Positions 1 through 64,000 of a stretch of DNA of 64,000 bases are shown here, in pieces. Origin of the DNA: Phyllosticta citribraziliensis (taxonomy: Eukaryota); the NCBI RefSeq assembly GCF_038025025.1, contig NW_027117338.1:1674001-1738000 (forward strand). Direction: 5' to 3'. Position 1 is the first letter of the stretch, and the number at the start of each line of letters is the position of its first letter. The notes under the pieces were generated by a model, which saw only the letters and a list, made by a program, of their open reading frames with translations, did no database searches and was not told where the DNA came from. A program made the position numbers and the translations under genes.

Positions 1-1000
1 TGTCAGGACTGCGCTGGGCGCGGAGCTATAGTTAGCATGTCACAGGCACACAGGCGAGGAGGATGAGGCGTGGTGGAGGTGTGGTGGAGGTTCTTGGGCG
101 ACGTGGACCTGAGAGGACCCTGCGCCGATCTCTCGCTTAGCGGGCGGGACTGAGCCGATTCCGACTCGTCGACGAAGCGAGGGAGGCGGCCTGGGCTTCA
201 GGTTGGTGGCTCCCCACCTCTCTACTCCGACCTGACCTGAACCACCTCTTCCACTCGCCCCACACCGCAACAAACACCTACAGCTGCTTCATAATGAAAT
301 CAAACGCATCATCCAATCGCTTTCCCGACATCAGTGGCTGAGCTCCAAAAGCTGCCGACCTAGTGCTGACTGCTCTCCCTTGGCAATATCCGACCGCTGT
401 CATGTCAGAACTCACCATCAGCCGCTTCATGGCTCCCGGCCCTGTGTCGCGCTCGAGCCCACGCCTCGAGGCTAGCTACGCGAAAACGAGCGTCTAGATC
501 TTGGCCTAGCCCTCTTGGTGCTGCTGATCCGCACATGGCGGTACCCGTTGACCACACTTGGGCCCGTTTCGTGCATCTTAGCTGGCTCTGTGGCTTGGGC
601 TACTTTGAGTACACTTCTTGGATACCGTTTACTCCTACTGAGCCCCGTGTCTCCAACCCATTTTTTGCACCTCGCCGCGTCCTTGGCCTTGTGAATTCTC
701 GACCAAGGAACCGTCCTCTCGGTTCAGCTCGAACGCGCTCCTTCGTCATGAGGCGGCAGCGAGACTGTTGGCCATGGCCTCCCATGGCAGTCCCGAGTGG
801 CTCCAGCCAAAGCACCTAAGCCCGCATGATACGGACTGCCGAATCCATTTTTACAGCACCGGCTAGCTTCCGATGTGCATGCTCTCTCAGCTGGCTCACG
901 TTTAGGTTGATTTGTTAAATTTGACCCGTCGCCATCGCTCGTCCACCTGCATCTCGCCAAACACGTCAATCCCTTTGTTCTTTGACTTTGATACTTGACC

Positions 1001-2441
1001 ATGTCTCCAGTCGCCTCTGTACTCGGCGGCCTCGGCGCCCTTGCTTTGCTGACCCGGCCCGTCCTCGCCCAAGACGACCAAACGCAGACATGTTTTACCT
1101 ACGGCATGGACTTTCAGGGTGGTGGCACTTACTTTCAGAACGTTGCCTCTAGTGACAACTTCACATTTGTACAAGAGTTTGAGGGTAAGACTGAATGGAC
1201 AGCCATGTGTGGCAGTTGCTGATGCATGTCTAGGTTGCAAGAATGACGCTGCGTTGAACTTCCTCGTCGACCCCAACGGCAACCAGATTCAGTGTTCTTC
1301 GACACCGCTGCAGCCTGACGATGCGGACCAAATGTCGACATGGTGCGTTGCTCAACATCATCAGCCAGGCTAACGCTAACATGCCCAGTCCAATCACCAA
1401 GAGCAAATTGATTTCCGGAGCCTGGTCCATTCTCATCATGAGCAACAACGGAAAGGCTCCAGATGCAGGCCTTCCCATTGCCTACGAGCGTGACTTTAGC
1501 CTGACGGTTGGGCCACAACTGACTACGACTGTGAGTACTTATATTTCTCTTCCAGGACATGGCCTGACGTTCCTCAGTACACACCAACCGTCACTTCAAC
1601 AACTGTGATTCCTTCCATCGTCAACTCCACCACGACCTCGACGTCCCTCGTCTCAAAGACTCTCGCTGCTTCTACGGTTGTTGCACCTTCGACTACGCTT
1701 CAAAGGACCGTGACCATCACTCCGAAGGAGGTTATTGTCACCAAGACCACTGCCCTTCTTACCATTACGATCCCCAGCTTGTCCCTCTCGGTTTCCAAGG
1801 CCGTGGTCACGCAGACTGCCACCTGTATTCTCCCTACCAAGCCGCAAATTCCCGATCCTTTCGCCCACATTTGGCCCAAGTTCCCCACCGCAAAGTCCAT
1901 CATGAGTGCTGCTTCCGCCGCAGCCACTCCCACTTCGGCCAAATTTCGCTTCGTCAAGGGCCGTGGTCTGGTCCATGATGATCTCCCCAAGTGGCTGGAA
2001 GAACGCGAGGCTCGCCTGGCTGCTGCCCAAGAATTGGACAAGCGTGCCCCTGACCCGCAGCCATTGACCGTCACCGAGCAGGATACGACCAAGTGGGTCA
2101 CCGTGACTTCGACCAGCATGGCTCCCCCAGTCACCAACATCGTCAATGCCACCGTTGTCAGCACCACCATGATCCAGCCTCCCGCTGTTGTTGTCCTCAG
2201 CGGCCGGACAACTCTGACTCCTGCGACCATTACCGCCCCCACACCGACTACCACCAAGCTCTCGCTCACCATTGCAAAGACGACCCAGACATTCATCCAG
2301 ACTGTTCCGTACGTCAACTATTTTGTTCTTGAAATCGTTCCTGCTGACTAGAATAGCGTCACCGTTACCACCACGATTACCCCGGCCGCCGTCAAGACCC
2401 AGTGCCGCCAAGCTGGTGGCATTTTGAACAAGCTGTTCTAA
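1001..2441 (+). CDS. Secreted Thr-rich fungal protein of unknown function (5 exons)
   Basis: ATG 1001 with a signal peptide (MSPVASVLGGLGALALLTRPVLA|QDD). ORF pieces 995-1222, 1119-1373, 1321-1608 and 1605-2351 join through GT-AG introns with CTRAY branch points. Thr-rich body, Kex2-like LDKR|APD site, last exon ...CRQAGGILNKLF with TAA at 2439-2441. Confidence 0.85.
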
Positions 2442-4070
2442 TTTCCTTGCATTCACGACGAAACGTTTTTCCCAGTTTCCATTCTCGCACCCCAATTATA
2501 GATTCCGTGGATAGCTCGACTCGGTTCGCATTTCTCTGCGCGGCGACTCGGTTCAAAGTTACGGACGATGGTTAATCATTCGGCAAAGGCGGCGTTTCTG
2601 AGACTTTCATTGCGACAGATTTTCTTCTCGATACCATTACATGTTCCCAGCACATCGCATAGAGCATTGGGTCGCACGCTCCAGCTTGTCCATAGCATTC
2701 AAACATCACGTTGTCAGGGCGTTGGTGTGGTACAAAAGAGTCTAGCATGTATTAATTCCGTCATTCGTTTGATCTATCTTCTGGCCTCCTTGGTCCATTT
2801 GCAGCCGATTCAGGAGCGTCAACTCATCATCTTCCAACACCAATCTCATATCAATCTCAATGAGCACTTCTTAGGACGTTTTCTCGCCTCGTACTGCAGA
2901 TCAGCAAGCGGGATGATAGTGCAGCATGGCTTCGCAGGCTTGGTCTGACATATGCAAAAGCGCAGCGCTCCCGGTGCAGTGCTGGGTGTAGCACTAAGCT
3001 TCGGGACGCATTCCTGCCGCTACCTTCCGAGTCTGTCAGTCATGATGCTCTGCATTTGCACACGGCCTGCGGCACTTATGCTGCGCGCTGATCCTCAAGA
3101 AATTTGCCCTCGTTGCTCGGGACAAGGCAGATGCTGGATCAATTCATTCTGTGTCCGCAATCCCGTTAACTCTTCGAAAATCAACGACCAAGAGACTGAA
3201 ATCGACGCAGCAGAAAACTGAAAAACTCTCGAATTCGAACCGAGCCTACTAGCTCGACCCACAAGCTAAGCTTTGCATTTCTACCACCACGCTTTCGCAT
3301 GCACGTCATAGCATCATGACACAAGCGTTTCCGAGCAACAAAACCACATCACGCCACACACTCGACTCCACGACCACCGCCCAACCCCCTCGCTCTGCGA
3401 TCTCGAGGAAGAATACGCCAAGGATCCCGCTGCTGCGCACATCATCCACTACCTCTGCGTCCCATGCCCAACAACCACACGTCGCACCACTCCTTGTGCT
3501 CTTTCTCTCTCCCATCATCCATCACGCATCAGCCACCCCGTGTCCACCAAGCACAGCCGCAAGTAAGCACAAATACCTCGCGCTGCCTTCTGCGCAATCA
3601 TGTGGGTACGCGTCGTGTTTGAAGACCCACACGCGCACGTTCCGCGTCGTTTCGACCGTTCAGCTGCGGCTGTCAATTCCTGGCTGCGGCCGTGTCTAGA
3701 AGCGCAGTTGGCTGTCGAGTGAATCAGGAGGTGGGTAAGCTGAGGCTACTGAAACCCTTTTCACATCGCGGAAAAGGGAGTTTCGTTTCGCTCCGCTTCG
3801 CGCGATGCGGCGGCGGAGTGTTTGGCATCTCATATGTCCGTCTTATTCTGTTGCTGACAGGAGGAGTTAAAGCGAGCTGACAGGTCCAAACGAATGATCG
3901 ATCGTTTCTTGATGCGATGCGAGAAATCGGTGGCTTTGGCGTTATTTGAGTGCCCATTTACCGCATCAAAATTCTCATAGGTTCTGGGCGTCGAATTCTC
4001 TTCGTCGCTTCTTCGAATATTATCATACTCACTTGCTTGAAAACTAGAATATACTGACACACTGTGTGCC

Positions 4071-4204
4071 AAAAGAAACGGGATACCTTTGGTCTGGCTG
4101 CAGCATCAAATGGCTGCTCCCCAAGCGCGACCATGACAGCGAATGGATACTCCTTGACTGTGATCACAGTAGCGAATGAACGCTCCCTAAGTGCACTCAC
4201 ATTG
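4071..4204 (-). repeat. Degenerate 33-bp tandem repeat array, copy A (~4 units)
   Basis: Core CTCC/TACC recurs at 4084, 4117, 4150, 4183 (33-bp spacing). The minus strand reads gtgagtgcacttagggagcgttcattcgct...cgtttcttt. Confidence 0.75.
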
Positions 4205-4360
4205 CCAGAAGATCTCAATTCTTTCCATACCCACTGTGCTATCTGAACTTCTTGCTAGGTTGCTTCCATGGCGACTCTTTTCCCCGCAAGAGGCCCACTT
4301 CTTCGCGTAAATGCCCAGGTCGCCGGCAAGCCTGCTTGTCTTCGCAAAAAACGCACAAGG

Positions 4361-5632
4361 CTACAACTTCTTGCAGTAAGTGTAATGTAACAGACCTCCT
4401 GGAACTAGGGGTAGGGTTGAGGGAGGCGCAATCATCTTTGTCCCCTTCTTGCGGCGTCTGGGATTTTCTTCCGTCAATCTTTTCAACCGACTGGCACGGG
4501 CAGCCTTCTCCCACACTCCAATCTCATTTGTAGGGATCCTGAGTGCCTTCATCGTCGCAATGGACTTCGTGATTTCTGCGCCGAAGCCTTTTCTGATGTC
4601 ATTCTTCCGCGCCCTCCATTTCGGGTCGCTAGCCCGACGTCGCTCTGCGTCGTTGCCGCGTTTTCGGCGCTGCTCTTTTACCCACTCCGAATCGATGAGG
4701 GTCCCTTCTTTGGGTGTGTTGAAACCCTCCCTCAGCGGAATGGATCTGTTCGTGGGAGCCCATGGCAAGTCGACCTCGCTCCAAGGGCTGAGCTCGAGTA
4801 GGGTCTGCCGCGTCTATCCTGCGGCGTCGGGGAACGCGGTCTTGGGGAACGCGGTCTTCAGGAACGACTGGATCAGAGTTTGGAATAGAGGGCATGCGAC
4901 TCGCACCTCGATGACGGATGCCGCCGTTCCATCTTCCAACTCTTCTTACACAGCCACAAGCTTTGAGTCAATCCGCCTCTTCACGCCCTGGTCAAGCAGT
5001 TGATTCGGAAATGACTTTTCTGCGTGCTTGTAGTGGAGGTGCTCGTGTATGCGGTGTGAGATCCACCGGATGAGGCCAGTTGCTGTGCCGCCGTACGCCC
5101 AATTGGAGTTGCCTTCAAGCTCCTGGCCGCCAGAGATGAGCAAGAGGTAGCAGCCAAGTTCGTCTTGGCCAACGGCCATTGGCAGTGTGTCCAAATCCTT
5201 CTGCGTCGATGGGTTTTCGCGATTGAGTATTTCCAGGAATTCGGGAGTCGCCATTTTGTAGAGGCGCGCCGCCCAAAAGAAAGCATCGCGCTTGTGGAGC
5301 ACCTGATACGTGAAGAGCCACAGATGGACGCTGGCCAATGACAAAATGCCGGCGAGAAAGGCGATCAATCGATCGTAGAAGAGAGGGTGGGTCTCAAGGA
5401 TAGTGAGGTCGTCGAAGTCCTTGATGGAGACGTCCTTGGTAGTGTCCTTGTCAGAGGAGTTGGAGGAATCGAGCTCGATGTCGTCGGCGTCGTCGGAGTC
5501 AGAGTCGGACTCGGAGCAGTCGACTTCGTCATGGTCGTCGTCAGAGCATTTTTTCGTCGTTTCATCGGGAGGGTCGGTGTCATCGTTGGAGGAGTCGTGA
5601 GAGAAACCAACGTAAAGAGGTCGCCATTTCAT
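4361..5632 (-). pseudogene. GIY-YIG-like endonuclease pseudogene with acidic N-terminus
   Basis: ORFs 4946-5908 and 4361-4768 are in the same frame, separated by TAA (4946) and TAG (4814). The motif GCYLLL-x-WAYGGTATG-x-RIHEH resembles GIY...YIG...R. It is followed by WAPTNRSIPLREG and a basic tail. Confidence 0.55.
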
Positions 5633-5905
5633 CGACAGGGTCGGAGTGCCTGTCAACCATGAGAGGGTCGAGCATGATTCAGGACGCTGGTCTGCAAGAG
5701 AGGGCCAGCGAGGAGGATATGGGTGAAAGACTTGGGTGAAGACATGGCGAAGTTGGGGGAAGGCGGGCACTCTGGTTTCTTGCTCAGGTTTGGAGGGGAG
5801 GCGCGTTGATGGGGGCTGCCCATTTGGAAGCTGCCATCGCGACGACGACCCGCAGCCCCGCGCCTCCCCAGGGCTGCCATTGCCGTCCTGTGAAGTCTTG
5901 CCGCC

Positions 5906-5939
5906 CAATCTGCCTCTTCACGCCCTGGCCAACGAGTTG
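5906..5939 (-). repeat. Direct repeat of 4969-5002; remnant of a second GIY-YIG-like paralog
   Basis: caatctgcctcttcacgccctggccaacgagttg vs caatccgcctcttcacgccctggtcaagcagttg (30/34 identical). Minus strand translates HQLVGQGVKRQI vs NQLLDQGVKRRI. Confidence 0.7.
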
Positions 5940-6209
5940 GTGCAGGAACAACCTCATTCACGCTCCTTGTCGTCGTCCAGCAGTAAGGCCTGAGCCTTAG
6001 CGTCAGCCTACAGTACGTGTTTGTATTCTAGTGTAGGAGGCGGGGGTCTTCGAGTGATTCGCGCGGCAGCTCACACATTTCGGCGACCGTGGATTTTGAA
6101 TCCTGTTCGCCCGGAAATGGGCGAGACCGCACTTCCTGGCGCACTTGCGGAATCGAATGGGGGCTTATGGGAGAAATCAATCACGTTTCTGAAGCTGTCA
6201 TTTCCGAAC

Positions 6210-6275
6210 ACAGCTGCGCATAAGGAGCATTCATGAAGCATCACAGCGGCACTTAGGGAGCATTCGTTTATTGAC
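6210..6275 (+). repeat. Degenerate 33-bp tandem repeat array, copy B (2 clear units)
   Basis: acagctgcgcataaggagcattcat at 6210 and acagcggcacttagggagcattcgt at 6243. Shares gcacttagggagc exactly with the reverse complement of copy A. Confidence 0.7.
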
Positions 6276-9200
6276 ACACTGTCCGGCTCGAGAGCCGCCT
6301 TCTTTGTTTGCCATCTTCCCCGGGGACTTGGGACGGGTCCTCTGGACCAATCACCGAGCCCTGGCGCTCTTTCGGGTCAGGTCTGCCGATTCCGCAGGTC
6401 AGTATGTACTCATCGACCTCTGACAACACGCTGTCGGTGTCACTCTCGTCGTCGTCGTCGTCGTCACTCTCGTCAACCACGTACTCTGCGGACAGGTTCG
6501 AGGTGACTGCTCGGTCGACTTTGGCCTTCTTCAGCTGGTCTGAATCCTCCTCATCCGATTTCCGTTTCTTCGTGGTATCCGGGTGGCCTGTCAGCCATGT
6601 GTCCAGGAACTTGCTCGACTCAGAGTCGGTGTTTTGGGTCTCGTCGCCCTGCAGTACACCGCCATTCGCTGCATCCACGGTGTCGTTCTGGGAGCAAACG
6701 GATTCGCGCCTGTTTTGGCGAAATGGGTGTAGAGTCAGGAAGCGAAACGACTTAGCTTCCGCATAAGGGCATATTGCTCATTGACTGCAAGAGCCTTGAT
6801 CCTTGCGTGGGACATGAGGCTCCATCATAGACCCGGCTCCGACGCATCGAGCCTTTTCATCAAAGAGCAAGCATAGTCAACCATCATCGACACGGCGATC
6901 ACCTGGCGAGGGTGGCAAAGAAAGCCACATCAAGTTTGTACGCCATGAAGGGCGTGCCCCGAGTCGTCTGCGCGAGCATGGCACTGGTAGCAGCCTATTC
7001 ACTGCCCTTGAACACTGCACGATGTTCCCACGGCGAGGAAAATCAAGCACGCTGCGCTCTTGTCTCCCTTGCGGCATGCAAGCAGGCGTGGTCGGCAGTC
7101 TCTGGGCAAAAGCTTCGGTTGGGAATAGTCGCGAATTTCTTGTGGTTTGCCACCTGGCAGCCATGTGTTGAGCCCGTAGCCAATGTCATTTGCTCTCCGG
7201 CAACTGATTGCCGCCCTGGAGTAGCATTGGCCGAATTTGGTCGTCTAAATCTTCCGGATGGTCTCATCAAGAGTGCTGCGCCTGAGCATGGGCACCTCAC
7301 TGTTGTTGGACGCGTCGGCCCAGGTGAATTCTCGCTGCAAAATTCGTCAGTACTGTGGAAATTATCATGGGAGACCACTCAAAATCAGAGCGCAAGACAT
7401 CAGTTGCGACATTCAGCAGTAGACTTACTTTCGGCAAGGCGTCCTGGACTGCGCGATCCAAGCCCGGGTGACCACTTGCGGCGATCGTCGCGTGGTACTT
7501 GTGTGCATTGCGTCCCTCCAAGAACCTGTCATGGCTGTTCTGGGTGCTGATCTGATAGACGTACTGGCGGTGCCGTTGACCAAGTCTGTGCAGTCTACCG
7601 ACAGCCTGGATGGTGTAGCCAGTGCCGCGGGCACCGTCTGGGAGGATCATCACATGGCAAGCCAGGTGGACATTATGACTTGTTCCAATAATGCGAACGG
7701 TGGATACCAACACATCAAATTTCGAGGATTTCGGGTCGTTGAAGGTGGCCAGAATTGTCGTGTGATCTTCTCCGGGGCCATCCTGTCTGATGGAGGCGAC
7801 GGAGAGACCCACAAGACAGGTAAACATCTCAACCAATCTTTGAACATTGATTGCAGAGTGTTGCCGTCCGCGCTGGTCTTCGATGTCTGACGGTCCATGT
7901 CAGCCGACGAGCCACTGGGAGCTGCGGCTCGGGAGCATTCATACGTCGCTGTCAACTCCTCTGGAGCTTCCATACGCCCTGGATGATCTCCCTTTGCCTG
8001 AAGCCGTGGGCCCGGAGTCGGAGCCTCCTCTCTCGCCTCCCCTCCTCTAGTGTGCACATCTTAAGCAGTCCCGATTGCGAGAAACATATGGTCGTCAAAT
8101 TCAGACAGCCAGTTCGGGACGAGTGAGGCCGGACACACCACCAGGTGGGGCTTGTAGGGTGAAATGTTTTCCTCCGTAATGCGCTTGGACTCGGTTTCGA
8201 GCACGGCGAGGGAGGCCGCCGTCTTCCCACATCCGGTACCCGGTACCAGCATGGCACCACTGATCTCTTTCTCATGGCGCATCCGGTACATCCATGCCAC
8301 ACTCTTGATCTGTGTTGGCGTGGGCTTGAAAGGCAGCGCGGAGGTGCCTGTTTTACGCTCTGGCAACGATTTAGAGATGAACTGGGAGTACGAGCAAGCT
8401 TGCTCGTAGCTTATGTTGTCGAGAACAGCTTGGCGGTCTGGCTCTGCTGCCTTGAGGTCATATCTGCGTGCCCGGTCCACGTCCATGGTCTTGTCCACTT
8501 CCAGCCTTTCGTCCGGAAGCAGTTCACTTGACGCTGACGTCGAAGCGTCTTTCATTTCTGATTTGAAGATTTCCTTGGGATGGGACGGGGAGTCTTCCCT
8601 GGAGTGCAGGAAATGTGGTGCCAACGGGATGAGCCCCTTTTCGAATGCATCGTCCGCGATTTCTTGAAAAAGTCCCAGCGGTTGATCACGGCTTGCTCGT
8701 TGAACGGTCATGCTCTTATTCATGTCGCCATGGTATACTCCGAAACCCATTTTCCGAAACCAAGTCTTTGCGCAAGAAGAAAGGAGTCGTCCGTGTCCTG
8801 CGTCAGGTCTTTTACTTCCGCGAGGATCTTTCGAGTAGTAGCGTTGAGCTCCCGGAACGCTGCCTCGTCTGCAAACGAGTGGTAAATTGTAGCCTCACTC
8901 GGTACGGTGTGACATTCCGGCCAGGGCTCCCTCCACTTCGTGCCTCTTGCCAGTCGTAAGGTCGGAGCCGTCGCTGAAGACTACGACGGCAGTGTTTCCA
9001 GTCGACCCGATTCCCACAGTCTTTCTCGGCTTGTTGGAGAAGCCGAGCAGACAAACGACGCGATTGACATCTTCAAGATCGACAGTGCTGTTCGTGTTGA
9101 AGGTTTCTCCGATGTTGATGTTGGGAAACCTGGCTGGAAAATCCTTGATGACTTTGAGGACGCTGGTTGCACGCCCAAGTTTGAGACGCGTCGCGTCTTC

Positions 9201-9746
9201 TGCTGCCGGTGAGAAAAACGCCTTGTGAGCTGCGGTTTCCGGCCAGTCGATGCCTCCACGTTGCTGCACATAGGCCTCCACGTGGGGACACTCTTCCGCC
9301 AGAGCGTTCATGGTGTGGCCGACAAGGTAATTGTTGTTTCTTCGAGCGTCCTTGCTGTCCTTGTCTTCCTCGCCGTCTTTGTTGTCCTTGGTGAATTTAG
9401 TGGACTTGGTGGACTTCGACTTGATAGACTTGATAGACTTGGTGGAATTGTTGGCCTTGCTGTCATCCAGGCCGTTGTCTGTGAGCTGGTACCCCGACTT
9501 TTCTTTCAACCTGATTGCTGTGAAGTACTCGGCATTGGCTTCTCACCACTCTAGGAAATCCTTGTCCGTGCCGAAACCGAGATAGCCGCCAAGCATGGCC
9601 GCGCTGTTCATCATCTTCGAGGGGTTCAGCTCAAAAGCCACGTGAGAGCCTGCGCCGACGCTCCCCGTTGTGTGCTGGTACGGCCCCGGCTGGATCTTGA
9701 TGCGGCCATTCAAGTGAGTGGACAAAGACTCATATGGGAGCGCCAT
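6268..9746 (-). pseudogene. SNF2-family helicase-like pseudogene (paralog B), internally deleted; 3' end approximate
   Basis: Fragments align by eye to the + strand paralog: LGGYLGF N-terminus, Walker A-like GAMLVPGTGCGKT, HLVVCPASLVPNWLSEF, FDVLVSTVRIIG, motif VI QAVGRLHRLGQ. In-frame TGA 9543, frameshifts near 8895, 8750, 8085 and 7840, TAG 7245. The Walker B/motif III region is missing. Confidence 0.8.
9385..9450 (-). repeat. 9-bp tandem repeat (KST/KSI units) in the N-terminal part of SNF2 paralog B
   Basis: ggtggactt/gatagactt units, translating STKSIKSIKSKSTKSTKFTK. Absent from paralog A. Confidence 0.7.
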
Positions 9747-10590
9747 GTTGGGATGGCTACCTGTCAGCTGTGCAAGATGGATAGAAGGAGTGGAGGGTAG
9801 TGGAGTAGGTTGTTGGAGGTTGAAGAGTTGAAGGGGAGCAGGTAGGGTTTTGATCTGGGCGTCCTCGCTTGACGGTCAGATTCACAAAGCTAGGCCTATC
9901 TAGGAAAGGCTGCTGCTGTCAGCCCCGGACTTCGCACCCACTAAGCCATTTACGGAATAGCGCCAGCTAGAAGAACCCTGCCCCCACGCGAAGATCAAAA
10001 CTGCACCTACAACCACTCATCCCATTTCCCTTCATTCCACCTGCTCTAGCATTACATCCTTGGAACTCTGCATCATTCTCCTACATGGTGCATCCTCAAG
10101 TGCCTCTCATCCTGAGCAGAACTGCCTCTGGCAAAAGGTGAGCCTACATCCGGAGCACCTGCGCTTCGTTGCGAACCTAAAGCTCTACTCCAGGCGCTTC
10201 TACCTGCCATCAAACTCACCAGCACCAGCTGCAGCGAGTTCAATCGCCAGGTCACGCGTTAGAAACGCACCGAATCCGCACTTTCCAGCTCTTACTTCAC
10301 TTGAGCTCGAGCCGAGGCCATCGGCAACGAGCCAGCAATTCCTTTCAAACTCGTTTTGGCCACCGGATTCACCTCACTTCACTTCAATTTCGCAACCGAT
10401 CAGCTGACCTGTGGACTCGCCAAAACTCAAGCTCCCAAGCTGTCGGTCATAGCTTAAGAATGCTCCTCATCAGTCATCGGTCAGAGCAAATGAATGCTCC
10501 CTGAAAACTCGACTTTTGTCAAGCCTGAAAACCTCGAGTTCTCAACCGCCCACCTCCCCATCGGCATTGCTCAAGCAAGACTCCCTCGTC

Positions 10591-13500
10591 ATGTCATCTT
10601 CTTCAGCTACCACGAGCGCCACTGGCTCTCGAATCATCGTCAAGCCAGGTCGTTTCCAGCACTCCATTCTGGATGGCGCCCCGGGAAACAGAGTCGCCTG
10701 CACAGAGAAGACGTCTACCCTCAACTCAAAGGGGTCTGCTCTCGGAGGATACCTGGGCTTCCTTCTGAACAAGGACTTTGGCGATTTCCTGGAACAGAAC
10801 GAGACCTTTTTGGGGAATGTCCGCACTCGCGAGAAGAACATGTACGCCATTCCAGGTCAGCCGACTCCGACCAAGCAAAATCAAACCTTAAAGGGAATCA
10901 CCAACGTTTTGACAGCGACAAGGCCCCATCTGGAGCTCTACGTCACAAAGCATGGCCTCAACTGGCCAAAGAGTGTGGAAGAGCTGCAAGCCTTCAGTCA
11001 GGACAAGGCTGATCTCCCCAAGCTTGGTCGCGTCATCTCAATTCTGAAAATGCTGATCAAGTTTCCGACCGTTTTCAAAGGCTCGAAGTTGGGCTCCACA
11101 TTCGACCAAGCCAGCACCTTTGATCTCGAGGACGTGCATCGAGCAATGACTTTGATCGCTTTCTATAATCGCGATCGACCCGGAACCGGGGTTCCCAAGA
11201 CTGGAGACACAGCTTCGGTCATCTTCACGGACGGCACAATTCCCACTCCCAGCTTGTCCACAGCGGAAGCAAGCCCAACAGGCCAAAATGAAAGCTCTCC
11301 CGCAACCACCACTTGCGATGACCCAGTAGCGGGCAAGTCGTTCACGGAAAGAGACGACTTTGCGAAGTTGAATTCGACGACGAGGCGCATGCTGGCTGAG
11401 AAAACAGTCCTCATTGAGGAGGATGCCGACAGCTTGTTGATTGCCCAAGCCCAGATCTTCAGCAAGGTTCACGGCAACCTGAACGAAACGGTCCCTGACA
11501 TCCCACGCGTCGACCGTGGTGAGACCACCGAAGAATTGCTGAGAGACATTGCCGACGAGACCTTTGCGAACGAACTTCTCCCTGTGGCACCCGCCTATTT
11601 GCGCACACGCAGCGGCCTACCTTCCGACCCAGAAACCCCCTACAAGCATAGCGACTCTACTGAAAGCGAGCCGTTGTCACTGTTGCAGTCGAATCGGCTG
11701 GAAGGAAATGCCATGGACGGCAAGGAGCGCGAGGAGTACATGGATTCCAGCGATGGTCTCGAAGCGGAGCATCACTCAGTGCTGGACACCGGCTCATACG
11801 CGGAGGCTTGTGACAAGGTCGAATTCATCACCGCCGCCCGTCTCCAACGCAAGACGGGGACTTCCTCGAAACCGATCGAAATCACTCCAGTGCAAATCCG
11901 AGGAGCCGCTTGGCTTTGCCGAATGCGCGAGGAGACAACTTTGTCGGGTGCCATTCTCGCGGACAAGCATGGAGTCGGCAAGACGATCGAGGCTCTCCTC
12001 GCCATGGAGAAACAGGCAGTGAAGGTCGTGAAGGAAGAGCAGGCTTCTTCCCGCCCGCAAATTGTCGTCTATCCGCCTCAAGTGCTTAGCAATTGGTTGC
12101 GCGAATTCTCTGACCACTTTTCCCAGGCAGGAATCCTGAAGGCATGGGTTCTCGAGGGCCGTGAGAAGGGCATGTTCGCACGGTACAACCTTTCGCTGGA
12201 CAAATTGCTCGCTGCAAAGTTCGCTGGGGACAAGGACACACTGACGCTTGACGAGAACAACCCCGAGACCGCGCGGAACGTCATTTTCATTTCCTACCCC
12301 AAGTTCGCCCAACAGTCGCTTTACAATGAAGAGATGGGAGACAAGGGAAGGACAGCACTGCTTTCGCCCATGAAAAGACTTTGCTAATACTCGTCCCAGA
12401 AACCGGAGCTCACCGCGCGACAGCGGAGCATCATGAAGTCCGAATGGTCTGATGAGGCCAAAACAGCATTCGTTCGGTCAACCTCGACTGCGAAAGTCCA
12501 GGACAGGGACAAGGATAATCTCTCGTCCATCTTCGCTGGCTGGTTCGACGTCGCTGTCATTGACGAGGCACAACTTTGCAAGGATATGAAGTCAAGGAAC
12601 TTCATTGCTGAAGGAACTTCATTGCTGTATCCCTTTTGCGGCCTCAATTCTACATCCTGCTCACGGCAACCCCATTATTCAACCAACCTGGGGATTTGAG
12701 CGCCTTGCTTGCCCTTTGTCAACCCGCGACTTTTCCGAAGAACTTCATGGGAACGCTCCCACGCGAGCCCTCTGAAAAGCAAGTAATCGAGTACTACCAA
12801 GCCCTCAATCCCACGGACCCGGCAATTTCAGCGGTCAACACGTTTGACTTGCTGTTGAGCGATGGCCTCTTGACGACAAGGGCAGCAGAAGAAGTCCTTT
12901 CAAAGATCATGGCCTTCGTTTCGATCTCAAGGTCTCTCGCCACCAAGGTTGATCGTGGTCCAAAATTTGGTGGCATCTGGAAGGCGGCAAAGGGAGTCGC
13001 GCCCTACGACTTCCACACGCTCGAGTCGATCTTCGGACCAAATGAGAAGAAGACGTACACGAGTGTCTGTTCGAACTGGGTCCCGAACTTCGACAACGCC
13101 GGACGTAACGAGGAGTCTGCGCGCAAGGGAAACTCGAGAGGATTCTGGAGCAAAGTTGCTGTCCGCAGGCTTGCCATTGCAACTTTTGCCCCAATGCTCG
13201 AGCTAGCTGCCATCTGGGGAAGTGGCCCTGAAACCACTCGTTTGGCTCAAGAGCAGCGCATCGAGAAGGCTTTCAACAACAAAGACCATGGCCTCAGCTG
13301 GCTCCTGGGCGTGGTCATCGAGGATCCAGCCATTGAGCCAGGATCCATCACCAATGCGGCCATGATCGCAAGATACCTTGCACGGAGGTCCCCCAAGCTC
13401 AGAGCCTTGGCCACAATTTTGGCCACCCACGTTCCACGCAGAGAGCGTGTCCTTGTCCTCGCGGAGCATCCAGCGACTCAATGGCTCATCGAGCTGTTCC

Positions 13501-14042
13501 TGATGGTAGTGGGGCTTGGAGTCGCCTCAATCAAGCAAGACACGTCGCATGAGGACCGTGCAGAGTTGTTGACTGAGTTCAGCAATGGAGCATCGACCAA
13601 GTTCGATGTCCTTGTCTCAACGGTGCGCTTGCTGGGCACCGGACTCAACGCACATCGGGCGTGCCATGTTTTGGTGCTGCCAGACGCTACCTGTGGATCT
13701 GGATACACAGTCCACGCCATTGGTCGCGTTCACCGACTTGGCCAAGAACATCGTCAGCATTGCTACCAGCTTTCGGTAAAGGACAGCCAGGAAAAGGCAA
13801 GCGAATTCATGGCGCCCCGATCCTCAGCATCTACGCCAGCAAAGCGGCAACGTCAAGGCACTGACAACGACACGGAGTCGGATGATTCGAGCTCTGACGA
13901 ACTTCCTTTGAAGAAGTTGCGACACGCTGGTCGTCAAGACTCGCTCATGGGTGGCCAGGACACGCCCACCCCCAAACTGGAGCCGAAACCGAAGCTCGCT
14001 CCTACGCCTATACCCAAGGTCAAGTCGGAAGATACACCATAG
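10591..14042 (+). pseudogene. SNF2-family helicase-like gene (paralog A), probably disrupted
   Basis: Motifs GAILADKHGVGKT (I), VIDEAQ (II), LLTATP (III), SPKLRAL, STVRLLGTGLN (V), HAIGRVHRLGQ (VI). The 54-nt intron-like segment 12346-12399 has a branch point and CAG but a GG donor and holds a TAA. Frameshift near 12630. Similarity to paralog B ends just after motif VI. Confidence 0.8.
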
Positions 14043-14179
14043 CCCGCTGAAGGTCTTCGTCGATCGGGACGCGTCAAGACCAAGGCGCCTGGAGGCGAAT
14101 ATGGACATGCGGCAACTTGAGTCAGTAATAGTTCACACAGGCACGGTGGGTGTCGGAAGAGATGCGACAGACCTCCTCA

Positions 14180-14280
14180 CATTGTGAGTACACTCAGGGA
14201 GCATTCCTTCGCTGCCACAGCTACGCTTTGGGAGTATTCATTCAACGCTGCATCTAGACCCAGGGAGTTTCGTTTCTTTC
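14180..14280 (+). repeat. Degenerate 33-bp tandem repeat array, copy C (3 units), inverted relative to copy A
   Basis: GGAG core at 14198, 14231, 14264. cattgtgagtacactcagggagcattccttcgct matches the reverse complement of copy A (caatgtgagtgcacttagggagcgttcattcgct). Both end in cgtttcttt. Confidence 0.75.
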
Positions 14281-17068
14281 TACCCCTACTGTGCAGCAAG
14301 TCTCGGATCTCCCCTTTTTCTGCTTTTTGGATAGACAGAGTGGCGGATGGAAAAGCTTCTGATTTCTTGGTTGGATGCAATGCTGCAGACGAGGCTCTTG
14401 GTTTGAGCGAGCGTTCCTTCTTCTTCTTGATGGCAGTGGCGTGGTTTTAGACTTTGGGAGAACACCACGACTTTGCTTTTCCAGCCAAGTGCAATTGGCT
14501 TTGCGACATCACTTCCTAGTCACCGGTACATTCGTCAGGTCTGCCCTTGATACCCTTTGTCCTGGCGAGATTTTCCTTGCATTAGCTTCAGATACCCTTG
14601 CTCAATAAACGGCTTTCTCTTTTTCACACTCAAAGAAGAATTTTCCACCTTGCTGCTATCGCTGGGTGCGAGCTCAACTTTTCATCCTTAGAGAGGTCCT
14701 CTGTTAGGTGGGGCTTGAAAACATTAGTTTCAATCCTGAGGTCGGTACACCCCAGACGGTCAAGCGTCCACAACCGCCTCACAAAACGACAAGAAAGAAG
14801 ACTTGTGCCCATAGATTTTACTAGTATGGATTTAGCAAAACCGAGTGACTGTCGCCAAGGAAATACAATCAGCAGACAGAATGAAAGCCAGAAAGCAGAC
14901 ACCCGGGAAAATGAGGTGATGCTAGTGCGAATAAGATGCGAAACAGAGTGGAGCGCAGGTAGCAAGGCGCAGAAACATCGCGCTCGAGGGACTGATTGTT
15001 GGTCAGATAATGTGTGGTACAAAGGAAAAACAAAGTCAACGGTGGACTCACAATGGACGCAGTGTTCCAATGAGAAGCTGCTGGCATCCCCACGATCGCC
15101 GCTGATGAAGCACTTGGGTGTCTTCAGTGTCGGGCATGGCTCTCTTGAGATATTGATGGCCCAGAGAATGCTCCACGTCGTTCATGTACCAACCCATGTC
15201 CCATCCTTGGTGCCTCCCTCTGCTGGGGTTCCTGCGGCTCGGTCGACCTCTCAACGCGAGTTTGCTGCTGATTCTTCGGGTTTGGGCTCCCGTACTTGAC
15301 GGTCATGTACGTAAAGAACAGTGGCAAGGCCATCGTGAAAATGGAGAATAGAACGAGAAAGAGCATCATATCTGCTGTCAGTATGCTGTTACAGAGACTG
15401 GAGATAGGCAAAATCTTTTCTCGGAAAAACGGAGAAAGTCATGACATACTTATAGGAGCAGTGCGGGCTGGAGAATGGCAAGGAATGTCAAAGACTTGGA
15501 AAGGACACTGGAAAACACGGGACAGAGACAACTACTGCTAGACAAGCGCGACTGTTCTTCGCTTCTCCAGGAGCGTAATGTATGTCCTTGTCTTGGATTC
15601 CTATCGAAAGAGAGAGAGCAGGCTGGCAGGTGAACCGATTTTGGCGGCTGGTGGGGGCTGGAATCTTCAGGTGTTTGCGATGGCCGAGTGCTGGCGCCTC
15701 AGGTTTCGCCATCCATCTAACCCATGTCGTGTGCCGTCCATGGAGCATTCAATATCAGAGGACTGCAAAAAGGAAATGTAGATGAAGAGTGGTCAAGATA
15801 CTTGCGAGAGGGACAATAAGCAGAATCCACGCACATACATGGAGCACGTCTAGGGAGCGTTCAGCATCGTAAAAGGCCAGCGGAAAGAAATGAATGCAGG
15901 GAGCATTCAAGACCCCAACAGCGATGAAGTATTGAAAGATTGAAAATCTACCCGCCGGACTCTCAGTGAGATCGTCAGACAGTCTGCAGCTGCACAACGA
16001 TAGCAGAGAGAGCTACCGCACTAGCTGGAGATGTTAGGGAGGGGAAGTAAGAGTTGATTCTTCGAAGGTCGCAGGCTTCGCGATGCAAGAAGACGCATGG
16101 CGAGCTGCAGCCGCTAACCACAAATGGAAATCCCTAAACTGGGATAGGAAGGCCTTAGGCCTGAATAGGCAAGTAAGCGAGCAAATGAGTGTGGGAAATG
16201 AAGTGCGAATGCTCGAGCAGACCTCTCGATCGGTCGTCATTCGTCAATCTTCAAAACCGTAACAGGAGACCAGGCTGTCTTCCAGCAAGTCTTGTGATCG
16301 CATAATGTCGCTCTTCGACGCTTGGCGTCAGGAAAGAGGAGTTCCGTTGTCGCTGCAGCGATGCGGTGTGAACAGTTGGTTACAGTCATTCAGAAGCAAG
16401 GCGGCGAGGCAGTCGCTGCAGTCCGATGATAGGAGATGTGCACGAAGGAAAAGATGAAAAAGATCATCGCTTCAACGATAGGGAAGAAATTTTCAACGGG
16501 CGTTAGGGGAAGTCAGTTGGTGTTAAGAAAAGGTGGTTGGAGAAGGACGCGATGGTCAGGGGGTATTGCAGGAAGAGGCGCGCCTAACCCAAACAGGTAG
16601 CGATCGGAGACCCGATCCCGCTCGTCCTCATGTAGGTGGCCACGAACCAGCAACAGTCGGAACATCGCAATGCCAAGCAACTACATGTTGGATCCCTGAT
16701 GATATCTATATCCGCGTGAAAGGAGCAGGATACCCAAGAGTGGCTATAGGGATAGGTTTAGTAAGCAGTACTAAGCTTGATTAGTTAGTTACAACCACCG
16801 GACCTCTCTTCCCATTTTTGCAGTAAGCAGCACTCAGAATCAGATTCCTTCAGGCTGGGTTTAGGCAGAGCATATGGGCATGGAGGGGGGGCATGTTTGG
16901 TATTTAAAAAAGATCGTCGATAGCGGCTATTGCTGAAGTGATAATGGGACGGGGAAAATACCTTAGTTACCGCACGCGGGTGTTCTGTACAGCAGCGCTA
17001 ATCCAAGTCAGGTAGGGATCCGCAAAATACAGTATATATTATATCTAAGCTCAACGGCCATCATCTCA

Positions 17069-17181
17069 GCTCCTTTGGTTTAGATGGTTATAACTCCGGA
17101 TTTTGAGATGGCGGCGTTATGACACTATGTTTTTCCGTCCCAAGAATTCCGGCAACCCTGGTTCGAGTCCAGGAAGGAGCT
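17069..17181 (+). tRNA. tRNA-Gln(UUG) with 40-nt intron (17107-17146)
   Basis: Acceptor stem GCTCCTT/AAGGAGC, D-arm GTTTAGATGGTTATAAC, anticodon stem CCGGA/TCCGG with TTG at 17103-17105, T-arm CCTGG-TTCGAGT-CCAGG. T6 Pol III terminator downstream and a TA-rich element ~30 bp upstream. Confidence 0.93.
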
Positions 17182-17998
17182 TTTTTGTTCCTCATTTTGT
17201 TTCTGGATGCTGGTTTAGATTATTTCCATCTCGATTACGCCATGTCTCCTTCATCAATTTTTTTGCGTAGACAAAGATGAGTGTTGCACCAGGTGCTTGC
17301 CTCTTGTGTTATGTGTATGGCCCAAGAAAATTCCAACAATCCCCACAATTTTTGGATCGGCCATCGGTTGTTGATGACGCACAGCCCAAGTTCCAGAAAT
17401 ACATACGCCCGTACGATCGGGGCCTAGATTCTGTCGAAGGCTACCGGATACGCAGATTGTGTTCATGCCGTGATGGAGTCGGATTGCGCCTGCAGCTCAA
17501 CAGAGTCAACGTGGCAATGAGAAGGCCCATCCAAGATTATGCGGCCAGACAAAATCTGAAGCGCGGCAGATGGATTGGTGACGTTCAGGCGGAGCACTTG
17601 TATATTGAAGTCAGTGCATGGTGGAGCTCCAACGCGTGGTTGACATGCCACCTGGGAGCGGTTGCGGCAGCGGAGCTCGGGCGGTCGATCTTGGGAGCAA
17701 GTCAGGCCATGACTGGGGTTTGAGGTTCTGATCGACCGGCTGGCGAATTTTGGCTGAATGGAATGTCCATTTGCGACCTCTCCGCGGCGGTCATGAGGTG
17801 CAAACAGAGGGTTCGCGTGGCGGGCGTGAAGATCACCCGGCGCATGGTTGCTATTTAAAAAGAAGCAAGAGTCGCAACGCAACAAGAGACAGCCTTCACG
17901 ATGGCTCCCAAGTCCCGCCGCGGCTCCTCCAGCTCCAGGCGCCAAAAATCCTGGCGCGGCTAGGCTAGGCCAGACCAGACGACCGGTGGATTGCAGCA

Positions 17999-18026
17999 GG
18001 CGGCGGCGGCGGCGGCGGCGGCGGCG
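17999..18026 (+). repeat. (GGC)n microsatellite upstream of the bHLH gene
   Basis: About 9 perfect GGC units. Confidence 0.9.
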
Positions 18027-18530
18027 AATTCGCACAGCGATGTCGGGAAATTCAGCGATTGCGGCAAAAACAGCGATTCCGCTGAGACGGGAGTCGACTC
18101 ATCGCGGAGGGCTTGGATCCGAGCAAAGGCCGGCGTGGGTGAAACCTGGGCGGGGCGGGAGGAGCAGGAAGAGTGTCGTGATGGCAGCGTCGACAATCAG
18201 CCAAATGTCAGCCCACACCGGCCAAGTCAGGGGCGGAGAGGAAGAGGTGCAGGCTGCTCGGGCGGGCCCGACGAGTGGCCTGATCAGCACGCCAGCTCGG
18301 GGGGCAGCGTCACGGGTCGCCCGTCCGGCAACGCCCTCGCTCCCATCCCAAAACCGCCGTGCAGCAGTTTTTTCAGCCCGCCGAATAAATAAATGCTGCA
18401 ACGGCGCTGTCGCCCTGGCCATGATCTCATCACCCAACCAGCCATCAGATACAAGCCCACATCTCTGCCCGCGCCCGCTCCCGCCCATCATCCGACATTC
18501 GACCACCTCACCATCGGCCAGCCACAAGTC

Positions 18531-19599
18531 ATGACCTGCGATTGGCTCGAAGCCAGCATCATGCCCTCTTTGTGTTAGCACTCCCGAAGCCCGCTGGCCG
18601 CTGTGCATAGGGCTGACCATAGCTCCCCCAGCATCGTCCCACGAAGCATCAAACACCTTCGACCCCCTGGACTGGATCAACGCAGATTGCCTCGACTTCC
18701 CCACCACCGCCCTCGATTCATCATCATCATCCGTCACCACGCCACCCCTCCTATCTCTCAGTCACACCACCCTCACGCCAGATATCCGCAATCGCTCCAT
18801 CCGCCCGCGGTCAAAAGACCCTTTGGCGCCACAAGATCACCCGTGGCAGCCAGCAACCGCCGCCAATCCCTTCGAGACCCTCCCGACTTTGTCCGACGAC
18901 TACTCCTTTGCGGAACCCTCCTCCACCATTCCAGCCAGCGCCCAATCAGCGTCGCCATTTGACTTCACCCCAGACATGGCCCCCTCCCCCACCCCCTCCC
19001 TGTCCGGCCCCGAGTCGCCCTTTTCCCACGAGGATCACTCCATGGAGGGATTGACGAGCGCCACCACCACTGCTCCGTCATCCCCGCGTAGATCTTCTCA
19101 GATCTCCCTCAAGCGCTCCGCGCCCCCATCCCCACTCATGGACACCATCCCACCTGCCCCAAAGAGGCAGCTCCGCAACCGTCACCATGAGGACCTCAAC
19201 GAAGACGACACCAGGGTCACCCCGCGCGCCTCGTCCAGCCGGGCCACTCCCAAGACGCGTCAACCCCACAACATGGTTGAGAAAAAGTACCGCGAGGGTC
19301 TGAATAACGAGCTCGAGCGTCTGCGCCGCGCCGTACGTACCCTGCCCCAGCCGCGCACCCGGTCCCTCTCGTCTGACGACGACGACGACGGATACGGCTA
19401 CAGCACTTCGGTCCCCAAGCCCAGCAAGGCCGCCGTCCTGGCCGGTGCCGTCGAGTACATTCGCTACCTGGAAACCGAGCACGAGCGTCTCCGCGGCGAA
19501 AACGAGCAGCTCCGCGAGCTCGAGGGCTTGCGGAGGCGGCGAGAGGAGGGTTGGGTCTGGCGCAACCGCGCCGCCGATCCCTTGGGGTTTTTGAGCTAG
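18531..19599 (+). CDS. bHLH(-zip) transcription factor of SREBP type, no transmembrane domain
   Basis: HNMVEKKYREGLNNELERLRRAVR...KPSKAAVLAGAVEYIRYLE followed by a zipper. Tyr in EKKYR is the SREBP signature. The proposed first exon 18531-18573 plus intron 18574-18622 (GTTAGC..GCTGAC..TAG) joins in frame. Confidence 0.85.
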
Positions 19600-20292
19600 A
19601 CTACGAGGCCGAGCAGGCCGCTTGGATTCTTTGCAACATGGCGCAACGGGGCGTTTGGAACGGTGATTGGCATTAAAAAGGCGGGATACCCCATGGAGCA
19701 AGCGCAACATATAGAGCCGTGCATACTAGAAGCGGTCTTTTGGCGTTTGTATGGGGTTTGAGAAAAACTCCACTTTTCTTTATGAATATTTTGACGATAC
19801 ATATGAAATGTAATTTCTCCACTTACTTTCAATCGCTGAAGATGACTGGCTTAATATGAAGAAACTTTCAATTGCAAGCAAAGTTCAACATGTGCGTACT
19901 TTGCCTCGAAGACTTTAGCATTAGCTCACCTGTTTCCAAAATTTAACAGTTGTGCAAAATCTCGTTTCGATTCTGGAGCAGAAGTGTTGTGCAAAGTTGA
20001 GCGGTGGGTGGTGTGACAACGTGCCGTGAAGTTACGGTACTGTAGGTCGTCGATCAGCCAATGACGTCAAGCGAGATACACCCGCGATCTTTGGGTCAGG
20101 GCTGGAGGAACCATCCGCAAATCCATCTCTGCGCGTCATCGATCCAAGGACTCTCCACGCATCTGATCTCATCCATCAGCCCAAAATCAATCGCCATGGT
20201 CTTGGCGCGCTTTCGTGGCGCTTGCGGCTCAAAAATGCGCAGCTTGAAGCTTGCCACGCCGCCTCTCACCACTCCCACTACACAGCGTCCGA

Positions 20293-22540
20293 ATGCCGAT
20301 ATCATTTCGCAACCCTATTCGACCTTTAGCTCTCCCGTTTCGATCTCTCGCTTGCCTTGTTTCGTCTTCTGCGACAAATAGACCCGCACGGTCGTCGCTG
20401 TCCACGATGCCCAAGCGCAAAGCTGCCGCGACAAGCATTGCAGCATCCGAAGACGTCGTTCCTCCCTCGAAACGGCCCAGTGGCCCGGCGCGCAGGTCCT
20501 CGGCACGTACCGCAGCTCGCAACACGAATCCGAACCTCAACAGCCAAGTCTTCGACGCTCCCAATGCCCTCAGAGCGAGTCCAGACAGCGCGCAGATTGA
20601 TGACGAGCCTGCGTCAGCACAGTCGAAGCCGGACAACACCAAGGGTGTAAAGAAAGGCGGTGAAAATGACAAGAAGCGAGGAAGGAAGCCAAAAGCCGTC
20701 GAAATGGACAAGGAAGAGAAGCCCAGGCAGTTGCCGACGAAAAACGAAGACGTTGGCGATGAAGCATTTGCAATGGATCCGGAAGCTGACGGTGAAGAAG
20801 AAGTGGGGGAGGAAGAACTCAAGGCTGCAGTGTCTAGGCCGCCGCCCGTCAATTCGGACTATTTGCCGTTGCCGTGGAAGGGGCGATTAGGTTATGTGAG
20901 TGCAAACGAGCCATAATGACGTGCGAATAGCTAATCCGTCTCAGGCCTGCCTCAACACTTATTTACGTCAAGCCAACCCTCCCGTCTTCAGTTCTCGCAC
21001 CTGTCGCATCGCATCGATTCTTGACCACCGCCATCCTCTCAAGGATCCTACACAGCCTGAACATGCAACCAAGAACAGACCCGACAAAGAGCAGCCGGCG
21101 GAAATTGGTCGCGGCCAAAAGTTCGTGGAAGAGCTTGGGGTGGCCAATGCCAGGGACATTATCAAGATGATCAGATGGAACGAAAAATATGGCATCAAGT
21201 TCTTGCGTTTGAGCAGCGAAATGTTCCCCTTCGCAAGTCACGAAGTGTACGGTTATAAGCTGGCACCGTTTGCTGCAGAAACTTTAGGTGCTGCTGGTAA
21301 AGTCATAGCAGAGCTGGGACATCGTGTCTCCACTCATCCAGGCCAAGTAAGTGTCGCGCAAATGTGCCATCACCCTTTCTCTAACAAAATGCAGTTTACC
21401 CAGCTGGGCTCACCCCGCGAATCAGTGATCAAGAGCGCAATCAGGGATCTTGAGTACCACGACGAACTACTATCTCTTCTCAAGCTCCCGCCACAGCAAG
21501 ATCGTGACGCCGTTATGATTCTCCACATGGGTGGAACGTTTGGAAACAAAGCCGAAACCCTCGACCGCTTCCGCAAAAACTACGCTGGCCTTTCTCCCTC
21601 CATCAAAAATCGACTTGTTTTAGAAAACGACGACGTTTGCTGGAGTGTTCATGACCTTCTTCCCGTCTGCCAGGAGCTCAATATCCCCATGGTTCTCGAT
21701 TTCCACCACCACAACATTTATTTCGATGCCGCAAAATTGCGTGAAGGCACCAAAGACATCATGGAACTCTATCCTGCAATCCGTGAGACTTGGACTCGCA
21801 AGGGCATCACGCAAAAGATGCACTACTCAGAACCGACGCCGGCCGCCGTGACGCCTATGCAGCGTCGGAAGCACAATCCTCGCCCTGCCACGCTGCCTCC
21901 TTGCGCAAACGACATGGACCTTATGATTGAAGCCAAGGACAAGGAACAGGCCGTTTTCGAGCTAATGCGCAACTTCAGGTTGCCCGGCTGGAATCTCTTT
22001 AACGACATTATACCGCATGTACGCGCAGACGAAAACAAGCCCATGCGCGCGCCTAAGAAGGCAGCGCCCAAGAAATCCAAAAAGCAAACCAATGCTGCTG
22101 AGGCAGCTGAAGGCGAAGAGGCTCGCGAAGCCGTGGAAGCGGAGCCCGCCCCTGCTCCTGTAATTCCCGAAGAGGAGGTCGGCATGGGCGGTCCCGATCG
22201 TCGGGTATATTGGCCGCCAGGCATGGAAGAATGGCTCAGGCCTGCAAAGCGCATCATCAAGAAGAAAGAGGCAACGGATGAGACGGCGCCAGCACCATCC
22301 GAGTCTCCAGCTGTGGCAAAGAAACCGGTGGCGCGAAAGGGAAAGAAGGGGAAGGCTGCGGCACCCGTGCCGACACCGAGCACGTCGGACGCCGATGATG
22401 CCGATACTATGCCGATGCCTGTGGACGCCGAAGATGTTGGCAATGTCAAGAGCAAGCGAGCCGCAGCGAAGGGACCTACCAGGAGGAAAAGTGGCAGAGC
22501 TGGGAAGAGCAGTGTCAGCTACAAGGAAGAGGAGGACTAG
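20293..22540 (+). CDS. uve1: UV-damage endonuclease (UvdE/Uve1), 2 introns
   Basis: LPWKGRLGY|ACLNTYLR, FLRLSSEMFPFASH, THPGQ|FTQLGSP, LVLENDD, DFHHH, QKMHYSEP, DLMIEAKDKEQAV. In-frame ATGs at 20293 and 20407. Confidence 0.95.
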
Positions 22541-22863
22541 GTTCGCATCATTTCCCCTTGGCACAACGAAATCATTCAGCTCGACCAATGCACGAGAAGT
22601 TCGAAGCAATATTACTCGACGCGCAGCGTCCTCATTTGGCCGATATTGAAACCCAAAGCACTGAATTGAATCCAAAATCGACTACTCGAATCCCGTGTAC
22701 CTCCATCTTCACAGCAAATTGTGCGCCGCGATCTGTTTACTTTTTCGTCCTTTCCACTGGAGTCCAGCCGACTTTCTTCTCGTCAAACACTGCAACAGCA
22801 CAAGGTTTAATCCAAAAGGGGGTTTCCGCCAATTCATCGAGGGGCAAGACGCATTTCAGTCTA

Positions 22864-24604
22864 TTAACCCGAGTGTTTCTTCCTCAGAAGGTCATCGTAC
22901 CTCAGGACCGCCCCAAGAAGCGTCTGAGCCCCGACACTGCAGTTTTCTGGCGAGGCATACTCCAGGGGGTTGTGACTGATGCCGTCTCGGCAGGGGGTAA
23001 ACACCATGGCCGTGGGCACATGCATGTTTGTGTACAGGGAGTCGTGAGCTGCAAGTGATCAGCCGGCTATCCAACATCTTGCAAAACTATTTGTCTTACC
23101 TGTGTGGCTAATCAACTTCTTGTAGTTGTACCCAAGGTCCTTGGCAGAAGCCTCGAGACAAGCCACGGCCTCCTTATCAAACGTGTTCGGATCGTAGCTC
23201 CAAATGTTGTCATACTCGGCGATCTCGAGGCCGTCGTCGGCAGCGACTTTCTTGACGAACGACGCAACCTGCTGCTTCATGCCGTCGAGCGTGGCCTTGT
23301 CCGGATGCTGCATGCTGAAGGAAAAGTCGACGGCCGACGGAATGTTGCAGAAGTTTTGCGGCTGCGACTTGAAGAGCGACACTGTGGCCATTCCACCAGT
23401 CTCGCGGCCAAGGCGCTGGATTTCGAGGACAATTTTTGCGGCTCCGGCCAGCGCGTCACGACGTAACTGATTTGTGTTAGCCTCTCAGCGCCGTTTGGGC
23501 GATAAACAGTTCAAAAAGCATGTCCTGTCGCGAGAGCGTTGCGGGTCCACTCACCTCCATGGGAGTCGTGTCGGCCTTGAAAAGTCAGCATTTGCAGCAA
23601 ACGAACATCTCTCGACAACTTACGTGTCTCGTAAAGCCCCTCAATCCAGCATTGAACCAATGCATTCCTTGGACGCTATCGACAATGCCCACATCCTTGC
23701 CTTCATTTTCCAGACGAGGGCCCTGTTCAATGTGCTGGGGCAAAATTAGCAACGACCAGACCTTCAGGCCGACGAACTTACAATCTCAAAGTGGGCGCTC
23801 AATGGGCTGACTTTGTAGGAGCACTCCTTTTTGCCGGCGTAACCGATCCTCTTCAACTCGTCGCCGATGGTCGTCTTCTTATCCGCGGTGTCGGTGCACT
23901 TGTGAGCAGCGTTGATGTCGAACTCGCCAGCCCAAACAGCAGACGCCATGCAAGCTGGAACGCGTCAGTCACGTCGTGGTTGATTCGTAAACAAGAGGCC
24001 TACCGGGGGGAAATCTGGCACCCTCCTCGTTGGTCCAGTTGATCACGCAGATTGGTGCGTACGTCTTCTTCCCACTCTCTTTGAGCACTTTGGCCACCTC
24101 CAGCCCAGTCAAGACCTATGAAGTTCAGCAAAGTGTCTTTATCCGGCGAATTCAACTTCTTACTCCCAGAGGACCATCAAACTTTCCGCCGGACTGCACA
24201 CTGTCAAGGTGCGAGCCAATGCCAATTGGAGGGAGTTTGTTGTTCTCTCCTGGCAGGATAGCCCACTGACAGCCCATGGCGTCGACCTCGTACTTGCAGC
24301 CCAGCTTCTTGACTTCGCTAGCGAACCAGTCGCGCACTTTCTTGTCGTTATCGTCGCAGGACAGTCGACGCAGGCCACCGTCCGCAGTTGCTCCGGACAT
24401 CTCACACGTCGAGTGGATATGGTCCCTGGAAAGCGATCAATGGCGGAGCCACAGGGATCATGGTTCTTTCACTCACCAAAGACGGTCCTGCGAGACTTTC
24501 AGGGCGCTAAAGGACGACGCCCGCCGCTGAAGAACCGACACATTTGGTGCCAAAGACTTGCGCGCAGCAAAAGAGAGGCTCGATCTGAAGATTACGGCAG
24601 CCAT
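22864..24604 (-). CDS. M20-family Zn amidohydrolase (N-carbamoyl-amino acid hydrolase / beta-ureidopropionase-like), multi-exon
   Basis: GLRRLSCDDND, VDAMG, IGSHLDSVQSGGKFDGPLG, NWTNEEG, AHFE, HDS..MVFTPCRDGISHNPLEY. Arg/Ser-rich N-terminus resembles a mitochondrial presequence. TAA at 22864. Confidence 0.9.
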
Positions 24605-25267
24605 TTTGTTTCAATTGGTCTGGAAAACGATTCACATTCAATTCCTCGAAAAAAGAGCTCAAGAGACTCTACTCCTGCTAACGTGCGCTTCTCTGCCGTG
24701 TATATAGGCCCAGCAAGTCACTCTTCCCCGCACCCAAAGAAAGGACACAGCTCCCAGACAAGAATTGGATTCGCATCCAATGCGAGATAACACCCGCTCC
24801 AGGACGTTGCTCAAGATATGTGCCGCGAAGCTTTAAATGCCTACGGCGTGCACGGGTAGATACGCTACAGACGCGTCCGACAGCGCAGATATGGTGTCGC
24901 GCATCCCACTTTTCGACGCGGGCAAAACAAGGTTAGCGGGCCTCCGCCATTGCCGCTCTGGTGGCACCCCACAGACTTCAACTAGCTGGAGCTAGCATGG
25001 TATCTGAATCGACAACACCCGGCCACAGGGCGATTTGGTAATCGAGAGCTTGAGTCGTGCATGGATGCTATCACTGCTAAACTCGGATTTCCTTATCGGC
25101 CATTCCGGGTCGGAGCCGTAAAGTCGGTGCAGTCTATTTATCATGAAGCTTTCGCATGGGGTGGGGGAGGGATGTCTGCAAAAATCAACACTCCCGGTAG
25201 ACGCCTTTTCGGTTGAACGAGCAAGCGTGCGCGGAATCGCATCCCCTCTTCCTCCCTCTTCTTCACC
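24605..25267. promoter_or_regulatory. Divergent promoter of amidohydrolase and MFS transporter with GATA elements
   Basis: Head-to-head ATGs. AGATAA 24785, CTTATC 25092, TTTATC 25137 and TATATA 24701. Confidence 0.4.
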
Positions 25268-27166
25268 ATGGCGCTGCCACGTGAAGACATCGTCCCTGGG
25301 ACGGTGCATCTCGTCGACACGCAACATGAAATGCGATCCAGGCATTTGGAGGGCAACAAGGACATTGTCCTTGTCCCTCAACCAAGCAACGACCCGGAGG
25401 ACCCTCTCAACTGGTCTTCAAGCCGCAAGGCACTGGCAATAGGCATGGCGTATTGCTACACGCTGGGAGTCGGTATATCGACTGCGGTGCAGTATAGCGG
25501 TGCGTGGAAATCAATTCGCTGTCGACCAAGCACCCGCTGACGCCGTAATAGTTCTCACTGATATTGCCAATCACACGGGTCTCACCGTCGCGCAGCTCAA
25601 CCTGGGGACCGGACTGATGTTTCTGTTCTTGGGCTGGGCCAACCTCCTCTGGCAGCCTGTGGCGCTTGTCTATGGCCGTCGCGGCGTCTACGTGATTTCC
25701 GCCTTCCTGTGCACGTTTCCTGTCCTGTGGTCCGCGTACTCGACGGGCAACAAGTATGAGTGGTATGCGCACAGAATTATCCTGGGCATCTTTGCTGCTC
25801 CCATTGAGTCGCTGCCCGAAGTCACCGTCCCGGATCTGTTCTTTGCGCATAACCGCGGCCTTTACATTGGCATCTACGCCTTTCTCCTGTTTGGATCCAA
25901 CTTTTTGGCGCCGTAAGTTTTGTCCCGCGTAAAAAAGTTTTCACTGACAGCGGGAGATTTTTTGCCGGATGGATCAACGTCGCCGCTGGCTGGCAGTGGG
26001 TCATGTGGTTCGGCGCGCTCGTGCAAGCCGTGTCATTCTTCATTCTCTACTTCTTCATGGAGGAAACCATGTACTTCCGCAAATCGGTCGAAGGCGCCGA
26101 GGAGGCTGCTGCAGAAAAGATCGAGCCGGCAAAAGAAGAGCCCAGCGTGAATGCCGCAGACATCAAATTGCCGCGCACAGAAACCGACTCGGACCCGGAA
26201 AAGACGCAGGCAGAGGCCAGGACGTACGAGGCTGTGGCCGGCGCCGTGTCCAAAAAGCGCACTTACAAAGACAAGCTGGCGCTGTTTGTCAAGATGGAAG
26301 GCCGCCCCTCGGACCAGGCCATGTTCACTATGATGTGGCGCCCGTTGCTCATCATGTACTACTTTCCCTCTGTGTCTTGGGCCGGATTGTAAGCTTTCAT
26401 ATCCTGGTGCGCAACAAACATCCCGGTTCGTCCCTCTGACAGCGCACGTGCAGCTTGTACGGGACCTGCCTCTCATGGTACAACGTACTCAACGCAACAG
26501 CGTCGGCCGTCCTCAGCGCCGACCCGTACAACTTCTCCTCCGGACTTGTCGGCACCGCTTACCTTTCTCCCGTCATCGCCGCAGGCCTGGGTGCCCTCTG
26601 GAGCGGCTGGTCGGCCGACAAATGGGCACTGTGGCTCGCGCGCCGCAACGGCGGCATTCGCGAGGCCGAGCACCGTCTTTGGCCGCTGGCCTTCTCCGGC
26701 ATCATGTGCTCGGCCGGATTGATTCTCTGGGGCGTCGGCGCGGCACGCGAAGTCCACTGGTTCGGGCCCATCGTTGGCCTCGGGCTGTTGGCTTTCAGTG
26801 TCGTGTGCGGCGGCTCCATTGCGCTGAGTTACGATGTCGATTGCTTCAAGGTGAGCCTGTTGTTCCCTTCCTCCTCCCTTGCGCAGCTGCCTTCGAATTG
26901 TGCTGACTGTTTGACAACAGGAAATCGCTGGTGAATCCATGATCTCAGTCATCATCATCCGCAACACACTGGGCTTCGCCGTGTCGTGGGGCATCAACCC
27001 GTGGATCGACACCCTGGGCCTGCAAGACTGCTTCATCTCCGTGTCCATGGTGGCCCTGGTCTGCACGGCCACTTTTCTGCCCATAATCAAGTACGGCAAG
27101 CCGCTGAGGCGCTGGTCAACCAAGAAGTACTGGGAGTATGTCGCGACGAGTATTGCGCCACATTGA
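25268..27166 (+). CDS. MFS transporter (Hol1-like), multi-exon
   Basis: VPGTVHLVD..LVPQPSNDPEDPLNWS, YGRRGVY, DLFFAHNRG, FFMEET, RNGGIREAEHRLW. Multiple TM segments. Confidence 0.92.
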
Positions 27167-27543
27167 GTGGCGGATGTGCTGGAGGAAGCGTATTGTGAGG
27201 TTTATGTTTACTGCGCACGGAGGCGGTGCGGCGTTTCGCTGATTGATAGACAGCTCATGGAAATGTCGGCTTGAATCAATAACTATACTTTGACCAGTTC
27301 AGCACCGAGACTCGTGAAATCACTGAGTCGCGCGTCAAGAAAGTATACCAAATGCTTCGGACGAAGTTTGTAGCCAAAGTGGTGAAAGTTTTCGACTGGT
27401 TGCGAGGCCGAATACGGCAGCAAACTCAACTGATTTGCGAGGTCTGAGTAATCGTTGCAAATCAGGAAGACTCTAAGGCTGGCGAAGTATTCTCATTCCC
27501 TGCGCTCATCCTACTTGGGCCAACGCTCGGGTCCAAAATCCCC

Positions 27544-29395
27544 TTAATGACTATGCCCCGTCGCAATTGCCCAAAAGAAAACCGCCCAAGACGCAGCCAT
27601 CAGTACAAGCAGTGAGGCAAAGCAAGCCAAGCTGACCCTTCTGTTGAGCCGGCTGTTCGTACCCTCCTCAAACTGCAATTTCTCCGCATTGATCGTCTCT
27701 CCCTTGCGCAGCCGCTGCTTGCGCGTCCACTGAAGCAACATCAAGTCCACGCTGAAGCAGCTGCTAATCAAGAGGGCCCATCCAGCCACCAAAGCTCCCG
27801 CCACCATGACGACGTAGACGATAACGACGTGGTTGTAGCTGTTGCCATCGGCGTCCTGGATCAAGCCCGTCACGATCCGAATGATTATGTCGACGGCATT
27901 CGCGATGGCGATTTTGATCGCATATGCTGATCCGAAGACTTCCTGGTACCACATGGTCGTCCGCGTGCTGTCAATTATAATGGGCATTCCCAGCGCGCTG
28001 GCAAAGGCGTAGACACCGAAGGCAGCGGCAGTGCCACTGACGCCAGGTCCCCATGCGCAGAGAGCCATGGCGACCAGCAATCCGGATCCGCAGACCGTCA
28101 TGGCAGTTAAGCGATTCCCAAGCACGTCAAGGAGCATTCCAAGTAGTGGCGTCAGAAAGAATCCGAGAAATTGGCTCATCGATGAGTACCAGCCGGCCGT
28201 AATGGCTGAGACGTGGAAGCGTTGCTCTGCGAGCTCTGTTGCGTTTTGATTGAATACCATGGCAGTACTCGTGTAGAAGAGTGAGAAGAGCATGATGGCC
28301 CAAAACGTCCAGGGCAGTTGTAGCATCTTTTGAGCGTCGAATCTCTTGTTGCTGTCTTTGAGCCGCTCTCCTGTGGCCGGATCTTTATTGTTGAAGAAGA
28401 AGTAGGAGTAGCGCTTCTTGAAAAACAGAAACGCAACAGACGTGCATACTGTAAACAGGTTGATCAATAGTGCGACCCAGTAGACCCATTTGAAGTCACC
28501 CGTATTCTTTGCGATAATGTTTGCGCTTGATTTGCCCACAAAAGAGCCCACTTTGCCGATGCCGATTTCTACGCCCAAGGTAGTGGCAAAACCACCAGAG
28601 GGAGGGAACCAAGAGCTGAATATTTTGTATTGCGCGCATTGCGTCGCCATGTCTCCGAGGGCCTGGATGATGGTGCCACCAACCATGGTGTTGAACGACC
28701 TCGTAGAAGCGCCGGCAGCAATTATTGCGGTGCCCACAAAGTACATAATGTTGTACAACAGTAGGGCATCTGGTTTTTGTCAGCGGGTCGCTCTTTTCAA
28801 CTTGATGTCGGTCGAAAAGGAAGATCAATATATGCTGAATGGTGTCCGACGCCTGTTCCTCTTTCGGAACTTCAGGGCAGCTCCTAAAGCCGGATTGGCT
28901 CAGCGCTTTGGGGCTGGTGTTCAAAGAGTATTTAAACCGACTTACCAACACCACCGAGACGGTCAGTGAGTATTCCAGTGCCCAAGATCAAAGTCACTCT
29001 GACGAAATTTTCGCTAGATGTGAGGATCGCGAATTGAGAGTTGTCGATTCTGAGCTCCTGTTCGCACCAGGTCAGCGGTGTCACCTTCTCCAGAGTGCTT
29101 TCCATACCTTCTTGATTGTGCTCTTCATAGCTGAACTCAGCTCCGAAGACCAGTGCGAAGTGAAACCGATCAAAGTGACAATAAAGACGGCAGCAACCTT
29201 GACGCGCTTCGGTACTCTCTGGATACTCCCGGCTCCACTCGAAATGGACGCTTCGTCGCCATCGATCTTTTCAATGTTGACTCCATTGAGGACTTTGGAA
29301 CCCGAAAGTGATTCCTCTGGTAAGTCAGTAGAAGGGGTCTTTTCCTGGTGCTTGTCCCCCTCCATGTGGAGGTCCTGAGCGGGGCGAGCGGTCAT
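27544..29395 (-). CDS. MFS transporter (MFSD1-like), 2 introns
   Basis: IGFTSHWSSELSSAMKSTIKK|ELRIDNSQFAIL, TDRLGG, QYKIFSSWF, NATELAEQRF. About 12 TM segments. Start could be 29395 or 29365. Confidence 0.88.
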
Positions 29396-31802
29396 CCGTG
29401 CAGCGTAGACGCCGAGGATGTACACAATAATTGATGGGGGTTATCTGATGCGCGGCGAAATCTTATCCATTATGTCCTTTATCTGTCAAGATGCAAAAAG
29501 ATTGCCGTTCGATCCTTGAGCAATGTCCGAGCCGTTCGAGCCGAAGGGCGCTCTTTTGATGTTACTGGCGCAGTTTGCGTAAGTGACTTCCAAAGACGGC
29601 CGGGAACAGTGGTAACAGTTGACAGCAAGACTAGAAGTCGATTACGAAGGTGGGAGTCGACGGCGAAATTGTAGTAATTGACGGCGTAATTGGAAATCGA
29701 CGACGAAAAAGGAAGCCGACAGCGACTATGGTATTGGACGCACGCAGTGAATTGCCCAATCGTTCCAACGACAACGACAACTTGAGACGATCCACGAGCT
29801 ATCCGAACGTGTCGCGCGAAGACCATGCTCGTCCTCTTGGAACAACTCGACCAAGTCAAGTATATGCCGAATGAAAAGCAAGCGAGGGACCGGTACCGGA
29901 GACGAAGACCTGGCTCTGCTCGGCCTCACTTTCAAGGTAGCTCGCGAAGCGGATGCCTCTCAAAGGCCATTCATGGTGCATTTACGAGACTTCCATGCCG
30001 GGTCGTTCTCGATTGTCAGCTTGCTGGGCTCCTGCGGACACTTCTTTCGTCGATGGTTCTCCGTGGACTTCAATGTAGAGCGGTCCTTCCAAGTTTCGGA
30101 ATGTAGCCTTGCTCACTTCTGCGTTATGAAGGCGCGCTTTTCCCCCAGAATCAGGCTAATGGTATATTGCAATCGATTGTGGCGCAAATCCTCGATGCTC
30201 ATGGCCGGACTCGTCCTGCAGTGCTTCGATAAAGCTGATTGAATCTCTTTGTCGTACGTCCGGATCGGAGACAGCCTCTTGTTTGAACATGCGAGGAAAG
30301 GTGGCACTAAGCTGGAAGTTTTCAAAGGTTGCAAAGCTCAAGTCCAGTCAATCACGCCTTCGCCAAGTGACTTACCCTGCGATTTTGAGATGGTCGTCCA
30401 TGGTGATTTTTTGAGCAGCCGGTTCACCGTGTCCCAGAAAGTAAGGCGCATCGTCAAATTCATCGTGAAGGTCAGATGTTCGCAGACCACGAAAACCCGC
30501 TGTCCTCAAGTCGTCGCAGCGTTTTGTTTTCTCTGGCGCTGGCCTCATCTGCTACTTCTGGAGGAAGGCCGATAGGAATCCGCAGCGCTCAGTCCAGGTC
30601 TAGGAGAATCAATTCGGAAGACGACACACTGTTTGTCCTCCAAACGGCGTCGCCAACGTGTTGTCGCAGAGCTTTGTGGTTCTACTGTCCTCTTGAAACT
30701 TCGAAACAGCCAGACAGAGCTCTTTGTCGCCATGAGGGGGGACATGGAGGTGTTGGTAGCAGGCCAGCATGTTGAGCAGCCGCGGTCGGCTTAAACGTCA
30801 GGTTGTACGGACGTTCCTGTCACGTGTGCAATGCAGCCAGCTCTTGCCGCTTGTCGGACAGGCACGGCGAGCAGCGCTGTACCTCATTTCGCTGTCTGGC
30901 GGTCAAAGTGGCACTCGCGCGCAGCGAGTGAAGCCAGTTTGCGCTGCTTCCGCGGGGCTCGGGGAGCAGCGCTGCATTTTGCAACAAGGCGGGAAGGTTC
31001 CTGGAAGACGTGAGCCCATGTCTGAGATCACAGCGAGTTCAGAGACTTGTCAAACTGTTGTAAGGGAATTGTTGCAGCTCGCGTCCGTACTGAGGCAGCC
31101 TCGTCGATGCATGCGTCTAGAGTGGAGACGCTGCACAATGGAGCAAAAGGCTACCAGCTCAGCAGCTGAGATACCCATGCGCTTGGACCAGAATGCGGAT
31201 ATGGAACGGACGGCAACGGCACCTAAAACACATCTGCCTTCCTAAGTAGAAGGGTGTAAAGACAAAAAGGGGAAAAAGAGTTTAAAAAAAAAGAATTTGG
31301 GTCATGCCATGATGAAGTGGTACTCTCCGACGGGGACTGCGCGTTTCGTTAGTGATTGGTTGCACAAGCGAGTTCAGCGCTTCAACTCACATCGAACCCC
31401 GGTCTCCCGCGCTTGCAACACACTGTATTGACAAGCGGAAATCATCACCACTAGACCATCGAAGATGATGGCAGATGAGAGACTAGCTGGCATATTAATT
31501 TTATGAAAAAGCACAATGGCCTGAACTTCCACCACGTGGCGGAAATTTCCGCGCTCACCAAATTTTGAAGGAAGCAACGGTGCTGAACTGGGCTACTCAA
31601 GTTATGAGGAGCGCAGTTCCAGACGTGTCAGGAAGCTGATGGAGCAATCAGTTGGTAGGAGTCAACGATTGGATATGCTCCTTCGCACAAATCAGCGGGC
31701 GCCTATTGGCGCCATACCCCTCCTCCTCCACCTTCACACGAAATCAACACCTCAGCTCTTCATGAGAGCTTTCCAAACACCAATCGGCATTCTACTACGG
31801 CC

Positions 31803-32974
31803 ATGGGCCACTCCTCAGGGCTTTCTAATGATCGAATTTCCCTCAGCGATCTCTCACCAGATCATGGCCATGCTCTCAAAACCACCATTGCACGAGTTCT
31901 AGAGACTGAAATTGCACGAACAACTTTTGCGCAAATCCTCGACGGACTTCCGCTTGATAATGGACGTCAGCCTCGTCCTTGGCTTCATCCACCAGTTGAC
32001 GGAAACACGACGTCTGCCGTGAAGCATACGACGCACTCGCGGCTTTTCGAGCCAAATTTTCTTTGGAATTGCTTCATTTTGACACCAAGGTTTGTGCTTC
32101 TCAGACTAAAAAGTCCCTTTTGGGACGGCACCTACCCCCCGCGTGATATTCGCGAAAATATCTGACTTGCATCTAGAAGGCACAAGCGTATCAGAACAGC
32201 TCCTTAGGCAGCGAAGAGTTCAGGAAACATCCGCTGGGTATGACTGCTGTTGCTCTGCACAACATCGGGGCAGATCTATTCAATCAAGCAGATGGGGGCT
32301 TGCACCAAGTCAGGTTTGAACCAAAATCGCTATTAGGGGAGCCAACCAAGGAGCAAGTAGAGAAGCCAACAGAGGAGCCAACAGAGGAGCCAACAGAGCA
32401 GAGTTCAGAGATCAAGCGTCCGACTCGGCCCCTATTTTACCACGCCGATTATCTATATTGGAGCCAGTCTCCCCGAGGAATAGCAGACTGCGTCGGATAC
32501 TGGACAGAAAACAGAATTCTCGGTGGCGTTGTGATCTTCGACCGCAGCGAATCTGGCCTCGAGGTACGATCTCCCCGGCAGACATTCAAATCATTGACAA
32601 GCTGACTTGCGATGCAGTACAAAGACTTGTTCATTCACCCTATTCCACCGGCCTGGCTTTTTGCGATCCTCCCCCGTCAGCTGCAGGCTTTCGTCGACTT
32701 TGGCACAAACGCGCAGCAAGAAGGAAAATCCACAGTGCTTCCGTTGAAGCCGCAACGGGGTGCAAAAAGACTGATGGAATGGGAAACACACCACCTTCAA
32801 ATATTCCGCGATGAATGGGAACGCCTGCCGCCTCCACCAGACTGGAGGGGCCCAACGTATAGGCGGACGCTGGATGACGATGTTGACTTTCTGTATGCTT
32901 TGCATGAGGCGAAACAGTCTGGAATGCTGCCGAATGATACTGTGCTCCCGCCTCTTCCTCCGCCACAGGGATGA
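31803..32974 (+). pseudogene. Fungal hypothetical-protein family member with apparent frameshift near 32000
   Basis: RVLETEIARTTFAQILDGLP and PRGIADCVGYWTENRILGGVVIFDR look like conserved motifs. The intron 32090-32176 only joins in frame from the shifted frame KHDVCREAYDALAAF...DTK. 12-bp repeat encoding EEPT. Confidence 0.6.
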
Positions 32975-33140
32975 GAGCTGATACTGATGTCGCCGTTGTA
33001 GCCGAACGAAGGCCTTTTGAGTTTTCGTCGGACTACGGGCGGGAACGCACATCAGGAAGTACATATGCTGCATATTCTATTCGTGCAGGAATTGAACCAT
33101 TGTCTCATAATCGATAGATTTAAGTGGCCTGTCATTCCGG

Positions 33141-35036
33141 TCAGGATCTTGAAGGTTTCACCCAACAACCATCTTGCGAGGAAATAACGAGCGTAATCAT
33201 CTGCCGCTCGCTCCCGATTTTTCCTTCTTCAGGCACGCTTTTCTCTGGGCCGTGGCAAGCTGACGGACTGGAAATAGTCGTGTCTTTTCCATCTGGGCAC
33301 GATGCGGAAATGTCAGGAAAAGTCTGTATGATGCGCACAATGGCCAACGATGCCTCCAGAAGCGCAAAGTCCTCTGTTATGAGTTAGCATCCGTGGTACT
33401 CCAACATCTTCAGAGAATCAGTAGAAACTTACGGCCCAGACAAACTCTTGGTCCACCGTTGAAAGGCAGGTAGCCCCAGCCGACTCTCTTTTCGAGATCT
33501 CCATCCCAGCGCTCTGGTCGGAACTCATAGGCATCAGGCCCGTAAAGGTCTTTGCGCCGGTGCATCAGGTACGCACAGTATCCCACTGCCATGCCTCGTC
33601 GAATGAGAATCGGCGATTTGCCGTCGGGGCCGCCGCCTACTGGCAGAGTCGTCGTGTTGAGAGCTGTGCGAGAGTTGATTGGGACAGACGGATACAGCCT
33701 CAGGACTAGCACCACAATCACGATCAGTACATTGAAAATGAGAGCATCGAATCCGGGTCCAACCTTCTTTGAGAACCCAACTAAGATACGTCATTTTCTT
33801 GAGATGATACTGAGTTGGTGGCGCAGTTCCAACTTGTTGGTGGATTTCTGCGCGGAGCTTTGCAAGGACATGGGGGTGTTGTGTAAGAAGACGGCTGCCA
33901 ATGGCGTGAGTTCAGAGGATTGCAGAGGTCATAAGTTTGCTTACAAGGTCCATGAAAGGCAGCAAGCCGTCGTGTCCCTTCCAGCCAGAAGCACATTCAA
34001 CAACTGGGAGCGAATGGCAGATACGTCCTGTCTCTCAAGCAATAATGAATCAAGAAACACTTGCTTGGACTCGGTTTCGGGCAGCACCGCACTTTTTTTG
34101 TTCGAGTTTTCGAGTCGCTCTCGCACCATGGAGTCGACGAATCTATGCACCGTCTTACACGCGCGCCAGAATTTGGGGCCACCGATCAACCAGTAGAGAT
34201 CTCCGAGGCGACCTCGTTGGGCAAGAAAATCTTGCGCGACAGTAAAGGCTTCGGCAAAATCCGCCTCCTCGGTAGCGGATTCATGGCTGCTTCCAGTGGC
34301 GTCGAGGGAGCCGATGGACTCGCCAAACAGGAGGTAAGTTGTGGTGTCCAGAGTAAAGCGGAAGAAGAGCGGCTGGAGATCGACTGGCTTTCCATCGGGA
34401 ATCTGGTTTACCAGCTTCTGGACGGCAGTCTGAATTTGCTCGAAATGCTGCGCGCGATTTTTTGAGAATTGCGGACGAAGCAACTCGCGAGAATGCCTCC
34501 ACGCAGAGCCATCTTGGGTGAAGATGCCGTCACCAAGCAGTGGAAAGAAAGTGGGTCTTCTGACGCCGAATCCAAATTCTAAATGTGGTCAGCACAAGAG
34601 TGGCTACAGACGAACGGGTCACCGCTCCAATCGGATCAGACGACGGCTCGACCCCACCTTTGAATTGGGAGTTGAGCACGGCTTCAATATTCTCAGGGTC
34701 GATAGTGTCGATGCCGCTTACTCCAAGCAATCGCTGCTCAAACGTGGTGCCGGTGCGAGAGACAAGCCGGTCAAAGAGAGCCAGAATCCGACCAGACGCA
34801 GCTGCACGAAACGCCTCGACGATCAGGTCCAGGCCCAGCGGCCACACAAAACCAAGTACCTTTGGGGGGGCACAACCGTGTGCTAAGCCAAAGGCCGCTT
34901 CTTCCTAGAAAATCCATCAGCGGGCGGCATGTGTATCAACATCTGGATCAGTGCCCACAGAATCGATGCGGGTCGCTTCTATCCATCGCAAAAGCAGCCA
35001 TCCGCAAACAGCGACCAATAGCGCTAGGAGCCACAT
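33141..35036 (-). CDS. Cytochrome P450 (CYP52-like clan), multi-exon
   Basis: N-terminal anchor [14 protein letters not shown]-helix LLAGRDTTA, ExxR (E|..LRLYP), FRPERW, heme motif [10 protein letters not shown]. Confidence 0.93.
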
Positions 35037-35756
35037 GGCACGAAGATAACAGAAAGAGAGGAGCAGGAGCTGAGGTAATCGTCAAACGTAGGAGAGGATC
35101 TGTGGTTTGCGAATGGTGGCTGAGGATATAGCAATTCTGCGCGCAAAAGAATTGGCCAGCGCGTAGCCTGACCTCACCTGTCTGGGGCGGTTACAGGGTT
35201 TAGAGCCGCGAGATAGGAGGGTGGGGGCGGTTGCACGGCGTGATGCAGTCAGCAGCTCTCTATTCGTGAAAAAAGCCTGTGGCTGCAGTGGAATACCGGA
35301 TTGGTAGCTTTGGCCCCACAACTTCCAGGAACCGTGCGCAATAGGACTTGTTTAGGTGCCATGTGAAAATGCCAGAACGACTGCTTTCAAGCATTCAAAC
35401 GCCAGGATGGAGAAAGTTCAGCGTACCCAACGAATATCTGGGAAAGCTACAAAGACAACAGAGAGTAATATCTTCACGTGAAATGCTTGAGATTCCGGAA
35501 ATTAGCTCACCAGGAGATCTCCAGCGCCACTTGATGCAGCCGTCGACTTGGACCCCATCGCCAGCCTATGATCCTGTCTTGTACAGAGATTCCTGTCCAT
35601 TACTGTTGCTTACTGGTGTCCACGCGTCAACGTGCAGACAGATGCCGACGAATCGGACCCCAAAAATCGAGAGTTCAGGGTCCACTTTCGACCGCAAGCC
35701 CGGACCCTTAAACTACAGGCATCAGCTCTTTAGCTTCGTCGTGGATTTCTTCACAA

Positions 35757-36966
35757 TGACCGGAAAAACGACAATGACTCACCGTAGCCAAGAGATGGAA
35801 CTCCGGGATCTCGAGGTCGGCGAATCCCAATGTAGGTGTCCAACCAGATGAACATTACATGCGTAGACGCTGACTCGTGCAGTCCCGAGCGCATACGGTG
35901 ACGATGCGTCGGATCAACACAACCTCCTCCAACGAACAAATGAGAAGAAGGCGGAATACGCTCGAGTGTACTCCAAGGAATATGCTCGACGGTTTGGCGA
36001 GGCGTCTTTCAGGGCCAGAAACGCGAACCCGCCCCTGTTTATCCCGAACCTCACGGGAATGCGTCAAAGATGCCTGGAACATCTCAGCTCAGAGTTACGA
36101 ACACTAGAGAGCAGGATGGAACCTAAGAGAATACAAGACCCGGAAGATGTTGCCCGAGCGATGGATTTGATGCGTGATTTCGGTACGCAACCTTCCTTCC
36201 AGAATCATGGTCCACGATGGCGAATACTGAAACCGCGGAAGACGTGATCGTTGAATCCGAGGCAAGGCGTCTGAAGCTAGAGGACCCCGAGTACTCAGGC
36301 TTGCGCGGGCTCAACGTTATTCATCTTGAAATGGAGCAGCTCGGCGAAGGCCTGAAGAAAAGTGGCACCTGGGTAATGCTCAGCAAAGACTTTGAAAGGA
36401 GCGGCCGAGATGTGATTGAGCCTTGCGAAACTTTGTCCGAGTACCAAAAGGACAGGATACGGGTGTGCAAGACAAACTTTCTGTTGATTTGAAGAGGCTG
36501 ACGTCCACAGGACCGCTTCGCTGGATTGAATTACAAAGCCTGGACAAACCGATCAAAGTCGACGATAGAGAGACGTCCGTGGACCCTTAAGTATGAGAGC
36601 AATGGTCAAATAAGCCGCTCGTACAAATGGACACGCGGGTGGCTAGTCATTCTCATAGTCGCTGTGGTGTCTCTCATCTGCTTCTACGGGGTGGGAATCA
36701 TCGCTACAAACTCAACCTTCAGCCCGACTTTCCAGAGGTACTTCTTTTGGATAGCGATCTTCTGGTCGCTCATCTCAAGTAGTCTTCTGAGCTGGATCAT
36801 CGCGTTGTTTGGTGGGCATAAGAGAGACGTCGTTGCTGCGCTTTTGTCAGGCGTGAGCATATGGCTTGTCGTGATTCAGGTACGTTGAAAAAGTCGGAGA
36901 GAGATATGAGCTAACGATTCGCTTTGACAGATTGGACAGACGCGCCTTCTGCAACAGAAATCTTGA
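35757..36966 (+). CDS. Hypothetical membrane protein with C-terminal TM helices (DUF6594-like architecture), ~5 exons
   Basis: ORF pieces 35966-36247, 36217-36492 and 36526-36888 are joinable by GT-AG introns. N-terminal LEHLSSELRTLE helix and three C-terminal hydrophobic segments. The family assignment is tentative. Confidence 0.6.
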
Positions 36967-37130
36967 GGCCGCAACTCCTGGCAAAGTGACGCCGAGAGGA
37001 GACTTAAATTTGTCGACAAGCGGGGCGGGCGGAGGACTCAAATGTTAAATTTTATCTTGATCGCCCGAAGAGAAGGACGGCTTTCGCGATGTGCGGGATG
37101 CACGACAGCGGTACGACGTGGTGTCCAGCT

Positions 37131-38557
37131 CTAGGCCTTTGGCAAATCAAGCTCCACCAACCACGGCGCGTGGCTCGGACTGTATCCCAAGTCCATGATA
37201 CTGGCGTTGACCATCAAAGTCTCCTCGCCAGCTTTCAGCGGGCTACCTCCTTCTGCGCTCACATCTGCTAGCGCCGCGTGATTCTTTACTGCTTCGGCAT
37301 CGTCCACCTGGACCTTTTCCACCTCTTTGACAACACCGTCCTTCTCTTCACCGCCCCAGCACACTCTCTCCGCACCCCATCCCTCATGGATGTGGCCAAA
37401 GCAATACAGGCGTGGTCGTGCTCTCTCCGCTGCGCGTAAAAGGTGCGGACAGCCAACGTCGAGGCCAGTGGCGGTGCGGTCAAGGCGACGCAGAGGCGGG
37501 CCGTGTGTCATGAAGACATCAATGGAGCGCGCAGCGGGAAGCTCAGGGACTGGAGTCACCGCGATATTCTTGTAGGGTTTAGAGTTTGGTGGAAGCGGTG
37601 TCGGTGGCAGGTTTGGAGGATTGAAGCGGTCTTCGTGGTGATCGTAGGCAAACGCCCAGTTGCAGAACTCGGGTTGGTAGGGTGAAGAGTAGATCTGGAT
37701 AATGTCAATGGAAATTTCCGAAAGGCTCGGAAACGTCCGAATCGACGAAAAGGTTCGACGCAATGGATGGAAACTAACACCTCGGTGTCACGTGATATGG
37801 GACGGCGAAGGGCAGAGCAGTGCAAAGACTGAGTTGCGAAGCAAGAGAAATTTTGTAGAACAATGAAAAGACAGATGGAAACTAAAGCAAAACAAAACGC
37901 ATAGAGAAAGTGGTAAAGAAGCAGCAAACCAACCTTCAATCTCGCGCCATTACCCAGCTCAAACTCATGCAACCCCTCCTCCAAATACGTGACGCCCGCT
38001 TTATTCGCCAGCTCGCCTTTCCACATCTCCATCGCCTGGTCTGGCATATCCTCATCGAAATCATATTTGTGCATCCTCTTACCATTGCTCATGCCAACGC
38101 CCTTGCTGTTTCCATGATAAAATTGGCCGTCCAGGGAAATGTCATGATTTCCAGCAATGACAAGCTTGAGCGGCGCGTTCACAGCGCTGATCATGTCGAG
38201 TGCGCCTCGGTATTCGTCCAAATGGCCCATCATGGTGAGGTCGCCGCAGTGCAGCAGCACGTCGGCTGCCGGAAGCGGCGATTGAAAGGCCCGCGCATTG
38301 TCGCCGTCAGATGCCGCTTCGGTCGATGCCTGGAGAGGCGCGCTGTGCGTGTCAGAGATGATGAGGATGCGCGTCTTGATGGTGCCTTGGGGTTTGGGAG
38401 GTGCCGCCATGGTGGTGGTGCAGGTCGGAGTCACCGTGCTGGTCGTGTTGTTGTCGGTTACTCGGCTACTGCTCCCCCCGAGGTTTGAACGAAGACGCCG
38501 GAGGTTGAACAGCTTCCTTGAGCCGCGGCTGATACTTTGCTGGATGGACTTGATCAT
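37131..38557 (-). CDS. Calcineurin-like metallophosphoesterase (MPPED-like)
   Basis: ISDTH, LHCGDLT, IAGNHD, MTHGPP, FGHIHEGWG, VNASI. One 239-nt intron (37695-37933). Alternative start 38410. Confidence 0.92.
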
Positions 38558-38762
38558 TGTTTCAGCATGGACGGGTGAACGATAACAAGTGATGGCTCTG
38601 TGCCCCAAGGCAAAGCGAAAGTCCAATCGACGCTGGGGGTGCACGCAGCCAGCCAAACATGGTGCGCTAACCGTAGAAGGCAAGTAGTCCGCATGAAAAC
38701 AGACGTGAGAAACGTTTGTCTACTGTTGACAATCTGAAAACCTCTCTCAAAGCTCAAACCCA

Positions 38763-40833
38763 TCAATACGAGAATGGCCTGATCTTGAGCACCCGCTTCT
38801 CCTCTGGCTTTCCTTTCAACGGCTTATCCATGAACTCCGGGTTCAAATACCACGCCAGATCCTTTCCGCCAAACTCAATCTCACTCCACCCATTACCCAA
38901 CCAAGCCATGCGATTCACCTCTTTACCACCTCTCTCCTCTCCCATATACACATACTCCCAATCCTCCCACCTTGAACTCCTCAACGTCTCGATGCAGTGC
39001 AAAGGGCTGCCCGGCCACAAACCTGAGATTTTGCCGTCTTTGCTGCGGTACCAACTGCGACAGTTATCAGAGTAGACGGTGCGCTGGAAGTACGCGTCGA
39101 CATATGCTGTAAAGTCCCGAACGCGCTCCGCACGCGGAGCCATCGACTTGATGTTGTCTTTCTGCAGTTTGCGGATCGCACGGACGACGTGGTCGCCTGT
39201 GGCCTCGATCATCATGGTGAGCGAACCGGATCCGATTGCGCTGTTGGGTCCCAGCATTGTGAAGTGATTGGGAAATTCTGGGGATACTGCGAGAGAGAGG
39301 TAAGATGTGGCGCGGGTAGCCCAGTGCTTTTGGAGCGAGATCCCCTGTGTGCCAATGACGGGAAAGGGTGGGGGCGCGGAGGTGTGGAAGCCGGTGGCGC
39401 AGACGAGTACGTCGACAGAGTGATGTTTTGAATCGGCCGTGAGGACGCCGGAGGATGTGATTTTGGTAATTGGGGTCGAGATGAAGGACACGTTTGGCTG
39501 AGTGAGGGCTTCCAAAAATCCAATCCCAGGAGTCAGACGGCGGCAACCGGGAGCGAAGGAGGGCAGCAGCGAAGCAAAGATCTCAGGATGAGAAGCAAGT
39601 CGGTCTCTCATACTCTTCTCAAAGAGCTTTTGGCCCTTTTGTTGCTTACTGGTCCCGCGCAGCGTGGTGGAGTGAAGCGAATTTCCATCTTCTTCAATGG
39701 CGAGGCGGAAACGCTGATACGCATCTGGATCTACTGCAAACTTGGCTCTCAACTCATCAGGGACTGTGATACTTTAGCTGCACTCTTTTGGCTTGATGTG
39801 GAACGCTCCTTACTTGTAAACGTCTCCATTCCGAGTTCTTCCCACAGGCACGATCCAAAGGGAGGCGAGATCCAGGTCCTGCTACGAATGAAGCAAGAGA
39901 GCCGGATTTCCGGCAGTTTCTGAAGATTGGGGATTATTTGGATGGCACTACTGCCCGATCCAATAACCCCTACAGTTTTCCCCACGAAGTCGTAGCTGTT
40001 CCAATGTTAGCATCTTCAGAGCCTTGGAGCTGGCTAATCCAACAGACCTCTCATTCCACCTAGCGGAGTGCATCAATTCGCCCTGAAAACTGTCCAAACC
40101 CTCGATATCCGGCCACGCCATGTCGTTCAAATTTCCCCTGGCACTAATAAGCACCTCGGCTTCATCGTCAAAAACTCGCGAATTTTCCAAATCTTCGACC
40201 TTGACATGCCACTTTCCATCGTGATCATCCCATCTGCATTCTTTGATCTTGTGCGACAGCTTTACAAACCTGTCAGCACCATATTTGTGGGAAGTGCGTT
40301 CAATGTAAGCCTGAATTTCGCGTGCTGGCGCGTAAAGAGAGGACCAGTTGGTGTTGGGCTCAAAAGAGTATTGATAAGAGTGCGCTGTTCGAAGTGAGCG
40401 CGAATATTCTTGCCCATTTAGTGCATCAAGGACATGGAACACTAACAAGGAATGTCACAGGCACAACCTGGATATCGATTCTCCCACCTAAAAGAAAATC
40501 AGCCATGCTTTCTAGTACAAGTCGACGAGGAGAAGCCTACCATACTCCTCCAACGCCTGGATTCTTCTCATATATGACTAGCTCGACGTTTCTGAGCTTC
40601 TCTGGTATGCGGATTCCGAGGTAGACTCCTGAGTAGCCAGCGCCGATGACGATAATTCTGAGCCTGCGCGAGTTCTCGACGGGTTGCTCGTGAATCTGAA
40701 AGGCTTCAGATGAGGTCGCAGTATCGCAACGGCCGTTTTCAAGACCTTCGGAGTGGCCATTAGTAGGGTGGGCATTGATGCCGCCGTTGGCATGGTTTGT
40801 CGAGATCGACTCGGGTAGGTTGAGCGCAGACAT
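38763..40833 (-). CDS. Flavin-dependent monooxygenase (Baeyer-Villiger type, StcW/MoxY-like), multi-exon
   Basis: IVIGAGYSG, GGVWWENRYPGCACDIP, FQGELMHSARW fingerprint, VIGSGSSAIQ, GCRRLTPG, CATGF, CRSWY. Confidence 0.93.
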
Positions 40834-41681
40834 CTTGGTCCAGAACACCGAACGAAGGGGCCAAGAAGTCAATTCCAATCCCACGGGGGAAATGGACCAT
40901 GATGGAGAGTTTAAGAACAGATGCAACACCCGTAGTCCCTCGCTGACAATTCGCTGACAACCGTTGGCCGGGATCGATAGACGGGAAAGGCTGGTGAGCT
41001 ACCAAGTCACGGCCGGTATCAAAGATCGAGGACCAATTGCCAAAAGCAAAAGAGTCCGCGGGGTTGGTCATCCAGGGAAGCATGCCCACTTTCCCCACAA
41101 TGAGGCGCCGTAGTCTTGGTGGGGTTCTCCGCAAGCCATGACATGAGAACTTGCCAGAAGCGGCTAAAGTCGCGCCCACATTGGCGGAATTGAGACACCG
41201 TTTTTCTTATTGCCGCCAACAGCTTGACGTATGACCAGGGAGAGGCTTTCGTCACCTGGGATCCGTTAAACGACAGAACCGAGAACTAACAGCGGCATAA
41301 TTCCGCGTCGCCCAGTTAGCGCTCCCGAAGCCCGCTTCGCTGCGTTCTAAGCTTCGTGTTGGCAGTTTATTAGACCAGAGGAGTCTTCGCGGCTGAGACC
41401 ACCATATATTGACAAGACAGCCGAGCTTTGCAATGTCTCAGACCAGAATTGGGCAGCACTTGCCATTCTCTGCAACCGGTTAAGTTTCTTTGGAATTTAG
41501 GGCATTTACATGTTTTCCGTACCGATTGATTGCCCATCGAACCGCTGAACTCCATATCCCAACTCGGTCCTATGCAACCCGCCAACTGACGTCTGTCCGT
41601 ACGTAAATCCCGTCGAAGAAGCGCAAGTTTTCCGTACCCCCGATGTGCGCCAACTACTCCTTCGCCTCTTTTCTTACACTG

Positions 41682-43700
41682 TTATGATTTCGGAAGGGTA
41701 GCATTCATCCCCCAAAAATTGATAATGGCCACCTGATGCTATTAGCAAGATCAAGATCAGTCTGGTTGTTTTCGCAGTCTCTCACCTGGTTGCCCCGCTT
41801 GTAAGCCAGCTTTTTCCCGTCGGAGTCCCATTTCAACGCATGGTAAAGATCCTCCGTGGCCGCTCCATTGGCTACTCCATTTTGAACCGTTTTCTCCCAC
41901 TGATCTTTGTCATTGGGCGCCGGTTTCCACATCATCTTCGAGACGCCTGCTTCAGGATCCCAAAATGTGACTGTGTCTCCACCACCTGCTGCCAAGAGAT
42001 ATCCATCTGGTGAAAAGGCAATCTCTACAATAGAGCCACTGGATAGCTGGCGGATCTTCTCGAATGGCTTTTTCGCGTTCCAGAACTGCAGTGTCCAGAA
42101 TCCTTCGTTCGAAGAGGTGGCCAGAAGGCGTGGCGAGCCGTCGTCAAGTGCTGCTGGGTTAGGTACAGGCTGGAACTCGAGGCCTGTAATGAGGTGGCCA
42201 TGCTCAAACTTGTGGGTGCGGATTTCAGAATCGCCTGGAAGAATGAGGCCGAATCGAGACTCGTCCGGCGCGCCGCATGCGATAATCTTGCAAATCGGAT
42301 CGTATCGTAGCGTTTCCCAGTTCGTCTCTGTGGGATATGATTTTTGAACCTGGAGTTTCCCGTTGGCGATTTCGTAAATCTCCAGTATCCTGACCCCGGC
42401 CACGACAAAAGACGAATCGGACATCCACTCGGCGGCGAAAACTGGTTGAGACGTTTGGATTGTGTAGATTGGTTCTCTTCGGAGATCCTTCCAGATAAAT
42501 ATTCGTGAATTCACATCAGTACTGCAGACGCTGATGAGGAGATTTGCTGATAGGTTGTATCGTAGCGCAAAAACGTTTCCTAGGACCGCCGATATAAGCC
42601 GCGACTGGAGACCACCTTCGCTTAGGTGGTGCATCTTCCACTTGGTAACGCGTTCTCCACTGTCCGCGATCATGTCTTCCAGGGTTCCCACTACTGCTTC
42701 TCCTGGCAAGGTCCATTCGACGGCTGTGACGGTTGGGTGATCCAGGCCGATGTCCAAATCCCGAAATAACGGTTCTGTTGGAACGTCTGCCTGTGCATGT
42801 GAAGCGCTGGGTATACAATAAATTCGCAATAATGACTCTCCTGCTGTCAATAAAAGCTGCGGCTCTGTTGGACTCCACTCCGTATGGACAATCGTGGTGT
42901 CGGGTTCGTTGACTCTTAAAAACGTTGTTTGCGGTCCCAGGTTGGTGAACTTCTCCGTCTGAAGACCGCTGCTTTCGCCCAAAGTCAGTGTCGTCACCAG
43001 CGGTGCAACCTCTTCTTCGACAAGTGATTCTGCGTCAGTGACGACGGCTTCAGATTCGGCAGGGGCGCCATTCGTATCCATGACGACGTCTCCATTGACG
43101 TGGCTTTCTGTTGTCGAGCTTGGCTTCTTCTTCTTGCGGGGTGGCTGGGCGCCATCAACAACGTCGCCGTTGACGATGGCCTTGCGTTCGCGGCGGCTCG
43201 ATGACAGCTTTCTTCGACGCGCTTCGGCATTGTACCGAGCAAAGGGTCTTCCGTGGTCTTGGCCGAATTGGTACCTGCGCGGCTCGGCACCCTGTTTTCG
43301 TCAGAGGGGAGCGGTTGATGGATTGGACAGCACGACACGTACATTCGAGGCCGAGGCGCGCATTTCATCCAGCCATAAACCATCCTGGAGCATGCGCAGC
43401 ATGGTGTGTGTCTGGACTCTGTCGGCAAATGGAAGCGTGTCTGGTTCATCGTGCCAGTCGTGCGCCAGAGCCAGGGCAGCTTTGGCGTATCCTACGAGAA
43501 ATTAGACGTCATGGAGCGACAAAGACGACGGGGACAGGAGGCCAAGCTTTGGCGGGCCGTGATCCGCACGCGCCGGGGCTTCAGCCAGCGCGAGGATCGG
43601 TGGCCATGCTGGTAGATGGGTGGACGAGGGGCGTACCAGCTTCTTGCAGATACCTCCATACTAGGTAGTTGACAACGTTGGAGGACAGGTGCTCTGTCAT
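41682..43700 (-). CDS. SIF2: LisH + WD40 protein, Sif2/TBL1-like
   Basis: N-terminal LisH LSSNVVNYLVWRYLQEAG|YAKAALAL, followed by WD40-like repeats (FSPDGYLLAAGG, LKWDSDGKKLA). Confidence 0.8.
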
Positions 43701-43875
43701 GGCGCATGGTTGTCGCGCGCAGAAAGAGGGCGGAAAGGTTGAGTTGCGCGCGATGCGAGGCGGGGCAGGGCGTAGGAGCCGGTTGGGTGGTGATTGGGGG
43801 GAGGAATTGGTGGACGAGTAGGTAAGGTGGATAGTTGGACAGCTGGGCGTCGGTGGAGCGGCTTGAGGCGAGATG

Positions 43876-43897
43876 GACGAGACGAGACGAGACGAGA
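43876..43897 (+). repeat. (GACGA)n pentanucleotide microsatellite in divergent promoter
   Basis: gacgagacgagacgagacgagac. Confidence 0.8.
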
Positions 43898-44185
43898 CCA
43901 GAGATGGGCAGCGGCAGACGGCAGCAGAGGGCTTGGCTTGGCTCGAAGCACCGGGGTCAGTCATGATCGGCGCCGGCCCTGCACATCCACGTCTTCCCAG
44001 CAACCCTACCCAGAGACTCCACCTCCATCACGACTCCGTCCGAGTCTCCAACCTGCGCCTCTCGGGGCTCTTCCAGCTACTCTCGCTCTTCACCTCGCCT
44101 CAACGCACCGCGAGTCGGCCCCGAGTCTCGATCCAGCGCGCCGAGTCCGCGTCCGCCATCCCCGCAGCACCAACCGAGCTGCACC

Positions 44186-45332
44186 ATGCGCGTCAACATC
44201 CCCCCTCTGACTCGGGGGCTGCTTGTCACGCTCACCACCTTTACTCTCCTTAACTGGATTCTCCGGCCTGGCTACAGCGATTGGGTCCAGGGTCTGGGGA
44301 AACCGCTCCACACCGTCGGCGAGGGAGCCCCGTACCTGGCCATTATCCCTTCCACCGCCATTGTCTACCCATGGGTCTTCGTCGTCGCTACGGTTGTTGA
44401 GCAAAACATCTTTGGCCTCCTGATTACTGCCCTGACCGTCTTCTACGGGGGTCGCTATCTCGAGCGCGCATGGAGCTCCGCCGAGTTTTCAAAGTTCATC
44501 CTTTTCGTTTCCATGATACCCAATGTCCTGACCTTTGTTCTCTACATCGTGGCCTATGCCCTTTCCAAGAATGACGAAGCACTGTACTATTCCCCATCTA
44601 CCCCTTCTGTTCGAACTGACTTTGAATAGCACGGCAACCATCTCTGGCGGCATCTCCATCCAAGCCGCCTTCCTAGTCTCGTTCAAACAACTTGTCCCTG
44701 AGCACACCGTGTCCCTCTTCCGCGGCGCGATTCGCATGCGCGTCAAGCATTTCCCTGCCATATTCCTCGTCGCAAACACAATCTCAGGCCTCGTCTTTGG
44801 GACTGAAACCGCAATGTTCCTCGCGTGGTTCGGATTCTTCACAGCCTGGATATATCTGCGCTTTTACCGCAAGAGCCCCTCGTTGATATCTGCTGCGACT
44901 GGCGAGGATAGCTGGGTCCGTGGTGACGCCAGTGACACTTTCAGCTTTGCGCAATTTTGGCCAGAGCCTCTGCAGATGCCAGTTGGCCTCTTTTGCGACC
45001 AAGTCTACAATGTCCTGGTCGCAATCAAGGTGTGCACGCCATTCTCCATCGAAGACATTGATGCCGGGAACGAACAAGCAACGGCAAGGGCCGAGGGTGG
45101 GCTTCCCAGTCTGATGAACTCGGGACGTGGAAGGGGGGCCAGACGTGAAGAGGCGGAACGTCGGAGGGCATTAGCACTTAAAGTGCTGGACCAGAGGCTG
45201 CACGCTGCGGCCAGCAAGCCCCAATCGCCTGCACCAGCGGTAACATCGGGGCCATCACTCCTTGGAGAGACGACGTATGAGCCAGAGAGGCATGACGAGA
45301 TGCCGCAGCTGCCAACGCAGACCAAGGAATAA
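44186..45332 (+). CDS. TMEM115-like (DUF1751) rhomboid-superfamily membrane protein, 1 intron
   Basis: GGRYLERAWSSAEF, FLVSFKQLVPEHTV, WIYLRFY, RGDASDTFSFAQFWP, EAERRRALALKVLDQRL. Confidence 0.9.
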
Positions 45333-45738
45333 TTCATGACATGCGAGGGGTAATGTTCAAGAAGGCGCCTGCAGGAGAACACCCAAGACGCGCTGTACTC
45401 TCACTGGTTGGCCCATTGAGCAGTCGATTTGGCGTCTGAAAAAAAAGAGTTGTTTGGCTGTGCTGGCCTGTTTAGCGTGCTTGGAGTCGGGACGATACCA
45501 TCTCCTTTTGGTATGGAATAGCACCTGATGGCCGATATTGGTGTAAGAACAATGTCTAGTTATTCGGGCGAATGATTCTTCAAATTGAGCGCGTTGCAAG
45601 CCGACTCGAGGTACCAACTGCAACGTGTTTTGAATGGTTTGGGACCGAAAACGTCCATTACTTGGAGCTCGCAAAACAGATGCTACGCTAACTCATTGCT
45701 CCTCTTCATGCAATTGCCATTCAACGATAGTTCAGACA

Positions 45739-46872
45739 TTATTCGCCAGGTGCCCTCCTCAACCTCGCCAACGTTGCCTTGCCCGCTCTACTGTCATTTG
45801 GTCTCCCCAGTTCTCCGGAAATCCACTCACCAACTGCCGCCAGTCTCTCAACGTCAACTCCAGTCTTGAGCCCCAAGCTCTCAAACAATCTGACCAAGTC
45901 CTCTGTCGCCACGTTTCCCGTGGCGCCAGGAGAAAACGGACACCCACCCAAGCCCGCAACAGCGGCGTCAAACTCTCTAACACCATGCTCCAGGCCGACC
46001 AAAGAATTGACCAGCGCCTGGCCGTACGTGTCGTGAAAGTGGAGAGCCAGGTCCTGGGCCTCGACGCCGGCGGCCGCTAGCGTCTTGAGCAGTTCGCGGG
46101 TGCGCGGCGCGGTCCCCATGCCCGTCGTATCAGCAACGGAGATGACGTCGGCGCCCATTTCGAGCAGCGAAACGGCCAGTTCGGCCACCTTGTGCGGGTC
46201 GACGTCGGGACCCTCGTACGGGCAGCCCAGCGCCACGCTGATGTAGGCGCGGACACGCAGGTTTGCGTCGCGGGCGCGCGAGAGCAGCGGAGCAAAGCGC
46301 GACAGCGACTCGGCGATGCTGCAGTTTGTGTTCTTACGCGTAAAGGTTTCGGTGGCAGCAGTGAAGATGGACAGCTCGATTTCGGGAGGCTCCATCGTCG
46401 TTTGGGGTTTGCTGTGTGCCGCGGACGTTGGAGCATGGGCCGTGTAGGCTTTGAGAAAGTCGTCGAGACCGCGCGTGTTGGGAAGCAAGAACTGATATTT
46501 GATGCTCTCGGTGGAGTTGGGGGGCGTTTTGAGGATATGCTCGAGGATAGAGGAGGAATTGGCCATCTCGAAACTGTCAGCTGTCGTTTGCTTCCGCTTG
46601 TTTACTGTACTGACCTGGGGAACCCATTTTGGGCTGACGAAACTGCCGGCCTCCAAGATCCTCAGTCCAGTTTCTGCAAGCCTTTCGACCAATTCAATCT
46701 TGGTGTCGACGGGGATCTGCTGCCTTTCGTTTTGGAGGCCGTCGCGTGGTCCGACCTCGACAAGCCGGACATGGTCAGAAGCTCTGGTCGCTGTTGCGAG
46801 AGACCTGCGGCCGAGTCCATATTTGGCAGCACGGGCCAAGCAAAGTCCAGCTCGTCTGGGAACCATAGACAT
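45739..46872 (-). CDS. HMGCL: Hydroxymethylglutaryl-CoA lyase, mitochondrial, 1 intron
   Basis: VEVGPRDGLQNE, SFVSPKWVPQ|MA, GCPYEG, HFHDTYGQAL, GLGGCPFSPGATGNVATED. Confidence 0.95.
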   Translation of the reverse strand: MSMVPRRAGLCLARAAKYGLGRRSLATATRASDHVRLVEVGPRDGLQNERQQIPVDTKIELVERLAETGLRILEAGSFVSPKWVPQVSTVNKRKQTTADSFEMANSSSILEHILKTPPNSTESIKYQFLLPNTRGLDDFLKAYTAHAPTSAAHSKPQTTMEPPEIELSIFTAATETFTRKNTNCSIAESLSRFAPLLSRARDANLRVRAYISVALGCPYEGPDVDPHKVAELAVSLLEMGADVISVADTTGMGTAPRTRELLKTLAAAGVEAQDLALHFHDTYGQALVNSLVGLEHGVREFDAAVAGLGGCPFSPGATGNVATEDLVRLFESLGLKTGVDVERLAAVGEWISGELGRPNDSRAGKATLARLRRAPGE

Positions 46873-47240
46873 GATGATCGAGAGGTGAAGGTTTGACACC
46901 TTCGTTTCTGCAGTGAACTTGGAGCAGAGCTTGACGTGAGCGGGCGGCGTGGGTGCTGTCACTCCAGGGTCGAATGACATCGTGTGGGGTAATTGCCGGG
47001 GATGGGCCGGTAGGGCTGATTATCGCCGGTGCTTTGACTCGTCCGATTATTGCTCGACACCAAATATTTCTCTCCCTCTCCTGCGCTCGACTGCTTCCGA
47101 CAGCTCTGCTCTCAGGTCACACTTCACGAACGAAACGCTCCCCCAGGCTGCGCTTTCATTGCCTCCGAGGGCCTCCTCACTTCATCGAGGAAAAATTTCC
47201 GGACCTCAACCACATCTCCCCACCACCAGGCAGCGCGACC

Positions 47241-48789
47241 ATGGAGGAAGACCGCGCGGCGACGAATCTGGGGCCAGAACCAGTCGAAGAACTGAACGCG
47301 GAGCAGAATTCGGCTCCTAAGCAACCCAAGAGACGGTTCGTTGGAAGGAAAACCGCAGCCGGAACAGCAGCAGCAAGATCAAATCCCGACCCAAACGCAA
47401 ACATCGAAGATAGCGGTGCAATTCAAGGCAAGAGAACCAGAAGAAATGATGTCCAAACTCATGCTAATAGATTAGGCAGTCGCACCACCACGGAGAACAG
47501 CTCGCGCGCTCAACAACATCCCCGCGTCCATCCTCGAGGACCCCGACATCAACGAAGCCATATCCCTTCTCCCTACAAACTACAATTTCGAAATACACAA
47601 GACGATACATCGCATTCGCTCCAATGACCACAAATCAGTCGCTCTTCAGTTCCCTGAGGGACTTCTCCTGTTCGCCACCACAATCTCGGACATCCTGACG
47701 CAGTTTTGTCCCGGAATAACCACAACGATTATGGGAGACGTTACATACGGCGCATGCTGTATAGATGACTTCACTGCGCGGGCGCTGGGCTGCGACCTGT
47801 TGGTGCATTACGCCCACAGTTGTTTGATTCCCGTGGCAGTCACAAAAATCGCAACATTATACGTCTTCGTCAGTATCGGCATAGACACGCAGCACCTAGT
47901 CGACACGATACAACGCAACTTCGCTCCAGGCAAGACTATCGCCATGGTTGGCACGATACAGTTCAACGCCACCATCCACGGCATCGCACCACAGCTACGG
48001 CGAGAAGGCTACGAAGTAGTCGTCCCACAGATCATGCCTCTCTCCAAGGGCGAAATCCTCGGCTGCACGTCGCCACGACTCGCCGGTCCCAAGTCCAAAT
48101 CCTCTTCTCTCCTCCCATCAGCCACCACAAAGGCCTCCAAATATGACCCGCCATATGCAGACCTCATTCTGTACCTGGGAGACGGCCGCTTCCACCTCGA
48201 ATCCGCCCAAATCCAAAACCCGCACTTGCCCTCCTACAGCTACGACCCGTACAGCCGGCGCCTAAAGCACGAGACGTACGCCCATTCCGACCTCTACGCC
48301 CTGCGCACGACGGCGATCCAGTCAGCGCGCAAAGCCAAGAAATGGGGACTGATTCTCGGCGCCCTCGGACGCCAGGGCAACCCCCACACGCTGACCATGA
48401 TCGAAAACATTCTAAAGAAGAAGAGGATCCCGTGCCTCAAGATCCTGCTGAGCGAGATCTTTCCCGGCAAGCTGCAGCTGATGAGCGCGAGCGAGGAGCA
48501 GAAGAAGCCGCAGCAGGCGGGCTCCAACGATGGCGACTGCGAGGATGGCGGCGTCGAGGCGTGGGTGCAGATTGCGTGCCCGCGTCTGAGCATCGACTGG
48601 GGCTACGCGTTCCCACGGCCGCTGCTGAGCCCGTACGAGGCGCTAGTCGCGCTGGGCGTGCGAGAGGCCAAGTGGATGGATGCGGCGGAGAGGGGCGACG
48701 ACGCGGCCCAGGAGGTCTATCCCATGGACTTTTACGCCAAGGAGGGACTGGGAAGGACGACGGCGGGACAAGTAGAAGTTGTAGCATAA
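47241..48789 (+). CDS. DPH1: Diphthamide biosynthesis protein 1
   Basis: [80 protein letters not shown]. Confidence 0.96.
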
Positions 48790-49051
48790 TTGTTCAGCGT
48801 TTGAGAAAACACCACCAATAGATCATGCGACTGGACTCAAAGCGATTGTTGGGTGTACATAGGTGCAAAAAGGAGACGGTGCTTGCAATGGCAGACATTG
48901 TGGTCGTACCTTTGAAGCTCGAGCTATTGACAATCTTCTAAGAGAAAGTTTTCAATCGCCTCCGCAAAGAAGTAGACAAACGAATGTCTCCCCCGTGAAG
49001 AAAGCGAGCGATTCTACAAAGGTCAAAATCAATAGGAGCCACCCGCCCAGC

Positions 49052-51927
49052 TCACCGAATAGTGTCCAAACCATGCCTGTCCGCACCATGCAGCTCCTCC
49101 AAAATCTCACTGCCGCCCAGCGCACCCAACGGCTTCGCCTTCCTGCGCTCCTCGCTCCACACCTCATGAAACTTGATGCTGGTGTCGCTCGTGGCGACAA
49201 CGATGCAGCCCTCGACCTGGGTACGGGACCACCAAGCGCCACCCTCACCGCGGGTACGCCCGTCATTGGGACCGCCGGGATACGCTATGGCGAAGAGGGC
49301 ACGGTGGTCGTCGGGCCAGGGGACGGCGACGAGCTGTTCGCAGGCCGGCCAGCTGAAGACGGCGACGCGATACGGGTGGTCTGGCTGCGCAAAGCCAAAT
49401 GTCGCGCAGATCTCGCGTCGCGTCGTGCTCCAAATGAGCGACGTCACTTGGGCGCTGCAGTCGATGGTGGCTAGGCATGCGCCGCTGAAGGTGTGGTAAA
49501 AGTGGATGCATCGGTCGTTGGACCCGCCGCCGATGGCTAGCAGACCGCGCTGCCACGGGCAAAAGGCCATGGCTTTGACGGCTGCGTTGAGAGTCCAGCA
49601 ATGCTTTGCGGCTGTTGCGTCAATGTCCGTCACTTGGAAACGATCCTTCATTGCTGCACAAAAGTTGTTGAGCGAACCAAAGAGGCGCTTGGTATCAAAA
49701 AGAAAACACTGATTGTCGTTGCCACCCGAGGCGAAAAATTCACCGTACGGGGACCACGCGAGGCCACATATCTGCTGGGAGTGGACGTTGATTCGGGCAA
49801 GCAGGGTCATTGCACCTGGCCAATTGAAAAGGTCTCGAGAGGTGACGTCGGGCCATTCCACAGAAAAGAGATAGACGTGACCTTCTTCATCGCCAACCAA
49901 GAGCGTCTCCGTACTGGCCACCAAAGCCGGGTCCCGAATCGAGGATTGCTTGACTGTGTTTGGACTGAAGGAGAGACATGATATGGGAGCTGGTTGCCGA
50001 GCTTTGAATCGAGGTTCTTCGTCAAACAGACTCCACAGGCAAACGGAGCCGTCAGCGCGACCAATGGCCAGTATGGCTTGGCCGCCATCGCTGGACGAGA
50101 AAGATAAAGAGGTCACATGTGCTGTGTAACTTGCGTTGATACTTTCAGGTGTGCCCACACCTCGTGTCTCGGACCACAAGTAGACGCTGTGGGCAAGACC
50201 GACGGCAAGACAGTTAGCCGTGCGCGAGTAAGCAAGTACGGTGCAGTAAAAGTCATCCCGGAGTCGCGGCGCATCGAGTACTGTGCATGATGTCAGCAGA
50301 AGGTGTCGCGCGTAAGAGGCCAACGTATCTGAAGGGGATGGTTGGAACAGGTCTTCTTTCTCGTGATGACTTCTTTGGGTCTGTTGCTTGTCAGCATATT
50401 TAAGCAAATTGTGATGATAGCAAGGGAACGACTTGTAGTGCATCCTTCTCTGATCCACTGGCTGTTTATCCAGGACGGAGCGCGAGAAGTATTCTCGCCC
50501 GGAGGAATTCCTGGCTTGTCAAAAGATCCAAGCACACGGCTAGACGTATCTATATCCATTGCATGCGCCAGCCGGCGCTCATGCTCCTCCTGAGCACTCT
50601 CAGAGTCGACCTGGGTGAGGAACATGGTCGTATGCAACGGAGCGTTGGTCCCGCTGCTCAGCATGCCCCCTCTGCCATCGGGTATGCCAGGTACACTGTC
50701 CGTGACTATGGCAGATCCGCCGACATTCCACACTGCTCCGTTGCTGACCTCACGACTGCCATGTCGAGGAGCTAGAATACCTTCCGGGCTGGGTGAGCTT
50801 GGGCCGATTCCAGCAGGTCGAACAGCACCTTGGAGGTTCTGGTACGATTGGATCCTTGTGCTGCGTGGAACGTGTTGGCCAAAAGGATCAAACTCAGGAT
50901 GTCGTTGGCGTGTGAATTTCTCGACCTCAGACAAGTTTTCCGCCGGCGTGCTCAATCGCAATGTCTCCCTGGAGGTTGTGGGTGATTTCCGCGGAGGAAT
51001 AAATCTGTCCAAGCACCTGCTTGCGATACGTTCTCGCACATGAGAGCCACTGGGGAAAGATCCTCTCCGCATTTTGAAAATCGAGCCACGGTCTCGAAGC
51101 GCAAGCGGCGACAGAATACTCGCTTTACGTTCTTGCTGCGGGAACGGATACGCGTCAGCCGCCTGAGTTGCCGGGATGAGAGGCGTTGGTGTTTCCAGCA
51201 TATCACGACCAGGACTTGGAAATGCAACGTTGACCGGATTGGTGAGATCAATGGACATCGCGTGCCTTCGAGCCGTATCGTCCGAGCTTCCACCAGGTAC
51301 AGAGGTGGCATCTGGAAGCCTAATGTCTCCATCGGCATCTTTGACCTGACAAATGTCGTTCTCATCCAAAGAGAGTTTCAATAGCCCACCAGAGATGGAT
51401 TCGTCGGCGGGAGAGGCATCAGGCATGTCCACATCTTCATCCATGCCATCGATCTGTGTGAGGACATCAGAAGGAGCCAGAAAGTTGTTGTTCTCGTATG
51501 ATTTGGATGGGCAAACTTGTCCTCTCAGAGCCCATTTTGGAGGCTGAGAACTGTCGGACAGTCGTCGCTAACGGCGTATCGAGCTCCCTTGATTCTGATA
51601 TGTTGGGTTGAGAGAAAAGGTGCTGGCCAAGTCGAAGACCGGCTTCGGAGGACTGCTCGGAGGAGTCAACAGGTGCCCCTTCACAGGTTCCGATCTAGTA
51701 TTTTTATGATTTCCAAATTGAACACGCTTTGAAGAGTCCGAACTGCTTGCGGGGTATCCTTGGCTGTACGAATGGATGGATTTTGGTGGAGTCGGCGGCG
51801 GGGTAAGAGTTGGGATGTTGGAAAAGTCTAAGCCGCTGCCGGCCTTTGGCAAAACAGAGTGATCAGCATAGCGAGACTTTTCCAATCCGGTAAGAAATCT
51901 GGGCGAGTCCTTCTTTGCGGGCTCCAT
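49052..51927 (-). CDS. AMA1: Meiosis-type APC/C activator Ama1 (Cdc20/Fizzy WD40 family) with in-frame TAG and AT-AC intron
   Basis: C-box DRFIP, PFR|VLDAPRLRDDFY, HSQQICGLAWS, ASGGNDN, AAVKAMAFCPWQ, GGGSNDRCIHF, QVTSLIWS, C-terminal IR tail. Upstream ORF 51568-51927 is in frame with 50293-51444 across a single TAG. Introns 50381-50432 and 50283-50328. Confidence 0.88.
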
Positions 51928-52428
51928 GTTGACGCTGACTGTTGGGCGGAAAAGCGCGAGGCGCGAACGAGGACAAAAGTTGGGAGGACGTAGTTTTGAT
52001 TGAGGTCAACGCGACAAGGTACCAGCCCGCTGTGGAACACGCTGGGACGCAGGACGAAGACAGTGGAATCTAGACAAACGCGTCCAGGGGAAAGAAAATC
52101 CGCGACGAGTGCCGTCCTGATGGGGAATTGAGCGAAGAGCGAGGACAGCGGCTGGAGGTAATAGCAATGATTTGGCCAGGGACAAAGAGATGCAACGTCT
52201 GGCGTGAAACCTGCTCGTTAGTAAAATATCGGCGACCCTGAGGCTGCTGGAGAGGAAAGGTCAAGGAGGTTGCAGGTCATCGGGTGACGTTTGGGTAGCG
52301 GTCCGGGTACGATTTCCGATGACGAAACCGGAGAGCGCGCTAGACACCCAGACCCTGCCACCGAAGCTTACCTCCTCCACAACAACAACTCCAGCCCTTT
52401 CTCAGCCCAGCCCGCCCAGGAAGTTGAA

Positions 52429-53642
52429 ATGGCCAGCGTGCGTCGAACTTGCCCTTCTACGCCACACCAGCAAGTTCTAACGAGACCAGCATGGCGTTCC
52501 GCGCACGGCGGCGGCGGCTGAGCGCACCGAGCGCACGGAACAGGCGAGGCAAAAGGAGCGCCAGCAGATTGAGCAATACAAAGGACTGGTCGCGCTGGTG
52601 AATGCAAAGGTTCAAGACGCTGTCCGTTCTCCAATAAAGGCAAGCTGACGCGGTCTCTCAGGTCGCCGATAAGCAGTACACAGAAGAAGCTCTTGCCCTT
52701 ACGTCGAAGCTACTTTCGCAAAACCCCGAATACTACACCGTCTGGAACCATCGTCGCGTAATCCTACAAGACATATTTCGAAATGCACAGGGAAAGGAGG
52801 CCGTTGAATCTGAGGGTCTATCCACGGCCCAGCAAACAATTCTGGGGTACATTGCCGACGACCTGCGATTTACCATACCGCTTTTGATGAAGTTTCCCAA
52901 GTGCTACTGGATATGGAATCACCGGCAATGGCTGCTGCAACAATCCACGGAGCTTCTGCCACAGTCCCAAGCACGAGGTCTGTGGCAAGAAGAGCTTGGT
53001 CTTGTCGGCAAGATGCTGAGTCGCGACAGTCGAAACTTTCACGGCTGGAGCTACCGGAGATTTGTAGTCGCGCGCCTGGAAGCACTACCCTCGGAGGACG
53101 GGCAGAAGACCAGCATGACCGAGCCAGAGTTTGAGTACACGACCAAGATGATCAACACCAACCTGTCGAATTTCTCGGCCTGGCACAATCGCACCAAGTT
53201 GATACCGCGGCTGCTCGACGAGCGCAGCGCAGACGAGGAGACGCGACGCAAATTTCTCAAGGCGGAATTCGAATTGATACAAAAGGCCCTGTACACGGAT
53301 CCCTACGACCAATCGTTGTGGTTTTACCATGCCAACCTCATGAGCGCGCTCGATGAGGCGACGCCCCAGAACGCGCGGATAATTTTCAACTTGGATAGAA
53401 ACGTGCGGCAGGAGTTTGTAGAAGAAGAATTGGAGAGCATCAAGGACATGCTTGATGGGGCTGAGGACTGCAAATGGATCTACCGAGCACTATTGGACAC
53501 GGCCGTCGCGCTCAAACAACTGAGAGAAGGAAACAACGTCGAATTGGATGAGGAGATGGCAGAATGGCTTTCGGAATTGAGGAAACTCGATCCGCTCCGC
53601 TCTGGACGATGGGATGATCTGAGTAAGAAGCTGAAGCTGTGA
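52429..53642 (+). CDS. BET4: Rab geranylgeranyltransferase (type II) alpha subunit, 2 introns
   Basis: MAS|HGVPR, NPEYYTVWNHRR, PKCYWIWNHRQW, DSRNFHGWSYRR, NLSNFSAWHNR, DPYDQSLWFYH, LDPLRSGRW. Confidence 0.95.
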
Positions 53643-53954
53643 TGTATTTCAGCAAATTGGAACTTGAAAGCTTCCCGTTGCGATCGTGTATGTGTTTGCA
53701 TGTTCCCGAGTCTGGCCCAGATGGTACCTTATCATGGGTCACTGTGCTCAAGATGCGACGCAGCTTACTTCGTGGGCTAATTTCAACCGCAAAACATTCA
53801 TCGATTAGTTAAAGAAGCCAACGAACACCTCTTCTGCCATGGAACAAGAAGGCCTTTCTCGAACAAGTTGATGCTCGCCAAAACGACACAAGGAAACAGA
53901 ACATGCCAATGAAAACCGAGCAGCCACTTCAACCATGTCCGTCACCGGTCACAT

Positions 53955-54920
53955 CTACTCCCATCTGCACTGGGATGAAGAAGCATCCCACGGCAAAAAC
54001 GGCGTATCGTAGACTTTTTCCGCCACCACCGCTGCGTATGCCAAATCGTCGACGCACATGTCGCCGCCCGAGGGCCCAATATGAGGACAATGCAGCTCAG
54101 GTCTGAAAGCGACCATGTTCTGGTGCAAGCTGCGACAGAGCAGCGTATTGCGGCCAAGCTCCCAGGCCTCGCCGAAGCGGACATCGTTTATGAGAAAGGC
54201 GCGGCAGGCAAAGTTGCTGTCGTATTGACGGTTTTTGCCGATGCAGTGACGGTCGTGTGTACTGCAGATGGCCGATGCCAGTGTGTTGCGGAAATATTTG
54301 ATGGCGTCCTTCATGGAGTTTTTGTTGATGCGAGGCAGGACCGCTCTCAGCGTCGTTTCCAGCAGCGGCGCGAAGAACCGATACGTTGCGTCGTACTCGG
54401 CGATGAGTCCGTCCTTGTCAAATTGGATCCAGGTGAGGATTTCAATCGGGAAGGAGCCGAGCAGCGAGTTAGTGAAATTGACAATGGTCGAAGCGCTCGC
54501 AATGTCGCGGTTGGCGGTGAAGGACTGGATGTGATAGTCTGTCGGGTAGCCGAAAATCGATGGGTTGACGCTATTGTTGGCGGCTTCGGTCTTGACATTG
54601 GCGAACAACCCAAACAGATACTCGGTGTTGAGCTCCTGTCCGCTGAATTTGCGCGTGATGTCGACTCTTCCCTGGATGTTTGGCGACAGGAGATGGCTTT
54701 TGATCGATTGGGCCTCTTTTTCTGCATCGTATGTGAAGGTGTGCCAGAAGCGATCTTGAAGGAAATAGAGTCTGGAATAATTGAACTCATGTCTGCCGTC
54801 TACGTCGAGAGTAGTAATCGTCCTGCATGGTGGCTTCGGCAAAGACGTTGAGAGTGATGCTCCGCATAGTTGTAGGCAGCTCAGAGCTGTCAAGGCGATG
54901 CTGGCGAATAAGAGATGCAT
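53955..54920 (-). CDS. Secreted fungal protein with Cys/His-rich C-terminus, function unknown
   Basis: Signal peptide MHLLFASIALTALSCLQLCGA. GRVDITRKFSGQELNTEYLFGLF and LLCRSLHQNMV..PELHCPHIGPSGGDMC. Intronless. Confidence 0.85.
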   Translation of the reverse strand: MHLLFASIALTALSCLQLCGASLSTSLPKPPCRTITTLDVDGRHEFNYSRLYFLQDRFWHTFTYDAEKEAQSIKSHLLSPNIQGRVDITRKFSGQELNTEYLFGLFANVKTEAANNSVNPSIFGYPTDYHIQSFTANRDIASASTIVNFTNSLLGSFPIEILTWIQFDKDGLIAEYDATYRFFAPLLETTLRAVLPRINKNSMKDAIKYFRNTLASAICSTHDRHCIGKNRQYDSNFACRAFLINDVRFGEAWELGRNTLLCRSLHQNMVAFRPELHCPHIGPSGGDMCVDDLAYAAVVAEKVYDTPFLPWDASSSQCRWE

Positions 54921-56084
54921 GACTGCTAATATGGGGAGTGTGTGGAGGTATTCAGATTTACTGTCGTAGAGATGAAGCACCGGATGTCGAATGCTGAGCA
55001 GTTGAAGAGGGAACTTGACTTGACGGATGGAAACTATATGGGTTGGTCTCAACGAGCAAGAGATGGCCGGGGAAAGAACAACCTCATGACACCAGACGAC
55101 ACTGCACTCGATCCGGCCAGGGTAGGGGCACATTGACGGTGGAACCTGGGACGATACCGACTGCGACTTCCTTGCCGATTCGACTCTCTTGAGTGATCCA
55201 CATCTCCACTCGCAGTTGACAATGAAGTTGTGAGACGCCGCACCAAGTGGCTCAGAAAATCGACTGGTAACAATTTACAACCCTTTGAACCAAAGAGCTT
55301 GCGATTTGTATTGCGAGATACAGACAGAGCAGCGAATCAATGTGCGAAACGGGGTCTCCGATAATTCATTTCCAATTCGCTTTCCACAGCAACAGAGCAG
55401 GACTTCCAATAGTCTGTCGTGACCGCAAAGAGCCGCGGCAGATCGCCATGATTGCCATTCGCGTATCTTGTTTCGTTCGGGAGGCAAACCGCATGCATAA
55501 TTCAACTCGCCATTGAGTGGGACACGGGATTCCAGCCGACTGGAGTTCAGCTGGGCCAGGAAATGGCACATGGGCCAGAACCATTAGTTTGGGATTCCAG
55601 GTCGCACAGGGGATGCATATAGATGGGTACCTGGGAAATTTCTGGAGACGGCATCCATGCGAGGGACTATTTTTACAGTCAAGCTGACGATTTGATAAAA
55701 CATTGGATGAAAAGCGAGAGCTATGAAAAGGTGTGCAGTTTTTGAGAGCTTTTCATCGAAGAGATCTCATGAAGGAGGGCGGAAAAGACAATGATGGGCT
55801 AGATCCAGAAAGATCCAGCAAACGTCGGCCTTTCAAACTGGCGACCCAGCCAAAGAGAATTTGAGATAAGAGATGCAGAAGAGAAACTGCCTCTTTTGGC
55901 AATCGGGGGCTCGCCAACGCTCGGCTCCTGCAACAGCGGCACGAATCGCACGCTGACGTTCGTGGACGCCTCTCCTCTCCACACACGCAGCCAGTCTCAA
56001 GACCAGCGATCCGGAAGCTCTTGACCGACATGCCGCGTACCTCGATCTGCCAGATTCACGACGTCTCTTACAGCCCTCGTAGGC

Positions 56085-56501
56085 TTACGCAAACAGCTTG
56101 CCCTCGCGTGCCTGATGAGCCAGTTCGTGGAGGGCCGCAAGCGCTTCGTCCTCGCGGCCATCGGGCACAAAGCAATGGTCGTGGTAATAGCCACTGACAG
56201 GGTTGACCGGAATGCCGAACTCCTTGAGTCGTGACGCGACAACGGCCATGAATCCGACTGCCTCGAGGCTCGAATGAACGTCGAGGGTGATTCTGCGACA
56301 GGGAAAGGTGTAGGTCAGGCCGTTGTCGAGGGCGGCCTGGCGCTCCGCAATTACAGTCAGACCCTCGGCCTCCCGAAACGTCATGAGCGGGTCAAGAGCA
56401 GCGGGGAGCTTGGTGGAGGGCGGCAGGGTGAGAAAGACGTAGGAGAGAGGGTCTAGCACCGGGCTGAGGGAGCGGACGAGGAGTTGCAGAGCAGTGGCCA
56501 T
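56085..56501 (-). CDS. ACT-domain protein (DUF2241-like)
   Basis: LSPVLD..YVF, MTFREAEGLTVI, RITLDVHSSLEAVGFMA, NPVSGYYHDHCFVP. Intronless. Confidence 0.88.
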   Translation of the reverse strand: MATALQLLVRSLSPVLDPLSYVFLTLPPSTKLPAALDPLMTFREAEGLTVIAERQAALDNGLTYTFPCRRITLDVHSSLEAVGFMAVVASRLKEFGIPVNPVSGYYHDHCFVPDGREDEALAALHELAHQAREGKLFA

Positions 56502-57234
56502 GGTAAATTTGATGAGAGGTGTGTGTTTCAGGAGTCAGGACCGCGTAGGCGACGGGGATTGAGGATCCATGCAACCTAACGGGACGGCGGGTGGGTGCTG
56601 CCGACCGAAGCTGTGGTTTTGGCGTCTGGTTTGGGACTCTACTCCCGCTCCACGCCCGCTCCACGCACCGGACACACTGCAGACGGTGGATCGTACGGCC
56701 TACCATCGTCGTATCTTTGCTTCCTTGCACCGAACCGAGTCCATCACCGTTGCAAACGGCCAGCCACATGGCAGCTCACTGTCCCTCCGTCGTAAGGCTG
56801 ACTTTTCATCGCGTACTACACTGCCGCTGTGCCTGTGTCTCACTGCTGCGTTCGCGTGTTACTTAAGTTCTTGCACGTTCCCTTTTCTTGAAAGCCGTTG
56901 CTCGTGCGTGATGGCCATGTCTCATCATTTAATGTATTCAATTCGTGTGCCTTGAATCGCTTTTTTCCGCCTGCTTTCCCCTTGACGCTGTTCATGTCCT
57001 TTTACGACTGCTCCTCACCTCTCTCTCGGATCGACTCTCTCAAAATCTACGGCAATTCGCGCTCCTCGTCTTCATTTCCTACCTCCTCCTCCTCCTCTTC
57101 CTTACGACTCACGTGAACGACGACAGGGACTCTGTATCCGACGGCCTCTGTTCGATCCCTTCGATCCCTATCAGGGGAGAGGGCGACCGAGATCCCCAAC
57201 CAGCAGCCGGACTGTCTCTTCACCTTCAACGGCG

Positions 57235-60200
57235 ATGAGTAATCGCAGAACGAGCCTCAGTCTGTTCCCGTCACCTCCGCCGTCGGCCAATCGCCGGCCT
57301 CAGCTCACCGCTTCTTCCATGATGCAAGAAGAAACCGGAATTCCCATTCGCCTTGTTAGTCAGCCGCTCGAAGCCCATGATCCGCGGGAGAAGCTGCGCT
57401 CCGTCATCCAAGGCGAGCACGCTGCAACTGAAGAATCCATCTGCCAGCTTCGGAAGCTAGCTGTACGGCTTGTCGTCAGAACACACGTGAAGGAGGTCAA
57501 GACCGCACAGGCGGCGCGCAGCCTTGCGCAGAGCCGTCGGAATGACCACCTTCAAAGCCGCAAACATGAAGGACGCATTGCGCAGCTTCAGGTTACCCTT
57601 GCTCAGTATGAGCGCCGGAATAGGGAACTGCTTCATCATTTGGAATCGAATGATCAGTTTGCTCTACAGCGTACGTCTTTTCCCACCGCTACCAAAACGA
57701 CCAAGATGAGCAATCGACTGGCTTGTCGAGGACTTTTCCGTGCCTCCGATCCTTTTGCTGACGTAGCAAACTGGGACTAGCACAGAACCCACAACTCGCG
57801 CAGTTGAAACCTCACCGTCTCATAGCTGCACGACGCCCATCATCCACAGCCAATGCCACCTCGGCTTCCTCGTCCTTGCATTCTTCGACGCTCCAACGTG
57901 GTGCCAGCTTCACAACTGGCAGTCATTCCGTCAAGAGTCCCGATGGCGCTAGTGACCTACACGAGGTACAGAAGACCAACGACCGTCTTGTCAAGGCCAA
58001 GAAACAATCGGACCACGCTCTCCTTCTCTGTCGCTCTCGAATAGCTTCACTTCAAGAAGAGTATCAACAAAGCCAGAAAAATGCTCGGAACCTGGACGCT
58101 CTGTTGCAAGAGTACAAGTCCAAATCCAAAGCACTGGAAGCCGAGAAGGCAAAGTTGGAAGGCGATCTGCAGACAACACAAGAAAAATTGGCGACGTCGG
58201 CGAAGTCTGAGGAGACAATGCTGATGGACCTCGAAATGCACAAGGCAAAAATCGCGAAGCTCGAAAAGGAGTGTCTACAGAGCCGGCAGCGGATTTCCGT
58301 GCTAGAAGATTCCTGGTCTGGGATTGAAGAGCGGCTCGTGTCCTGCAAACTTCAACTCAAATCTTTGGAAAGAGAAAAGTTCTCTCTTCAACAAGAACTT
58401 TCTACCATCCGCCAAAAGTTCAACGTCTCCGAGGACTCTCAATCCGACCTCCGCGCCGACTTGTCGTCCAAAGACTCTGAGATTGCGTCGATGCGCGAGA
58501 AGCTCCGCCAAACCCAAAAGACGGCAGAGACTTTGCAGTCGACAGCTGCATTCTTTGAGGATGCAGCCAATCAGCTGTCCAACAAGATCGAATCTGCAAG
58601 CGGACCGACTCTCATCCTCGAGAAGCAGCTGCAGGCAACCGAAGCGACCAGGGACGGCATACAAAAAGATCTGGAACAACTTCAGTCGTCCAACAAGCTA
58701 TCAGAAGACGTTCTCAAGGCTGCAATTGAGGCCAAGACGGCGCTCTACTTTCAATTGCACGAAATTGAAGTACAAAAGTCGCGCTTTCAGAACGAGTTCA
58801 TGAATATGCGCTCCAAGATTGAAGTATCTGACATGAACGAGGCAAAGCTGAAGCGACAAGTTGACGACCTCGTCCAATCCCGCCGCAACGTTCAAAACCA
58901 GCTGCGCGAAGCCTTGCGCAAACTCGACGCTGAAGAGCAGAATAATCCCGAGGCTGCCTCCGAGCTAGACAAACTGCGCGCGGCAAAGGTCGATCTGGAG
59001 AATAATCTAAAACAGCTGAAGATGTCCACAGGAAATCTCCGGGAAGAGCTCTCCACGACCAAACGGCGACTCGCCAAGGCCGAGAGAAGCAAAGATCAGC
59101 TCATGGCGCAATTCGAAGAGAGTCAAAAGAACAACACCAATCTCCTGTCCGACGTTCAGCAACTGAAGCGTGAAAAGGCTATCGCCGAGTCCGAACTGGA
59201 TACGGCTCTCAAGGGACGGGCCAGCCTCGAATCAAACGCGCGTTCAAGCAAGACAAAGTTGCTTGTGGCAGAAACAAACGAAGTTAATCTGCAAGCGAAG
59301 TTGAGCGCCGCCGAGCAAGAAGTGGAGAACCTGCGCCGAGTCATGCGAGAAGCCATGCGCGCCGAAGGCTCGCTCGAGGCGAGAATTGCCGTTGCCGAGG
59401 ACGAATTGGCCGATTTGAGAAAAGCCAACGAGGAGTTGGAGTCTCTGCTTGGCGAAGCAGAAAATGGCATGGAGGCGGCAGAACGCACGGCCGAACAGAC
59501 CGGGATGAAGCTCCTTGATGCAAGCGCTCGACTCGAAACGGCAGAGGGCGATCGGGACGAGTACCGCCGCAAGTTATCGTCGACCGAGGACCATCTCCGA
59601 CAGCTGCAGCAGGATCAAGAGGAAAAATCAAGTCTCAACTACGACACGCCACCTGTGGAGACACCGGTGACCGAAGGCGCCAGCAGCCAAGGATTCAGCT
59701 TCGTCGAGCAGCCAGCCATCAAAATCGAGGATGTGAGCAGCTTGGAGAGGGCGAGCGGCGAATTCGAGGAAGAACTTTCGAGGCTCGAGAATGAGCTTCT
59801 GATCTTGCGAGAAAACAAGAGGACTTTTCATCGCATGGTCAAGAGGCTCAGGAAACAGGGAGAAGCTCTCCAAATTCTCGACGAGTGGTGCTCTGCTCCG
59901 ATCCCCGAAGCCGAAAAGACTCTCCCTCCATTTCCTCCAATGGACTTTGATGGTCGCAGGACGCCATCGTCCCAAAATTCCCGCACGTCGACCGAATTGG
60001 AGCTCAGCGACTGGGCCAGGGAATTTGAGCGCGTGAGAATGTTCAGAGATGATAACATTGTGCAGCTCGAGGGGCTGAAAAGGTCCCATAGCACGCTCAA
60101 GAAAGGTTTCCTCCAGATCAACGAGGCGGATTTCCAGCGGCGGCAAACTCAGACCCAGTCAAAGTAAGTTGACCACGCCATGCCACTGCAAAAAAGCACC

Positions 60201-60752
60201 TGACTCACATGCTCCATCAGACCACAACGACGAGGCATCTTCCGTATTTTTCAATGGAGCGCGTCGCACAAGTCCACGCCGTGGCACAAGCGCAAAATGC
60301 AACCCAAGCCGCTTCCACCGACGCCTTCTCCACCGACGGAGTCGAGCGGGCCATCATCGACAGGTCCGAAGGTTGGGGCTCTCCGGCGCTCCACCTTTGC
60401 TTCAAGGGAGTACGGCCGCGATTCCTATGTGGCGCAGAAGGACGCCGAGCTAATATTCGATGTGGAAACGCGAACCTGGCAAACGCCCGGTATCACAGAG
60501 TCCTTGATGCCCATCTCGAAGACGCCGTCGCCCATTACTCGCAATGATTACAGCTCGCTGACGCGCACCATTTCGACGGACCCGGGCACATCCCACAAGC
60601 CACCCTCGCGCCGCAGCCATCCCGTCCAGTTTAGCCGCCCTGCGACTGCCCAGAGCAGCAACCGGGACAGTGATAGCGGTGTCAGTCTCAGTACGGGTGC
60701 CGAGGAGAAGAAGACGTGGACCAGCTCGTTGAAAAGGAGGATCGGGCTGTGA
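57235..60752 (+). CDS. Long coiled-coil protein of unknown function, 2 introns (5' end uncertain)
   Basis: ORFs 57235-57780, 57804-60167 and 60297-60752 join through GTACGT..TAG and GTAAGT..CAG introns. About 600 aa of E/K/L/Q-rich heptads. Confidence 0.82.
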
Positions 60753-62696
60753 CGGAAGCGCCACCAGCGTGTACGATAAGCGAGGCGCTCCGGAGTCTTT
60801 CTGATTTTCTTTGAAGTCAACCGCGTAATACTGCGTCTAAAATGGTTGTAGGTGTTTTGTTGATGCTAGCGATTTCTCACGAATACCTTCTCGTCGCTCG
60901 AGAAAAGCGAAATAGCCCATGTATTCTTTCCTCTTACCAAAAGCTTCACGTCTGTTTCGAATTTTCGATACAGCAATGTCTAGTCTTTCATTCACATCGC
61001 GCGTACATCCCCCAGAAAGCGTAAGCCCTCGAGATAGATGGCAATTTTGAAAATGCTAGAGGATGAATCCGAAGATTGCTCGTAAAGACTGCCCAAAGAT
61101 AGATGGGACAGCGAATATGAAACGTATAGACTGAGTCGCGCGAACCTAGCTGTCCCGTAGACATGGAGTTTGTTCTGAAGAAACTGCTGGGATACGGAGA
61201 ACTCCGAGCCCCATCGGGGAACGGCAGCAGTTTGAGCTGGCTTTTTGCGAAGAAACCAACCTGCCTAATGCTTGCCCCCTTTCCGCCCGCCCCTAGTTGG
61301 GTTTTTCGCCCCCCCCACCAAGATCCCTGCGGGCGGAGTGGCGTGGATGCTGCAGGGACCGCTGCATGCAGGTGGCGCATGTACGTAAACCACAACGGCA
61401 GTTGTCTGTATATCAGGTGAGGGCATCTTGATTCTGTCGCATCGCCGTCCCCCTCTTGCGTGCAGTGCTGAAGCTTTGCGGCCCGAGCTTGATATTAGAG
61501 GATGCTCAAGCTACCTAGCTTTGTCCCACTCCCGCGGAAATCGAAAAAGAAAGGCAAAGGATGCATTGCTGCCCGTTCGTTCATCAGCGGAGGTTGGTCC
61601 TGAATCACAATCAGCCCAATGGTGCCGTGACTAGCCACAGAGATGAGTCGATGGCACAAAGCACTTTGTGGATGTCTCTGCCGCCCCAGCTCTAGACTGC
61701 TGTGGCGCAATTCTTGACTGTGTTTTTTCTTTAGCCGTCAGGTGAGCTGGAGTAGACGCCCGCTTCGGGTTGGGTCACGTTTCCACATTCCGCCATCCCG
61801 GCTCCGCTTCACTCTTTTGATGTGATGACACGCAACGGCGGTGAGTCGCACCTCGCTGACTGTCGAGAGTTTGACCTGCTGATTGCATGGAGTTTTGCCG
61901 TTGAATGGTCGGAAGTGGAGTTCTGGAAGGGGTTGAGAGGTGGGTCGAAGTGCAGGGTGCCGTCAATGTACGTGAAGCAGTCACCACGTGGACGCATGCC
62001 CAATGGCCTGTGATTCGGAACTCGGCCATATGACGCTTCAACAAATTGCTAGGCGTTTCGACAGTGGAGAGAGGAGCGAAGGAGATCCCATTCTGCTCAC
62101 CACGTTCGTTACCGGCCCGAGCGTTTGTCGGTCATCGGGCTCGGTCGGGTAGAGACTGGAGCGGGCCGGCCCGAGTTTCTTCCGCCTTTTGGCTTGGCAC
62201 GCCCGCATGGTTCCGTTTTTCTCCATGGCTGCCCCTCCGTCTTCAAACAGCTAACGAACTCCCGATCCCCTCTGATGACACTGCCTCCTCAAAGGCTCAA
62301 CGCCATCAGATTTCAGATCTTGCCGACCGTCCTTGATCAGATCGCGGCTGATGCGCCAATGGCACGGCACTGATTTAAGACTTACGGCCGCTGTGCACAG
62401 TGTCAAAGCAACTCTAATCTCACTTCAGTGGCATGGATACGACTCGACTCTATTGGAAGGTTTCTGATTCGGCAGTGATTTTCTGGTTCACTTACTGGTT
62501 GAACCACTCTTGTCTCCCACGCCAGTGGACTCGGTCGCTTCTTGCGACGCGCCAGAGGAAAAACGCAAAGACTGGGTATCATGAAGAGAAAATCCGTACA
62601 AAGGAAACGCAGCTTTATGCCTATGAACAAATAAAAGTTTGGAAAGAGGGGTCTTGCCGATTTTATTCACCGATCTCAGTGCCGCCAAGAAGCGTC

Positions 62697-63967
62697 TCAG
62701 CAGGAGTCGCACATGTTTCCAATGGCCTTTTCGAGATCGGCAAAGAGGTTCAGCACTTCGCCATCGGCATAGATCCGAATGGACTCGACGTCCTTGCGGC
62801 TCGTGTGGTATGGGCTGTCCGGGCTGTTTGCCTTGAAAGGGCTCCTTGGTGGAGTTGTGTGACACGTTTCGTCAGTCGACATGGCCACGGAAGGCATGAC
62901 GACAGCAGCAGCCACGTGCTCGAGCAGCTTCTCGCGAATGCGCGTCCGGCGGCCTTCGGCTTCTTCAATCTTGTATATCCAGTCGTCGATGGAAATATCC
63001 AACTCCACGAGAGCTTCCTCCTGCTTCAGTAGGCTGTCCCGGTTGAAGCAAACAGTCTCGCTTTTCCTGAGGTACGAAAGCATCCGCCCGTGGAGCCTTT
63101 GACGACCCTCTCGGAGAGACTTGTAGGTCCTCCTCAAGTAATCGCATCTTTCGTCCAAGGCGTGGAGCTCCTTGGTCAAGGAGTTTACGTCGCGACAGTT
63201 GAGCACTTCGAATCTCTCGACTTGGCCATACGCTTTGTCGCGCAACCTTTCTCTTTCGGAGTTTGCCAGGGCAGAGACGGCCACCGAGGCGGGCAGACCT
63301 CTTGGTAATCTCCACGCATCTGTTTTTTCTCCATCCGTTGGACTTGGAGTATGGCCAGCCCGGCTTCCAGCTCGACTTCCGGCTCGACTTTCGACACGTC
63401 TTGGGATCCTCCCAAATGAATGACCTCCATTCATGACTGACTGTCCTGATATCCTCCTTCTGTGGACAATGGGACGATCTCGCTTGTCAAGGGATTCTGG
63501 CGACGAGCATTGACCTCCAGTGAAGTAATTATCGTCTACGGGATATTCTCCAATCGTTGGAACAACATTGCCAGAATCCATTCTTGGGGGTGGGCGGCTC
63601 GCTGGGGACTTTTTCGTGTAAAGCGACGGGGACTTTGGCGGTACTTCTGGAGGCATGTCTTCTTCTCCCACTCTTGTGTTGACTTGCAGTCTTGGTTGCC
63701 CAGAGTTCATGGACATCGGGCTCAAAATCGGCGACAATGGCCTCAGCATTGGCAAGCATGGCCCAGTGGTTTTTGCTGGTGATCCGAATGAAGCTGATGG
63801 GGGAGTTGTGACCTTGGGCAGTAACGCCGGCCCAGTCACGCAAGACATCATGGCGTCTCCGAATGGATTGGTCCGCCACTGGCTTCCTTTTGGAGGCGCG
63901 CTCTCGGATCTTTCTTGGGTTGGGTGAATCGACTCCTTTCGAACAGGAAAGTATCCAGGAATCGTTG
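62697..63967 (-). CDS. Uds1 (up-regulated during septation) domain protein, probably 5'-partial
   Basis: FEVLNCRDVNSLTKEL..LDERCDYLRRTY..RRTRIREKLLEHVAAAV. The frame stays open upstream of ATG 63851 to a GCTGAC..CAG acceptor near 63968, so exon 1 may lie outside the window. Confidence 0.82.
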
Positions 63968-64000
63968 CTGGAATTCACTCGTGTCAGCGTTCTTCCTTTC

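Follow-up and report, generated by a model that had tools for sequence, protein, structure and literature searches.

The AMA1-like gene of Phyllosticta citribraziliensis, a fungus of citrus leaves, is interrupted by a single in-frame TAG, at codon 120, and we consider it roughly an even bet (probability about 0.5), judging from comparative sequence evidence, that this stop is restored from UAG to UGG by A-to-I editing in the sexual stage, as in FgAMA1. In such a mechanism AMA1, an APC activator of the meiosis and ascospore stage, would be held off in vegetative cells by the TAG, editing in sexual tissue would turn the UAG of the mRNA into UGG (Trp120), and the edited message would give rise to full-length Ama1 with its N-terminal motifs, C-box, WD40 propeller and IR tail. 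The recurrence of TAG for Trp in otherwise intact AMA1 genes of related fungi suggests repair before translation, and the comparative evidence favours a repaired stop. What we infer is a bypass of the stop in this species, its dependence on editing and not on another route, and its limitation to the sexual stage.

An AMA1-like gene with one internal stop

The gene lies on the minus strand of the window, the 64,000-nucleotide stretch of DNA analysed here. An earlier note on this DNA had named it AMA1, and the call stands in the form of a Cdc20-family, AMA1-like APC/C activator, an assignment supported by a match to Pfam PF24807 (E 1.1e-61, 209.2 bits against a cut-off of 200), a C-box and an IR tail. 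For the two motifs we take DRFIPxR to define the C-box and a C-terminal IR to define the tail, by which DRFIPPR and the terminal ...GLDTIR of the translation are assigned. The nearest solved relatives are Slp1/Cdc20 (8.8e-36) and Fizzy-related/Cdh1 (2.4e-30), and the distant match to both fits a third paralog; the name AMA1 itself is borne by none of the 120 named hits listed, nor by any Atlas cluster. We presume the gene to be the ortholog of FgAMA1. The window is equal to the Phyllosticta citribraziliensis gene model in 621 of 621 residues, placing the host in the Dothideomycetes and, as the earlier note had considered, outside the lineages in which editing has been shown.

Read on the minus strand, the sequence runs ...ATA CGC CGT TAG CGA CGA..., with the TAG at 51570-51568 and the candidate edited A at 51569 (T on the plus strand). 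Upstream, a stop-to-stop ORF of 145 codons includes 119 codons counted from the ancestral AMA1 start codon (51925-51927, context CAACATGG, translated MEPAKK...). This ORF shares its frame with a 424-codon ORF on the same strand (50293-51567), and with introns placed the gene amounts to 925 codons, of which codon 120 is the sole internal stop; the common frame and the single intervening stop that had been proposed are both confirmed. The N-terminal coding part, codons 2-119 (51571-51924), contains the motifs LTPPPTPP and LLTPPSSP, while the remainder of exon 1 (50433-51567) covers codons 121-498 plus 1 nt and includes a conserved GAVWNVGG...GTNAPL block as well as the C-box, at codon 307 (51009-50989). 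There follow intron 1 (50381-50432, 52 nt, GT...AG, reading GTCGTT...CTGAC...AACAG), micro-exon 2 (50329-50380, ...NPKKSSRERRPVPTIPF plus the first 2 nt of an Arg codon), which the public Phyllosticta gene models skip, intron 2 (50283-50328), exon 3 (49055-50282) and the TGA stop (49052-49054). Exon 3 encodes the CDC20/Fizzy WD40 propeller matched by PF24807 together with the IR tail, and is 100% identical to P0049 over 408 residues. Apart from codon 120 the gene model is intact, with C-box, WD40_CDC20-Fz domain and IR tail all kept.

Coding sequence on both sides of the stop

The upstream ORF had been taken for genuine coding sequence on the strength of its motifs, and comparison with relatives bears this out. 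In codons 2-119, 65 of 118 residues are identical to the P. capitalensis-type ORF P0002, itself indistinguishable along 336 residues from P0052, the NCBI model of P. capitalensis. At the codon matching the TAG, the aligned proteins P0002 and P0046 have Trp and, since Trp has a single codon, the P. capitalensis codon is TGG in this protein-level reading. Identity to P0002 amounts to 55% before the TAG (codons 1-119) and 78% just past it (codons 121-161), and thus both flanks of the TAG are coding, including the stretch from the TAG to the next ATG. The ortholog alignment that had been proposed as a check hence gave Trp at codon 120 in P. capitalensis with conservation on either side.

The start of the protein is shared more widely. 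MEPAK also opens the Diplodia seriata protein and three further ORFs from Botryosphaeriales (MEPAK or MDPAK in P0002, P0005, P0006, P0007 and P0008), the N-terminus with MEPAK... and LLTPPSSP is kept across the order, and AMA1 relatives from several classes have motifs of the LTPPPTPP/LLTPPSSP type close to their N-terminus. Contigs of X4, X5 and X14 extend across the TAG position. Where contigs of relatives cover codons 2-119, the indels are all in-frame (3 and 18 nt) among the rows listed. A protein search with the 119-residue ORF as sole query returned 260 candidates, 0 of them significant. Trp120 itself is without conservation beyond Phyllosticta, which counts against the restoration reading. 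Contigs of X14, the only RNA-labelled run, derive from a relative of about 90% identity at low depth, and as they also cover intron 1 and upstream DNA they are uninformative on transcripts, splicing and editing.

TAG in place of tryptophan recurs in other AMA1 genes

We then considered 62 metagenome AMA1 loci, which were scanned systematically for in-frame stops inside homologous alignments. In three otherwise intact genes (L019, L021 and L040, each case a single contig) a lone TAG takes the very place of a conserved Trp. That of L019, at nt 839, is TGG in the sister loci L023 and L027. Those of L021 (nt 2876) and L040 (nt 4062) fall on one shared WD40 Trp. Of the 16 aligned sequences extending as far as this position, 14 have W, and the remaining two are L021 and L040 with their TAGs. 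In the tree, L019 and L021 group with Pleosporales references and L040 with Aureobasidium. The P0043 model stops just short of the shared WD40 Trp, and in A. subglaciale, for which the observation concerns protein models, 6 of 6 distinct models in the cluster end ...CECIVRVP, the residue before this Trp; across their WD40 part these models and L040 are 82% identical. Together with the window, the affected lineages are one Phyllosticta, two of Pleosporales type and one of Dothideales type, the site of the last coinciding with the end of the A. subglaciale models.

Constraint persists around these TAGs. The L019 branch has 35 synonymous against 2 nonsynonymous changes, the L021 branch 16 against 1 in the part 3' of the TAG, and in L040 the 108 codons past the TAG are open up to the IR tail and 64% identical to L018, compared with 68% upstream. 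These comparisons indicate that the coding sequence downstream of the parallel TAGs is under continuing purifying selection.

Several other stops from the scan were set aside. The TAG at nt 1920 of L040, L041 and L059 belongs to the acceptor of an intron, and the exon before it matches the Aureobasidium N-terminus in another frame; upstream TAGs in L018/L020, L061/L062 and L038 were left uncounted as acceptor-like YAG without a verifying relative; a TAA in L015 lies within the 5' leader, and a TAA at nt 1733 of L021 falls within intron read-through.

We give even odds to a broader proposition, drawn from the same alignments, according to which Dothideomycetes would own a sexual-stage UAG-to-Trp system with AMA1 as a recurrent target, at least four lineages having independently replaced one of three Trp codons. 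Together with the AT-AC intron described below, AMA1 would then be a multiply gated switch in the sexual cycle of fungi, and fungal mRNA editing would have either a deeper origin or a further independent gain.

Sequence context of the candidate site

In F. graminearum, edited sites are reported to prefer U at -1, C or U at -2, A or G at +1, +3 and +4, and G at +2 (mBio 2022, PMC9600606). Measured against these preferences, which stem from another class than that of the host, the window context UU-A-GCGA has the preferred base at 5 of 6 positions (-2, -1, +1, +3 and +4), +2 being C, which is depleted. The neighbours of the A were described correctly in the earlier note (U at -1, G at +1 and +3); of the five matches, however, -1 and +1 are dictated by the TAG itself, and the remaining three are expected by chance in about 1 in 8 cases.

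A small hairpin loop (CGCCG-UUAG-CGACG) had also been proposed at the TAG, but it is weak. Folding of the 30 nt on either side places the A in a loop of 5 nt closed by a 3-bp stem (MFE -10.9 kcal/mol, z +0.96), with 168 of 200 shuffles folding at least as well and an unstructured centroid. Among the parallel sites, the TAG of L019 lies in the loop, 8 nt long, of a hairpin that is stable (z -2.14), that of L040 in a loop (z 0.43) and that of L021 in a stem. Elsewhere in the window, ORF pairs bridged by one TAG involve only low-complexity or antisense frames.

Alternative explanations

The most serious rival is a young, unrescued nonsense allele, in which TGG became TAG not long ago by a G-to-A substitution, disabling or crippling AMA1 in a rarely or never mating lineage, and time has been too short for decay elsewhere in the gene; we regard it as a real, if unlikely, possibility. 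P. citribraziliensis is heterothallic and the reported strains are all MAT1-1 (bioRxiv 10.1101/2020.04.14.040725), so that a silent null allele would cost nothing, which speaks against restoration. The host class is moreover one without known editing, true decay of AMA1 occurs within it (L024, a pseudogene with a TAA, two TAGs, frameshifts and loss of the IR tail), and another clade has a CAA-to-TAA allele (L042). The window and X2, a sequencing run treated below, are identical over the 5 pieces listed and may represent a single clone. The case resembles the ordinary pseudogenes that nonsense mutations make of sex genes where fungal lineages are asexual, with one G-to-A stop, a gene needed only for sex and no known sexual state.

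Unlike such pseudogenes, on the other hand, the gene has no further lesions, and the same Trp-to-TAG replacement is present in other AMA1 genes that are intact and constrained downstream. A young null would require four independent first hits (window, L019, L021 and L040), all of them TGG to TAG, whereas frameshifts, TAA and TGA number 0 among the otherwise intact Dothideomycete-type genes. Two of the four TAGs moreover affect the same Trp, the one at which the A. subglaciale models end, and selection continues past the TAG in L021 and L040. Nor are amino-acid changes in excess in the window lineage, since 6 private changes stand against 5 in P. citrichinensis, a homothallic species that forms ascospores (599 columns), and there is accordingly no sign of relaxed constraint in the window species. 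The dinucleotide change typical of RIP, TpG to TpA, is also that of TGG to TAG, and this too counts against the restoration reading. A check for RIP found no AT-rich block near the gene (GC 0.51-0.61 per kb), and changes of the RIP type do not prevail among those private to L019, although four from GC to AT are clustered between CDS +90 and +137.

Initiation downstream of the TAG appears improbable. Translation, or transcription itself, would here begin past the TAG, at Met162, the first in-frame ATG past the TAG (51442-51444, within the conserved DGMDED), or at a later Met, yielding a shorter Ama1 that keeps C-box, WD40 and IR tail, with the 119-codon ORF as a uORF. Every known functional motif is indeed situated 3' of Met162, and public models of five Phyllosticta species begin at or after it, even in P. 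capitalensis with its open upstream frame. Such a start would however discard the MEPAK beginning, which is conserved, along with the motif of LLTPPSSP type, as well as codons 121-161, which are 78% identical to P. capitalensis and hold no in-frame ATG. Three out-of-frame ATGs intervene between the TAG and Met162; the ATG at 51927 is in strong context and opens an ORF of 119 codons, and reinitiation after an ORF of this length is inefficient in eukaryotes. The parallel case of L019 is not explained either, as its first AUG past the TAG is located beyond the C-box and a downstream start cannot rescue it.

We attach the same low probability to translational readthrough, whereby a near-cognate tRNA would decode the UAG (followed by C) and supply a low amount of full-length protein from unchanged RNA. 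The C after the window TAG is compatible with this, C being the leakiest context after a stop in yeast, and readthrough would likewise account for conservation 3' of in-frame TAGs. The parallel TAGs are followed by G (L019) or U (L021 and L040) instead, the window TAG lacks a CARYYA-type motif, and readthrough gives no account of why Trp codons alone are hit; UAG readthrough inserts Gln, Tyr or Lys, not Trp.

Removal of the stop by splicing is less probable still. In this scenario the G-to-A change would have strengthened a donor (GTTGGC to GTTAGC) or given rise to an acceptor (TTAG), creating a new in-frame intron at 51572-51522 (51 nt), 51572-51516 (57 nt) or 51684-51568 (117 nt), and the acceptor at nt 1920 of L040 provides a precedent for an apparent in-frame TAG of this kind. 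All three candidates are nevertheless without a CTRAY branch site, and they have either GAG or AAG as acceptor or a donor without G at +5; of 16 in-frame candidates two longer ones have CTRAY (at 13 and 32 nt), none being convincing. Splicing would in addition remove 17 codons that constitute the best conserved N-terminal part (WRRLSDSSQPP(K/R)WALRGQ, in which one residue differs from P. capitalensis), and the WD40-site TAGs of L021 and L040 are flanked by residues that are contiguous in all homologs.

Finally, a sequencing or assembly error is scarcely credible: the earlier observation was based on one record, yet X2, a run with the same organism label from another study, has a contig that spans 51419-51746 with 0 differing letters, and hence the TAG is not an assembly slip of a single record.

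Relation to known restorative editing

Hao et al. in 2019 are said to have found that the premature stop of FgAMA1 is corrected by sexual-stage A-to-I editing. The gene is given as PSC33, a premature-stop-correction gene with a top editing level of 63% (PMC10776026), bearing out its description in the earlier note as a known premature-UAG editing target, and the same source reports six independent TAG origins at one AMA1 site in Sordariomycetes (Sci Adv 2024, PMC10776026). The window gene resembles PSC33/FgAMA1 in its gene family, in the single in-frame TAG of an otherwise intact gene, in the Trp that would be restored, in the U at -1 and G at +1, and in the independent TAG origins recurring in relatives. 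It differs in that the host is a Dothideomycete, from a class without shown editing, and in that the case is known from DNA alone. The site, moreover, is Trp120 in a disordered N-terminus, and the likeness to FgAMA1 drawn here is one of gene. A further parallel is PUK1 of Fusarium and Neurospora, where according to the cited account an in-frame UAG is read as Trp after editing confined to fruiting bodies (PMC11156358); unlike the present case, PUK1 is another gene, has a tandem UAG-UAG, and its editing was shown experimentally.

The accounts cited here describe A-to-I mRNA editing as shown only in Sordariomycetes and Pyronema and as not found in Aspergillus nidulans and Botrytis, and they report an origin of the Ame1-Tad3 interaction in Sordariomycetes (PMC11156358, PMC11087585). 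The novelty claimed for editing outside the known lineages consequently stands in so far as the host is a Dothideomycete, but the idea was partly anticipated: single species of other Pezizomycotina classes with premature stops at PSC sites have been noted, editing there being described as 'yet to be determined' (Sci Adv 2024, PMC10776026).

The cases place a TAG for Trp in a textbook target gene of restorative editing, in Dothideomycetes that can be cultured. Were the stop repaired, editing or some recoding equivalent to it would be wider or older than believed, and the public AMA1 models of the class would be systematically wrong, with truncated starts, truncated ends (Aureobasidium) and a micro-exon skipped owing to the AT-AC intron. 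If it is not repaired, the cases would represent repeated early loss of a sex gene.

A conserved AT-AC intron

Intron 2 is predicted from the sequence to be a conserved U2-like AT-AC intron of AMA1, 46 nt in length. It reads ATACGT...CTGAC...CAC: the borders are AT and AC, the donor follows a GT-AG-like consensus, and a branch site is present, the CTGAC being placed 10 nt from the 3' end. These borders were chosen because no others restore PFR|VLDAP, and 13 of 39 distinct junctions are intron-less, reading PF(R/K)(V/I)LD(A/S)P unbroken. In yeast the AMA1 gate is a regulated GT-AG intron, and not a stop codon as in the window, and splicing of that intron is Mer1-dependent. The likeness between the yeast gene, with its meiosis-specific splicing (PMC10776026), and the window gene would be that of a post-transcriptional gate allowing active protein only in the sexual cycle. 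By analogy, the AT-AC intron could itself serve as a sexual-cycle gate comparable to the yeast AMA1 intron.

An in-frame TAG cuts a conserved AMA1-like gene

The minus strand encodes the gene and reads ATA CGC CGT TAG CGA CGA across the stop at 51570-51568. As an earlier note on this DNA had described, the ATG at 51927 (CAACATGG) opens 119 codons that share a frame with the rest of AMA1, and the sequence confirms a single TAG between them and the 424-codon ORF at 50293-51567. Using the window sequence and homologs without introns, we placed exon 1 at 51927-50433, a GT..AG intron of 52 nt at 50432-50381, a micro-exon at 50380-50329, an AT..AC intron of 46 nt at 50328-50283 and exon 3 at 50282-49055, all on the minus strand, with the stop codon at 49052-49054 (-). 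This model comprises 925 codons, the sole internal stop being codon 120, and includes a C-box (DRFIPPR, codon 307), the CDC20/Fizzy WD40 domain PF24807 (209 bits, cut-off 200) and an IR tail. Among solved relatives, Slp1/Cdc20 (8.8e-36) and Fizzy-related/Cdh1 (2.4e-30) match best, at a distance too great for orthology to either, and the gene thus probably represents a third, AMA1-like paralog. It is a putative ortholog of Ama1, a name carried by no Atlas cluster nor by any among the 120 named matches listed. The flanking ORFs at 47476-48789 (+) and 52638-53642 (+) we take, as the earlier note assumed, to be DPH1-like (diphthamide synthesis) and BET4-like (prenyltransferase alpha-subunit) parts, respectively.

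Over 213 + 408 residues, the translation matches the NCBI model P0049 of P. citribraziliensis without a difference, and its identity to P. citrichinensis is 98%. A 40-row tree nests it, fully supported, within Phyllosticta and Botryosphaeriales, hence the host is a Dothideomycete. The Logan ORF P0002, which agrees at every one of 336 residues with the NCBI model P0052 of P. capitalensis, is open from MDPAKH across the site and carries Trp exactly at the TAG position (...STRSWRRLSDSSQPPRWALRGQ). Identity between the window and P0002 is 55% over codons 1-119, 78% over 121-161, 74% over 162-300 and 84% over 301-497. Moreover, a MEPAK start is common to Diplodia seriata (951-residue model) and three more Botryosphaeriales ORFs, LLTPPSSP-like motifs recur near the N-terminus in AMA1 relatives of several clades, and the N-terminal indels in relatives' contigs are of 3 and 18 nt among the rows listed. 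With its in-frame flanks conserved in this manner, the TAG cuts genuine coding sequence, and the upstream ORF is conserved coding sequence, as the reading in the earlier note requires. The conserved motifs of the N-terminus thus end up on one side of the TAG, the C-box and propeller on the other. The ortholog comparison asked for in that note gives Trp at this codon in P. capitalensis; Trp120 is confined to Phyllosticta, which counts against editing.

Regarding the local environment, editing in F. graminearum favors C or U at -2, U at -1, G at +2 and either purine (A/G) at +1, +3 and +4 (PMC9600606, in excerpt). The window context, UU-A-GCGA, has the preferred base at five of six positions, two of these forced by the TAG itself, and includes the U at -1 and the G at +1 and +3 pointed out previously. 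The small loop suggested at the same place belongs to a weak hairpin, no more stable than shuffled sequence (z +0.96, with 168 of 200 shuffles equalling it).

TAG replaces tryptophan in other AMA1 loci

Scanning metagenome contigs with a profile recovered 62 AMA1 loci, none with more than 45% identity to the window. In-frame stops in homologous alignments were then sought by three routes: the first upstream stop, the WD40 exon and all-against-all tblastn (63 sequences), the last of which flagged nine stops in six loci. Two TAA codons were discarded as non-coding, one in the leader of L015 and one at nt 1733 of L021, the latter an intron read-through. Three single TAGs at conserved Trp positions occur in genes that are otherwise intact, L019 (nt 839), L021 (nt 2876) and L040 (nt 4062), each represented by a single contig. 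In L019 the codons read GGT TAG GCA, with TGG in the sisters L023 and L027, and ten other Pleosporales-type sequences have W in eight cases and C in two. The TAGs of L021 and L040 hit the same propeller Trp, of (V/I)P-W-x-(D/G)E-x-RAL. All other aligned sequences that reach the site have W there, as do 132/133 database proteins with the motif, a set biased against truncated forms because it was selected for high coverage. In the tree, L019 and L021 group with Pleosporales references and L040 with Aureobasidium (support 100/99). All six distinct A. subglaciale models in the cluster (P0043, P0171-P0175; nine accessions in all, the reference strain included, compared here as proteins) end in ...CECIVRVP, the residue before the propeller Trp, and share 82% of their propeller residues with L040. 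They stop exactly where L040 has its TAG, beyond which the frame of L040 stays conserved for 108 codons and reaches an IR tail.

Where measurable, the sequence downstream of the TAGs is under strong selection. The L019 branch has 35 synonymous versus 2 nonsynonymous private changes over 852 codons (sister, 34 versus 4), and neutral evolution for even 5% of the branch yields P = 0.01; a looser count gives 17 versus 6 plus the stop. For L021, the corresponding numbers are 16 versus 1 downstream of the TAG and 61 versus 15 upstream. In L040, the reading frame continues past the TAG for 108 codons, uninterrupted as far as the IR tail, with 2 and 5 stops in the other two frames, and identity to L018 is 64% after the TAG versus 68% upstream. 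Structure prediction puts the L019 TAG in a loop of 8 nt on a stable hairpin (z -2.14), the L040 TAG in a loop (z 0.43) and the L021 TAG in a stem.

L019 also displays the same double change, C-T-G to T-T-A, twice, 45 nt apart (nt 837-841 and 883-886). The first converts Trp to the stop; the second combines a synonymous change with Cys to Tyr (TGC to TAC) at a conserved Cys, the only other radical private change of L019 at a conserved residue. Seen post hoc, each new A stands in GUUA and would be reverted by A-to-I editing.

Editing and its alternatives

In otherwise intact Dothideomycete-type AMA1, the seemingly disabling lesion is TAG for Trp in four of four independent cases (window, L019, L021, L040), with no frameshift, no TAA or TGA and no stop derived from Gln among them. 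In two of the four the affected Trp is the same, and the protein models of cultured A. subglaciale terminate at that point too. Random first hits would rarely generate this pattern: in a RIP-like spectrum, Trp to TAG makes up about one quarter of nonsense changes, a rough estimate from typical codon usage rather than a count. Restorative UAG-to-UGG editing of FgAMA1 in Sordariomycetes gives the same pattern, with six independent TAG origins at one site (PMC10776026, in excerpt). The same excerpt mentions stops at premature stop correction sites in single species of other classes, A-to-I editing there being 'yet to be determined'. For the window itself the evidence is thinner, consisting of Trp in a congener, the good neighbor context and 6 private amino-acid changes versus 5 in P. 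citrichinensis. Overall, we assign a probability of roughly 0.5 to sexual-stage restoration of this AMA1 by editing, judged from sequence comparison.

Several observations weigh on the other side. According to excerpts of PMC11156358 and PMC11087585, A-to-I editing was not found in Aspergillus nidulans or Botrytis, and the interaction of Ame1 with Tad3 reportedly arose in Sordariomycetes. In the available part of bioRxiv 10.1101/2020.04.14.040725, P. capitalensis and P. citrichinensis are homothallic and P. citribraziliensis is heterothallic, the examined strains being MAT1-1 only; its sexual state and a MAT1-2 partner are unreported there, which counts against editing. So does the fact that TGG to TAG is the change RIP would make, and the L019 site has four clustered GC-to-AT changes nearby. 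A young, unrescued null allele is the main alternative explanation of the window TAG, considerably less probable than editing. Real AMA1 decay is usefully pictured by L024 (Pleosporales-type contig, nt 2300-4900), a true pseudogene with frameshifts, three stops (one TAA, plus TAGs at a Gln and a Trp position) and loss of the IR tail; in another clade, L042 has CAA changed to TAA.

Translation from a start downstream of the TAG is improbable. Every public Phyllosticta model begins there, even that of P. capitalensis with its open frame, so that these models are uninformative about the stop, and in L019 the next AUG lies beyond the C-box, making such a rescue impossible. Translational readthrough of the TAG we regard as equally improbable. 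Removal of the stop by splicing is less credible still: 16 in-frame GT..AG candidates span the TAG, with GTTAGC the only donor with G at +5 (partnered by GAG or AAG acceptors, 51 or 57 nt), yet the 51-, 57- and 117-nt candidates lack any CTRAY branch site, and the codons such an intron would delete are the best conserved of the N-terminus. A sequencing or assembly error can be practically dismissed, as a contig from run X2 (same organism label, separate study) covers 51419-51746 with 0 letters different. The only RNA-labelled run contained contigs of a relative of about 90% identity, also spanning intron 1 and upstream DNA. Contigs of organisms B and C reach across the TAG site as well, and the 40 of 532 differences listed include none at 51569.

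A predicted AT-AC intron adjoins the micro-exon

The junction between the micro-exon (...IPF-R) and VLDAP is restored only by AG/ATACGT...CTGAC...CAC/AG, the correct junction being fixed by the 13 of 39 distinct loci without the intron. The other 26 distinct junctions comprise 21 AT..AC introns, 3 GT..AG, 1 AT..AG-like (L049) and 1 AT..AA-like (L052). Carriers of the AT-AC form are the window (50283-50328, minus strand) and L001, L006, L010, L012, L016, L018, L019, L021, L023, L025, L026, L029, L030, L031 (classified by visual reading), L034, L039, L040, L045, L054 and L055. The conserved intron, as predicted, is in phase 2, inside the Arg/Lys codon before VLDAP, and measures 44-53 nt, with CTRAY approximately 10 nt from the CAC/TAC 3' end. 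The donors are U2-like with A for G1 (ATAAGT, ATATGT, ATACGT, ATAGGT and ATGAGT; AT[AG]NGT). Gene models in public databases for Phyllosticta, Diplodia, Aplosporella and Saccharata fuse ...GCTT to (I/V)LDAP and drop the micro-exon at 50329-50380 (-), encoding ...RRPVPTIPFR, likely because gene callers insist on GT-AG; the omission appears to be a misannotation imposed by the AT-AC intron. A limited literature search found no paper on an AT-AC intron of AMA1 in filamentous fungi, and such an intron could serve as a splicing gate for a sexual-cycle gene. In a further intron, L040 and L059 share without a single difference the 69 nt that precede the acceptor TAG (L040 nt 1920), versus 24 differences over 298 nt upstream of that stretch (region L040 nt 1520-1925), an unusual conservation of the 3' part.

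Follow-up and report, generated by a model that had tools for sequence, protein, structure and literature searches.

A predicted AT-AC intron with major-spliceosome signals is an old and widely mis-annotated feature of AMA1 in filamentous ascomycetes

Does a minus-strand gene in the 64,000-nucleotide stretch of DNA analysed here (the window) contain an intron that begins with AT and ends with AC, which splicing machinery would remove it, and could its unusual ends restrict expression of the gene? Our analysis predicts that the AT-AC intron in this gene, AMA1, is real, old, and widely mis-annotated. The frame logic, the conservation, the U2-type signals, and the mis-annotation can be read directly from sequence.

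Sequence comparison identifies the gene as AMA1, as the preliminary description had proposed: it is an AMA1-type APC/C activator, the orthologue in a Phyllosticta-like dothideomycete. It matched PF24807 (CDC20/Fizzy WD40 propeller) with 209.2 bits against a cut-off of 200, and its best-matching proteins include ones that their sources name "meiosis-specific APC/C activator AMA1" and Bcama1. It groups with AMA1-named proteins and not with CDC20 or CDH1, and a meiosis-specific role is predicted. When the orthologue P0012 was the query, the PDB matches were CDC20, Cdh1, and Slp1. The exon 3 protein is 97% identical to a Phyllosticta citrichinensis protein. The sequence DRFIPPR is present from 51009 onward (tblastn), and the open reading frame ends in ...LDTIR. 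We take these to be the C-box (DRFIP) and the C-terminal IR tail, as such features of Cdc20/Cdh1/Ama1 activators are named. The gene is laid out as follows.

51927-51925, minus strand: Met of an upstream 145-codon open stretch
51568..51570, minus strand: in-frame TAG between exon 1 and that further 145-codon open stretch
50433..51567, minus strand: exon 1, the open frame that follows the in-frame TAG (tblastn matches of P0001, P0003, and P0012)
51009-50995, minus strand: C-box DRFIP, in exon 1
50381..50432, minus strand: intron 1, 52 nt, GT...AG (GTCGTT...CTGAC...CAG), from sequence and frame
50329..50380, minus strand: mini-exon, 52 nt, encoding ..PKKSSRERRPVPTIPF and the first two bases of Arg (tblastn of P0012)
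50283..50328, minus strand: intron 2, 46 nt, AT...AC, between the second and third bases of the Arg codon before the Val of VLDAP
49055..50282, minus strand: exon 3, from the third base of Arg through VLDAP... and the WD40 propeller to ...TIR
49054-49052, minus strand: stop codon of exon 3

The mini-exon was matched by P0012 at 50378-50328 (tblastn). It is homologous to sequence that is contiguous in intron-less orthologues such as P0012, and its motif aligns with RYIPSLPDR (RYIPSLPDRILDAP) of the human CDC20 chains in solved PDB structures.

The sense strand at intron 2 reads as first described, ...CCCTTCAG / ATACGTTGGC...TGCTGACATCATGCAC / AGTACTCGATGCGCCG, where the slashes enclose the 46 nt from 50328 to 50283. 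When these were removed in silico together with intron 1 (50432-50381), the Cdc20-family motif was restored in the open frame ...PVPTIPFR-VLDAP.... No other removal joins the conserved mini-exon to VLDAP. The AT...AC ends are needed if the gene is to retain this motif, whose conservation extends to human CDC20. The signals at and near the intron are listed below.

50323..50328, minus strand: 5' splice site hexamer ATACGT, the U2-type consensus with A for G at +1
50292..50296, minus strand: branch-site-like CTGAC, whose branch A (50293) lies 10 nt from the final base of the intron
50283..50285, minus strand: 3' splice site CAC (YAC)
50281..50324, minus strand: competing canonical pair of 44 nt, a GTTGGC donor (50324) and a CAG acceptor (ending at 50281)

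The competing 44-nt GT-AG pair had been set aside as frame-shifting. This holds relative to the mini-exon but not if intron 1 is retained, in which case removal of 50324-50281 is in frame; the product is then an unconserved peptide without the PVPTIPFR motif. A single GT-AG intron from 50432 to 50281 is also in frame, and it deletes the mini-exon, as the preliminary description had noted. The AC is followed, 2 nt further downstream, by an AG at which splicing would break the frame.

We looked for the same ends in orthologues. Of 80 metagenome loci, 76 could be assessed, which with the window gave 77 loci. AT-AC was found at exactly this position in 36 of them (27 distinct sequences, window included), that is, in the same codon phase in 35 of the 76 metagenome loci. 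Another 11 loci had GT-AG, 2 had AT-AG, 1 had AT-AA, and 27 had no intron. The intron had been presented as a trait of this gene copy; instead, AMA1 has conserved it in several classes of filamentous ascomycetes. The mini-exon is open and conserved in its own frame at each of the 50 intron-bearing loci, and an upstream intron is predicted in 47 of them. Ten GT-AG orthologues are unambiguous at the same site, after the second base of an Arg or Lys codon. This fixes the phase of the intron and favours AT-AC over the one-base-shifted reading TA-CA. At one locus (L038) the AC is followed by G, and the AC is kept. Within 18 nt of both ends, 16 of the 27 distinct AT-AC introns offer no in-frame GT/GC-AG alternative, and the remaining 11 offer only idiosyncratic ones that are not shared.

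The interiors of the 27 distinct AT-AC introns differ, but A1, T2, A3, G5, T6, A-2, and C-1 are invariant, and agreement of this kind at one codon phase goes beyond chance. The 5' splice site is ATANGT in 27/27, with position +4 free, and YTRAY with its branch A 10 to 11 nt from the 3' end is present in 25/27. At position -3 of the 3' splice site, 20 introns have C, 6 have T, and 1 has A. Neither the ATATCC 5' box (/ATATCCTT) nor the U12 branch box TCCTTAAC occurs in any of the 27. The ATANGT sites, the placement of YTRAY, and the absence of both U12 boxes together make a major-spliceosome signature, and the earlier assignment of these signals as U2-type and not U12-type stands.

On the gene tree, AT-AC occurs among sequences of Pleosporales, Botryosphaeriales, Dothideales, Arthoniomycetes-like fungi, Lecanoromycetes, and Leotiomycetes, on both sides of the midpoint and adjoining named members of those groups. 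A clade whose best named matches are in Sordariomycetes has GT-AG at this site. The presence of the intron changed at least six times on the tree. The predicted AT-AC intron thus has a long history in the AMA1 gene of filamentous ascomycetes, and it is unusually deeply conserved. Its history probably included retention of AT-AC in many lineages, at least three changes to GT-AG, and several losses together with intron 1. Covariation between the two terminal bases of the intron could be followed through three independent changes only, and the phylogenetically corrected sign test was underpowered (p 0.25-0.5). The three orthologues with AT-AG or AT-AA are not predicted by a simple A-C pairing rule. 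The ESM Atlas matches carried taxa at phylum level only.

We consider it highly likely that 50328-50283 is a genuine AT...AC spliceosomal intron of the AMA1 orthologue, excised by the major (U2-dependent) spliceosome. In the mechanism that we propose, U1 and U6 would recognize /AUACGU, which is the ordinary fungal GUANGU except for the A at +1, CUGAC would pair with U2, and the YAC 10 nt downstream of the branch A would be the 3' splice site. In the second catalytic step, an A-C contact would take the place of the usual G(+1)-G(-1) contact. Removal of introns 1 and 2 would join the 52-nt mini-exon to the WD40 exon and so keep ..IPxxPFR-VLDAP.., the segment before the propeller in all Cdc20-family activators. 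Excision from RNA, the spliceosome that acts, and the A-C contact are the parts of this scheme that we infer. Ascomycota are reported to be without minor introns and their snRNAs (PMC2846911; PMC10639083), and an A-C contact is described as able to stand in for G-G at exon ligation (PMC11585973). RNA-seq of filamentous ascomycetes is reported to contain low-frequency AT-AC junctions, 69/14305 in Trichoderma (PMC4324775), and such junctions are listed for Fusarium (PMC3577648).

Four of 15 sequencing runs (X1, X2, X6, and X13) were compared with the locus, all of them as Logan contigs without joints. X13, a library on record as RNA from a relative about 90% identical, gave a contig over 50306-50731 that is unspliced through intron 1 and extends 23 nt into intron 2; it may represent pre-mRNA, a retained form, or contaminating DNA. 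A 2333-nt contig of X2 ends exactly at 50282, and X2 has nothing on 50283-50512. We did not count this end as junction evidence because a single study supplied it, X2 is classed as RNA by guess alone, and the coordinate would also fit a plus-strand GT donor (GTGCAT at 50283). Among the 80 of 240 proteins with the contiguous motif, no plain-ORF or transcript-derived protein reached 95% identity to an AT-AC locus, as a spliced copy from the same species would; the best pair was 88.6% identical. An assembly or sequencing error that disguises true GT/AG ends, for which we found no evidence, can practically be dismissed, since the same ends occur in 35 independent metagenome loci, the X1 contig matches the whole stretch exactly (but may itself be the source of the window), and the X6 contig, from a relative with about 94.5% identity, covers the region with no indel listed there.

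The copy might be a pseudogene that is decaying because the fungus seldom reproduces sexually, its odd ends mutated from GT-AG and nothing spliced productively. The in-frame TAG at 51570-51568 fits this idea, with 145 open codons above it and no convincing intron across it: no candidate in-frame intron spanning the TAG had a consensus donor plus a branch site. Because of the TAG, this copy may not be translated as a whole. However, AT-AC is the commonest state among orthologues and not a private mutation, and the WD40 exon is intact over its 409 codons, with 97% identity to its counterpart in a related species. Moreover, in-frame TAGs in AMA1 are described as corrected by editing in another class (PMC10776026), and translation may alternatively begin below the TAG. 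We therefore regard decay of the gene as very improbable.

Public gene models raise a different possibility, that the functional mRNA uses the GT-AG intron 50432-50281 and skips the mini-exon, the AT...AC ends being an artefact of forced homology. That intron is canonical and in frame. The closest public Phyllosticta proteins, P0121 and P0122 (97% and 93% identical), read ..CTT-I/M-LDAP, and LDAP is not preceded by PF[RK] in 57 of 120 long orthologue models. However, skipping removes a segment whose conservation extends to intron-less orthologues and human CDC20, and it accounts neither for a mini-exon that stays open in its own frame wherever the intron is present nor for invariant A1, T2, A-2, and C-1 in 27 diverged introns. 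Under the AT-AC reading, what the two Phyllosticta models show as I versus M would become a synonymous change in a Val codon. An Alternaria protein model also lacks the conserved segment, and the metagenome loci closest to it (92% identical) have the AT-AC intron. AT-AC is not normally considered by gene predictors. The skipped-exon models are therefore not independent evidence, and we think it very unlikely that skipping yields the functional mRNA.

The AMA1 intron, as predicted, belongs to a known class, the U2-type AT-AC introns, for which a /ATAAGT consensus is given (PMC5029451). Like the U2-type ("type II") AT-AC introns of animals and plants, it combines AT...AC ends with a U2-type 5' splice site that has A at +1, and it has an ordinary branch site and no ATATCC box. 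Unlike them, it occurs in a fungal group reported to be without the minor spliceosome and has been kept at a single position in one gene through several classes. The AMA1 AT-AC introns are also very short (46 to 53 nt), with the branch A close to the 3' end and position +4 free. With U12-type AT-AC introns they have only the terminal dinucleotides in common. An engineered AT-AC intron is reported to splice in yeast (PMC5029451). This S. cerevisiae /AU...AC/ intron (Parker and Siliciano 1993, as described in PMC5029451 and PMC11585973) carries the same G1-to-A and G-1-to-C changes, which restore the second step; it is a construct, whereas the AMA1 intron is natural and conserved and its splicing is predicted. 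The nested AT-AC intron of S. cerevisiae RPL30 is likewise natural and in an ascomycete without U12 machinery, but it is described as a 1-2% side product that is non-coding and has a 5' splice site unlike the U2-type AT-AC consensus (PMC5029451). The AMA1 intron has a consensus-like 5' splice site, and its removal would be needed to make the protein. In a search of literature outside subscription journals and supplements, we found no earlier description of this AT-AC intron in AMA1. Many of the matches to "AT-AC" were strings of polyketide-synthase domains.

The intron of S. cerevisiae AMA1 probably lies further 3', inside the WD40 region. This AMA1/SPO70 intron is in the same gene family and likewise in a meiotic gene, has a non-consensus 5' splice site, and depends on Mer1, as the preliminary description had stated; its transcript is given as one of four that are Mer1 dependent (PMC11585973). 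The preliminary description suggested an RNA-level lock here too. In that case AT-AC would serve as a splice signal that is weak by design or needs a factor, and it would restrict AMA1 protein to the sexual stage. We find this doubtful, although several observations are in its favour. The same gene is gated at the RNA level by Mer1-dependent splicing in budding yeast, and in Sordariomycetes FgAMA1 (PSC33) is described as subject to stop-codon-correcting A-to-I editing (PMC10776026). The clade with Sordariomycete matches has GT-AG, the AG just downstream of the AC would break the frame, and the X13 contig runs unspliced into the intron. Against it, the intron has been lost repeatedly (27/77 loci, at least six changes in presence), which argues against an indispensable gate, and AT-AC could persist because each single-base step towards GT-AG would be harmful. 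Unlike the S. cerevisiae intron, none of the 27 distinct AT-AC introns has an exact match to the Mer1 enhancer AYACCCUY, an element expected near the 5' splice site; the single 7-of-8 match in the window is not conserved. Editing of FgAMA1 is an RNA-level gate on an orthologue, and the window also has an in-frame TAG, but the mechanism differs and, according to the same source, editing is not known in Dothideomycetes (PMC10776026).

The predicted AT-AC intron would be natural and protein-essential, and it occurs in organisms whose only spliceosome is reported to be the major one. Closely related Helotiales-like sequences have AT-AC, GT-AG, AT-AG, and AT-AA at the same orthologous position and so provide a ready-made series for the pairing rule between the first and last bases of an intron. 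Among the long public AMA1 models that we examined, about half are without the conserved segment before the propeller, and a gene predictor that permitted AT-AC at this site would mend such models. It is conceivable, but in our judgement unlikely, that selection holds AT-AC as a slow or factor-dependent signal and that the intron is a third, independently evolved RNA-level gate on AMA1. If so, the class that uses editing, Sordariomycetes, shows a relaxed GT-AG form of the intron, and the window copy, with its in-frame TAG, might bear two gates. A further gate of this kind would indicate that selection has acted repeatedly against AMA1 expression outside the sexual stage.

On the sense (minus) strand, AMA1 in the window reads ...CCCTTCAG, then ATACGTTGGC...TGCTGACATCATGCAC, then AGTACTCGATGCGCCG. 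This is an exact match to the preliminary description, which had reported a 46-nt AT...AC intron at 50328-50283 (intron 2). The gene and its surroundings are laid out as follows.

51568-52005 and 50293-51567, minus strand: open reading frames around the in-frame TAG
51568-51570, minus strand: in-frame TAG splitting the AMA1 frame (context CGT TAG CGA)
51009 onward, minus strand: DRFIPPR in exon 1 (tblastn)
50432-50381, minus strand: intron 1, canonical (GTCGTT...CTGAC...CAG), 52 nt
50380-50329, minus strand: mini-exon between introns 1 and 2, 52 nt
50328-50283, minus strand: intron 2, AT...AC, 46 nt
50281 to 49055, minus strand: WD40 open frame of 409 codons, 3' of intron 2
49052-50282, minus strand (AMA1), and 47476-48789, plus strand (437-codon ORF): convergent, about 260 nt apart

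The 409-codon frame scored 209.2 bits against Pfam PF24807 (CDC20/Fizzy WD40; cut-off 200) and has the C-terminal end ...TIR. Its homologues are AMA1-type activators from filamentous ascomycetes, several of which carry the AMA1 name in source records. The closest proteins are from Phyllosticta citrichinensis (97% identical) and P. citriasiana (93%), and the window accordingly derives from a Phyllosticta-like fungus within the Botryosphaeriales. Because one 2333-nt contig of sequencing run X2 spans the 3' ends of both AMA1 and the convergent ORF, their transcripts, or read-through from them, may overlap.

We enumerated all GT-AG, GC-AG, and AT-AC pairs around the intron 2 site. The sequence ..PVPTIPFR-VLDAP.. 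arose from a single choice, excision of 50328-50283 once intron 1 was out, which bears out the earlier statement that excising these 46 nt restores a Cdc20-family motif. In 60 of 120 long orthologue proteins, ..VP.IPFR directly precedes VLDAP. For one orthologue with the contiguous motif (P0012), tblastn placed PKKSSRTKRAIPTIPFR at 50378-50328 and VLDAP at 50281 onward. A PDB search with P0012 paired the same segment with RYIPSLPDRILDAP of human CDC20, and since it aligns there, the segment encoded by the mini-exon is, by sequence comparison, an old part of the family. A GC-AG pair of 40 nt has a poor donor and would insert two extra residues. The GT-AG pair 50432-50281 (152 nt) keeps the frame and loses the mini-exon, as the preliminary description had said of a single GT-AG intron deleting the PVPTIPFR exon. 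It had also said that the 44-nt GT-AG pair (50324-50281) shifts the frame. That is correct with intron 1 removed but not with intron 1 retained, when the product is an unrelated peptide.

Metagenome contigs were scanned with an alignment of orthologues, giving 80 loci in which the match starts at or near VLDAP. Four were left out, one without upstream DNA (L012) and three with the motif outside the locus (L022, L027, and L073), so that end pairs were counted in 76 metagenome loci plus the window. The occurrence of AT...AC at this position in orthologues had been proposed as a check, and it was found at exactly the same place in 36 of the 77 loci, including the window (27 distinct sequences). 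Another 11 had GT...AG (10 at the same place), 2 had AT...AG (L039 and L044), 1 had AT...AA (L041), and 27 were intron-less at the site. In the canonical GT-AG orthologues, the intron follows the second base of an Arg/Lys codon, which is the AT-AC phase. This phase speaks against a one-base-shifted TA-CA reading that would give an identical mRNA. Locus L038 has a G after the intron, yet the end is still AC. The remaining GT-AG intron, in a Mycosphaerellales-like locus (L034, ~3940-4000), lies two bases downstream (CGAG/GTATGT...GCAG/TA) and looks like an AT-AC intron converted by use of the AG behind the old AC. A frame break fitting intron 1 lies upstream in 47 of the 50 loci with intron 2, and intron 1 is likewise missing in 23 of the 27 without it. 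Because presence and absence are mostly shared, the two introns appear to have tended toward joint loss, a pattern that recombination with spliced cDNA would be expected to leave.

The distinct AT-AC introns, 27 in all, span 46-53 nt and have freely variable interiors; A1, T2, A3, G5, T6, A-2, and C-1 are shared by every one. They open with ATATGT (13 introns), ATAAGT (6), ATACGT (6), or ATAGGT (2). The 5' site described for known U2-type AT-AC introns is /ATAAGT (PMC5029451). None of the 27 starts with ATATCC or contains a TCCTTAAC-like box, and 25 have YTRAY with its A 10-11 nt before the 3' end, in keeping with the original assignment to the U2 type without the U12 donor. For sixteen of them, no GT/GC-AG pair within 18 nt of both ends would keep the frame; such pairs exist in the other 11 but differ from intron to intron. 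The two terminal bases excepted, intron 2 carries the usual signals of short fungal introns. Ascomycota are reported to be without minor introns and minor snRNAs (PMC2846911, PMC10639083), yeast is described as splicing an engineered AT-AC intron (PMC5029451), and the first and last intron bases are described as being in contact during exon ligation, where A-C can replace G-G (PMC11585973). On these grounds, we take intron 2 to be an AT-AC intron of the U2 type. Two bases past its AC there is an AG, and splicing at that AG would shift the frame. With A at +1, the spliceosome should favour the C over this AG, and the fixed 10-11 nt from branch A to 3' end may aid the choice.

A midpoint-rooted FastTree tree was built with 106 rows, comprising 73 loci (including the window) and 33 named proteins; L035, L047, L068, and L080, with open frames of <300 residues, were dropped. 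Taxon labels of loci are approximate, being taken from neighbours on the tree. AT-AC loci neighbour named Pleosporales (Alternaria, Plenodomus, Paraphaeosphaeria, and others), Diplodia (with the window), Aureobasidium, Arthoniomycetes, Lecanoromycetes, and Leotiomycetes. One clade consists of eight GT-AG rows, and we label it Sordariomycetes-like because the best named hits of its member L070 are Chaetomiaceae, Xylariales, and Hypocreales. Intron-less rows are placed beside Mycosphaerellales or Teratosphaeriaceae and beside a small number of other groups. At minimum, the tree requires three changes between AT-AC and GT-AG and six of intron presence. Raw first and last bases were A..C in 36 loci, G..G in 11, G..C in 0, A..G in 2, and A..A in 1, and their coupling had p 0.25-0.5, the three independent pairs being too few to reach significance. 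GT-AG rows L043 and L045 sit inside a Helotiales-like group, adjoining the AT-AG and AT-AA rows. Close relatives within this kind of locus have four end pairs at the intron 2 position (AT-AG in L039/L044, AT-AA in L041, GT-AG in L043/L045, and AT-AC in L038/L046), all with intact WD40 frames. They may represent steps of a transition between AT-AC and GT-AG, or 3'-end choice may be relaxed when +1 is A.

Fifteen sequencing runs contain part of the stretch, and four were examined, as contigs without listed joints. X1 has a single identical contig and is possibly the source of the window, and X6 has a single contig through the whole region from a relative ~94.5% identical. X13, recorded as RNA and from a relative ~90% identical, has low-depth contigs, one unspliced from 50731 to 50306. 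One contig of X2, which is RNA by guess only and patchy in depth, stops exactly at 50282 and was not counted as evidence. A separate protein, P0094, is a 901-residue uninterrupted ORF from nine Logan contigs (at most 3330 nt), 80% identical to AT-AC loci L048 and L049, in which the mini-exon runs straight into VLDAP. It has the appearance of a lichen-fungus transcript that has been spliced.

The nearest public proteins, P0121 and P0122, have ..CTT-I-LDAP and ..CTT-M-LDAP at this point, and their first residue is an internal downstream Met (622 and 611 aa, versus ~950 aa for full-length orthologues). Judged by sequence, these are exon-skipping models with the mini-exon left out, and under the AT-AC reading the I/M difference between them would reduce to a silent change in a Val codon. 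The mini-exon is also missing from an Alternaria panax protein 92% identical to AT-AC loci L008-L010, and P0032 and others count among the public models that skip it; it is present in models of Plenodomus, Stagonosporopsis, and Paraphaeosphaeria.

That intron 2 is inefficient or regulated and forms an RNA-level lock on AMA1 seems unlikely to us. AMA1 is gated at the RNA level elsewhere, by Mer1-dependent splicing in yeast (PMC11585973), as the preliminary description had it, and in Sordariomycetes by a premature TAG in FgAMA1 that sexual-stage A-to-I editing fixes (PMC10776026). The same source reports six independent origins of premature AMA1 stops at the equivalent site in Sordariomycetes, and in the Sordariomycetes-like clade intron 2 takes its canonical form. 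However, intron 2 has been lost many times (27/77 intron-less; at least six presence changes), the distinct AT-AC introns have no Mer1 enhancer, and AT-AC may persist merely since every single-base step toward GT-AG is harmful. The frame stays open for 145 codons above the TAG of the window, including a Met at 51927-51925, and no convincing in-frame intron across the TAG was found. This TAG may be equivalent to the Sordariomycete editing site, or translation may start below it. An X2 contig (51419-51746) does not differ from the window at the TAG. The X6 contig has letters inserted at 51695-51701, and because they total 18 nt, a multiple of three, they hint weakly at coding in the stretch above the TAG. 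In a Dothideales-like AT-AC locus (L023), the frame is interrupted by a TAG 108 codons above the C-box (DRFIP), with 229 open codons above that TAG.

The original observation is confirmed and widened, and intron 2 is very probably a genuine and ancient AT-AC intron of AMA1, of the U2 type. No prior description of it was found in the literature open to search.

Follow-up and report, generated by a model that had tools for sequence, protein, structure and literature searches.

An AT-AC intron and an in-frame UAG in the AMA1-type gene of Phyllosticta citribraziliensis

The window analysed here is a stretch of 64,000 nucleotides from contig NW_027117338.1 of Phyllosticta citribraziliensis (Dothideomycetes). 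At positions 49052-51927, on the minus strand, it holds an AMA1-type gene for an activator of the APC/C. Judged from their open reading frames, its neighbours are a DPH1-like gene on one side and, on the other, a divergent gene resembling a prenyltransferase. The product of exon 3 matches the CDC20/Fizzy WD40 family PF24807 (209 bits, E 1e-61, cut-off 200), and the WD40 domain is identical over 408 residues to a P. citribraziliensis model. The closest protein matches come from Phyllosticta (97% and 93% identity), many close orthologues carry AMA1 as their source name, and with the orthologue P0011 as query the top PDB matches were Cdc20 and Cdh1. Two further members of the Cdc20/Fizzy family are present in the same genome. 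Comparison with orthologues agrees with the first-pass annotation, which had called the gene AMA1; at the sequence level, its assignment to the Cdc20/Fizzy activators of the APC/C is supported, and a place in the Ama1 subgroup is suggested by the names of close matches. The DRFIPPR motif resembles the C-box, and the IR tail matches the C-terminal motif, of such activators (Table 1).

Table 1. Features of the AMA1 locus, in positions of the window
Feature	Positions	Strand	Comparison
Exon 1; ATG at 51927, 498 codons + 1 nt, long low-complexity N-terminus	50433..51927	-	Start matched in the alignment by those of P0243, P0244 and Diplodia P0123
In-frame TAG, codon 120, replacing Trp; candidate A-to-I base is the A at 51569	51568..51570	-	Trp in P0243
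Met162, first in-frame ATG after the TAG; possible bypass start upstream of the C-box	51442..51444	-	
C-box-like DRFIPPR, residues 307-313	50989..51009	-	D307, R308, F309, P312 and R313 invariant in 10 aligned sequences
Intron 1; 52 nt, phase 1, GT-AG, donor GTCGTT without +5G, branch GCTGAC, CAG	50381..50432	-	
Exon 2; 52 nt, encodes ...RRPVPTIPF-R leading into the WD40 domain	50329..50380	-	
Intron 2; 46 nt, phase 2, U2-type AT-AC, donor ATACGT, CAC end, AG directly after	50283..50328	-	
Exon 3; CDC20/Fizzy WD40 and C-terminal IR tail, intact	49052..50282	-	IR, then stop
RNA contig ends of three runs (X1 52282, X3 52283, X4 52275)	52275..52283	.	May mark the 5' end of the AMA1 transcript, although contig ends are no proof of a start

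With both introns removed, the gene reads as 925 codons in which the TAG is the sole internal stop; in-frame methionines follow it at residues 162, 168, 224, 243 and 286. Removal of just one intron shifts the frame, as does use of the AG two bases downstream of the AC with exon 2 kept. Intron 2 has its branch sequence, GCTGAC, at 50297-50292 (minus strand). The frame also survives removal of any of several single GT-AG introns, among them the 152-nt skip of exon 2 adopted by NCBI models. The two-intron path alone restores the junction PTIPFR-VLDAP, whose counterpart is IPFKVLDAP in human Cdh1 and LPDRILDAP in Cdc20 (alignment run with P0011). The first-pass annotation had described this anatomy well: the premature UAG, the GTCGTT donor, the 52-nt exon and the AT-AC intron are all present on the minus strand, skipping of exon 2 between canonical GT..AG sites (152 nt) is frame-neutral, and the conserved segment before the WD40 domain is lost unless both introns are taken out. 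Its description of the neighbouring genes as nearly all canonical did not hold, since an intron of the DPH1-like gene (47428-47479, plus strand) is GC-AG and was spliced in three of four RNA runs, and the donor GTTCAA of the divergent neighbour, spliced in all four, lacks the +5G as well.

These four RNA runs (X1-X4) come from this organism or a relative, and their contigs carry no stage or strand information. Introns of neighbouring genes are joined in the four runs. Among the pieces listed from the same runs, no spliced AMA1 joint was seen, and neither an exon 2-skipped joint nor stage-specific splicing nor editing was observed for AMA1; contigs of X1, X3 and X4 span both of its introns unspliced. 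A single RNA contig (47104-52282) spans the DPH1-like gene together with the entire AMA1 locus, and overlapping convergent or antisense transcription of the two genes is possible. The end of one X2 contig coincides with 50282, where exon 3 begins, which is what a branch of the assembly graph at the AC junction would produce; this was seen in one run and is not taken as evidence. Indirect support for excision comes from other sources. One Logan cluster, 80% identical to AT-AC lichen loci, contains full-length forms (P0194, P0259) on contigs of 3.2-3.3 kb in which both introns are out, and another form in that cluster (P0256) stops right behind PFR. Residues of a read-through model imply an AT..AC intron in Paraphaeosphaeria minitans, and other models have the exact junction. 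Among 64 NCBI models from Dothideomycete clades that bear the AT-AC intron, 4 have the correct junction; this low number is due to the AT-AC intron, and Ama1 is therefore widely mis-annotated in those clades.

The distribution of the intron was followed in metagenome contigs with a pattern blind to splice sites, which returned at least 117 stretches, corresponding to 88 distinct loci including the window. Among the matches listed, intron 2 is AT-AC in 29 of the 88 loci (window included), GT-AG in 15, missing in 39, AT-AA in one and AT-AG in one; in the remaining three, it has slid by 2 nt to GT-AG, has an AC acceptor with no donor found, or is too short to call. Both +5G and +6T are present in all 31 AT donors among these matches, not one of which is ATATCC, and the branch A of the AT-AC introns mostly lies 11-12 nt before the intron end. 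U2 snRNA was found in the genome; searches for U12 and U6atac, both run without a positive control, were empty. The U2 matches above the Rfam cut-off number six, with varied scores, on C1, C6, C9, C11 and C12 of the assembly (G000). Folding gave no significant structure in intron 2. A stwintron and AT-to-GT editing of the donor were also considered and rejected, as the GT with a nearby AG shifts the frame and the donor A is preceded by G, not U. Judged from these signals, the 46-nt AT-AC intron is real and of the U2 type.

In its AT and AC ends, U2-type donor (ATANGT), branch signal and conservation in orthologues, it resembles the U2-type (type II) AT-AC introns of human SCN4A and SCN5A (PMC1557818). 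Unlike those introns, it is short, fungal and spread across several classes, with AT-AG, AT-AA, GT-AG and the 2-nt slide as derived states. Among the matches listed, an AG comes directly after the intron in 27 of the 29 AT-AC loci but in 4 of the 15 GT-AG loci, a contrast whose significance is overstated because the loci are related to one another. This AG could aid recognition of the acceptor or preserve the exon skip. No report of an AT-AC intron in AMA1 was found in the largely open-access literature searched.

On a WD40 tree of 146 sequences, AT-AC introns fall in Pleosporales, Botryosphaeriales, Dothideales, Lecanoromycetes, the clade that includes Pseudogymnoascus and, next to the Terfezia clade, a single locus; in Sordariomycete loci intron 2 is GT-AG or absent. 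Parsimony reconstructs AT-AC at the Dothideomycete node (clade support just 0.78), GT-AG for Sordariomycetes, and either AT-AC or no intron at the root. Four loci (L073, L080, L112 and L050) show states through which the intron may have been converted: AT-AA, AT-AG and GT-AG variants in a Leotiomycete-like clade and, in a Capnodiales-like locus, the slide by 2 nt to GT-AG.

Turning to the TAG at codon 120, the P. capitalensis-like reading frame P0243 has Trp at exactly this codon, within the well-aligned segment WRRLSDSSQPP.WALRGQ, and the window gene has therefore undergone a change from TGG to TAG. A Trp at this codon was found in none of 66 distant orthologues (67 N-termini aligned), only the congener having one, and a search of representatives gave no sister-species peptide ending at the TAG (two matches, one of them P0243). 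The position lies in an unconserved region upstream of the C-box and every recognisable motif, and since five in-frame ATGs come after it, bypass is possible. The hairpin at the TAG is weak and not significant (z 0.96). Over the WD40 domain, 365 of 408 residues are identical to P. capitalensis, a homothallic endophyte, compared with 368-374 for other congeners. On sequence evidence, the gene is intact apart from the in-frame UAG, which stands where the ancestor had Trp. The suggestion that it is an editing site gained support from comparison, namely from the Trp of the congener and the recurrence of TAG at Trp described below, but not from RNA: 51569 is unedited in runs X1 and X2, whose contigs carry no stage or strand information.

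Across the family, 22 stops stand in aligned context (88 loci, among the matches listed). Thirteen are TAG at Trp, with no TGA at Trp and no stop at Gln; three others lie in intron 2, three far upstream, and three are TAG at residues other than Trp. In 43 complete last exons, restricted to those that end in IR and have no more than one internal stop, all six internal stops are TAG, five of them at an invariant Trp; this filter, like the pattern scan, disfavours badly decayed genes. Of 37 Dothideomycete loci, 12 carry TAG at Trp, one of them (L062) called by eye, whereas none of 27 loci from Lecanoro-, Eurotio- and Leotiomycetes does (matches listed, groups taken from the tree; p=0.0007, without phylogenetic correction). 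The Dothideomycete cases amount to about ten events at seven sites among the matches listed, and outside the window these sites lie within the WD40 domain, where no bypass is available. Loci L019 and L066 share one such TAG at dS 1.35, with dN/dS of 0.045 overall and 0.022 behind the TAG; for several other pairs dS was saturated or not computable. Decay of the gene (dN/dS near 1), which the first-pass annotation had put forward as an alternative, is unlikely for the family. The same two loci have a second shared in-frame TAG (SLG*QS) some 390 codons upstream of the GAVW motif, which may precede the start or be another corrected stop.

In annotated genomes, the same stops appear as truncations or skipped segments in models of Aureobasidium namibiae, Dothideomycetes sp. 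NU457 and Friedmanniomyces; the NU457 model skips residues at the L019/L066 site, and the stop of L060 recurs in two other assemblies and falls in the segment skipped in A. namibiae, where A. melanogenum has Trp. CAG (328) and CAA (295), which are RIP targets equal to TGG (522), were in no case turned into a stop. No clear enrichment of editing motifs was found flanking the TAG sites against the TGG background (n=14), and the sequences after the TAG differ from site to site and share no readthrough motif. Stops outside the pattern suggest that decay may be under way at some loci: L018 has TAA at Glu, and the Mycosphaerellaceae-like L017 has two in-frame TAGs, neither at Trp, which may reflect decay or a non-ancestral correction. 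A TAG in L009 was dropped as a Trp site, being absent from Terfezia proteins. The recurrence of TAG at Trp under purifying selection suggests sexual-stage A-to-I editing in Dothideomycetes, and this family-level signal is stronger than the case for the window TAG.

The precedent is FgAMA1 (PSC33) of Fusarium graminearum, in which a premature stop is corrected by sexual-stage A-to-I editing (PMC4817773, PMC10776026) at levels of up to 63% (PMC10776026). The gene family, the in-frame UAG derived from TGG and the repeated independent origin of the stops are shared between that system and the present one. The differences are that the gene described here is from a Dothideomycete, that editing was not observed, that several different Trp sites are used, that the Ame1-like copies lack MV, and that Sordariomycete loci have a GT-AG intron 2 or have lost it. 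Premature stops have also been recorded in single species of other classes, their editing status being left undetermined (PMC10776026). Editing has been reported in Sordariomycetes and Pyronema and not found in Aspergillus nidulans or Botrytis (PMC11156358), with which the contrast above between 12 of 37 and 0 of 27 loci (among the matches listed) fits. Pseudothecial fungi have been named as untested (PMC7306014), and reviews leave it open in which classes of ascomycetes mRNA is edited (PMC11156358, PMC7306014). No report of editing in Dothideomycetes was found in the largely open-access literature searched, nor was there any in the text consulted from PMC13199489, PMC10041177, PMC5496914, PMC12366691 or PMC13431901. 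The motif of fungal A-to-I editing is described in PMC9600606.

The Sordariomycete activator Ame1 has MV before its catalytic Ser, needed in Fusarium, and the supplement of that study lists two entries each for Diplodia and Botryosphaeria (PMC11087585). The P. citribraziliensis genome has three DUF726 genes, two of them Ame1-like (L124 on C5 and L125 on C1) and a different third (L126). Matched by spacing, L124 and L125 have RS and KS in place of MV, so that any editing here would need another activator; the duplicate Ame1-like copy is a candidate. A second corrected-stop gene was not found in the few families tested in this genome (SPO22, kinases and DNA-methylase): a TAG beside the SPO22 domain is the acceptor of an in-frame intron, TAGs in ten kinase matches are intron ends, and the DNA-methylase matches have none.

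The interpretation offered in the first pass was that these features act together, as a selected lock of several layers (TAG, weak donor, small exon and AT-AC intron, with an inactive exon-skipped isoform) released in sexual development. In its favour are the retention of both introns in RNA contigs of three runs from which neighbouring introns had been removed, and an exon 2 length of 3n+1 in nearly all resolved loci among the matches listed; with the AG that follows the AC, this makes skipping frame-neutral across most loci. There is also a parallel in Saccharomyces cerevisiae, where splicing of the orthologous AMA1, likewise with a non-optimal intron, depends on Mer1/Nam8 and an intronic enhancer, AYACCCUY (PMC3082912), and it is plausible that the intron acts here as an analogous brake on expression. 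However, AYACCCUY is absent from both introns of the window, no skipped joint appeared among the pieces listed from the four runs, and transcription running on in antisense from the convergent neighbour may account for the unspliced contigs. Further, the layers do not travel together. The position and phase of intron 1 are conserved in relatives but the weakness of its donor is not: in AT-AC loci, 16 of 17 resolved donors have +5G or resolve to another site, leaving the window as a clear exception. TAG at Trp is unlinked to the state of intron 2 (5/19 vs 6/16, p=0.72). Finally, two housekeeping genes of the same genome have U2-type AT-AC introns that the reading frame requires to be removed, namely U1-C (L148:1374-1426, C2; 53 nt, followed by a 6-nt micro-exon) and ISU1 (L147 ~1310-1500, C10; here a CAG shortly before the AC competes with it), neither with an AG directly after the AC. 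Vegetative cells must therefore splice such introns, and that of AMA1 is not a sexual gate by itself. A coordinated stack of gates was accordingly not borne out, and the lock is regarded as improbable.

Another alternative, which is unlikely but deserves the most weight among the rivals, is that the window TAG is a private nonsense change with no editing involved, either harmless through a downstream ATG (starts at Met162 to Met286 keep the C-box, WD40 domain and IR tail) or an early lesion in a rarely mating lineage. The position of the TAG ahead of all recognisable motifs, the Trp of the congener, the unedited RNA and the lack of another corrected-stop gene in the families tested would all suit this explanation. 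TGG can also become TAG by a CpA-to-TpA mutation on the opposite strand, as in RIP. Against this, the WD40 domain is not accelerated relative to other congeners, TAGs in other Dothideomycetes stand within that domain where bypass is impossible, and the equal RIP targets CAG and CAA gave no stop. The nearest named species is heterothallic (bioRxiv 2020.04.14.040725), which would again favour private nonsense. The UAG might instead be passed at translation with the RNA unchanged, by stage-specific readthrough or a suppressor tRNA, as the unedited RNA and the Ame1-like copies without MV would allow. Near-cognate insertion of Trp, though, is expected at UGA and not at UAG. The 13 TAG against 0 TGA at Trp sites (matches listed) run counter to that preference and the varied following contexts offer no common readthrough motif, making this explanation very improbable.

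On balance we lean towards reading AMA1 as a working gene that combines an AT-AC intron ancient in Pezizomycotina with a young, editing-type stop, the two being independent of each other. The intron would be removed by the major spliceosome, with U2-type donor and branch signals and A..C ends in place of G..G, joining the motif ahead of the WD40 propeller; its splicing is probably less efficient than that of a GT-AG intron and may dampen leaky expression, and no stage control is claimed for it. The TAG would be a recent change from TGG, tolerated through A-to-I editing of UAG to UIG (read as Trp) in sexual tissue, as in FgAMA1, so that outside sex translation from the normal start would end after 119 residues. 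The editing at this TAG, its stage and its enzyme are inferred, and the weak donor and the frame-keeping exon skip would be by-products. The features are real and of known kinds, in a new setting.

A broader reading is put forward more tentatively, as one we come close to favouring: Dothideomycetes may possess sexual-stage A-to-I editing of their own, independent of an MV-type Ame1 and perhaps dependent on a second DUF726 protein, and a brake on AMA1 may have been installed repeatedly in ascomycetes, in yeast through Mer1-dependent splicing, in Pezizomycotina through an ancestral AT-AC intron and in Sordariomycetes and Dothideomycetes through an editable UAG, with the intron having become GT-AG in the class with the strongest editing. 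A TAG within an invariant WD40 Trp of a named species offers a ready marker for editing in ascomycete classes. If the broader reading is true, the known range of editing would grow by a very large class, in which the activator would be another one or one yet to be named.
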